The notes under the pieces were generated by a model that did no database searches, was not told where the DNA came from, and saw only the letters and a list, made by a program, of their open reading frames with translations. This document shows, in pieces, positions 1-40,129 of a DNA stretch of 40,129 nucleotides. This DNA is from Spirochaetales bacterium (GTDB taxonomy: Bacteria > Spirochaetota > Spirochaetia > Sphaerochaetales > Sphaerochaetaceae). Numbering within the stretch: position 1 is the stretch's first letter; the number at the start of each line of letters is the position of its first letter. The stretch spans positions 1-40,129 of the forward strand of contig JAQYFM010000119.1 of assembly GCA_028723145.1 (NCBI GenBank), given 5' to 3'. A program made the translations under genes and the position numbers.

Positions 1-153
1 CTTCCTGCTTTATCTGAAAAGGACTTCACTGTAGATGAAGAAAAAGAAGAAAAGGTTGAAAAGAAAGTTATCATAAAAGAAGAGAGTAATAGCGCTAATA
101 CCGAATTAACAGATGACGATGAAGAGTGGCTAAAAGCTCATGGATTATCATGA
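1..153 (+). CDS. 3' end of a gene entering from the left edge (acidic C-terminus LPALSEKDF...DDDEEWLKAHGLS*), function unknown
   Basis: Frame 1 is open from base 1 to TGA at 151-153 with E/K-rich coding-like composition; overlaps the convergent rnz 3' end by 16 nt. Confidence 0.7.
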   Translation, partial: LPALSEKDFTVDEEKEEKVEKKVIIKEESNSANTELTDDDEEWLKAHGLS

Positions 154-1067
154 TTAGCCACTTCAAAGCTCATTCTATCACGAGTTAAAATAGTTTCAGG
201 AAATACTTCCTTAGCTTCCTCTAACAAAAGCTTTAACTCCTTATCACTATAGCGAGGTGAGTAATGCTGTAAGCATAGCTTCTCAACCTCACCATCTCTT
301 GCAATCATGGCTGCTTGACTAGCAGTCATGTGTTTTTTACTAACAGCATCCTCTAATAAATCATTAGAAAACATTGCTTCACAAAATAAAATATCGGAAG
401 AGCGAACGTAGTCAGAGATTTCAGGGAAATACATGGTATCAGTGACATATGAAAACTTTCTACCCTTCCTCTTTTCTCCTAATATTTCATTTGGATGAAC
501 AACTTCACCTTCTGTATTTATTACATCCTCTCCCTTTTGAAGTTTTCCCCAAAGTGGTCCCTTTGGTACCTTACGATTAATCGCCTTTTCAACATTAAAT
601 TCGCCTGGACGTTCCTTTTCTACAAAAGAGTATCCAAAGCATTGTTTTGTATGCTTTAAAGCAAAACAATTAACATAATATTCTTCACTATCGATTATTA
701 CCCCAGGGTTAACTGGTATAACAGTAATAGGATAGTTAATATACATATCCAAAATCTTCCTATTTGATTCAATGTAATCAGCGAGTCTTGCAGGTCCATA
801 TATGTAGAGAGGCTCTGTTCTATCAACTTGACTAGATAGCATCAATAGTCCAGGAAGCCCAGTTACATGGTCTGCATGCATGTGTGAAATAAAAATAGAA
901 TTAATTTGCTTCCATCTTAAATTTAATAGCTTTAAAGATACTTGGGTGCCCTCTCCACAGTCAAAGAGAAATAACTCTCCCTCTCTGCGAAGTAATGCAC
1001 TAGTTAAAAAACGTCCTGGAAGTGGCATCATACCACTTGTTCCTAAAGAAAATACTTCAAAGCTCAT
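138..1067 (-). CDS. rnz: Ribonuclease Z (tRNA 3' processing, MBL fold)
   Basis: LGTSG..P, LFDCGEGTQ, ISHMHADHVTGLPG (HxHxDH), exosite GPLWGKLQKG, YVTDT, HMTA, HYSPRY. Confidence 0.95.
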   Translation of the reverse strand: MSFEVFSLGTSGMMPLPGRFLTSALLRREGELFLFDCGEGTQVSLKLLNLRWKQINSIFISHMHADHVTGLPGLLMLSSQVDRTEPLYIYGPARLADYIESNRKILDMYINYPITVIPVNPGVIIDSEEYYVNCFALKHTKQCFGYSFVEKERPGEFNVEKAINRKVPKGPLWGKLQKGEDVINTEGEVVHPNEILGEKRKGRKFSYVTDTMYFPEISDYVRSSDILFCEAMFSNDLLEDAVSKKHMTASQAAMIARDGEVEKLCLQHYSPRYSDKELKLLLEEAKEVFPETILTRDRMSFEVANHDNP

Positions 1068-1106
1068 AGAAAGATATTAAATAAAAACTCCATTATGTTA
1101 CAAGGC

Positions 1107-2237
1107 TTAAAGTGCTGCTTTAATATCACTAAAGATCATCTTTTTGAGAGAAAATCTTAATGAAATAACAGAAGAGAGTATCAAAGCACCACAAAGTAGC
1201 AATATTGTAGTAATTGGTATCGATACATTAAACGATAATACATAGTTTGATAAAAAAGGATATTTAGTACTATCTAATGATGAAAGAAGTGGAATTATCA
1301 AATATGAAAGTGCTATTCCTAAAACACATCCAACTACTAAAGCGATATTTACAACATTAATTGTAATTTTTCGATAGGCATTAATTACCTCGTCCTTTTT
1401 TACCCCAAGAAGTAATATACCAGCTATATCCCTTCTATCACGCTCAACATATTCACTTGAAATAGAAATTGAAAAGAAGCCCGCTAAAATGCCAACCAAG
1501 ATAACAATTGCATCAAGTAATGACACAGATCGAATTATATTTTCATATATAGAATAGTAAATTGTTTTATATGAGGCTGCTTTTATTCCACATTCTTTAA
1601 TTTGTTTTAGTACCTCATCTTCTCTTGAGGTATAAATTTCATATGAAATATTTCCATCAACCATTTTTCTTGGTGCAAATGCAAGGTGAGAGTCAAATTC
1701 ACCATAACCTGAGTGGTATAAGCCAGAGATAAAACAATAAACCGGTCTAGCCCTTCCTTCTTCTTTATCAAATATTAATACCGATACTTTATCACCTAGG
1801 CTAACACTAAGAGAATTTGCGATGGTTTTTGATAAATATACACTATTAAGTGTTGTATTGTTTTCAACTGTTTCTAAGTTTAATTTGTCAACTTTTTCTT
1901 CAAAAAAGTAATCACTACCAACACCCTTTAAATTAATTAGTGCAGTGGATGAAGAGCTTGCAATCATTGCAGAAGCAGAAGAGACTTCAAATACTTTTTC
2001 ATCCTCCTTAAAGACTATGTCTTCAAGAGAGGAATAAGCAGTAATATTACCACTTCCAAGGTATACTAATGTATCCTCAATAGCCTTTGACATTGATGAG
2101 ACAAAAATAAGCGCAAATACTAACACCACCATAATAAATACTATTAACAGTGATGGTAAATACGACTTTATTATCCACGAAAGAGATTGGTTTCTTCCCG
2201 TCTTTCGTTCGCAATAACTCTTTGATGCCTCATTCAT
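1107..2237 (-). CDS. FtsX/LolC-E-like ABC transporter permease
   Basis: One N-terminal TM, periplasmic region with ISGLYHSGYGEFD, three C-terminal TMs; flanks LolD-like ATPase. Confidence 0.75.
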   Translation of the reverse strand: MNEASKSYCERKTGRNQSLSWIIKSYLPSLLIVFIMVVLVFALIFVSSMSKAIEDTLVYLGSGNITAYSSLEDIVFKEDEKVFEVSSASAMIASSSSTALINLKGVGSDYFFEEKVDKLNLETVENNTTLNSVYLSKTIANSLSVSLGDKVSVLIFDKEEGRARPVYCFISGLYHSGYGEFDSHLAFAPRKMVDGNISYEIYTSREDEVLKQIKECGIKAASYKTIYYSIYENIIRSVSLLDAIVILVGILAGFFSISISSEYVERDRRDIAGILLLGVKKDEVINAYRKITINVVNIALVVGCVLGIALSYLIIPLLSSLDSTKYPFLSNYVLSFNVSIPITTILLLCGALILSSVISLRFSLKKMIFSDIKAAL

Positions 2238-2914
2238 ACAAGTGTTAATCCCTTATGTTCTAGTACATATTTTAACTGACACATAGATGCAAAATCAGGA
2301 TTATGAGTTACAAGCACCAATGCAGTATTACGGTCAATAGTTGCTTTTAATAGTAGGCTTTCAATCAACACAGCACTCTCCTCATCTAGTGCACCTGTTG
2401 GTTCATCTGCAAAGATAACATCTGGTTCAGTAATTAATGCTCTTGCAATGGCAGTTCGTTGTCTCTCTCCACCACTTAGCGCTTTAGGTCTATGACTAAA
2501 TCTTTTTTCTAAGCCTAGCTGGGAAAGCAAATCCTTAGCCTTTTCCTCTGCTTCTTTCTTTTTCTTTCCAATGTTTAATAGTGGAAACATTACATTTTCT
2601 AAGGCAGAGAAATCCTCTAATAGTAAACTATTTTGAAATACAAAGCCCATTGAATGAGCTCTAATTGAACTAATCTCATTATCCTTTAAAGAGCTACAAT
2701 CCTTACCACGGTAAAGCACTCTACCACTATTTGGTTTATCAATTAAAGCAGCAATTGATAATAGTGTACTCTTACCAGAACCACTTCTACCTACAATTGA
2801 AACGCTTTCTCCTGCATTTACGCATAGGTTTATATCTTTTAATATCTCCAGCTTTCCATCAGCACTATCAAAGCACTTAGCAATGTTTTCTAGTTTTAAT
2901 ACTTCATCTATCAT
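2234..2914 (-). CDS. lolD: LolD-like ABC transporter ATP-binding protein
   Basis: Walker A GRSGSGKST, GFVFQ, LSGGERQR, ADEPTGALD, LVTHN. Confidence 0.85.
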   Translation of the reverse strand: MIDEVLKLENIAKCFDSADGKLEILKDINLCVNAGESVSIVGRSGSGKSTLLSIAALIDKPNSGRVLYRGKDCSSLKDNEISSIRAHSMGFVFQNSLLLEDFSALENVMFPLLNIGKKKKEAEEKAKDLLSQLGLEKRFSHRPKALSGGERQRTAIARALITEPDVIFADEPTGALDEESAVLIESLLLKATIDRNTALVLVTHNPDFASMCQLKYVLEHKGLTLV

Positions 2915-4017
2915 ATTGTATTTATAACCTCTCTTAAGTTTTTCTGCTTAAGCTCTCTTAAAAAGGCCCATACATAAACAATTACACAGTAAAGTGTAAA
3001 TATTATAAATACATAAGGTATTGCAGAAATATCTAATTTCAAAGTGCCTTTAGCAAAAATTGGCATAAAATAAGGAACTGCAGTTAAAAAGATTTTAGCA
3101 CCTAATAAACCAAAGGCAAAAGATATTGACGAAAGTAATAGTGCAACTCCGGTTGCAATTAACTTTATATCATTCTTGGTATACCCAATTAGGTAAAGAG
3201 CTGAAAGTTCATTTTTCTTTAAAGAAGCAAAACCACATGCATTTTGAAAAACTTGAACAGCAATAATAATGTAAAGGCTCATAAGTAAAAGACTCATTAC
3301 CTTTTTTTCAATAAGCATAGCACCATAAAGGGAAGCTTCGCTCTCCTTCCAAGTTATTACTCTTCCAATATTTAAGTCAGTTGCTATATTTTCCATTTCA
3401 CTTTCACTAATAGAAAAAGGAATGAAAGCAATATACATTGGACTATTATCAGGAGCATCCTCAAATGGTAAAAAGATATTCGAACTATCAAACTCACTAC
3501 CTAGAGAGGTTTGAAATAAACCAAAACTAGTGTATTCCTTAGTCTTAGGAGCAAACCTAGCAACCTTACCTTTCTCAAGTGTAGTTAATAAAACACTACT
3601 CCCCTTATTCGAGTAATACAGTCTATAAGGTATTAATAATCCTTCTCCAATCTTACTTGAGGTAACAAGTCCACCTTCATAATCTTTTGTTATGTATCGA
3701 ATGTTAACAGCAGCTTCACTATTTCCAACTTTTAATAGTCCTTCTCCTGTTTTATATGCAAATACTATTGCTTTATCAAATAAGCTATCCGATAGTGCTT
3801 GAATATCTATTTCACTCTCAGCCTTTACTGTAACAGGAAAAGATCTAATTTTTTTTATATATTTAAAACGGCCACTTTGTAAGTGGTCCATTATTGAAAG
3901 GACACAAAGTAAAACCATAGTAGAAAAGCAAAGGCCAACCATTATTCTAATTGTCCTTGATTTTTCTTTTTTACTTGAAGTAAAGAGGTATCTAAAAACT
4001 ATTTTGCTTCTTTTCAT
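2911..4017 (-). CDS. FtsX/LolC-E-like ABC transporter permease
   Basis: N-terminal TM, 'TWKE...LYGAMLIEKKVM' typical of LolC/E, C-terminal TMs; overlaps lolD start. Confidence 0.75.
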   Translation of the reverse strand: MKRSKIVFRYLFTSSKKEKSRTIRIMVGLCFSTMVLLCVLSIMDHLQSGRFKYIKKIRSFPVTVKAESEIDIQALSDSLFDKAIVFAYKTGEGLLKVGNSEAAVNIRYITKDYEGGLVTSSKIGEGLLIPYRLYYSNKGSSVLLTTLEKGKVARFAPKTKEYTSFGLFQTSLGSEFDSSNIFLPFEDAPDNSPMYIAFIPFSISESEMENIATDLNIGRVITWKESEASLYGAMLIEKKVMSLLLMSLYIIIAVQVFQNACGFASLKKNELSALYLIGYTKNDIKLIATGVALLLSSISFAFGLLGAKIFLTAVPYFMPIFAKGTLKLDISAIPYVFIIFTLYCVIVYVWAFLRELKQKNLREVINTI

Positions 4018-4910
4018 AATACCTTTACCTCCAAAGCACGCTTAGAATCTATATCGTACTTTACCTTAGCATAAGCTTTATTTTGTCTATATACAATTTC
4101 ATATATTCCATCTTGATTGATAGTTCTAACACTCTTTAATTCATTATCTTGATAAGTAGTAATTACCTTTTCTTTTTCTTTATACTCAGTAATTACTTCT
4201 TTACTACCTTCCTTAAAAAGCTCTTTTATAAGTTTTTCACCATCATAAAAATACTCAGTAGTTGAAAGGATTTGTTCGTTATCAAAAAATGTTCTCTTTA
4301 GAACTTGTCCATTTAAAGCATAAATTGTTTCTTCTGCTTTATCACGCACAACGATTTTATCACTATCGCTATTAATGGCTCTATCATCACTCTTTTTAAC
4401 CATTAGGTTATTAATAATTTTAATGCTACTATCTTGATTTCCTTCACTATATGAATAAGTATCACTTGAAGTGTAGAAAATATTACCATCCTCAAAAAAA
4501 GCTGTTAGTGCTGAATCCTTTGAATAATTATAGTTAGTAATAGAAGAAATAGCTTCATCCATAAGAGTAATTTTTCTCTTTAATACTCCACTAGAAGAGT
4601 ATTCATACCTTTCCTCTAATGTATAATCGTTATATTTTGTTACTATTTTTTCAGGAGCAGAAAGACCATAGTAGGTAGTAGTCACACCATCTTCCTCTAC
4701 AGTCTTTTTATCATCCTCGATAGTAACCTTCTTTATCTCTTTTTTATCAAGATATAAGGTTTCAACATTGTTTGAAACTTCTAGAACATAGCCATCACAA
4801 AGGTTGTCAACAACACCATACTTTTGCATAAGAATATTGCTCTCATAGTAGAGGGCAAATATTGGTGATAATGCAAATAGCATGGTTATGGTGATGACTA
4901 GACGTTTCAT
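4014..4910 (-). CDS. Exported hypothetical protein with beta-hairpin (YD/MORN-like) repeats
   Basis: Signal peptide [19 protein letters not shown]; repeated 'YEYSSSGVLKR', 'EYFYDGEKLIKE' units. Confidence 0.6.
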   Translation of the reverse strand: MKRLVITITMLFALSPIFALYYESNILMQKYGVVDNLCDGYVLEVSNNVETLYLDKKEIKKVTIEDDKKTVEEDGVTTTYYGLSAPEKIVTKYNDYTLEERYEYSSSGVLKRKITLMDEAISSITNYNYSKDSALTAFFEDGNIFYTSSDTYSYSEGNQDSSIKIINNLMVKKSDDRAINSDSDKIVVRDKAEETIYALNGQVLKRTFFDNEQILSTTEYFYDGEKLIKELFKEGSKEVITEYKEKEKVITTYQDNELKSVRTINQDGIYEIVYRQNKAYAKVKYDIDSKRALEVKVL

Positions 4911-5785
4911 TAATTTTCTTTTCCGACTAACGCGTTCAAGAACTCCTCTTTATCAAATGGATGGATATCTTTATAGGTTTCACCTGTTCCAACAAATGCA
5001 ACAGGAAGTCCTAGTTGCTGTCCAATTTGTACGAGAGCACCGCCCTTTGCAGCTGAATCATACTTTGAAAGTATTACACCATCAACTTTAACAGCTTCAT
5101 TGAAAAGAAGAGTTTGAGAAAGCCCATTTTGACCTGTAGTAGAGTCAATAACTATAAGCTTTTTATAGTTCTCTTCCTTTACTCCACGGTTTGCAATAAT
5201 TTTATTAATCTTTTGAAGTTCCCTCATAAGATTTTCTTTATTATGCATTCTACCAGCTGTATCAACTAAGATAATTTCATCGCCTTGAGATTGTGCTGAG
5301 GTAATAGCATCATAAACGACTGCACCTGGATCAGAGCCTGTCTTTTGCTTTACAATTCTGATTCCTAAACGGTCTGCATGGATATCAAGTTGGTCTACAG
5401 CTGCAGCACGGAAGGTATCAGCAGCAGCAAGCATTACCTTATATCCCTTATCAACGTAGTATTGAGCAATTTTGGCAATTGAAGTTGTCTTACCTACTCC
5501 ATTAACACCCAAAACTAAGAATATTGTTAGCTCACCTTTTTTAGGTACAAAATCAAAGCAATTAACATATGGGGAAAGAATATCCTTCATCAAAAGCTGT
5601 AAATCTTCAACGGTTTTAGCTCTTTCCTCTTTAGCCGCCTTTCTCAATGTTTCAATTACTTCATCAGTTAAGCGTGCTCCAAGATCACCTTCTATCAATG
5701 TATCCTCAAGCTCTTCAAAGAATGCTTCATCAATTTTTCTTGAGGTAAATAAACTTTTTAATTTTTCTTTAAACTTTTTAAACAT
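4910..5785 (-). CDS. ftsY: Signal recognition particle receptor FtsY
   Basis: [42 protein letters not shown]. Confidence 0.95.
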
Positions 5786-6918
5786 TATAGGTATGTCTCC
5801 TTAGCCCTATTGTAATAATTCGTACAAGATTTAATTAACTCAATCAAGTTTACAATACTAACTCCTGCAGTTGCAACTTCCATTACCTTTCCAAAAGCAC
5901 CAATATCACTATTAATGTTATTTACAGACTTTGAAATTGCATAGAGAGAGAAGCTTAAAAAAGTATTTCTAAGACAGCGATAAAACTCATCCTTCTCACT
6001 CTTTAATCTTCCACTATCTTTAACCCAAGTTGGTTTTAAATAAAGAGCATTAATACTATCTCTTGAGTTATCTAACTGGAATGTAGATCCACTAAAACCT
6101 TCTTTATTTAGAGATAAAATAATATCGCTTTCATTTGAAGTTACACAAAGAGGAAGAGAAGTTTTTTCTATTGCAAAAATTGATAATGACGCATCGTATG
6201 GAATTGAGAAAATGAGTTGAGTATGGTTTTCTAATGGTTTTTCTTCTTTGAGAAACTCAAAGACTTTACCACTTTCTAGCTCAATATCCTGCCCCTTATA
6301 CTCCTTTAATGATACATCAACTGCAGTAAGCGTTCCTTCTTCGCTAATAAAAGCAACATCAGGATAGTATAAAGAAGCAATACTAAGTAATATTCCATCA
6401 TAAAAGGATGGCCTTTCATTTGTAAGATATACAGTATCAATTAAAGGCTTAATATCTCCATCATAGCAAAATACATTAATAAAGCTTAAAGCACCATCAA
6501 TTTCACTACTATAACAAACGAGTAAATCAAGGTCATTATAATTTAAGATGTAATCAAGGACTACTTTATCTTGCGCAAAAACACTATCGTGTAAAGAAGA
6601 TGGAACAGTTGCAGCTACTTTATCTACACTAGAAAAAGGTTCATATGTAAATGTTTTTCTCTCAACATTTATATTTTCTTTTCCTAATTCCTTATGGATT
6701 CTCAAGTCCTCTTGCTTTTCAAAACTATTTTTAAGTCTTTCTTCGCACAAACTATCAAGGAATTGAGAGCGTACATTACTAGCAATGATATTACTAAAAG
6801 CGCTCATAAAATCTTCACTAATATCATTTGGTACATTATAAAACCCAACTCTCAGCGTCGTAGCTGAGAGTGGTAACAAAATGATAAAAATCAAGATTAT
6901 GAGAGCAAACTTTCTCAA
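5785..6918 (-). CDS. Exported/membrane hypothetical protein, possible degenerate PEGA domain
   Basis: Signal peptide; 'FSIPYDASLSIF...LPL...LSLNKEGF' resembles PEGA; C-terminal hydrophobic helices. Confidence 0.55.
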   Translation of the reverse strand: MRKFALIILIFIILLPLSATTLRVGFYNVPNDISEDFMSAFSNIIASNVRSQFLDSLCEERLKNSFEKQEDLRIHKELGKENINVERKTFTYEPFSSVDKVAATVPSSLHDSVFAQDKVVLDYILNYNDLDLLVCYSSEIDGALSFINVFCYDGDIKPLIDTVYLTNERPSFYDGILLSIASLYYPDVAFISEEGTLTAVDVSLKEYKGQDIELESGKVFEFLKEEKPLENHTQLIFSIPYDASLSIFAIEKTSLPLCVTSNESDIILSLNKEGFSGSTFQLDNSRDSINALYLKPTWVKDSGRLKSEKDEFYRCLRNTFLSFSLYAISKSVNNINSDIGAFGKVMEVATAGVSIVNLIELIKSCTNYYNRAKETYL

Positions 6919-8019
6919 CCGTTTTGTTCCTTATTCCAGTTAAGATATGTCTCGATAAAGGTATCGAGTTCACCATCCATTACAGCATTGATATTACCAA
7001 CCTGCACACCTGTTCTGTGGTCTTTTACCATTGTATATGGCTGGAAGACATAAGATCTAATTTGAGAACCCCATGCAATATCCTTTTTTGCTATAGCATT
7101 CTTCTGATGCTCCTCTTCTCTTTGCTTCTGATAGTACTCATAGAGTCTAGAACGAAGCATTTTAAAAGCAACATCCTTATTCATGAACTGGCTTCTCTCA
7201 TTTTGACACTGTACAACAATACCTGTTGCATAGTGAGTAATTCTAACAGCTGAGTCAGTTTTGTTTACGTGCTGTCCACCTGCACCACCTGCACGATAGG
7301 TATCAAGGCGGTAATCCTCAGGTTTAAGTTCGATCTCAATATCATCATCGATGACTGGAGATGCGTAAACACTTGTAAATGAAGTATGACGTCTCTTTTG
7401 GGCATCAAATGGTGATATTCTAACTAATCTATGAACACCTGCTTCACCCTTTAGATAGCCAAAAGCATAAGCGCCACTTACTCTAACTGTTGCACTCTTA
7501 ATTCCACCTTCATCTTCAAGTAAATCAAGAATTTCACTCTTAAAGCCATGGCGTTCACACCATCTAAGATACATTCTTAATAGCATGTTTGCCCAGTCGC
7601 AAGCTTCAGTACCACCTGCACCAGCATGAATTGATAAGAACATATCATTTTTATCAAATTTACCATCAAGTAAAGTTTTAAGCTTTAATGGATGGAACTT
7701 TTTATCAAGCTCATCAATTTGAGAACAAATCTCCTCTTCAATTTGAGGATCCTCCTCAGATGAATACATCTCAATAAGCTCTTCAATATCTTTTATTTCT
7801 TGGATCAAATCCTTCCAAGGATAATAACTATCTTTTAATGCATTTAATTCAGCAAATACTTTCTCTGCACTCTGTTTATCATCCCAGAATCCAGGCTCTA
7901 AAGTTTTTGCTTCAGTTTCAGCTATCTTTGATTCAATATCAGAGGCTTCAAAGACGCCTCCATACGTTATAAGCTTCTTCCTTTACGGTATCAAAAACAG
8001 ATTTATTGTGTAAAAACAT
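6915..8019 (-). CDS. prfB: Peptide chain release factor 2 with programmed +1 frameshift (about 367 aa)
   Basis: ATG at 8019 after AAGGAG; 23 codons to GGAGG-CGT-CTT-TGA (CTT 7953-7951, TGA 7950-7948); +1 frame continues (PGFWDD) into the ORF with SPF and GGQ motifs. Confidence 0.95.
7947..7961 (-). promoter_or_regulatory. prfB frameshift cassette (internal SD GGAGG, 3-nt spacer, CTT TGA A)
   Basis: Minus strand TGG AGG CGT CTT TGA A matches the established RF2 autoregulatory site. Confidence 0.93.
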
Positions 8020-9844
8020 TCTTTTTCTCCTTGTTATCAATAATTCTAGTAATAATATTAAATGTATATACGCTATCCTTCTTAATGTCTAGCTTAAAAG
8101 TAAGGTTTGCCTTTGTGTATAGGTAGAACTGCTCTGATCCTAAAGTGGTAACTTCACTTTGGAATCTATTTTCTTCTTTAACTGAAAAATCAGAATTACT
8201 TGAAAATGAAAGTAGTACAGAACGAAGAGAGTCTGAGAACCTAACATTTCTAATATCGGTTAGTGATTCCCCCATTAAAGGTCCTCTCTTTTGGTCATAG
8301 CTAAAAGCATATGCCCCGGGAAGAGTAAAGTATACGGTTGAATCATATTCACCAATAATATCTTTTTCCCCAGTGTTATATATGCTTACAGTTAAACACA
8401 TATTGCCACTAGTCATCTTGTAGTGCTTTGTAATTTGGAAATTATCCTTTTCGAGTGAGAAATTATATTCACACTTTCCTTTTCCTACACTTTCAAAGTC
8501 AAATACCTCATCTTTGAGGTTATACTCAACTCCATTTATTTTAATGTTTTCAACAAAAGATCTTCTCTTTTCTTGGCGAATACTATCCTTTCTCCAAGCT
8601 GAAACTGTATCAAAAACATTAATTAATAATTCTCTAGAGGAATATTCATGTAAGCTTGCTCCTCTAGGAGCAAATACAGCAGAAGAATTTTTTCCATAGC
8701 AGATTATCTCGTCGATACCGTCATCATCTAAATCTCTAGGAATAGAACGTTGAGTATTATCATAGTACATGAAATCACAATCAAGAAGAGTATTATAATA
8801 TGCTCTATGCTCACTCAATCGTAAATTAGAAGCATTAGTATCACAGAGGAAAAGTGTTCCACCTGGAATTGTTGAAAGTCTATCAGAAATACTCTTTTTT
8901 AATACTCTATCCTTTTTGCATTCGCTAAGGAGTTCTGATAAATGAACTACTCTATTAATGTAATAACGAAGATTTCCATCTCGAACCAAGACTTCCGGAA
9001 AGCTCCTAAGCGAACCTGCAGAGGCATCTCGACCATACCAACCATATTCAAGGTAGCCAACTTCTGTTGCTAAAATATCCTTAGGCATTATTATCTCAGC
9101 ATTACGCTTTAATGCCTCTTCGAAAATGGCTGTAAATAAAGATGAAAGTCTTTCATCATCTTCTCTGTTATATGAAGCACCTTGACAAAGCTGGTCAAGA
9201 TTTATCATATAAATTAGTTCTTCATCATCTCCTGCATTATTAACCATTTCTAACATCTGATTTAATAAATCATCAAAAGAAATTTCATTTTGGCCATACA
9301 TACTAACAAGCCTTGAAGCACTATCTGCAGCAGGAATTACATCGATTCGCTTTCCTAACTCAGTCATTCTAAAAGGTCCAGTTGCATATACTTTTTTATT
9401 TATTGCGTTATATGATGAAATAACTAGTCTATCTAGTGCTACAGTTTTCATTGTACTAACTAATGAAGGAGACCAAATTTCTCCATAGCACCAAAGAGTT
9501 GTTGCACGTACACCATAAGTTCTTCTAATTAATGTAGTATTTCTATCGATAATTTGAGCTCTATCTTTAACTTGCATTAAAGGAAGAATTGTTTGGTTAT
9601 ACGCGCTCGTGAATATCTCCACTCTGCAATTTTTAGCAAGAGTGGAGATTAATAAATTCACTTCAGGACTACTCTGCGCCATGTACTTAATCATGGCGCT
9701 AGAGAGCGAGAAGCTTATCGAAACATCCTTATTATTGTATACATACGTAAATACAGGTTTTATTATGCACCCTAGTGCCCGCTTATATACAGCAGGAGGA
9801 AGGGCTGCTGATGTCTGTGTATACAGACCAAGGACTAGCTTCAA
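8003..9844 (-). CDS. GH57 alpha-amylase/4-alpha-glucanotransferase-like protein (DUF1926-type C-terminus), catalytic motifs degenerate
   Basis: 'VEIFTSAYNQTILPLM..KDR..II', 'YGVRATTLWCYGEIWSPSL', 'DLDDDGIDEI', 'PRGASLHE' follow GH57 layout; TTG start 1 nt after rnfB stop. Confidence 0.65.
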   Translation of the reverse strand: MKLVLGLYTQTSAALPPAVYKRALGCIIKPVFTYVYNNKDVSISFSLSSAMIKYMAQSSPEVNLLISTLAKNCRVEIFTSAYNQTILPLMQVKDRAQIIDRNTTLIRRTYGVRATTLWCYGEIWSPSLVSTMKTVALDRLVISSYNAINKKVYATGPFRMTELGKRIDVIPAADSASRLVSMYGQNEISFDDLLNQMLEMVNNAGDDEELIYMINLDQLCQGASYNREDDERLSSLFTAIFEEALKRNAEIIMPKDILATEVGYLEYGWYGRDASAGSLRSFPEVLVRDGNLRYYINRVVHLSELLSECKKDRVLKKSISDRLSTIPGGTLFLCDTNASNLRLSEHRAYYNTLLDCDFMYYDNTQRSIPRDLDDDGIDEIICYGKNSSAVFAPRGASLHEYSSRELLINVFDTVSAWRKDSIRQEKRRSFVENIKINGVEYNLKDEVFDFESVGKGKCEYNFSLEKDNFQITKHYKMTSGNMCLTVSIYNTGEKDIIGEYDSTVYFTLPGAYAFSYDQKRGPLMGESLTDIRNVRFSDSLRSVLLSFSSNSDFSVKEENRFQSEVTTLGSEQFYLYTKANLTFKLDIKKDSVYTFNIITRIIDNKEKKNVFTQ

Positions 9845-9845
9845 A

Positions 9846-10640
9846 TCAACCTCTCTTTACAAAGCACTTCTGAGGACAAGCTTCGCTTGCAGATTCCAAA
9901 TCAGAAGTATCCTTTGAATAATCAATTTTTGAAAGGAAGTTCTCAACTACACACCCAGAAGAAGGAAACTTATTCTGACAAATTTTACAACCAATACAGC
10001 CGACTTGACAATTCTTCTTTACCTTTGCACCAATTTCATGGTTATTACAAGCAACAACCATAGTTGCAGAAGCAGGAATCATCTTAATTACACCAGTAGG
10101 ACATACAGTTGTACACTTCTTACAGCCGATACACTTATCAGGATTTACCTTGATCATATTCTTATCATCACGGTAAATTGCACCTGCAGGACAAACACTC
10201 ATACATGAACCAAGATGGATACAACCTTCCTTACATGCATTAGGACCTGCTTGAACGATATATGCAGCAGCACAATCTTGAATTCCCTTATATTTGAAAG
10301 CTTCTTTAGTTACCTCGCTATTACCATTACAGTGAACGAATGCAACCATTCTTTCTTTACTTTCAACGCTAACACCCATGATTTCACCCATTTTAGCAGC
10401 AAGGGCATTACCACCAGGAGAACAAAGACCAATTTCAGCTTCGCCAGATGTTACAGCGGCTGCATATGCAGCACATCCTGCATAACCACAACCACCACAG
10501 TTAGCACCAGGCATAATACCTTCCATCTTTACAAGCTTAGCATCCTTTTCAACAGCTAATTTTTTATCAGCTATTGCAAGACCTAATCCAAGTAAAAGGC
10601 CGAGGATTGATATTACTAAAATAGCAGCAATAATACTCAT
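9846..10640 (-). CDS. rnfB: Rnf complex subunit B (polyferredoxin)
   Basis: N-terminal TM, MPGANCGGCGYAGC, CIHLGSCMSVCP, CIGCKKCTTVCP. Confidence 0.95.
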   Translation of the reverse strand: MSIIAAILVISILGLLLGLGLAIADKKLAVEKDAKLVKMEGIMPGANCGGCGYAGCAAYAAAVTSGEAEIGLCSPGGNALAAKMGEIMGVSVESKERMVAFVHCNGNSEVTKEAFKYKGIQDCAAAYIVQAGPNACKEGCIHLGSCMSVCPAGAIYRDDKNMIKVNPDKCIGCKKCTTVCPTGVIKMIPASATMVVACNNHEIGAKVKKNCQVGCIGCKICQNKFPSSGCVVENFLSKIDYSKDTSDLESASEACPQKCFVKRG

Positions 10641-10653
10641 TTCTCTTTTCTCC

Positions 10654-11247
10654 TTATACTAAATGTAGGTTTGTGATAAGAGACTTATCAAATGCCATGA
10701 AAGCCAAAGCCATTAAACCTGCAGAGATAAATGCAATAGGAACACCTTTGTATGACTTTCTAACAGGAGTTAACTCAAGCTTTTCTCTAATGTTACTCAT
10801 TAAGACAATAGCAAGTGTAAAGCCAAGACCTGCTGCAAGACCTGCAAAGAAACTTTCAAGTAAGTTATAGCCATTATCAATATTTAAAATTGCAATACCA
10901 AGGACTGCACAGTTTGTTGTAATCAATGGTAAGAAGATACCAAGTGCCTTGTAAAGTGATGGAGTCATCTTTCTAATAACCATCTCAACGAGCTGTACTA
11001 ATGCAGCAATTACTAAAATGAATGCTACTGTCTTTAAATACTCAAGAGCAAAAGGTACAAGTAAGAAGTAATAAACCATGTAACATACAACTGATGCTAC
11101 AGCTGTAACGAATGTAACAGCCATACCCATACCAAGTGCAGATTCACTGTTCTTTGATACACCAATAAAAGGGCAAAGACCCATGAACTGAACTAAAATA
11201 AAGTTCTGAACAAAAACATAGGTAATGATAATTCCAATATAGCTCAT
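10654..11247 (-). CDS. rnfA: Rnf complex subunit A
   Basis: FMGLCPFIGVS, LGIFLPLITTNCAVLG; start moved to ATG 11247 (AGAGGGG SD, just after rnfE stop). Confidence 0.95.
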   Translation of the reverse strand: MSYIGIIITYVFVQNFILVQFMGLCPFIGVSKNSESALGMGMAVTFVTAVASVVCYMVYYFLLVPFALEYLKTVAFILVIAALVQLVEMVIRKMTPSLYKALGIFLPLITTNCAVLGIAILNIDNGYNLLESFFAGLAAGLGFTLAIVLMSNIREKLELTPVRKSYKGVPIAFISAGLMALAFMAFDKSLITNLHLV

Positions 11248-11248
11248 A

Positions 11249-11884
11249 TTAACCCCTCTTTGCCTTTCTATCACCCATCCAATTGAAGAGTGCCTTTAAG
11301 TAACCCATAACTAAGAGAGCACCTGCTGCAAGTGTCATGACTCTAATTGGAGAATCTTTTAAGCCTGGAACTGTAATAATAATTCTTGCACTCTCACTTA
11401 AGTTGAGAAGTGTAATTTGTCCAGCACCTAAAATCTCTCTAATTGCTGCAATTAATATAAGAGAAAGTGTGAAACCTACACCCATACCAATTGCATCTAA
11501 AGCAGAGTCAAGGACAGTATTTTTATTTGCAAATGCTTCTGCTCTTCCGAGGATAATACAGTTTACTACGATGAGTGGAAGGTACACACCGAGAGCTGAA
11601 TAAACAGCAGGTACATATGCATGCATTACCATCTCTACAATTGTTACAAATGAAGCGATGATAACGATGTAAGAAGGTATTCTAATTGAATCAGGAATAA
11701 CCTTTCTTAAGAGTGAAATGATGATATTTGAACAAAGGAGTACAAACATTACACCAGCACCCATACCTATTGCATTAAATACTTGAGTTGTGACACCTAA
11801 GGTAGGACACATACCCAACATAATAATGAATACAGGATTTTCCTTTAAAATTCCTTTTGTTAATTCTTTGGTATGTGACATCAA
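11249..11884 (-). CDS. rnfE: Rnf complex subunit E
   Basis: ENP..MLGMCPTLGVT, LPLIVVNCIILGRAEAFA. Confidence 0.95.
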   Translation of the reverse strand: MMSHTKELTKGILKENPVFIIMLGMCPTLGVTTQVFNAIGMGAGVMFVLLCSNIIISLLRKVIPDSIRIPSYIVIIASFVTIVEMVMHAYVPAVYSALGVYLPLIVVNCIILGRAEAFANKNTVLDSALDAIGMGVGFTLSLILIAAIREILGAGQITLLNLSESARIIITVPGLKDSPIRVMTLAAGALLVMGYLKALFNWMGDRKAKRG

Positions 11885-12426
11885 TTACCTCCTAGGCTCT
11901 TAACATATTCACAGCCATTATTAATTGCGGAAGAAACTCCAGTAAATGTAACTGTAGCACCAGAAACAAGTGAAGGATCTGCAAGGTCATTTTTACTAGT
12001 TGGAATTGGTTTATCCGCACCAAAGCCAACAAATTGTTGCATGTACCAGCTTTCCTCACTCTTCTTTCCAAGACCAGGAGTTTCACTGTTAGCCATCATC
12101 TTAGCTCCAATTAACTCACCACTAGTCTTATAAGAAGCAACTAAAGTAATAGGACCACCATAACCATTTGAGTTAATCTCAAGGACATAACCCATAATAG
12201 TTTTTCCATCAACGAGAGTAATTACATAGTTAACATTACCCTCACCATCTCTCTTTTCACCAAGGCTATAACCACCACTAATATCCATCAATGCAGCACT
12301 AGTCTCTTTTAGAGCATTTGCAGCAATCTGAGGTGCGGTAATAGCATTTACACCAGCAAGGAGAGCTGCTGATACAGCACAGATAGCAAAAAGAATTAAT
12401 GCAATTTTAATATACTGTTTCATCAC
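11881..12426 (-). CDS. rnfG: Rnf complex subunit G (FMN-binding)
   Basis: N-terminal anchor, GYGGPI, SETPGLG, VSGATVT flavinylation motif. Confidence 0.93.
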   Translation of the reverse strand: MMKQYIKIALILFAICAVSAALLAGVNAITAPQIAANALKETSAALMDISGGYSLGEKRDGEGNVNYVITLVDGKTIMGYVLEINSNGYGGPITLVASYKTSGELIGAKMMANSETPGLGKKSEESWYMQQFVGFGADKPIPTSKNDLADPSLVSGATVTFTGVSSAINNGCEYVKSLGGN

Positions 12427-15395
12427 TTCTTCTCCTTTACGCTCTTAACATATCCAAATTTCTTTGGCTTGATGTATCTATCAATTGTAGGACTAACTAT
12501 GTTCATCAAAATAATAGCAAGAGATGTTCCTTCAGGAAGAGATCCAAAGTATCTAAAGAGGAATGTGAAGAATCCACATCCGATTGCAAAGATTACTTGG
12601 CCCTTAATTGTAGTAGGTGTTGTAACCCAGTCAGTTGCCATAAAGAAGGCACCAAGCATTAAACCACCGGTAAATATTGGAGTTAATATCTCACCATTAA
12701 ATAATCCAGCACCAGATGGAATACCACCAAAGAGCCATGAAAGAATTGCAAATGAACCAATGTAAACAACAGGAATATGCCATGTAATAACACCTGCTGC
12801 TATTAAGAATATTCCACCTACGATTAATAGTAGTGCTGATACTTCACCAATACATCCACCTTGATTACCAAAGAATGCATCAATTGTATATGGTGAAATT
12901 CCAGTCTTCTCACTTAAGGATTGAGCAAACTGTGTTACTGGTACATTAACTGATGAGAGAACACTCTCCATATCACCCTTAGCGCCACCAACTAATGCTG
13001 TCTTATTTGCAGAAAGCATTGTTGCAGTTGATACTGTATCAACTCCAGAGTTTTCACTAATAAAGGCAGAAACTTCATATGCAAGAACACTGTTAATTAA
13101 GTCGTGAAGATTATCATTAATCTTCTCAGGAAGCTCAAATTCGTAGTAAGTTGCTCCAGCAAAGTGCTTAGCACCACCAAGAATATCTGGGTATTTAGCA
13201 ATAACGCTATCTGCCCATGCAGCCATCTGATCAACTGAAATAACACTAGTTGGGTAATCAACTGTGATGTACTTATTTGCGATAGATGTTGCACCATTAA
13301 AACCTGCAGCACTGTACTCTACACCTGTAATCTTAGTTGCAGAAGAAACTGCATCAACTAATACTACTTCTGGCTTCATCAAAGATGCTAATTCAGACTT
13401 GAAGAATGAAATAAGACCATCGTGGTAGTTATCATTAATCTTATTAGGGAATACGAATTCAATGTTACTATCATTGAAGAAGTAAGTTACACCTGCAAAT
13501 AATGAGCTATTTTCATTAATGATTCTATCTGCCCATTCACTCATTTCAGCTTGGCTAATTTCGCTTGTATTGTAATCAACTGTTACATACTTATTTGCAA
13601 TAGCAATTGAACCACCGTAACCACTAGAAGCAAAGGTTTGCTTTGTAGCACTTGAAACTACATCAACTGCATTTTTCTTGATAAGTTTAGAAAGCTCTTT
13701 TTCAATGATTGCATTAACAACATTATGGTAATCATCACCAAGTGTATCATAAAGCTCAAGCTTAATTGAACCATTAGAGAGAGTATAATCAACACCCTCA
13801 AAGAAGAGCATGTATTTATTTTCAAGACCTTCAACAAAGGATTCAATCATCTTATCTGAAATAATTGAAGCAGGATATGTAATTGTAATGTACTTATCTG
13901 TAATAGAAGATGATGCTTCATAACCAGATTGCTCAAAGCTTAAGTCTGTTGTCTTTGTTGCACCACTTGTTGCATCAACAATACCATTTACATAGTTACT
14001 AAGCTGTTCTTTGATAAAACTTCTATAGGTTTCATGCATTGACTCTTCTAGAGTATCTGGAAGCTCAATTTCGTAGTAGCCTCTACCAGCAAAATGAGTA
14101 GAACCTTCAAAGAGTTCACCATATTTATCTATAAGCTGAGTAGTAAAATCACTAAGCTCTGTTTCGCCCATACCTTCAGGATAGTCGATAGTAATGTATT
14201 GGTTAGTAATAGAAATCTTACCACCAAAACCATTATCGCCCTCACTAGTAATTGTTGCGGAAGAAACTGCATCTACCTCTTCTTCATCACCTCCACCAAT
14301 GAAAGCAGAAATTTCACTCTTTACTACAGAGTTATACATATCATGGAGGTTATCATTGATTTTATTTGGTAGAGCAAATTCATATCCACCACCCTTAGCA
14401 GCAAAATGCTTTGCACCACTAAAGAGTTCAGGATATTTTGCAATAACACTATCAGCCCAAAGAGCCATATCATCTAAAGAGAACTTATCTTCAGGATATG
14501 CGACGGTAATATATTTGTTTGCAATTGTAGTTTTACCATCAAAACCATTTGCTCTGTAGCTTACACCTGAAATCTTAGTTGCTGATGAAGTAGCATCTAC
14601 AACTACAGGAGCGTTATCGATATAGTTTGCAATCTCAGTTCTGATAATTGAAATAAGACCTGTATGATAAAGATCATTAATCTTACTAGGAGCTTCAAAC
14701 TCAAGAACACCACTATTATTGAAGAAATATGTATAGCCGTCAAAAATCTTAGGATACTTTGCAATTACAGCATCAGCCCAAGCTGCGATGTCCTGTTGAG
14801 TATATTCTTTAGGGAAATCGACCTGAATATACTTGTTTGCGATTATTATCATACCACCCTTACCATTGCTCTCAGCAGTAGTAAGTGTAGCAGCAGATAC
14901 ACTATCAGCTGGTGCTACAATAGCTTCTTCAACATCATGACTTGGAAGTACATAGTTCACTTCGAGAGCATGTGGAAGAGCAAATGTACTCATTAGTGTT
15001 GTAAAACTAAAGAATACAAATACACGACCTGCAAGAGCAGGGTTCATCCAGTTACATCCAAGGCCGCCAAATGTCCACTTTACAACAGCAATTGCAAAAA
15101 CACTTGCAATAATTGGTACATATAGAGGAACTGTTGATGGCATATTCATACCAATTAACAATCCTGTAACAAGTGCAGACCCATCAAAAATTGTCTTTTC
15201 TTTATTAATCAAACCTAATAGGTATTCTGTTAATACACAGGTAATAATTGAAACGAGTAAGACAATTAATGCACTAAGGCCGAAGGAATAAACACCCCAA
15301 AGAGCTGCAGGAAGTAATGCTGCAGTAACAAGTAACATACTTTTTGTAATTGAGTTACTTGTATGAATATGAGGACTTACAGAAACGGTTTTCAC
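12423..15395 (-). CDS. rnfD: Rnf complex subunit D with ~620-aa repeat insertion (990 aa)
   Basis: SPHIH, SALVTGLL, FGGLGCNWMNPALAGR, then insertion, then GCIGEVS, GGLMLGAFFMATD.VTTP, LPEG; GTG start overlaps rnfC TAG. Confidence 0.93.
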   Translation of the reverse strand: MKTVSVSPHIHTSNSITKSMLLVTAALLPAALWGVYSFGLSALIVLLVSIITCVLTEYLLGLINKEKTIFDGSALVTGLLIGMNMPSTVPLYVPIIASVFAIAVVKWTFGGLGCNWMNPALAGRVFVFFSFTTLMSTFALPHALEVNYVLPSHDVEEAIVAPADSVSAATLTTAESNGKGGMIIIANKYIQVDFPKEYTQQDIAAWADAVIAKYPKIFDGYTYFFNNSGVLEFEAPSKINDLYHTGLISIIRTEIANYIDNAPVVVDATSSATKISGVSYRANGFDGKTTIANKYITVAYPEDKFSLDDMALWADSVIAKYPELFSGAKHFAAKGGGYEFALPNKINDNLHDMYNSVVKSEISAFIGGGDEEEVDAVSSATITSEGDNGFGGKISITNQYITIDYPEGMGETELSDFTTQLIDKYGELFEGSTHFAGRGYYEIELPDTLEESMHETYRSFIKEQLSNYVNGIVDATSGATKTTDLSFEQSGYEASSSITDKYITITYPASIISDKMIESFVEGLENKYMLFFEGVDYTLSNGSIKLELYDTLGDDYHNVVNAIIEKELSKLIKKNAVDVVSSATKQTFASSGYGGSIAIANKYVTVDYNTSEISQAEMSEWADRIINENSSLFAGVTYFFNDSNIEFVFPNKINDNYHDGLISFFKSELASLMKPEVVLVDAVSSATKITGVEYSAAGFNGATSIANKYITVDYPTSVISVDQMAAWADSVIAKYPDILGGAKHFAGATYYEFELPEKINDNLHDLINSVLAYEVSAFISENSGVDTVSTATMLSANKTALVGGAKGDMESVLSSVNVPVTQFAQSLSEKTGISPYTIDAFFGNQGGCIGEVSALLLIVGGIFLIAAGVITWHIPVVYIGSFAILSWLFGGIPSGAGLFNGEILTPIFTGGLMLGAFFMATDWVTTPTTIKGQVIFAIGCGFFTFLFRYFGSLPEGTSLAIILMNIVSPTIDRYIKPKKFGYVKSVKEKK
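13020..14906 (-). repeat. Six tandem ~99-108 aa protein repeats inside rnfD, bounded by seven DxxS[SAGT]AT motifs
   Basis: Motifs DSVSAAT (aa164), DATSSAT (267), DAVSSAT (375), DATSGAT (474), DVVSSAT (578), DAVSSAT (681), DTVSTAT (786); shared I[AT][ND][KQ]Y[IV] and a His in every unit. Confidence 0.95.
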
Positions 15396-16702
15396 TATTT
15401 TTTCCTCCCAAGTTTCTTACCAAGCTTAAAGCCTTGTACAAGAGGTAAATGAGCAGGACAAATATATGCACAACATCCACACTCCTTACAATCCATAAGG
15501 CCTAAATCCATTGCCTCTTGATAGTTTTTATACTTGATGTTTCTAAACATCTTGTTTGGCATTAATCCCATTGGACAGTGCTGAACACACTTTCCACAAG
15601 AAACACATACACCTGTATCAAGTTTTTCAGGAAGTAATGCTAAAAGTCCGGAAGACCCCTTTGTCATTGGTGTATCTTCATCCGAGAAAGCAAATCCCAT
15701 CATTGGACCACCACTAACAAGCTCTCCAACTTCCTCTGTATTATAGCCACCACAATATTGAAGTAAATCTGTAGCTTTAGTTCCAATAGGAGCTAAAAGG
15801 TTTTTTGGAGTAGTAATAGCTTCTCCAGAAATAGTAATTACTCTTTCAATTAATGGTTTATGGAATACAGCAGCTTCATATACAGCGTAAGAAGTTCCTA
15901 AGTTACATACTACAGCCCCAATATCAATCGGAAGCTTACCAGAAGGAATTTCTTTACCAATTGTTGCCTTTAATAACTGTTTTTCATCGCCTTGAGGATA
16001 CTTCATTTTAAGAGTCATAACACTAATATCATAACCCTTCTCTTTAATTAAACTCTCAAGATGACTTACTGCATCTAGTTTATTAGCTTCAATTCCAATA
16101 ATTGTCTTTGAAGGATTAAGAATCTTTTTTAAGACCATTACACCTTCTAGAACACCTTCAGCTCTTTCCATCATTACACGGTAGTCAGCTGTGAGATAAG
16201 GCTCACATTCAACACCATTAATAACTAATGCATCTACACTCTTAGCTGTTGGAATATTAAGTTTTACATTAGTTGGGAAGGTTGCACCACCCATACCAAC
16301 AATACCCATATTCTTTACAAGAGCAAGAAGATCTTCTTTAGTATCATTCTGCCAGTTATATCTCTTTTGGAACATCTCTGGCTGTACTTCATTTGGCTTA
16401 ATTACTAATGCATCAGCAACTACTCCACTTGCAAGACGAACTTTTCTAACATCTGTTACCGTTCCAGAAACTGGAGAATGAACATCTGCAGAAATGAAAG
16501 AGGAAGCTTCACCTATCTTTTCACCCTTCTCCACAACATCGCCATTCTTTTTTAGACAAAGTGCAGGTGCACCTAAATGCTGTGACATAGAAACTATTAG
16601 TTCACTAGGGAGAGGAAGGACCTCAATTGAAGCATTTTTGGCCAGCTCTTTCTTATCAGCAGGATGAACACCACCTTTTTTGAATGTGGAAATTCGACCC
16701 AT
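15395..16702 (-). CDS. rnfC: Rnf complex subunit C (FMN/FeS, NADH-binding)
   Basis: GGVHP, QHLGAP, GIVGMGGATFPT, INGVECEPYLTAD, KYPQGDEKQL, GGPMMG, two CxxCxxCxxxCP. Confidence 0.96.
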   Translation of the reverse strand: MGRISTFKKGGVHPADKKELAKNASIEVLPLPSELIVSMSQHLGAPALCLKKNGDVVEKGEKIGEASSFISADVHSPVSGTVTDVRKVRLASGVVADALVIKPNEVQPEMFQKRYNWQNDTKEDLLALVKNMGIVGMGGATFPTNVKLNIPTAKSVDALVINGVECEPYLTADYRVMMERAEGVLEGVMVLKKILNPSKTIIGIEANKLDAVSHLESLIKEKGYDISVMTLKMKYPQGDEKQLLKATIGKEIPSGKLPIDIGAVVCNLGTSYAVYEAAVFHKPLIERVITISGEAITTPKNLLAPIGTKATDLLQYCGGYNTEEVGELVSGGPMMGFAFSDEDTPMTKGSSGLLALLPEKLDTGVCVSCGKCVQHCPMGLMPNKMFRNIKYKNYQEAMDLGLMDCKECGCCAYICPAHLPLVQGFKLGKKLGRKK

Positions 16703-16945
16703 GATATATACTCCTTAAATATTATTTTCCGAATCGGTATTTTATCATTATTTTTGCAATACGTACACTGTAAAACCTCATTGTAATTATTTATTTTAAG
16801 CATCATACCGAATATATGAGAAAGAGAAACTTGTATTATCAAACCATACTAAGATACAAGTTCAATTATCTTTTATATTTCTTATAAAAGTTGATTACTG
16901 AAAACAATAGCTGATAGTCATAGCTAAACTCAAAAAGATATTTAT

Positions 16946-16974
16946 TTGACTAATGCTAAATACATTTTTATAAT
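16946..16974 (+). promoter_or_regulatory. Sigma70-type promoter TTGACT-17-TATAAT
   Basis: Near-consensus hexamers, 17-nt spacer, 8 nt before ATG 16983. Confidence 0.75.
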
Positions 16975-16982
16975 TCTAAGAA

Positions 16983-17840
16983 ATGAACAGGGTTTTTAAG
17001 TTTGCTTTTTCAAAACTAAATGGTATCAAGGTATTTGCGCTTGTTGGAAGATCTGGAACAGGCAAAAGTCATCATAGCAAACTGTTAGCTCAAAAATATC
17101 ATATCGATTTAATAATAGATGATGGATTATTAATTAAAGGTGATAAAATTGTTGCTGGACGCTCTGCAAAGCGTGATCCAAACTTCATTACAGCTGTTAG
17201 AACAGCAGTATTTGATGATGACCAACATAGAGAAAACGTATTAGATGCTCTTTTAAAAGAAAAATATAAAAAAATATTAATCATCGGAACTAGTGAAAAG
17301 ATGATTAATAAAATAATTGCACGTCTAGAACTACCTCCAGTAACTAGAGTATTTCATATTGAGGAAATTGCGACTCAAGAAGAAATTGAAACAGCTATGC
17401 GTATTAGGTTTACAGAAGGGAAACATGTAATTCCAGTTCCTTCAATTGAAATAACTCGCTCTTACCCTCAAATTGTTTATGACAGTATAAAAGTATTCTT
17501 TGGTAAAAAAAATCCATTTAAAAAAGAGCAAGGATTTGAAAAAACAATTGTACGTCCAGAATTCTCAAGACCTGATAAAGATTCTTTAAATGAAGTAACT
17601 CTTAACCAAATGGTTAAGCACTGTATTGATGAATACGATAAAGTAATTAAAGTTAAAAAGGTAAGATTAATTCAAAATAAAGGTGCTTCATATAATTTAA
17701 ACATCACACTTCAAGTACCACTTAGGCACTACATTGGACAATCAATGAGTGAGCTACAATCATACATTGCAGACTGTATTGAAAAATATGGTGGAATAAG
17801 AATTGATGGAGTATCAATAGAAATTGAAGAATGGGGCTAG
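16983..17840 (+). CDS. P-loop protein with possible C-terminal Asp23/Gls24-like domain
   Basis: ALVGRSGTGKS Walker A, IIDDGLLI, GKHVIPVP; C-terminal 'ELQSYIADCIEKYGGIRIDGVSIEI'. Confidence 0.6.
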   Translation: MNRVFKFAFSKLNGIKVFALVGRSGTGKSHHSKLLAQKYHIDLIIDDGLLIKGDKIVAGRSAKRDPNFITAVRTAVFDDDQHRENVLDALLKEKYKKILIIGTSEKMINKIIARLELPPVTRVFHIEEIATQEEIETAMRIRFTEGKHVIPVPSIEITRSYPQIVYDSIKVFFGKKNPFKKEQGFEKTIVRPEFSRPDKDSLNEVTLNQMVKHCIDEYDKVIKVKKVRLIQNKGASYNLNITLQVPLRHYIGQSMSELQSYIADCIEKYGGIRIDGVSIEIEEWG

Positions 17841-17852
17841 AGCCCCATTTTT
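17830..17852 (+). terminator. Intrinsic terminator between convergent genes
   Basis: AATGGGGCT-AG-AGCCCCATT followed by T run; stop codon lies at the hairpin tip. Confidence 0.65.
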
Positions 17853-19038
17853 ACATATCGTGAGCTTCTGCAGCGCTATTCGCATTAGGCTCTTGGTTTT
17901 TAATTTGTGTATTATTAGGTTTTTTCTTAGCCTTCTTTGCACCAGGACGAGTACTATTCTTTGTAGTTTTCTTTCTCTGAGTAAATTTTTTCTTATTTCT
18001 GTGCCCTAAATAATTTAATATAAGTTCTGAAGCTTTCTCAATTTCATAGTTAGGAGGAGTAAGAGGAGAAAGTAATACTTTAATTTGTCTAAATACTTCT
18101 CTTCTAAGTTCATCAAAAGAATGTGAACCTTCTGGAATTACCACAACTGAGCGAGATAAATAACAAATCATCTCAGCAGTAGCAACCTCTTTTTTACCAG
18201 AACTTCTTGACTCCTTAATCATATTATCAAGCTCTTGAAGATCATTAATAAAACTATCGTACTTTAAGTATAGAGCAATACATGGATTAATAAGATTAAG
18301 TAGTCTATATTTATTTAGCTCTTTAATAATTTTTGCAGATGCTCCTGATGAAAGGATTTTCATCACCTCATCTGTTAATCTAGATGTAGAGACCCCACTA
18401 ATTGCACTATGAAAGCGATAGATTGCTAACTTTACCCCAAGTGTTAATGTAAACCCAGTAGTACACTCATATTTTATTGCCCTAATCATTCTAACAGGGT
18501 CTTCTTTAAAGGAGTATGAAAGAGGTATTAATGAGCGAATTTTTTTCTTTTTAAAGTCATCAATTGCATCATTAAAGTCAATTAAGTGCCCATCTTGAGG
18601 GTTATAGTAAAGACTATTAATTGAATAATCTCTTCTATGAGAGTCCTGCTCCATTGTACCAAAGATATTATTATTTCCCTCTTCAAAGTTCTCTTCATCA
18701 CTTCTGAAAGTAGTTACTTCAATTATCTTATTATTGAAAAAGATGTGTACAATTCTAAATCTTCTTCCAATTATTCTTGAGTTCCAAAACAGTCTTTGAA
18801 TTTGCTTAGGAGAAGCACTTGTTGCAATATCGAAATCCTTTGGAGTTTTTCCAAGCATTAAATCCCTAATTGCACCACCTACAATGTATGCTTTTTCCCC
18901 ATTTGCTTGAATACGACGAATTACCCAGAGTGCATCTTTATCAATCTGGGAATTGCAAATTGGGTGTTCATTTTGTGTATATACCTTAGCAACAGGAATA
19001 TTTCTTCCTTTGCTATCAGTTTTATATCGTGTAAACAT
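17851..19038 (-). CDS. pcnB: Poly(A) polymerase I (PcnB family nucleotidyltransferase)
   Basis: YIVGGAIRDL, PKDFDIAT, PAP signature IIGRRFRIVHI, EVTTFR, RRDYSINSL, EDPVRMIRA; real start ATG 19038 because the longer ORF crosses the tRNA. Confidence 0.88.
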   Translation of the reverse strand: MFTRYKTDSKGRNIPVAKVYTQNEHPICNSQIDKDALWVIRRIQANGEKAYIVGGAIRDLMLGKTPKDFDIATSASPKQIQRLFWNSRIIGRRFRIVHIFFNNKIIEVTTFRSDEENFEEGNNNIFGTMEQDSHRRDYSINSLYYNPQDGHLIDFNDAIDDFKKKKIRSLIPLSYSFKEDPVRMIRAIKYECTTGFTLTLGVKLAIYRFHSAISGVSTSRLTDEVMKILSSGASAKIIKELNKYRLLNLINPCIALYLKYDSFINDLQELDNMIKESRSSGKKEVATAEMICYLSRSVVVIPEGSHSFDELRREVFRQIKVLLSPLTPPNYEIEKASELILNYLGHRNKKKFTQRKKTTKNSTRPGAKKAKKKPNNTQIKNQEPNANSAAEAHDM

Positions 19039-19045
19039 CTGCTTT

Positions 19046-19074
19046 ATTCTACAATTCGTATTATAAAATGACAA
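19046..19074 (-). promoter_or_regulatory. pcnB promoter TTGTCA-17-TAGAAT
   Basis: Hexamers at 19074-19069 and 19051-19046, 7 nt before ATG. Confidence 0.65.
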
Positions 19075-19080
19075 GAATTT

Positions 19081-19107
19081 AAAAGGACCGTTAATAACGG
19101 TCCTTTT
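19081..19107. terminator. Intrinsic terminator downstream of tRNA-Cys
   Basis: Inverted repeat AAAAGGACCGTTA-A-TAACGGTCCTTTT. Confidence 0.85.
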
Positions 19108-19111
19108 AGTG

Positions 19112-19185
19112 AGGTGTCGATCGGATTCGAACCGATGAAAGACGGTTTTGCAGACCGTTCCCTTAGGCCGCTTGGGTACAACACC
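19112..19185 (-). tRNA. tRNA-Cys (GCA), CCA not encoded
   Basis: GGTGTTG/CGACACC acceptor stem, ACGGT-CTGCAAA-ACCGT anticodon arm, ATCGG-TTCGAAT-CCGAT T arm, U discriminator. Confidence 0.95.
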
Positions 19186-19296
19186 TTGCTTATAGCTAGA
19201 ATGTACCAAAAAAAAATAAACTATGCAAGTAGCTTTTGATTTTCATTTGACAAGAGGAGCATTTTTAGCCGAAAATACAAAAAATTAGAGGTTAAT

Positions 19297-19902
19297 ATGA
19301 AAAAACTAACAGTATTACTATTAATAATACTTGCTATGCTCCCACTCTTTGCATATTCAGAAGAAGAGGAATATGGAACATACTCGTATTACAATATTTC
19401 AACTGGATATGGGGCACTATTATCATCAAATGCAAATTATTATACTTTGGATTTAGGTTGTACATTTAACTTCGCAGCGCTTAATAACACCTCTTCTTTT
19501 GGAATAGGTCTAGGAACACGCTGTGATTTTCTCTTAGGTCTAAACAGCTCAAATACTAAAAAATATGCTGGTGTTGATGTATTAGTTGGTCCATTTTTCC
19601 ATGTAGGCATTAATAGAGCTTTATCATTAAATATTACAGCAGGACCTCTTTTCTACACTTATTATGTAGATAACTTATCTAAAGAGCGCTATGCAATTGG
19701 ACCTGGGGTTGATGGAGCAATTACAATAACACCACCAACCTTTGATAATATTTCATTTAGCTTTGGCTCTTTAGTTGCCGCTGCTTTTAGCTTGAATAAT
19801 GATCCAACATCAATTTTTGTTGTTCCATATATTTCATTTAATATACATTTCAATCAGAGCTACTACACACCATATCCATATGGCGCACTAGTGATTTACT
19901 AG
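19297..19902 (+). CDS. Exported beta-rich protein, putative small outer-membrane beta-barrel (paralog 1)
   Basis: Signal peptide, alternating hydrophobic/Gly strands, aromatic C-terminus PYGALVIY. Confidence 0.6.
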   Translation: MKKLTVLLLIILAMLPLFAYSEEEEYGTYSYYNISTGYGALLSSNANYYTLDLGCTFNFAALNNTSSFGIGLGTRCDFLLGLNSSNTKKYAGVDVLVGPFFHVGINRALSLNITAGPLFYTYYVDNLSKERYAIGPGVDGAITITPPTFDNISFSFGSLVAAAFSLNNDPTSIFVVPYISFNIHFNQSYYTPYPYGALVIY

Positions 19903-19944
19903 ATTGTGTGGCCCAAAATATAATAGAAAGTGTATTTACAGAGT

Positions 19945-19972
19945 AAAAGGGGGGAATTTCTTCTCTTTTTTT
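19945..19972 (+). terminator. Possible weak terminator between the paralogs
   Basis: AAAAGGGGGGAA...TTCTTCTCTTTTTTT, G-U-rich stem with T tract. Confidence 0.4.
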
Positions 19973-20035
19973 GTACTAATTTGTATCCTTATATTAATAT
20001 TGTGTATTACTATATATATATAAGAGGTATTGCTA

Positions 20036-20647
20036 ATGAAAAAAATATTATGTGTCCTACTACTTTCACTATTAGTAATTTTACCTGTAGTAGCTGATGA
20101 TTTTTTTGATGATGACGATGATGATTTTTTCTCATATTCAAACATCACAACAGGCTATGGTGCTTTAGTTCAGTCAGGCAAAGTACTAAATAGCTTTGAT
20201 TTAGGATTTTCTTTTAATTTTGCAGGTATGAATAATTCACGAACACTTGGAATAGGACTAGGATCAAGATTTGATGTACTATTTGGAGTTGGAAATGGTG
20301 GAATTAATTCATATCTTTCAGTAGATGCTTTAATTGGACCTTTTTTCCACATCCCATTTAATAGAACTGTTGCTTTAAACTTAACAGTTGGACCATTCTT
20401 TAACTTCTATTCAACAGGAAGCTTATCAAGTGATGAACATGTATCAATCGGACCTGCCGTTGATTGCTCTGTTTCACTCACTCCACCAGGTTTTGATGGA
20501 ATTTCTTTTGGAATTGGTTCACTTTTTAGTGCAAACATTAGCTTAAAGGATGATCCAAATTCATTCTCATTTATCCCATATGTTGCATTTAATATCCAAT
20601 TCTCAGATTCATACTATCCACCATATGGTGCATTAGTAATTTATTAA
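20036..20647 (+). CDS. Exported beta-rich protein, putative small outer-membrane beta-barrel (paralog 2)
   Basis: ATG 20036 after AAGAGG; shares NI[ST]TGYGAL, DLG..FNFA, GIGLG.R.D.L.G, GPFFH, IGP.VD, TPP.FD.ISF, PYGALVIY with paralog 1. Confidence 0.6.
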   Translation: MKKILCVLLLSLLVILPVVADDFFDDDDDDFFSYSNITTGYGALVQSGKVLNSFDLGFSFNFAGMNNSRTLGIGLGSRFDVLFGVGNGGINSYLSVDALIGPFFHIPFNRTVALNLTVGPFFNFYSTGSLSSDEHVSIGPAVDCSVSLTPPGFDGISFGIGSLFSANISLKDDPNSFSFIPYVAFNIQFSDSYYPPYGALVIY

Positions 20648-20655
20648 AATATAAA

Positions 20656-20690
20656 CCTCTTATTGGGTATCACCGATAAGAGGATTTTTT
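20656..20690 (+). terminator. Intrinsic terminator between convergent genes
   Basis: CCTCTTATTGG-GTATCA-CCGATAAGAGG then T tract. Confidence 0.7.
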
Positions 20691-21886
20691 TACTCATTTG
20701 AGGAAAGTATTTTTTCGGCTATATTAATTACAGTTTTAAAAGAGTAATCACACTGTAAATAAGCGTAGCTTTTTGTCCTCTTAAATACTAAGCCATGCTC
20801 AGCTTTTTCAACAGAATAAAAACCACCACCAATTCTAGGGTTATCAAAACTAGTAAATCCATTACCAAATACAATAACTTTACTCTCTCCAGATTTTAGA
20901 GTGTTATTCATTGGAGAGTTAAATACACCATGGTGATTCATAAAACCAAAACCTGTAGTAAGAGAGAAGACTTGAGGGGTTCCACCTTCATAAAGTGCCC
21001 ATGGAGAGTCCATACGACCTAGATAGTTGAATGAAAAATCAATATTTGGGAACTTCAAATATTCATCAGAAAGTTTACTTCCTACTCCTGGGAAAAATGT
21101 TGTGTAAAGTAGTTGTTGTCTAGGGTTAATAATAGAGGTATATCCTAATTCCGTATCTCTCTTAAGTTCACCCATTATATAGTCATATGTACTTGTTGGA
21201 CCTGGAACATAGGAAAGATCTATATTTTGACCTCGAAGCCCAGGACAATGCTTTAAATCATTAAAGTGTTGTCCACTTTTTAGTCTATTAAAAGCAACTT
21301 CTCTTAAATTAGGAGGAAATGCAGTAAAATCTGCCGAGGAGGAAGATATTAAACATCCTGATTCCAAGAAAGGCGCAGAGAGCATTGAGTGAATAGATAA
21401 ATTGTAATCTAGATCGACTTCATCTGTATTTGTGATTTTTATATAGGTATAAAGTACAGGATCTGCAGGAAGCATGATATCAATTTTTGAAATATGATAG
21501 CGATTATTTTCCTCCCTTGATTTCATCTCAGAAAGTCGCCAAACTCCCCCATAATTACTCTCACTACCATACCGTCTAAGCATCCAATAAGTATTAGAAG
21601 TAAGAATATGTTCCTCATCGGAGGATGGAAAAGTAAAGTATATTCCACCAGCGGTATAAGTTCTCTGCTTACTCTTATACCAATCGGTATTTTCATCTGA
21701 TAATACACCTATTCCAGTACCTCTAAAGTATGGAATTGAAAGTGCATTTACCCTTCCTCCTTGGATATTTAGGCTACTCAATTCTATGGTAATTTCACCT
21801 TGGTCCTCTATAACTGCTTTAACAATATCATTACTCATAACGGTAGCATTTCTTGAAACCCATAGAGGCATACGGCGAATATCCAT
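20690..21886 (-). CDS. Hypothetical protein, possible galactose mutarotase-like beta-sandwich
   Basis: ~398-aa ORF; 'YIKITNT......NLSIHSML..PFL' resembles aldose-1-epimerase fold; divergent from alpha-galactosidase; start 21886 or 21892. Confidence 0.5.
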   Translation of the reverse strand: MDIRRMPLWVSRNATVMSNDIVKAVIEDQGEITIELSSLNIQGGRVNALSIPYFRGTGIGVLSDENTDWYKSKQRTYTAGGIYFTFPSSDEEHILTSNTYWMLRRYGSESNYGGVWRLSEMKSREENNRYHISKIDIMLPADPVLYTYIKITNTDEVDLDYNLSIHSMLSAPFLESGCLISSSSADFTAFPPNLREVAFNRLKSGQHFNDLKHCPGLRGQNIDLSYVPGPTSTYDYIMGELKRDTELGYTSIINPRQQLLYTTFFPGVGSKLSDEYLKFPNIDFSFNYLGRMDSPWALYEGGTPQVFSLTTGFGFMNHHGVFNSPMNNTLKSGESKVIVFGNGFTSFDNPRIGGGFYSVEKAEHGLVFKRTKSYAYLQCDYSFKTVINIAEKILSSNE

Positions 21887-21950
21887 TTTCAAAACTTCCT
21901 TTTCAACATATACTCTATATTATGGTTTGTAATTTTGAAAGGAGTTTTTC

Positions 21951-24224
21951 ATGATCACAGTAAAAAATAATATGTTCCATTTAGCAACAGCTAATACCAG
22001 TTACATTTTTTATATAAATGAAAGTGGAATTGCAGAGCACCTTTACTATGGTAAACGTTTAAGAAATCCTGAATACGATATTTCTGCGCTCAGAGAAAAA
22101 CGTCTTTGCCCTCGAGTAAATGAAACTTCTCTAAGTCCACAAGATACTACTCTTCAAATGACAAACTTAATGAGTGAGTTTTCTACAGAAGATAAAGGTG
22201 ACTATCGCACTCCTTCTATAGCAATTAGCTATGGAAAAAAGAAGATTAGAACACTTGATCTAAGATTTAAGTCCTATTCCCATTTCCAAGGAATTGAGCG
22301 TTTTTCATCTCCTCTAGTTCAAGCCATCGGCACAGATCAAAACACTTGTGGAATTATATTAGAATTTGTCGATGCAATTGCATGTGTTAAAGCACTCTTT
22401 TATTACACACTCTTTGATGACAGTGATGTAATTACAAGAAGAGTAACTATTGAGAACATAGGTTCAGACCCTCTTATTCTAAGAAGCATCTACTCTCTTC
22501 AGCTTGACCTTCCAGAACATGATTATGATTTCATTACTTTAAATGGTGCTCAGCTAAGGGAAAGGCACCCTATTTCAAGACCTCTTGAACAAGGAATAAT
22601 TATTAATGAAACAAGAAAGGGAGCATCCTCATCGGAAAGTAATCCAGCTGTAATATTAAAGCGTCATAATAGCGATGAATGCTATATGACCAATTTAATT
22701 TACTCAGGATCTCATAGAGAGGTTGCAGAAGTTAATCAATTTGGAAAAACTCACATTTTAACAGGTATTAATGATTCAACCTTTGAAGCTGAACTTGATC
22801 CTTCAACAGCTTTTGAATCTCCTGAGGCATTAATGCTTTATTCAAATATGGGTTTAGGTGATTTAGCAGATAAGATGCACCACTTTGTAAGAGAACATAT
22901 TCAAAGAGGTGTATGGAAAAATAGATTACGCCCTGTATCTTTTAATACGTGGGAAGCTTTACACTTTAATTTCGATGAACACGGTATTATTACTCAAATA
23001 AAGGCTGCCGCTGAACTTGGATTTGAGTTATTCGTACTTGATGATGGTTGGTTCTCTGTTAGAAATGATGGTACAACATCTCTTGGAGATTGGACTGTTA
23101 ATTCTTTAAAAATACCTAGTGGTATTTCTCAAATATCAAAAGAATGTCATAGAAGAGGTATGCTCTTCGGACTATGGTTTGAACCTGAAATGGTTAGCCC
23201 TGGGACAAATTTACTAAAAAAGCACCCTGATTGGCTTTTAGGAGATCCTGCTAGAAAAACTCATGCAGTACAACGTAATCAATACTTTTTAGATATAACT
23301 AGAGAGGATTGCCAAGATTACCTTGTTACTACAATCAAACAGCTCATTCAAAATGGAAGCATTGATCATATCAAATGGGATATGAATCGTCATTTAAGTG
23401 ATATGTATTCAGTAAACCCTGAAATAAGAAGCATGGGAGAATATCAACATAGATATATTCTAGCGTTAAATAGAATGCAAAGAGCTATTACCTCAAGCTT
23501 CCCTAATCTTTCTATTGAAAACTGTGCTTCAGGTGGTGCAAGATTTGACTTAGGAATGTTATCTTCTGGTACTTCTATTTGGACCAGTGATTCAACGGAT
23601 GCAGTTGAAAGGCTTGCAATCATGAAGGGTACCTTAATGGCATACCCACTCAGTGTTTGTGGAACCTGTGTTTCCCCTTCTCCTAACTATGCAACCTTCC
23701 GACCAGTTGATTTAGAAACAAGATTTGATGTTGCATTATTTGGAGTACTTAGTTATTCACTAAATCTTACAAAGTTATCTAAAGCAGAAAAGGATGCTAT
23801 AAAAAAACAAATTGAATTCTACAAGCAATATCGCCAGGTAATACAATTTGGCATTTTCCGCTGCGAAGAAAAAGATTCAATAACTTACTTTACTGCATCA
23901 TCTCCTGATAGAACAACAATTTTAGTTCTATATATGCAAAAACTATTAAAGTCAAACTGCGAAGATGATATCCTCAGAGTTCCTCTTGCAGATGAAAACT
24001 ATGTATATAGAGTTGTAAGAAGAGATGATAGCGCCCCTATTTGGGATATTGGTAAAGATGTAAGAGATTATAAAAAAGAGGAAGAGGTATATGAGGTATC
24101 AGGAGATACTCTCAAATGGGCTGGAATAAAACTTTCTACAAGATATTCAGGCTCAGGATACAACACAGGAATGCGTGTAATGCCTGATTTCTCATCAAGA
24201 CTTTATATCATTAAAAAAATCTGA
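21951..24224 (+). CDS. Alpha-galactosidase, GH36
   Basis: GDYRTP, NTWEA..F, FVLDDGWF, FGLWFEPEMVS, IKWDMNR, ENCASGGARFDLG, WTSDSTD. Confidence 0.93.
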   Translation: MITVKNNMFHLATANTSYIFYINESGIAEHLYYGKRLRNPEYDISALREKRLCPRVNETSLSPQDTTLQMTNLMSEFSTEDKGDYRTPSIAISYGKKKIRTLDLRFKSYSHFQGIERFSSPLVQAIGTDQNTCGIILEFVDAIACVKALFYYTLFDDSDVITRRVTIENIGSDPLILRSIYSLQLDLPEHDYDFITLNGAQLRERHPISRPLEQGIIINETRKGASSSESNPAVILKRHNSDECYMTNLIYSGSHREVAEVNQFGKTHILTGINDSTFEAELDPSTAFESPEALMLYSNMGLGDLADKMHHFVREHIQRGVWKNRLRPVSFNTWEALHFNFDEHGIITQIKAAAELGFELFVLDDGWFSVRNDGTTSLGDWTVNSLKIPSGISQISKECHRRGMLFGLWFEPEMVSPGTNLLKKHPDWLLGDPARKTHAVQRNQYFLDITREDCQDYLVTTIKQLIQNGSIDHIKWDMNRHLSDMYSVNPEIRSMGEYQHRYILALNRMQRAITSSFPNLSIENCASGGARFDLGMLSSGTSIWTSDSTDAVERLAIMKGTLMAYPLSVCGTCVSPSPNYATFRPVDLETRFDVALFGVLSYSLNLTKLSKAEKDAIKKQIEFYKQYRQVIQFGIFRCEEKDSITYFTASSPDRTTILVLYMQKLLKSNCEDDILRVPLADENYVYRVVRRDDSAPIWDIGKDVRDYKKEEEVYEVSGDTLKWAGIKLSTRYSGSGYNTGMRVMPDFSSRLYIIKKI

Positions 24225-24237
24225 GGAAAGGAATATT

Positions 24238-25197
24238 ATGAATAATATTGTAGTTGCAGGAGGTGGTGTTTTTGGTACTTCGATATCAGAGCGCCTCGCA
24301 TGGAATAGTAATAACAATGTAGTAATTCACTCTGTAGAAGAGGATGTAGTTGAATCAATAAACACAGAGCATAAGAACAAAAAGTACTTCCCTACTCGTT
24401 TCTTAAATCGCTCATTAAAAGCTACAACAGACTACAAAGTATTTGAGGATGCTGATGAAATTTTCTTAGTAATTCCATCAAAAGCAATTGTACCTTTTTC
24501 AAAAGAGATAAAAAAATATATCACAAAAAAAGATCCTTTAGTAATAAACTTAGCAAAGGGAATGAGTGATGATGGTGCTTTTATCACAGAGAAAATCCCA
24601 TTTAATAGAACAGCTAGCATGAAGGGACCTTCATTTGCAATCGAAGTTTTAAATGGTTTTCCAACCGCATTCACATTTGGTGGTTCTCAAGTAGATTTCG
24701 ACCACGTTAAAAATGATTTATTTAAAAATACAGGTTTAACCCTCGACCATACAGATGATATTAGAGCTGTAGAGCTTGCATCAATATTAAAAAATATGTA
24801 TGCAATTGCGATTGGTCTTGTATCAGGAAGATATAATAGTCCTAACGTTGACTTCTTAGTATACACTAAGGCTGTTAATGAAATTAGAGAACTATTGAAG
24901 ATTTTCAATTGTGATGAAGAGGTTATTTTTAAATACTGTGGAATTGGAGACCTTGGTCTTACAGGTTTAAATGATCTTTCAAGAAATAGAACATTTGGTA
25001 TGCTAATTGGTAAAGGTTTTAGCCATGAAAATGGGGAAAGTGCTACTGTAATTGAAGGTTACAGAACAATAAAACTCTTTGGTGAAATGACAAAAGAAAA
25101 GCACCTAGAGGCAAAATTCCCATTAGTACAAGCACTTTATAGATTAATGTATCAAGGCTCAAGTCTTAATGACTACCTTATTACAGCACTCTCATAA
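24238..25197 (+). CDS. gpsA: NAD(P)H-dependent glycerol-3-phosphate dehydrogenase
   Basis: GGGVFGT, NLAKG, GPSFAIEV, LKNMYAIA.G, GIGDLGLT, SRN, IEG. Confidence 0.85.
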   Translation: MNNIVVAGGGVFGTSISERLAWNSNNNVVIHSVEEDVVESINTEHKNKKYFPTRFLNRSLKATTDYKVFEDADEIFLVIPSKAIVPFSKEIKKYITKKDPLVINLAKGMSDDGAFITEKIPFNRTASMKGPSFAIEVLNGFPTAFTFGGSQVDFDHVKNDLFKNTGLTLDHTDDIRAVELASILKNMYAIAIGLVSGRYNSPNVDFLVYTKAVNEIRELLKIFNCDEEVIFKYCGIGDLGLTGLNDLSRNRTFGMLIGKGFSHENGESATVIEGYRTIKLFGEMTKEKHLEAKFPLVQALYRLMYQGSSLNDYLITALS

Positions 25198-25200
25198 GCT

Positions 25201-26472
25201 ATGGATTTCATTCTCCCTTTTTCTCAAGCAGAAACCCTTTTAAGAGAAGAGATAAAAAACATTAAAGAATGTGGTTATTTTGACTACAAGTCAAAAAACC
25301 CATCCTTTTCTATTTCTGATTATCTAGAAAATAAAGGCATTATGCTTGGCCTATTAATTGCAAGAACAAAAACAGAAGAAAGAGTTGTACTAAAAGCTTT
25401 TTCAGGAGCTTTGAGTTCTTCATATATTGTTGAAGGCTTTACACCTCCTTGTTTTTCAGTTAATGCATTTGAAGAAGTTGTTAGTGAGTATGACTCAAAG
25501 CTACATTGCTACACAGATCGAATAGAAATGGGAGAAGAGGATTTAATCCCAACTAGGAGATTGCTTTCAAATGAGTGCTTAGAAAAAATTAAAGAGCTCT
25601 ATACCTTCTACACTATAAATGGAAAGATTAAGTTTTCAGATATTAAAAACTTAAATTACACAACAGGTATGGGCGATTGCGCAACAATAAAGCTTCTTTC
25701 CTATTGTTTCAAAAAGGGATTTACACCAATTTCGCTTGCAGAAATATTTTTTGGTCATGATAGTGATACAAGAAAAGATGGTAATCTTTATCCTCCTTGT
25801 GATGAAAAGTGTAAACCTCTCATAAAGTATCTATTTAACATCGATTTACTATATAGCGATGATGATATTGCTATTATCAATAAGGATGCTGGGTTACTAT
25901 CAACTCCAGGAAGAGGAGAAGATAAATGGGATTCAGCATCAGTTAGGATTAAAGCACTTTTTCCTGATGCCCCAGAGCTTCCTTCTTGTCATCGTTTAGA
26001 TATGGATACATCAGGTATAATGGTATTTGCTAAAACAGAAAAAGCAAAAAGAGAAATTTCAATGCAATTTGAAAGTAGAAAAACTGAAAAGGTTTATGAA
26101 GCTCTCCTTAGAGGTGTTTTAACTAAAGAAAGTGGTACAATTAATCTCCCAATGCGTTTAGATGTCGATAATAGACCATACCAAATTGTAGATTTTGAAA
26201 AAGGTAAAAGCGCACTTACAGATTATAAGAGAGTAAGAATTGAAGTTTTAAATAATGAAAAGGTTAGTCGTGTTCTCTTCTATCCTCATACAGGAAGGAC
26301 CCATCAAATTAGAGTTCATGCAGCAAGTGGCCTCAATCTACCTATTGTTGGAGATAGACTTTATGGAGAGAGAAAAGAATTTGAAAGGCTATGCCTTCAT
26401 GCACGTTCCCTTAGCTTTTATCATCCAACTACTGGTGAAAAGCTTACATTCACCTCCAATCCTGAATTTTAA
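25201..26472 (+). CDS. RluA-family pseudouridine synthase with Cys-containing N-terminal extension
   Basis: INKDAGLLSTPG, HRLDMDTSG, TGRTHQIRVH, PIVGDRLYG, LCLHA. Confidence 0.9.
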   Translation: MDFILPFSQAETLLREEIKNIKECGYFDYKSKNPSFSISDYLENKGIMLGLLIARTKTEERVVLKAFSGALSSSYIVEGFTPPCFSVNAFEEVVSEYDSKLHCYTDRIEMGEEDLIPTRRLLSNECLEKIKELYTFYTINGKIKFSDIKNLNYTTGMGDCATIKLLSYCFKKGFTPISLAEIFFGHDSDTRKDGNLYPPCDEKCKPLIKYLFNIDLLYSDDDIAIINKDAGLLSTPGRGEDKWDSASVRIKALFPDAPELPSCHRLDMDTSGIMVFAKTEKAKREISMQFESRKTEKVYEALLRGVLTKESGTINLPMRLDVDNRPYQIVDFEKGKSALTDYKRVRIEVLNNEKVSRVLFYPHTGRTHQIRVHAASGLNLPIVGDRLYGERKEFERLCLHARSLSFYHPTTGEKLTFTSNPEF

Positions 26473-26493
26473 TATTCTATTCTAAAGTTTATA

Positions 26494-26537
26494 GTAAAAA
26501 AATGGGAATAATAGATTAGTATTAATTTATTATTCCC
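26494..26537 (-). terminator. Intrinsic terminator between convergent operons
   Basis: GGGAATAATAGATTA-GTAT-TAATTTATTATTCCC (26504-26537) with adjacent A tract giving a minus-strand U tail. Confidence 0.7.
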
Positions 26538-26543
26538 TAGTAC

Positions 26544-27347
26544 TTAGCATTCAAAAGTAAGATTATTCTTATCCAAACAAGGATATACCCAATTTAAGGA
26601 AAAATCCTTTACATATTCTTTTATTAGTCTTAGGCTCAATTCAATTGAGTTTGGAGAATGGCTATCTGTATTTCTTACAGTTGGAGCCTTTTGATCTTCT
26701 ACCATGTGCCAAAATTCATCACAAGGATATTGGTAGTGTCCATTTACCTTTTTCTTTAGCATTCCATTTCCATTAATTTCAAGAGGAATGTTTTTCTCTT
26801 TTGAAAGCGCGATAATATCTTTTATTACCGCTAAGCTTTCATCCTTATTACCTTGATAAGCTGATAAAAATAAATCAGGATGAGCAACAAATGAAAAGAG
26901 GTTACTTTCCATTGCTTCAATCACAGTTTTCGCATATTGCTTTAAACCATATTCATCCATAGGATTTGTAAATATCGATGAATATCTTCCATCTTTGTCT
27001 TTAATAAAATGTGTTCCAGTAATTAGATAATTAACACGCTTTGAATCTAGTAAATCACGATAGTAGTTATAGTATTCCCTACTGTAATCACATTCATAGG
27101 CGAGTAAGACCTTAAGATTTTGATATTTTGCATCCATTTCTAAAGCATCTTTTTCATATATAGTCATCATCGAATTATCCATTCTTGAAGACTGAAATCT
27201 TCTATCTGGAAGTGGGAGGTGCTCAGAAAAGCCAAGTAGTTCTAGATTTTGACTGATTGCAGCAATACAATATTCATCAAGCGTACCAGAACCATGCCCA
27301 CAATAGAAAGAATGGGTATGAAGATTATAAGCTGTGTACTTTTTCAT
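26544..27347 (-). CDS. PHP-family phosphatase (histidinol-phosphatase HisJ/HisK-like)
   Basis: NLHTHS.YCGH, GFSEH, AHPD, LEIN, TDSH. Confidence 0.8.
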   Translation of the reverse strand: MKKYTAYNLHTHSFYCGHGSGTLDEYCIAAISQNLELLGFSEHLPLPDRRFQSSRMDNSMMTIYEKDALEMDAKYQNLKVLLAYECDYSREYYNYYRDLLDSKRVNYLITGTHFIKDKDGRYSSIFTNPMDEYGLKQYAKTVIEAMESNLFSFVAHPDLFLSAYQGNKDESLAVIKDIIALSKEKNIPLEINGNGMLKKKVNGHYQYPCDEFWHMVEDQKAPTVRNTDSHSPNSIELSLRLIKEYVKDFSLNWVYPCLDKNNLTFEC

Positions 27348-28773
27348 AGGTTTTTAAGTGTTCCTCGTAACTCTGAGAAGTATATAACTTGCCCTCTTTA
27401 TCATGCAAGTAATAAAGATCACTAATTTTTGAAGGAAAAAGGACTGCAAGTATTGCCTCCTCTGATGGACAACCTATTCCAGTTGGAGGAAGTCCTGCCT
27501 TTCTTCTAGTGTTATACGGAGTGTCTTTTTCATATATACTTTGACTAATAACATCACTCCAGTTATTAAGTTCATAGCGAGTAGTAGCATCAATTCCAAG
27601 TGGCATATTTTGTCTATACCTATTTAATATTATTGCAGCAATATCACTCATTTGCGTATTATCTTGAGTTTCACGATTGATAATTGAGGCAATTTTTACA
27701 ATTTCATTTACACTTAAACCACTGTTTACAACTTGTTCAGGATAGTTTTTTAATATTTCAAAAAGAGCGTTATTCATCTCTTCAAGTAAATCTATTGAGG
27801 AAATAAATTTATATTCACCAGAGAGAAAATATCCTTCAGAAAATGATAGTCCATTTGCTTTACTAAAACTTTCAGCTGCTTTTAAAAACTCTCCCGCCTT
27901 AATTAAATCTCTATTTGAGAGTGCAAGATCGATATCATTTAAAGTATAGCCTGGGTATATTAATACACTATCATTCACCTTTTTTGTAGTAATTAGTTTA
28001 GCAACTTCCTCTTCATTAAAAGTTGAATTAATAAGGTATTCACCAGTTCTAATACTACTAGCTAGATTATTTTGATTTACATAAGTCAAAAACAAATCCT
28101 TTTGCAAAAAAGATGGTAAAATTGAGGCAACTTGAGAAGCACTCATTCCAGATTTTATTGTTAGTTTTACACTTAAATCCTCATTAGTTGCCAAATAAAT
28201 ATTACCATTTTCAATTTGCTTTGGCTTATTTATTCTCTTCTTAACTAAGAGTGCAATTGTTAAGATTAATAAAATAATTATTAATAGTATTACAAGATAT
28301 ATTAGGGTATTACTTTTTTCCTTTTTTACAGGGAGAGTTATTTCCTTTTGGACATTCTCTTCTTTCTTGGGAGTATTTTTCTTAACACTCTCCATTAAAG
28401 ATGTTATTTCACTTCTTGTTTCCTTTCCCTTTTCTTCTTTAGATTTTTCAACATTTTTCTTAACATCCTTAGGATTTAAATAAGCAAGCCTTTCTTCTCT
28501 AGTCATATTTGCAAGAGATGGATTGTTCTTTGGAAGTTCTTGTTTATCAAAAACAAGATTAACTTTTGCTTTCTTGCTAGTTATTTCTTTCTTTTCTTGT
28601 GTACTATTAACTTTCTTTTTAACTTCCCCTTCACTCTTCTTAGGAGTAGAAGTTGATTTCTTAGGAGTAGTAGTTTTTTTTACCTTTTCCTCAGTTTGAG
28701 TATTATTCTTACTACTACTTCCTCTCTTTGTAGGGGCACTTTTAGCTGGTACTTTAAATTTATTATCACTCAT
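27325..28773 (-). CDS. mltG: Endolytic transglycosylase MltG with long Lys-rich N-terminal region
   Basis: Single TM after ~155 aa; EGYF, IASIINRE, NRY...MPLGIDAT, PYNT...GLPPT.I..P, YYLH. Confidence 0.85.
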   Translation of the reverse strand: MSDNKFKVPAKSAPTKRGSSSKNNTQTEEKVKKTTTPKKSTSTPKKSEGEVKKKVNSTQEKKEITSKKAKVNLVFDKQELPKNNPSLANMTREERLAYLNPKDVKKNVEKSKEEKGKETRSEITSLMESVKKNTPKKEENVQKEITLPVKKEKSNTLIYLVILLIIILLILTIALLVKKRINKPKQIENGNIYLATNEDLSVKLTIKSGMSASQVASILPSFLQKDLFLTYVNQNNLASSIRTGEYLINSTFNEEEVAKLITTKKVNDSVLIYPGYTLNDIDLALSNRDLIKAGEFLKAAESFSKANGLSFSEGYFLSGEYKFISSIDLLEEMNNALFEILKNYPEQVVNSGLSVNEIVKIASIINRETQDNTQMSDIAAIILNRYRQNMPLGIDATTRYELNNWSDVISQSIYEKDTPYNTRRKAGLPPTGIGCPSEEAILAVLFPSKISDLYYLHDKEGKLYTSQSYEEHLKTYEKVHSL

Positions 28774-29809
28774 CTAAACCACCTAGCTTTTTAATTTTTT
28801 GCCTTAAATTTATATTTTCTTTTTCAATATCACTAATTTGATCATTTATTCTAGCAATTTCCTTTTTAAGAGATGAAATTTTCTTTTCATTTTCATGGAT
28901 AATTGCAGAGTAATCATCTAAGACAAGCATTGAACGACACTTTTTAATGTACTCAGTTTGCGAATCAATATAGCGTTGGGTTTGAAGCATTTGAGTCATT
29001 AAATCAAGTAATTGATCTTGAGTTGATGCATTAATCCATTTTGATCCATTATCAAATAAAAATAATCCATAGCTGATACAAGCCTCTTCATAACTACTCT
29101 CAGCGTCCTTTAAACTTTCCTCTAAGATAGTTATGCTATCATCTTGATAGTTACTCATTAGGTTATCAACTTGGTTTTGTCTACTCTTTAATCGCTTTTT
29201 AATTATTTCTCTCTTCTTCGAAAGCTTTTGATATTCATTTATTAAATCCTCACTTCGAGGACTTTTAATTGTCTTTAAAAGCTTATTCGAGTCAAGTAAA
29301 TTAAAGAGACTAATAAAAGTATTATCTTGTTTTTTGATGTATTGAGAATACTTTACCTTTGCAATTGTTTTAGAAAAGATGCTTTCAGAATTACGATTTT
29401 GTGAAATAGTTTTATACTTTTCAACTTCTCCTTTAAATAGCTCTTTAAGCCTTTGGTCAGCATCTTCAGCTTGAGAGCGTTCAAAGGCAATAGCACCTAA
29501 TGTTTTTTTTAGTTCTCTTATTTTTTTCTCAATTTCATCTAAGCGTTTTTTTAAGTCTCCAACTTGCAGCTTAGAGTCTTCAAGTGTAGTGCTATCACTT
29601 TTAGAATTATTTAATGACTCTACTAAAGCATTCTTATCCTTTAATGCTTCTTCAACTGCACTCTTTAATGAAGGTGCAATTACTATATCAGAGCCTGTAC
29701 CATTTTTCATAACTTCATCACAAAGCTGAAAGGCAAATGTCCTCAAATCTTGGTATGACGACTCTATTTGTTTTTCTGCTAATTGGATTTCATTAAGAAA
29801 GTTCTGCAT
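28766..29809 (-). CDS. Coiled-coil hypothetical protein
   Basis: 347-aa ORF with heptad-rich helices, overlaps mltG start. Confidence 0.65.
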   Translation of the reverse strand: MQNFLNEIQLAEKQIESSYQDLRTFAFQLCDEVMKNGTGSDIVIAPSLKSAVEEALKDKNALVESLNNSKSDSTTLEDSKLQVGDLKKRLDEIEKKIRELKKTLGAIAFERSQAEDADQRLKELFKGEVEKYKTISQNRNSESIFSKTIAKVKYSQYIKKQDNTFISLFNLLDSNKLLKTIKSPRSEDLINEYQKLSKKREIIKKRLKSRQNQVDNLMSNYQDDSITILEESLKDAESSYEEACISYGLFLFDNGSKWINASTQDQLLDLMTQMLQTQRYIDSQTEYIKKCRSMLVLDDYSAIIHENEKKISSLKKEIARINDQISDIEKENINLRQKIKKLGGLDE

Positions 29810-29817
29810 ATTTTGGG

Positions 29818-29847
29818 ATTATAACGCATAATAAGCCACTGGGGCAA
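29818..29847 (-). promoter_or_regulatory. Promoter TTGCCC-18-TATAAT
   Basis: Perfect -10 hexamer 8 nt before ATG 29809. Confidence 0.6.
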
Positions 29848-29996
29848 TTATTCTCAAATTGACAAAATACATTGATACAAAGTATTCTAACAGAGGCATT
29901 TTGCCCGGTATGATTGCAACATATTTTATTTTTTGACAATCCGCTTCCTGATATTTAAAAACAAATTTAGCCACATTATTATGTAGGAGTTTTAAA

Positions 29997-30635
29997 ATGG
30001 AAAAAGAGATGGAGTTGGATCTTGATAGCCTTGCAGAGAAAATAAAGGATATTGTTAACAGCATCAAGATTGACAGCAACCCGGAAGAGCTCGACATGCT
30101 CAAAAAGCTTATTAAGAAAAATGTTCCTTTCACTTTAAGAGGTTATTTCTCTGCTTACCTTCTTAGAGAACTAACAAGAAAAAATGTTAAAAAGGAAAAA
30201 TTTGCTAGAAAAGAAGTAAGAAAGAGCGCACCTGCTCCAATTAGAGAAGTAGAAAAGAAAGCTGAAAAAATTGTTTCTACTGTTTCTCCAGTGGAAGAAC
30301 ATAGTAAAGTCGAGAAACCTAGACAGGTAAAGGTTGTACCAGAAGGTGCAAAGACTCTTTATATTAACCTTGGTAAGATGGGTAGAATCTATGCAAAGGA
30401 TCTTGTAGAGCTTCTCTGCGAAGATACAGGTATTACCAAAGATGATATTTACATGGTAAGGGTTCATGATAAATATTCATTTGTTTCAATGAGTGAAGAA
30501 AATTGTAATATTGCTATTAACAAGCTTCTTGGAAAGGTTATCAAGGGTAGAACAGTTCAGATTAACATCTCAAATAGAGAAAAAAGAGAGGATAGAAAAA
30601 CTGAAGAAGCTTCCCCTGAGAAGGTAGAGGCATAA
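29997..30635 (+). CDS. DbpA RNA-binding-domain protein without helicase core
   Basis: TLYINLGK..RI..KDL..L....GI..DDI..V.VHDKYSFV matches the DbpA/CsdA C-terminal domain; AGGAG SD. Confidence 0.75.
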   Translation: MEKEMELDLDSLAEKIKDIVNSIKIDSNPEELDMLKKLIKKNVPFTLRGYFSAYLLRELTRKNVKKEKFARKEVRKSAPAPIREVEKKAEKIVSTVSPVEEHSKVEKPRQVKVVPEGAKTLYINLGKMGRIYAKDLVELLCEDTGITKDDIYMVRVHDKYSFVSMSEENCNIAINKLLGKVIKGRTVQINISNREKREDRKTEEASPEKVEA

Positions 30636-31279
30636 TGATTATTACCCCACTCTCTGTAGGAGCTTTTGCAACTAATTGTTACATTGTAGAAGATAATTCA
30701 TCTGTTACATTAATCGATGCTCCTCCTACAGAAAGTAGTAAAATTGTTAATTTTCTTAAAGCTAAAAATTTAAACCTAGACTTAATTATCTTAACACATG
30801 GTCACTTTGACCATGTGCTTAATTTAAGAGAATTAAAAGATGATTTTCCAAATGTAAAAATTGCTATTTCAAAAGCTGATTCACCATATTTAACAGATGG
30901 AGGCGAACTTATAAAACAGGATATAAGCTTTTTTGATAGTGGATTATTTTACAACAAAATGATGTCCTATTTACCTCTTCCAAGTCCAGATATTCTCTTA
31001 AATGACCAAGATAAGATATCATCATTTGAAGTGCTATCTACTCCGGGGCATACCCCGGGGTCAATTTGTCTTCTAAATAGAGAGGAAAAAATTCTCTTCT
31101 CCGGTGATACACTTTTTAAAGCAAGTATTGGAAGAACAGATTTACAAAATGGTAACTTTACTCAAATTATTTCTTCTTTACAGAAATTAAAAAAACTTGA
31201 TGAAGACATTTTAGTTTTACCGGGTCATGGTCCTAGTACTACAATAGGTTTTGAAAAGAAGAATAATTCATATCTTTAA
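30635..31279 (+). CDS. MBL-fold metallo-hydrolase (glyoxalase II-like)
   Basis: TNCYIV, LTHGHFDH, TPGHTPGS, FSGDTLF..SIGRTD, PGHG..TTIG.EK..N. Confidence 0.9.
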   Translation: MIITPLSVGAFATNCYIVEDNSSVTLIDAPPTESSKIVNFLKAKNLNLDLIILTHGHFDHVLNLRELKDDFPNVKIAISKADSPYLTDGGELIKQDISFFDSGLFYNKMMSYLPLPSPDILLNDQDKISSFEVLSTPGHTPGSICLLNREEKILFSGDTLFKASIGRTDLQNGNFTQIISSLQKLKKLDEDILVLPGHGPSTTIGFEKKNNSYL

Positions 31280-31281
31280 AA

Positions 31282-31309
31282 CAAAAGAGCACCTTTTGGT
31301 GCCCTTTTG
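31282..31309. terminator. Bidirectional intrinsic terminator
   Basis: CAAAAGAGCACC-TTTT-GGTGCCCTTTTG between convergent genes. Confidence 0.75.
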
Positions 31310-31315
31310 AAATAA

Positions 31316-31669
31316 TCAGCGAGATCTCTTTTCTTCTGCTGTTTTGCAATCGATACAAAGTACTGCAGAAGGCATAGCTCTTAACCTATCTTCTGGAATC
31401 TTTTTTCCACACTTTAGACAAATTCCATAACGATTTTCACTGATACGCTTTAAAGCGTTCTCAATAGAAGTAAGTCTTTTTGCATCCATAGCATTAAGTG
31501 CTTCCATCTTCTTGAATGCACCTTCATCACTTGCTAAATCGACACTATCACCTCTACCTGTTGTAGCTTCAGTCTTAAACTTATCGTTATCACCTTGCAT
31601 TTTAGCAATAAGAGAAGCCCTTTCTTGAAGCAATAATTCTTTCATCTCTTGAGTAAAATCACTAGCCAT
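31316..31669 (-). CDS. dksA: DksA/TraR C4 zinc-finger transcription factor
   Basis: GDSVDLAS coiled-coil tip, YGICLKCG..I...RL.A.P.A.LCIDC. Confidence 0.88.
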   Translation of the reverse strand: MASDFTQEMKELLLQERASLIAKMQGDNDKFKTEATTGRGDSVDLASDEGAFKKMEALNAMDAKRLTSIENALKRISENRYGICLKCGKKIPEDRLRAMPSAVLCIDCKTAEEKRSR

Positions 31670-31701
31670 ATTACACCTCCTAAAGAGATAAACCTAAAGT
31701 G

Positions 31702-31729
31702 AATATAACTGATTTTTTTACATTGTCAA
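31702..31729 (-). promoter_or_regulatory. dksA promoter TTGACA-16-TATATT
   Basis: Consensus -35, near-consensus -10, upstream of AGGAGG SD. Confidence 0.55.
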
Positions 31730-31909
31730 GCTTTTTCTGCTTTAAATTATTTTTGTTACATTTTTTTAGTTATCGTCAATATATTTAATATATTTCTTTA
31801 TTATATTTATAATTAATTATAATTTATTATAAAATATATTGTTTTTGTTTTTCTATCATTTTCCAAGTTATTTCCTTGTATATCCATAAAATAAATTTTT
31901 GTATCTCTG

Positions 31910-31938
31910 TTGACTATTAACATTTGATAGTGTAAATT
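31910..31938 (+). promoter_or_regulatory. metK promoter TTGACT-17-TAAATT
   Basis: Hexamers at 31910-31915 and 31933-31938. Confidence 0.55.
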
Positions 31939-31996
31939 AGTCCCTGCAATAAATGGACCAGAAGCATTTAGAGCAAAAAAATTATAGGAGCACATT

Positions 31997-33130
31997 ATGA
32001 AGAGACTATTTTCTTCGGAGTCCGTTACAGCAGGACATCCAGACAAAGTGTGCGACCAGATTTCTGATGCACTTCTGGACGCACTTCTTTCTCAAGACCC
32101 AAATTCAAGAGCCGCAATTGAAACTACAGCATGTACTGAGTTTGTGCATGTAATGGGTGAAATAACTACAAAAGCAAGTGTTAATTATGAACAAATCGTA
32201 AGGGACACTATTAAAAAAATAGGTTATACAAAGCCTGAGTATAAATTTACAGATCAGACAAATGTAATTATCACACTTAATACACAGAGTCCTGATATCG
32301 CAATGGGTGTTGATAATGAAGGTGCAGGTGACCAAGGAATGATGTTTGGTTATGCAACCGATGAAACTGATGAATTTCTTCCACTCGCTTTTTCACTTGC
32401 ACATAAATTAACATCTAGACTAACTGAAGTAAGAGAAAAAAATATTTTATCATATTTAAGACCAGACGGAAAATCTCAAGTAACAGTTGAATATGATGAT
32501 AATGGTACAGTAAAAAGAGTTGATACAGTTGTTTTATCTGCTCAACATGATGAAGATGTAGAAATTGAAAGACTAAGAAGTGATTTACTTAAGCATGTTA
32601 TTAAATATACTATCCCAGCTGATTTATTAGATGACGATACAAAGTATTTTATTAACCCAACAGGACGCTTTGTATTAGGAGGCCCTGCTGCAGATACAGG
32701 TCTTACTGGTAGAAAGATTATTGCAGACACATATGGTGGATATGCTCATCATGGTGGTGGTGCATTCTCTGGTAAGGATGCAACTAAGGTAGATAGAAGC
32801 GCCGCATATGCAGCAAGAAACATTGCAAAAACAATTGTAATGGCAAAAAAAGCAAAGGAATGTGAGATTCAATTAGCTTACGCAATTGGTGTTAAGGAGC
32901 CTGTATCTATTTATATTAATACATATAATACCGGAACTCTTCCTGATGAATGCTTACTTAATTGGATTAATAAGCACTATGATCTTTCTCCAAAAGGTAT
33001 TATAAAGGCTTATAATCTTACAAAGCCTCAATACTCTATACTCTCTGAAACAGGACACTTTAGAAACCCTAATTCCACATGGGAAGAAATAAACATGGAA
33101 GCCTTAAATGACCTTATACAAATGGGTTAA
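31997..33130 (+). CDS. metK: S-adenosylmethionine synthetase
   Basis: [47 protein letters not shown]. Confidence 0.96.
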
Positions 33131-33944
33131 AGTATCTTCCTTGATTAACAAAATTTAAAGATAGAGAAATGATTAGTAGTGCTATTGCTAAAAAAAGTGC
33201 TAGATAATCTGAAGCTTTAAAAGGACGTGATGAATACCACGTTCTTTTTTTTCGCTTACCAAAACCCCTTAGCTCCATTGCATTCGCGATAGTCTCAATT
33301 CTATCCATACTTGAAATAATTAAAGGAAATAGCATAGCGGCAGCATTTTTAAGTCTTTTTATTAGATTTTGCTTCTTTGAAGCCATCTCTAAACCTCTAG
33401 CCTGCTGACTAATCATGATGTCTTTAAACTCTCTTTGGATATCAGGGATATAACGTAGTGCAAGCGAAACAGAGTAAGCAACTTTATAGCTAATACCAAT
33501 TCTATTTAAGGAAGAGGCAAATTCACTAGGGTCTGTTGTCGAAACAAAAAGAATAACAACCGGAATTGTAGCTAGATATTTCAATACAACATTTAGTTGG
33601 TAAAATAGTTGCTCAGCAGTAATGGTCCACCTTCCCAAGCCTTTAAATAATAAGGTTCTAGTTCCATATATGCTAACTCCATGCTCTGGTGAAAACAAAT
33701 AAATAAGGAGATTATTTAATACCATAAAGATAAAGGTAAACCATAGCAAAAAACTAACATCTTTAAACTTAATCTTTGAAAGTGAAAATAAAATTATCGC
33801 TAAGATTGGAAGAACAGCTAAAAAACGAGTATCAAAGGTAGTCATTGCAGCAAATGACCATAAGATTAATACTAGTAGCTTTGTTGCACCAGTTAATTCA
33901 TGGATAACAGATTTTCTCTCGATATAGTTAAAGATTGAGCTCAT
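33114..33944 (-). CDS. ECF transporter transmembrane T component
   Basis: ALRYIP, SQQARG and MELRGF conserved Arg motifs. Confidence 0.9.
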
Positions 33945-35647
33945 GCTCTTCTCCTTTTATCTTCTTGGATAAAGCGTCTAACAAATTCAGTTTCAGGAAG
34001 ACTACAAAGCGATGCTAGTACAGAGAGTGAGGTCTTTTTTAAGCTTGCCTCTTCACAGCGTCTTTCATCAGTTAAAATTTCTTCACAGGAAGTATCTGCA
34101 ATTAAGTGACCATTAGTAAACACGACTGCCCTTTTTGTGTATTCAAGCATTAAGTGCATATCATGAGTAATTAATATAATAGTTACGCCAAGAGAATTTA
34201 GCTTTTTCAAGAACTCCATTATCTCTGTATAGTGTCTTAAATCCTGTCCTGCAGTTGGCTCATCAAGGATTATTATTTCTGGGTCCATTGAAAGAATTGA
34301 CGCAATAGTAACTCTCTTTTTTTGTCCATAAGAGAGTGCACTTACAGGCCATGAACGCATTTCATATAGCCCGCAAACCTTTAATACAGAGTCAACTTTA
34401 GCCTTTATTTCATCATCACTCAGTTTACCTTCAAGCACGAGACCTAAAGATACCTCATCTCTTATCATAGGCTTTGTAATCATCTGATTAGGGTTTTGCA
34501 TTACATATCCTATATGGTCGGCTCTTTCTTTAATTGAATAAGAAGATAAATCATTGCCATTGAGATAGAAAACACCCTTTTGAGGCTTTTCAAAACCACA
34601 AATAAGCTTTGAAAATGTAGACTTACCTGCACCATTTCTTCCTACAATGCTAAGCATTTCACCTTTATTGATTTTTAATGAAATATTGCTTAAGGCTTGG
34701 TACCCACCCTCATATGCAAATGAAATATCCTTTGCTTCAAGTAAAACCTCATCTGATAGAGGACTTTGATCTATAGTTACATTTTTATACCACTTATTAA
34801 CCTTTTCTTTATCTTCACTTGAGAGCATCAATGTGTCGATTCTACCTGGTTTAATTGATGGTGTGATCTCTACTCCTGCATACTTTAAAGCAGTTACATA
34901 TAGAGGCTCTCTAATACCATTTTCTATTAATAAATTAGAAGAAAGTAGTTCATCTGGAGATAAATCTGCAATAATTCTACCTTCAGACATCAAGATTACT
35001 CTATCAACATTTCGATATAATACATCCTCAAGACGATGTTCAATTATTACTATTGCGCTATCAGTTGTTTTATGAATTTGCTCAATTAGTTCAATAGTAC
35101 TTTTACCGGCTTGAGGATCTAAGTTAGCAAGAGGCTCGTCAAATAAAAAAAGAGAAACATCATCTACCATGATTCCAGCAAGAGATACTCTCTGTTTCTG
35201 ACCTCCCGATAACTCATGAGGAGCATGAGAAAGGAAGCCTTCGATGCCTACCTTTTTAGCAGCATTTAATACTCTTTCTTTCATCTCTGGGACTTTTATA
35301 TTCTCATTCTCAAGGGCAAATGCAATGTCTTCCCCAACAGTTAATCCAATAAACTGTCCATCAGAATCTTGGAGTACGGTACCTGTGATCTTTGAGAGTG
35401 AGAATATTGAATGGTCTTTATAACTTACTCCACCAATAGTTAAGCTACCTGTAGCTTCTCCTGGATAGGAGGCAGGAATAAGACCATTCATACAGTGTGA
35501 AAGCGTAGATTTACCACAGCCAGAAGGACCACAAATAAGGACCTTCTCACCCTTTTTAATTGTTAAATTAATATTGAAAAGAGTTGGTTCTGCCTGAGAC
35601 TCATACTTAAAAGTAAAGTCCTTAAATTCTATTACGCTTTCACTCAT
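33941..35647 (-). CDS. ECF transporter fused dual ATPase
   Basis: Two ABC domains (GPSGCGKST/LSGGQKQR; GRNGAGKST/LSYGQKKR), linker GIREPLY. Confidence 0.92.
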   Translation of the reverse strand: MSESVIEFKDFTFKYESQAEPTLFNINLTIKKGEKVLICGPSGCGKSTLSHCMNGLIPASYPGEATGSLTIGGVSYKDHSIFSLSKITGTVLQDSDGQFIGLTVGEDIAFALENENIKVPEMKERVLNAAKKVGIEGFLSHAPHELSGGQKQRVSLAGIMVDDVSLFLFDEPLANLDPQAGKSTIELIEQIHKTTDSAIVIIEHRLEDVLYRNVDRVILMSEGRIIADLSPDELLSSNLLIENGIREPLYVTALKYAGVEITPSIKPGRIDTLMLSSEDKEKVNKWYKNVTIDQSPLSDEVLLEAKDISFAYEGGYQALSNISLKINKGEMLSIVGRNGAGKSTFSKLICGFEKPQKGVFYLNGNDLSSYSIKERADHIGYVMQNPNQMITKPMIRDEVSLGLVLEGKLSDDEIKAKVDSVLKVCGLYEMRSWPVSALSYGQKKRVTIASILSMDPEIIILDEPTAGQDLRHYTEIMEFLKKLNSLGVTIILITHDMHLMLEYTKRAVVFTNGHLIADTSCEEILTDERRCEEASLKKTSLSVLASLCSLPETEFVRRFIQEDKRRRA

Positions 35648-35654
35648 ACTATCC

Positions 35655-36206
35655 TCAAGCTTCTTTCTTTAATGAACCTGCTTTTGGTTTTGCTGCAGAG
35701 AAAGCGATAGCTAAAAGGGTTCCAACAATTGCAGTTGTAACGATGTTAGCAATACCACCAACTAAGCCCTGAGTAAATACCTTATTAGCTGGTTCAGCAT
35801 AAATTAAGATATCAAGAACTGGTGCAACTACTCCCCATGCAACTAAGTGAGCAACAACCTGCACAACGTTGAAGATACCAATTTCTTTTTTACCAAAGTT
35901 TTTCTCAAGGTTAATTTTCTTACAACCAAAGCCCATGATAAGACCAGCTACTGCAGATGCGATCACCCAGCTCCACCAAACGCCCCAACCATATGAGAAG
36001 TCAATTAATGCATGTCCGATAAATGCAATTAATGCACCTGCAAGAGGTCCAAAAAGAGCAGCCATAAATGCAAGTAGACCATACTGTAAGGAAATGTTTG
36101 TGTTAGGTACTGGACTTGGGATAGCAACAAAGCGACCAAGAACGAAGAAGAGCGCAGCTCCGATACCAACAGCAACAAATACTGTAATTGGTGATTTTTT
36201 ATTCAT
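35655..36206 (-). CDS. ECF transporter S component (MtsT/UPF0397-like)
   Basis: VAVGIGAALFFVL, P.PNT...QY, GHALID...WWSWV, IYAEPANKVFTQG. Confidence 0.85.
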   Translation of the reverse strand: MNKKSPITVFVAVGIGAALFFVLGRFVAIPSPVPNTNISLQYGLLAFMAALFGPLAGALIAFIGHALIDFSYGWGVWWSWVIASAVAGLIMGFGCKKINLEKNFGKKEIGIFNVVQVVAHLVAWGVVAPVLDILIYAEPANKVFTQGLVGGIANIVTTAIVGTLLAIAFSAAKPKAGSLKKEA

Positions 36207-36220
36207 TTTTATACTCCTTA

Positions 36221-37132
36221 TTATAGGTGTTTTTTAATCTTTATTTTCCAGCCTTCTCCTGTTTGTATGTGATAAACAGAGGCAAAGTCACCTTGGTTTA
36301 ATGCAATACCAACATTCAATAAACTGTTTATATACATCAAAGGTTCTCCCATATTTACTTCAGTAAAGTTTTTACAAAGCTTCAATGGATAACCAAAAAC
36401 GATACAACCCTTATGGCTTATTTTTACGTCAACTAAATCCCCATAGCTTATTCCAGCCTCTGTTACTAATTCTCTTGGAATATTACTCCAAAGCGATCCA
36501 TAACGAGTATCAAGGATATCTATGTTACCTGTTATTTCACCATTTGAAATTGAGGCAGGAGATAAATCTAGCTTTACAATACTTTCAGTATCAAGGCTTG
36601 GCCCAACCTCTTCAAATGAAATAATTCCACTTGCCAAACGAGCTGCTGTATATGCATATACATCTCTACCATGGAAGGTATAGCTTGCTTGAGAGTCATG
36701 TAAGCGGTTTGTTGCTTCTTCAATTTCTCTTACAGCAGAAATTCCTATTTCTTGTGCAACGTGTGTAAGTGTTCCATTATCAGGAGTGACAATGAAGTGT
36801 CCACTATTTGTAAGCGCTACAACACTCTTTCTATCAGAACCAACGCCCGGATCAACGACACAGACAAATACTGTACCTTTTTTCCAATATGTTAGAGCTT
36901 GAATAAGTCTATAGCTTGCTTCCCAAATATTAAACTGAGGTATTTCATGAGTTAAATCCTCAAGGCGAAGAGTCTCATCGACATCATCTGCTACTGCATG
37001 CATAGCGCTAACAGCCCCATCAACAGTACCAAAATCAGAGAGAAAAACTACGCATTTCCTAGTTCTTTTATCACTAGATATTTTTTCACCTACAGTTTTC
37101 TTTGAGCCAATAAAACTTGTTAAGTTTATCAT
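36221..37132 (-). CDS. DUF62 SAM hydroxide adenosyltransferase (chlorinase/fluorinase family)
   Basis: SDFG..DGAV, DLTHEI, VVDPGVGS.R, TPDNG, TFHGRD, D.RYG..W.NI, YINSL. Confidence 0.9.
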   Translation of the reverse strand: MINLTSFIGSKKTVGEKISSDKRTRKCVVFLSDFGTVDGAVSAMHAVADDVDETLRLEDLTHEIPQFNIWEASYRLIQALTYWKKGTVFVCVVDPGVGSDRKSVVALTNSGHFIVTPDNGTLTHVAQEIGISAVREIEEATNRLHDSQASYTFHGRDVYAYTAARLASGIISFEEVGPSLDTESIVKLDLSPASISNGEITGNIDILDTRYGSLWSNIPRELVTEAGISYGDLVDVKISHKGCIVFGYPLKLCKNFTEVNMGEPLMYINSLLNVGIALNQGDFASVYHIQTGEGWKIKIKKHL

Positions 37133-37744
37133 TTAGTTTCCTTTCTTAACGAACTTCTCAATTTCATTATAAAATCCTTCATATGTTGTATGAAGAGCTA
37201 AATGAGGATATTCCTTTAAGATATTTTCAGGAGCACGGAACAAGCATCCTGCATCAGCAGTTTTAATCATATTAAGGTCATTGTAGCTATCACCAGCGGC
37301 AAAAGTTCTAAATCCCATTGAACGTAAACCTTCAATAGCCTTTCTCTTTCCATCTTCCTGCCTCATTTTAATTCCAGAAAGCATACCCTTTTCATCAATT
37401 TCGAGAGAGTTACAAAAGATTGTTGGCCATCCAAGCTGCTTCATTAATGGAGAAGCAAACTCAGCAAATGTATCGGAAAGAATAATTACTTGAGTAATTG
37501 ATCTAAGCTTATCTAAGAATTCCTTTGCACCTTCAAGTGGCTTAATAGTTGCAATTACATCTTGAATGTCCTTTAAAGTAAGGCCATGTTCTCTTAATAT
37601 TTCCATTCTTCCATTCATTAACACATGGTAATCAGGAATATCACGAGTAGTGAGCTTAAGACGCTCAATACCTGTTTTTTCTGCAAACGCAATCCATATT
37701 TCAGGGACTAATACTCCTTCAAGATCAAGACATACTACTTCCAT
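37133..37744 (-). CDS. thrH: Phosphoserine phosphatase/homoserine phosphotransferase ThrH
   Basis: CLDLEGVLVPEIW, TTRDIPDY, ILSDTF, AAGDSYND. Confidence 0.93.
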   Translation of the reverse strand: MEVVCLDLEGVLVPEIWIAFAEKTGIERLKLTTRDIPDYHVLMNGRMEILREHGLTLKDIQDVIATIKPLEGAKEFLDKLRSITQVIILSDTFAEFASPLMKQLGWPTIFCNSLEIDEKGMLSGIKMRQEDGKRKAIEGLRSMGFRTFAAGDSYNDLNMIKTADAGCLFRAPENILKEYPHLALHTTYEGFYNEIEKFVKKGN

Positions 37745-37934
37745 GATAGCATCCTCCAGTAATTAATTTTTTGTGATTATTTTTAGCGCATGAGAGCTTA
37801 GAAGTAAAAAAATAATAATTAGTACATTCTTTAAGCTCATTTTCCATATTTTGATGATATAAAAAAACACTTCTATTACTCAATAGAAAGAGAATTAATA
37901 GCAGGAAACTTTATAATTTGGTAACATAATCGTC

Positions 37935-38831
37935 ATGCTTAACTATATTTTATCATTTTTAACAGGAGCCATTATTTCTGTAATGGTTATCTTTAATACA
38001 CAGTTTGGTGTTGCTACCTCCACAGAGGTTAGTACAATGATAAACCAACTTGTAGGTATTATTTTTATCACTATTTTAATGATCCTCTTAAGAAGGAATA
38101 AACAACTATGTCCACAGAGAACTAAGAGTCATTGGTACATGTATTTTGGTGGAATATTTGGTTTATTTATCTTAACCATTAACTACTATACAGTCCTTGA
38201 AATTGGGGCAACTCTAGCAATGGCTCTTGCGGTATTTGGTCAAAGTGCTATTGGACTATTTTTTGATGTGACTGGATTATTCGGAATTGAGAAAAAATCA
38301 ATTACAAAGCAAAAATGGTTTTCTCTAGCAGTTTCATTTCTTGGAATATTAGTTATGAGCTTGCTCTCAGGTGGTTCATTTAAAATCTTGTATTTATTTT
38401 TAGCATTTTTAGCAGGCGCTCTTACCATGACTCAAATGGTATATAATAGTAATTTTGCTAAAGCTAAAGGCCCACTATTTTCTGCAAGACAGAATGTTAT
38501 TTCAGGATTATTTGGTATTGTTATTTTCTCATTCTTAACTAAACCTCAAGTAACTACTGAGGCGTTAATAAAGGTTCCTACAGTTCCATTCTTTTTAATT
38601 GTAGGAGGAGGACTATTAGGGGTTTGGGTAGTTGTTAGTACTAACATTATTATACCTAAAATACCTGCAGTATACTCAGCATTACTGCTTTCAGCAGGTC
38701 AGCTAATAGCCTCACTCTTTTTAGATTACTTTATCTACAATACATTCTCATTTGCACTATTAATTGGTTCATCAATAATGCTATTGGGAATGTTCTTAAG
38801 CTTCTTATCTGATAAGAAAAGCTTAAATTAA
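37935..38831 (+). CDS. DMT-superfamily transporter (two YdcZ-like halves)
   Basis: About 10 TMs; repeated 'GG..G' and 'GQ...L..D' motifs in both halves. Confidence 0.8.
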   Translation: MLNYILSFLTGAIISVMVIFNTQFGVATSTEVSTMINQLVGIIFITILMILLRRNKQLCPQRTKSHWYMYFGGIFGLFILTINYYTVLEIGATLAMALAVFGQSAIGLFFDVTGLFGIEKKSITKQKWFSLAVSFLGILVMSLLSGGSFKILYLFLAFLAGALTMTQMVYNSNFAKAKGPLFSARQNVISGLFGIVIFSFLTKPQVTTEALIKVPTVPFFLIVGGGLLGVWVVVSTNIIIPKIPAVYSALLLSAGQLIASLFLDYFIYNTFSFALLIGSSIMLLGMFLSFLSDKKSLN

Positions 38832-39929
38832 GCCAAAGTCACTCTTTTGCTTTTCAGTTAAAGGTTTTGAGAGTGCCAATTTAGCGTTAACCATATTCTT
38901 TGATGTGCCGACGGCATAGTATGCTGAAAGTACATCACCATCAAGAACAAATACCTCTCTTGAAGTAGGAGTTTCAACTACGTGTCTAACACCATTTTCT
39001 GTAGCACTACCTAAGGAAACTGCCTCAAGGGAGGATATTTTTAATACAGCTGATGGAGATGCTGTTTTATAAGTCTTTCCAGGATTAAGTACACATCTAG
39101 CCATATCAAGAGCACTAGATACCATACAAGGTGTCTTACCTTCTACTTCAGCACAGTCTCCAATAGCATAAATATCATCATCATTTGTCTTTAATGTATT
39201 ATCAACAACGATACCTCTATTAATATTTAAGCCACAATCTTTTGCAAGTTGAACCTCTGGTTTAACACCAATTGAAGTAACGAGGATATCACACATTAGC
39301 TTTCTTCCATCTTGAAGTGTTATCTCAAGTCCATCTTCAACTGTTACATTTCCTGCTTGAGTTAATACATCAATACCCATCTCTGATAATCTTTTTGCAA
39401 GGTATTCGCCCTCTTCTTTTCCAAATTGTCTTGATAATACCCACTCAGAGCGATCAATTACACTTACACGGATTCCTGAAGCATCATGAATTTTAACGGC
39501 AGCCTCCAAACCTAAAAGTCCACCACCTAGAACTGCTACTGAATTAGCATTCTTTAACATAGACATTAATACTTCAACATCCTTAACAGTTCTAATTGCA
39601 ATAACTTTACTATTATTAATAGGTAGTTTATTTGCATTTGAACCCACTGCTAAAATTAGTTTGTCATAGTCAACTAAAGAATTATCATCAAGTACTACTT
39701 GGTGTTTATCTCTGTCAATTTTAATTGCTGCTTTATTAATTACATTTGCACTATCTGCTGCAATCTTAATATCTGCTAAACTTTTTCCCTCTAAGAGCTC
39801 AAGTATTCTAGCTCTATAGTATGGAGCTTCAATCTCCTTTGATATTATGGTCACATTGTGACCTTCTTTAATTAATCTTTTTGACGCAGTTGCAGCAGCA
39901 ACACTATAACCAATAATTACAATATTCAT
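38823..39929 (-). CDS. FAD-dependent NAD(P)H oxidoreductase (rubredoxin reductase/NirB-like)
   Basis: YDKLILAVGS, VLGGGLLGLEAA, GVKP...LA, GIVVD..L.T....IYAIGDCAE. Confidence 0.85.
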   Translation of the reverse strand: MNIVIIGYSVAAATASKRLIKEGHNVTIISKEIEAPYYRARILELLEGKSLADIKIAADSANVINKAAIKIDRDKHQVVLDDNSLVDYDKLILAVGSNANKLPINNSKVIAIRTVKDVEVLMSMLKNANSVAVLGGGLLGLEAAVKIHDASGIRVSVIDRSEWVLSRQFGKEEGEYLAKRLSEMGIDVLTQAGNVTVEDGLEITLQDGRKLMCDILVTSIGVKPEVQLAKDCGLNINRGIVVDNTLKTNDDDIYAIGDCAEVEGKTPCMVSSALDMARCVLNPGKTYKTASPSAVLKISSLEAVSLGSATENGVRHVVETPTSREVFVLDGDVLSAYYAVGTSKNMVNAKLALSKPLTEKQKSDFGLI

Positions 39930-39988
39930 TATTTCACCTCAAGAATAAGGATAATACACAAGAATAAAAAATAGAATAAATATTTAAT

Positions 39989-40025
39989 AAAAAAATGCCC
40001 TGTCAGCTTGCACCTCCGACAGGAC
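39989..40025 (-). terminator. Intrinsic terminator upstream of the oxidoreductase
   Basis: Minus strand GTCCTGTCGG-AGGTGCAAG-CTGACAGGGC followed by ATTTTTTT. Confidence 0.75.
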
Positions 40026-40087
40026 GTTCGTAAACACGAAAGTATTACAAGATGTTCAGGTGTAAAACAGGGGAAAACCCGAACATG
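39989..40087 (-). ncRNA. Candidate structured RNA (attenuator leader or sRNA), family not recognised
   Basis: Promoter TGGACA-17-TATAAA (40121-40093), three consecutive hairpins and a U tail; GC-richer than its surroundings. Confidence 0.5.
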
Positions 40088-40129
40088 CTTTATTTATAAC
40101 ATATGGCATAAGTTTTGTCCAGTGCTAAA

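Follow-up and report, generated by a model that had tools for sequence, protein, structure and literature searches.

A giant RnfD with six additional candidate flavin-attachment motifs in a Sphaerochaetaceae rnf operon

The usual picture of Rnf is that of a closed, U-shaped electron route from ferredoxin to NAD+. Canonical RnfD/NqrB subunits carry one covalent FMN, according to PMC12174285 (Table 1), and in C. tetanomorphum RnfD the linker of residues 140-190 is described as covering the FMN extracellularly and binding RnfG weakly (Vitt et al. 2022, PMC9588780). Several ApbE sites on one extracytosolic chain are known from multi-flavinylated RnfG and multi-FMN_bind proteins (Meheust 2021, PMC8238504; Huang 2024, PMC11334425; SaFMN3 and CbFMN4, PMC10339131), in which each site lies within PF04205, on RnfG or on a separate protein. 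These chains are depicted there as beads on a string and proposed to offer electrons another way out of Rnf. ApbE motifs on unstructured peptides, outside FMN_bind, are reported for the flavinylated tails of FMN_red proteins (PMC11334425) and for the synthetic Flavin-tag (PMC12052999).

Here, we analysed a stretch of 40,129 nucleotides (the window; contig JAQYFM010000119.1 of assembly GCA_028723145.1, Spirochaetales bacterium), from a gut spirochaete, that encodes a giant RnfD. Its core sequence, fold and operon context resemble those of canonical subunits from C. tetanomorphum (7ZC6), A. woodii (9ERI) and A. vinelandii (8AHX), but it carries an insert of ~620 aa with six extra motifs in what appears to be the five-helix linker. 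In contrast to multi-FMN_bind proteins, the candidate sites here are bare motifs in the linkers that separate unrelated domains of a polytopic subunit, whereas FMN_red tails and the Flavin-tag hold one to two sites beside the same protein's flavin pocket and involve no membrane ion pump. Methanosarcina Rnf likewise has a multi-cofactor extracytoplasmic extension, the multiheme cytochrome MmcA, which is described as heme-based and as a separate subunit. We found no multi-site RnfD in the literature, and the cluster tables of PMC8238504 could list such proteins without comment.

The rnf operon and the giant gene

The giant rnfD gene lies in a complete rnf operon (Table 1), as a previous sequence-only reading had claimed; by Pfam, its neighbours encode RnfC, RnfG, two Rnf-Nqr membrane subunits and RnfB. 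The two membrane subunits share PF02508, and we take them to be RnfE and RnfA from their N-terminal motifs and gene order. The protein length, motif coordinates and Thr positions given in that reading were all reproduced. PF03116 matches RnfD in two stretches that cover both five-helix halves (E 5.7e-104, 348 bits against a cut-off of 27.7), TIGR01946 scores 289.7 against a cut-off of 207, and the PDB matches are 7zc6_D, 9eri_D and 8ahx_D. Furthermore, the canonical residues Arg130, Glu185, Gly237, Asp248 and Ser284, as named in PMC9588780, align with R124, E851, G911, D922 and S958.

Table 1. Features of the rnf operon and of the RnfD insert, with positions in the window
Feature	Position	Strand	Description
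rnfC	15395..16702	-	435 aa; Pfam Complex1_51K, RnfC_N, SLBB, Fer4
giant rnfD	12423..15395	-	990 aa, no N; core aa1-140 and ~786-990; PF03116 in two stretches, TIGR01946
rnfG	11881..12426	-	181 aa; normal, single FMN_bind domain with SGAT
rnfE	11249..11884	-	PF02508
rnfA	10654..11274	-	PF02508
rnfB	9846..10640	-	264 aa; Pfam FeS and Fer4
extra motif 1	14886..14906	-	DSVSAAT (T170)
repeat domain 1	14616..14879	-	aa173-260; three strands-helix-two strands-helix (AlphaFold); profile matches
extra motif 2	14577..14597	-	DATSSAT (T273)
repeat domain 2	14298..14573	-	aa275-366; profile matches, AlphaFold
extra motif 3	14253..14273	-	DAVSSAT (T381)
repeat domain 3	13986..14246	-	aa384-470; profile matches, AlphaFold
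extra motif 4	13956..13976	-	DATSGAT (T480); sole exact match to published consensus
repeat domain 4	13671..13949	-	aa483-575; profile matches, AlphaFold
extra motif 5	13644..13664	-	DVVSSAT (T584)
repeat domain 5	13380..13637	-	aa587-672; profile matches, AlphaFold
extra motif 6	13335..13355	-	DAVSSAT (T687)
repeat domain 6	13047..13328	-	aa690-783; invariant His764; AlphaFold
motif 7	13020..13040	-	DTVSTAT (T792); assigned canonical RnfD FMN site

A seven-motif rnfD also occurs in four other species-level genomes at 74-83% identity. Because four related species carry the same gene, the assembly artefact that the earlier reading had allowed for was rejected; in addition, one contig of run X3, a run without a flag as possible source, covers the entire gene, and joints were seen in none of the four runs examined. 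The giant RnfD has a single origin in one clade. Its arm length is not strictly fixed, since the RnfDs of P0007 and P0008 are five- and three-motif variants, respectively, the former having lost units 3-4 at a motif. A split RnfD match in another genome (G020) was discarded: the contig breaks there, and the gene has a single site and no insert. A promoter scan stayed at chance level (29 versus 28.2). RNA libraries X10 and X17 yielded contigs across the rnfD insert; contigs cannot show transcription.

Motifs, repeat domains and predicted location of the insert

The seven copies follow the pattern D-x-x-S-x-A-T, with Thr-Thr spacings of 103, 108, 99, 104, 103 and 105 aa. When RnfD was shuffled 10,000 times and scanned for D..[ST][GSAT]A[TS], 9604 shuffles contained no match, 390 contained one and 6 contained two, the maximum; no other ORF of at least 100 aa in the genome contains the motif more than once. 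Both results reject a chance origin. As judged from the alignment, the last motif is the canonical FMN site: D786, A791 and T792 are invariant across 31 aligned RnfDs, short ones among them, and the helix after T792 matches the helix after the single site in short relatives. The earlier proposal that a single site has been multiplied is supported.

The textbook Gly occurs in just one of the seven motifs, and its absence from the other six counts against flavin attachment; once Gly is relaxed, all seven match D-x-x-[S/T]-G-A-[S/T]. Over 50 motifs in eight proteins, the Gly position is occupied by S (25), A (15), G (7) or T (3), and single-site RnfDs have non-Gly versions at the canonical place, e.g. 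DALASAT, DALSSAT and DAVSAAT. For ApbE, PMC12052999 states that a 7-residue peptide suffices, that loops work, although loop insertions are flavinylated less well than terminal tags, and that a Gly to Ala change keeps ~50% flavinylation. Motifs on an unstructured FMN_red tail are reported as flavinylated in PMC11334425. O-glycosylation, considered from general knowledge as another meaning of the motif, was dropped because the motif copies the canonical FMN site.

In motifs 1-6, the D, S, A and T columns are invariant over five orthologues (24/24; pN = 0, pS 0.52-0.83), compared with 319 of 580 non-motif insert columns and 37 of 80 in the linker flanks. Synonymous sites among these orthologues are near saturation. 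The comparison supports purifying selection on the extra motifs, at the level of codon comparison, and a lack of motif conservation in orthologues, which would have refuted the earlier reading, was not seen. The previous statement that motifs persist while spacers diverge stands for the motifs alone: the spacers are a repeated domain, itself under selection (pN 0.08-0.24 versus pS 0.58-0.93). In a quick tree of 24 units from five proteins, units cluster by position rather than by genome, and gene conversion as the process keeping the motifs alike was rejected on this ground.

The six spacer domains of ~90 aa are homologous to each other (28-65% pairwise identity) and predicted to be folded. 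The same domain occurs in surface proteins of this bacterial family, in proteins with signal peptides and before outer-membrane barrels; by this homology, the RnfD spacers are borrowed from such surface proteins. The motif was found in none of 36 scanned other proteins with the repeat domain. More specifically, one column holds Thr in 36/36 RnfD units and in 1 of 86 other domains, and one His is present in all 36 RnfD units and in none of the 86. The Thr sits 2-3 residues ahead of the first strand in each of the six units. Searches for a known fold or family returned no Pfam match, no usable Atlas match and no Foldseek match at E<=0.001, and the best VIA match (Z 8.8) was to generic alpha/beta sandwiches within the common range; these searches establish neither a new fold nor an absence of relatives. 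As VIA gave no match to a flavin-binding fold, the distances between flavins may be too large for fast transfer. PF04205 matches RnfD in one stretch below its cut-off (18.8 bits against 22), and the repeat represents another domain family. Domain counts consequently miss the RnfD sites, and the protein falls outside the definition of Meheust 2021, which asks for at least two PF04205 FMN_bind domains.

AlphaFold predicts five helices ahead of the insert, which correspond to helices I-V in the C. tetanomorphum subunit, and the insert is acidic (90 D+E versus 42 K+R). Helix count, charge and homology together point to an extracytosolic insert. It probably occupies the extracytoplasmic linker between the five-helix halves just before T792, where by homology the mobile RnfG would dock. 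The outward-facing linker suggested earlier is thus supported by the predicted helices and by homology to the protein described in PMC9588780.

ApbE, the secreted neighbour and independent arrays

The genome has two apbE copies. All five carrier genomes possess a distinct, foreign-looking ApbE, of a different type from that of the 14/14 other genus genomes, that adjoins a secreted motif-bearing protein. Among 19 genus genomes, this protein occurs in the five that carry the giant RnfD and in no other; as this co-occurrence is confined to one clade, it counts as one event. Its two motifs, DLASSAT and DLVSSVT, are kept in all three other carrier loci among those listed. It has no Pfam or NCBIfam match, and its likeness to FMN_bind, and with it to a PplA-like carrier in which two such domains each end in a motif, is weak (PDB E 0.75; Atlas 0.84). 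RnfG remains a normal single-site protein, unchanged in the carrier genomes.

Lachnospiraceae RnfDs carry 6-10 motifs in the same loop, with bare spacers (6-9 motifs in 120/120 of the matches listed), and form a separate branch; by its phylogenetic placement, this loop is an independent multiplication. The secreted neighbour was found in none of four Lachnospiraceae genomes with a multi-motif RnfD.

Possible function of the arm

We favour, with slightly better than even confidence, a flexible periplasmic arm carrying several predicted FMNs that serves as an electron side exit from Rnf. The protein combines an intact Rnf membrane core with six extra motifs alternating with six repeat domains. 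ApbE would likely attach FMN to these motifs, and the six outer FMNs, presumably fairly exposed and near -200 mV, could for that reason be reduced by RnfG-FMN or RnfD-FMN in a downhill step, with electrons derived from ferredoxin or from NADH. Published potentials place a three-FMN protein at -184 mV and free FMN at -207 mV (PMC10339131), compared with -320 mV for NAD+ and -420 mV for ferredoxin (PMC12174285). Transfer would proceed bead to bead by flexing and collision and could span as much as about 20 nm before it reaches a periplasmic carrier, for which the secreted two-motif protein encoded beside the clade's own apbE is the best candidate. Candidates for the final acceptor are ferric iron that is to be taken up, oxygen and envelope redox repair. 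Against this reading, an outlet at -200 mV that lacked a gate would short-circuit the pump. Searches of the 86% complete genome yielded no clear terminal reductase, whether a secreted fumarate-reductase-like protein or an Ndh2-like one: the PF00890 profile gave 10 matches, one of them full-length, and the sole match to an Ndh2-like query was a CoA-disulfide-reductase-like gene.

The absence of a terminal acceptor from these searches would suit a local redox buffer or oxygen shield near the pump that has no dedicated partner, as would the reoxidation of a reduced multi-FMN protein by O2 (PMC10339131) and the Lachnospiraceae arrays, whose bare 22-aa spacers vary and which have no partner in common. 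Yet six FMNs hold a capacity of only 12 electrons, which at about -200 mV could presumably not return to NAD+, and folded spacers with an invariant His exceed the needs of a buffer; we consider this reading unlikely. The electron wire of the earlier reading, taken as a fixed structure in which units pack in order, FMN docks near the invariant His and neighbouring flavins come close enough for tunnelling (about 14 A), agrees with the regular placement of the Thr and with the restriction of the His to RnfD units. The predicted model lends it no support: pTM is 0.40, all seven motifs lie at or beside stretches of pLDDT<50, the linkers from helix end to Thr comprise 9-15 low-confidence residues, and the domains show no fixed packing. 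This counts weakly against order, because the model rests on a shallow alignment, with the insert present in 11 rows, and on a program blind to flavins. A flexible arm nevertheless fits such linkers better than a rigid wire, which we regard as quite unlikely.

The insert may alternatively be a structural stalk or tether derived from a surface protein, with the motifs as by-products of duplication that are unflavinylated or otherwise modified. The repeat is motif-free in the surface proteins of this family, and the motif is a natural junction for duplication and deletion, as the loss in P0007 illustrates. Against this stand the freezing of exactly the D, S, A and T recognised by ApbE while neighbouring linker residues drift, and the independent multiplication of the motif without the domain, so that a mere stalk seems very improbable. 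A role in maturation, either as avidity for a newly acquired, divergent ApbE or as a covalent flavin store, is the least probable. The ApbE type of the carrier clade and the similar non-Gly motifs of the secreted neighbour would accord with it, but RnfG kept its single site in the same genomes, covalent FMN is not readily released, and arrays recur across many unrelated electron-transfer proteins.

Such recurrence was seen in a genome-wide pattern scan, in which 35 of 53 chosen array-bearing ORFs were RnfD, FMN_bind, PepSY_TM, FMN_red, PAS_10 or membrane NADH-dehydrogenase-like proteins. An apbE lay within 2.5 kb of only 11/80 array loci, all in lactic acid bacteria, which is a weak test given the short flanks. 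A broader view, which we offer tentatively and with considerable doubt, is that multi-flavin conductors arise by multiplication of the 7-residue ApbE tag on outer loops of transmembrane electron conduits (RnfD, RnfG tails, PepSY_TM, Ndh2, chemoreceptors) and are missed by domain surveys. The giant RnfD would be the most elaborate case, with a co-opted stalk domain and a His flavin dock, forming a ~20-nm heme-free branch line across the periplasm that was installed with a horizontally acquired ApbE and carrier. Counts of FMN_bind domains may, this suggests, underestimate multi-flavin proteins.

If the flexible arm works as read here, gut anaerobes without multiheme cytochromes would export electrons through a branch in Rnf; no ORF >150 aa in this genome has more than one CxxCH. 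The soluble insert with its natural three-, five- and seven-site versions, together with the bare-spacer counterpart in the cultured Porcincola intestinalis, would make electron conduction by multi-flavinylated proteins directly testable. A long RnfG-like frame in a further genome (G150) contains two RnfG domains and a cytochrome, corresponds to the published Christensenellales type and is probably contamination.

The giant rnfD gene and its insert

The seven flavin motifs that the sequence-only reading had placed in giant RnfD, 99−108 aa apart, were recovered at exactly the same coordinates, and its proposed operon was confirmed, with rnfC, G, E, A and B found as neighbours. A relaxed motif pattern occurred at most twice in any of 10,000 shuffles of the protein. 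No second ORF of at least 100 aa with two motifs was found elsewhere in the genome, and the RnfG of the same operon is ordinary, with a single flavin site. The stretch is present in public runs of 15 studies, mostly of pig gut. The whole gene is spanned by one contig from a run not flagged as source, and no assembly joints were seen at the gene in any of the four runs compared. A relative at 75% identity carries the NCBI name Bullifex sp.; Bullifex and Porcincola are isolates from pig gut (PMC7738495).

Features in the window and, by contig (C) and locus (L), elsewhere in the genome holding it (G000)
Feature	Coordinates	Strand	Description
Giant rnfD	12423-15395	−	ORF, 990 aa
Tandem paralogous secreted proteins, ~200 aa each	19297-19902, 20030-20647	+	Alternating aromatic, strand-like sequence
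Cassette copy 1	G000:C157:225-2275 (L001/L202)		Secreted 333-aa protein, two motif-like ends, then apbE
Cassette copy 2	G000:C286:1966-3756 (L002)		Secreted 333-aa protein, two motif-like ends, then apbE

The core of giant RnfD is a normal RnfD, matching three solved RnfDs in sequence and fold and keeping the residues named by Vitt et al. around FMN and riboflavin (PMC9588780). Across 31 aligned RnfDs, both long and short, D786, A791 and T792 never vary, and motif 7 (DTVSTAT) is therefore the resident site. By homology, the insert begins after the fifth helix, inside the five-helix linker that covers FMN on the extracellular side and where RnfG docks weakly (PMC9588780). Six homologous units (pairwise identity 28−65%) separate the motifs. 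AlphaFold, given an alignment of 31 rows of which 11 contain the insert, predicted each unit as three strands, a helix, two strands and a helix, with an overall pTM of 0.40 and pLDDT below 50 in the stretches at all seven motifs. Each extra Thr lies 2−3 residues ahead of the next domain's first strand.

A profile built from the six units retrieved 35 cluster representatives; 28 non-RnfD representatives were judged true homologues (protein records P0040 and P0043 counted in) and seven were dropped by eye. The homologues include signal-peptide proteins, a 5'-nucleotidase and outer-membrane-barrel proteins, with 1−5 copies each. None of the 36 other repeat-domain proteins scanned has a flavin motif, and fold comparison gave generic matches only. 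On this evidence, the repeat domain is best taken to be an extracytoplasmic stalk domain that was co-opted. It is present in 15 of 151 genomes, spread over three genera of the family, and Pfam holds no model either for it or for its family of 5'-nucleotidases, barrel proteins and lipoproteins. Three further G000 proteins carry the domain without the motif (C223:3181-5721, C186:2052-3545, C143:6963-7988). One His is invariant in all 36 RnfD units and absent from all 86 other domains; judged by strand/helix order, it could share a pole with the FMN-Thr, and common descent could account for part of its invariance.

Distribution and the carrier-specific apbE cassette

Giant RnfD occurs in 5 of the 19 genus genomes, the carriers, and all 12 others read have a single-site RnfD (genomes G109 and G150 lie outside this count), as do the seven read among eight fetched loci from other genera. 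The giant RnfDs form one clade (support 99/99) among short relatives; 5-motif and 3-motif variants exist, with one record each.

Although apbE is found in 19/19 genus genomes, the carriers have a different type, with best E-values of 1e-45 to 1e-58 against 1e-79 to 1e-90 in the others. Carrier ApbE sits on a very long branch, whose placement is unreliable with four full-length rows, and shares 72−81% identity among carriers, 48% with a Bacillota ApbE and 31−39% with other genus members. Next to the gene is that of a secreted protein whose motifs are DLASSAT and DLVSSVT. Within the genus this protein is present in exactly the carriers (5/19); one further genus has a weaker form of it, in 7 of 11 genomes. 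The nearest named relatives of this protein outside Bullifex are in Clostridia, at about 50%; it was not found in any of four Lachnospiraceae genomes with multi-motif RnfD. From the sequence identities, we infer that the cassette was gained horizontally. Its co-occurrence with giant RnfD is one event in one clade. Copy 1 and a FecCD-type ABC transporter operon lie in convergent orientation, an order shared by the three other carrier loci inspected; the transporter is a weak hint that electrons leaving giant RnfD may serve iron uptake.

Predicted loading of the motifs and proposed electron flow

The motifs persist in orthologues: within motifs 1−6, D, S, A and T are invariant in 24/24 columns across the five orthologues, against 319/580 columns in the rest of the insert and 37/80 in the linker flanks. 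At these positions pN is 0 and pS 0.52−0.83, uncorrected; as the five genomes are kin, the comparison does not amount to a formal test. The four frozen positions correspond to the published ApbE consensus, D-x-x-[S/T]-G-A-[S/T], minus its Gly (PMC12052999). ApbE would attach FMN to the extra motifs of giant RnfD, and such loading, taken alone, is highly probable. An arm serving as an unmodified stalk is very unlikely, and least likely of all are extra motifs acting as a maturation aid or flavin store.

The fuller reading, in which ApbE loads the motifs and the arm (the predicted extracytoplasmic insert) relays electrons outward, is the likeliest, though only slightly more probable than not. 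Electrons would enter the arm from RnfG-FMN or RnfD-FMN and then move outward. Reported potentials are −184 mV for SaFMN3 and −207 mV for free FMN (PMC10339131), and by analogy a value near −200 mV is expected for an exposed Thr-FMN; those of NAD+ and ferredoxin lie below about −200 mV (PMC12174285). Electrons would thus run downhill into the arm and would have to climb to get back to NAD+, so that an exit is more plausible than a capacitor; an arm working as a redox buffer or oxygen shield is unlikely. The repeat domain spans about 3.5 nm, as estimated from a 23-residue helix, and 9−15 loose residues precede each Thr, so transfer would need flexing, as in a chain of swinging arms; an ordered wire is decidedly unlikely. 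No ORF above 150 aa in the genome has more than one CxxCH.

Giant RnfD is a true RnfD, and by analogy it most likely works like the multi-flavinylated RnfG branch of Meheust et al., a likely second Rnf exit (PMC8238504); that class is defined by several FMN_bind domains, however, and giant RnfD is not a member by that domain. Huang et al. presented beads-on-a-string models and an unstructured tail shown to be flavinylated (PMC11334425). A 2025 review gives RnfD one covalent FMN (PMC12174285), and no multi-site RnfD or NqrB appeared in the mostly open-access literature searched.

Multiplied motifs in other proteins

With the motif-rich initial part of a Lachnospiraceae-like RnfD as query, 629 proteins of at least 444 aa were retrieved. 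The best 120 of these all have 6−9 motifs in the same loop; 119 of them are closely similar and belong to a single lineage (source names Porcincola intestinalis or Lachnospiraceae), and the query is biased to hits of this kind. Species genomes were also scanned for three closely placed motifs, with one start-codon choice and no shuffle control, which gave at least 120 loci (about 140 estimated); 103 of 120 hold an in-frame ORF with at least two motifs. Pfam assigned 53 ORFs, picked by eye, to Pyr_redox_2 (11), FMN_red (7), RnfD (5), PAS_10 alone (5), FMN_bind (4), PepSY_TM (3), chemoreceptors (3) and four other families (one each), and left 11 without a match. Bare-tag multiplication on redox proteins is therefore recurrent; domain-spaced multi-motif RnfD was seen only in the giant-RnfD clade.

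Among RnfD proteins, P0009 has a loop expansion with nine motifs and a beta-rich segment of ~100 aa, and a Bacillota MAG encodes an RnfD-RnfG fusion with three motifs (L056:1015-2790). Four FMN_bind proteins (L069, L091, L119, L146), presumably RnfG-like, have tails of additional bare motifs, 4−10 in total. Pyr_redox_2 proteins of ~700 aa with 3−6 motifs (L054, L059, L061-L063, L089, L098, L101, L115, L117, L120), which we take to be Ndh2/DoxX, carry them between membrane helices in the two inspected. Bacteroidaceae PepSY_TM proteins (L058, L082, L126) hold 5−6 tandem motifs inside a loop. FMN_red/PAS_10 proteins of lactic acid bacteria (L060, L074, L077, L079-L081, L083) have 3−8 motifs, whereas one to two are described in PMC11334425. 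At L047 (G150:C181), two RnfG units are joined to a multiheme cytochrome; this fusion lies in a bin of 3.6 Mb and 600 contigs and looks like contamination. A Spirochaetales ORF (L052:2305-3018) carries nine 7-residue motifs head-to-tail with zero spacer and extends into an N gap. Finally, L065, L084 and L099 encode methyl-accepting chemoreceptors with a Cache sensor domain directly followed by three tandem flavinylation-like motifs; these may be redox-sensing receptors.
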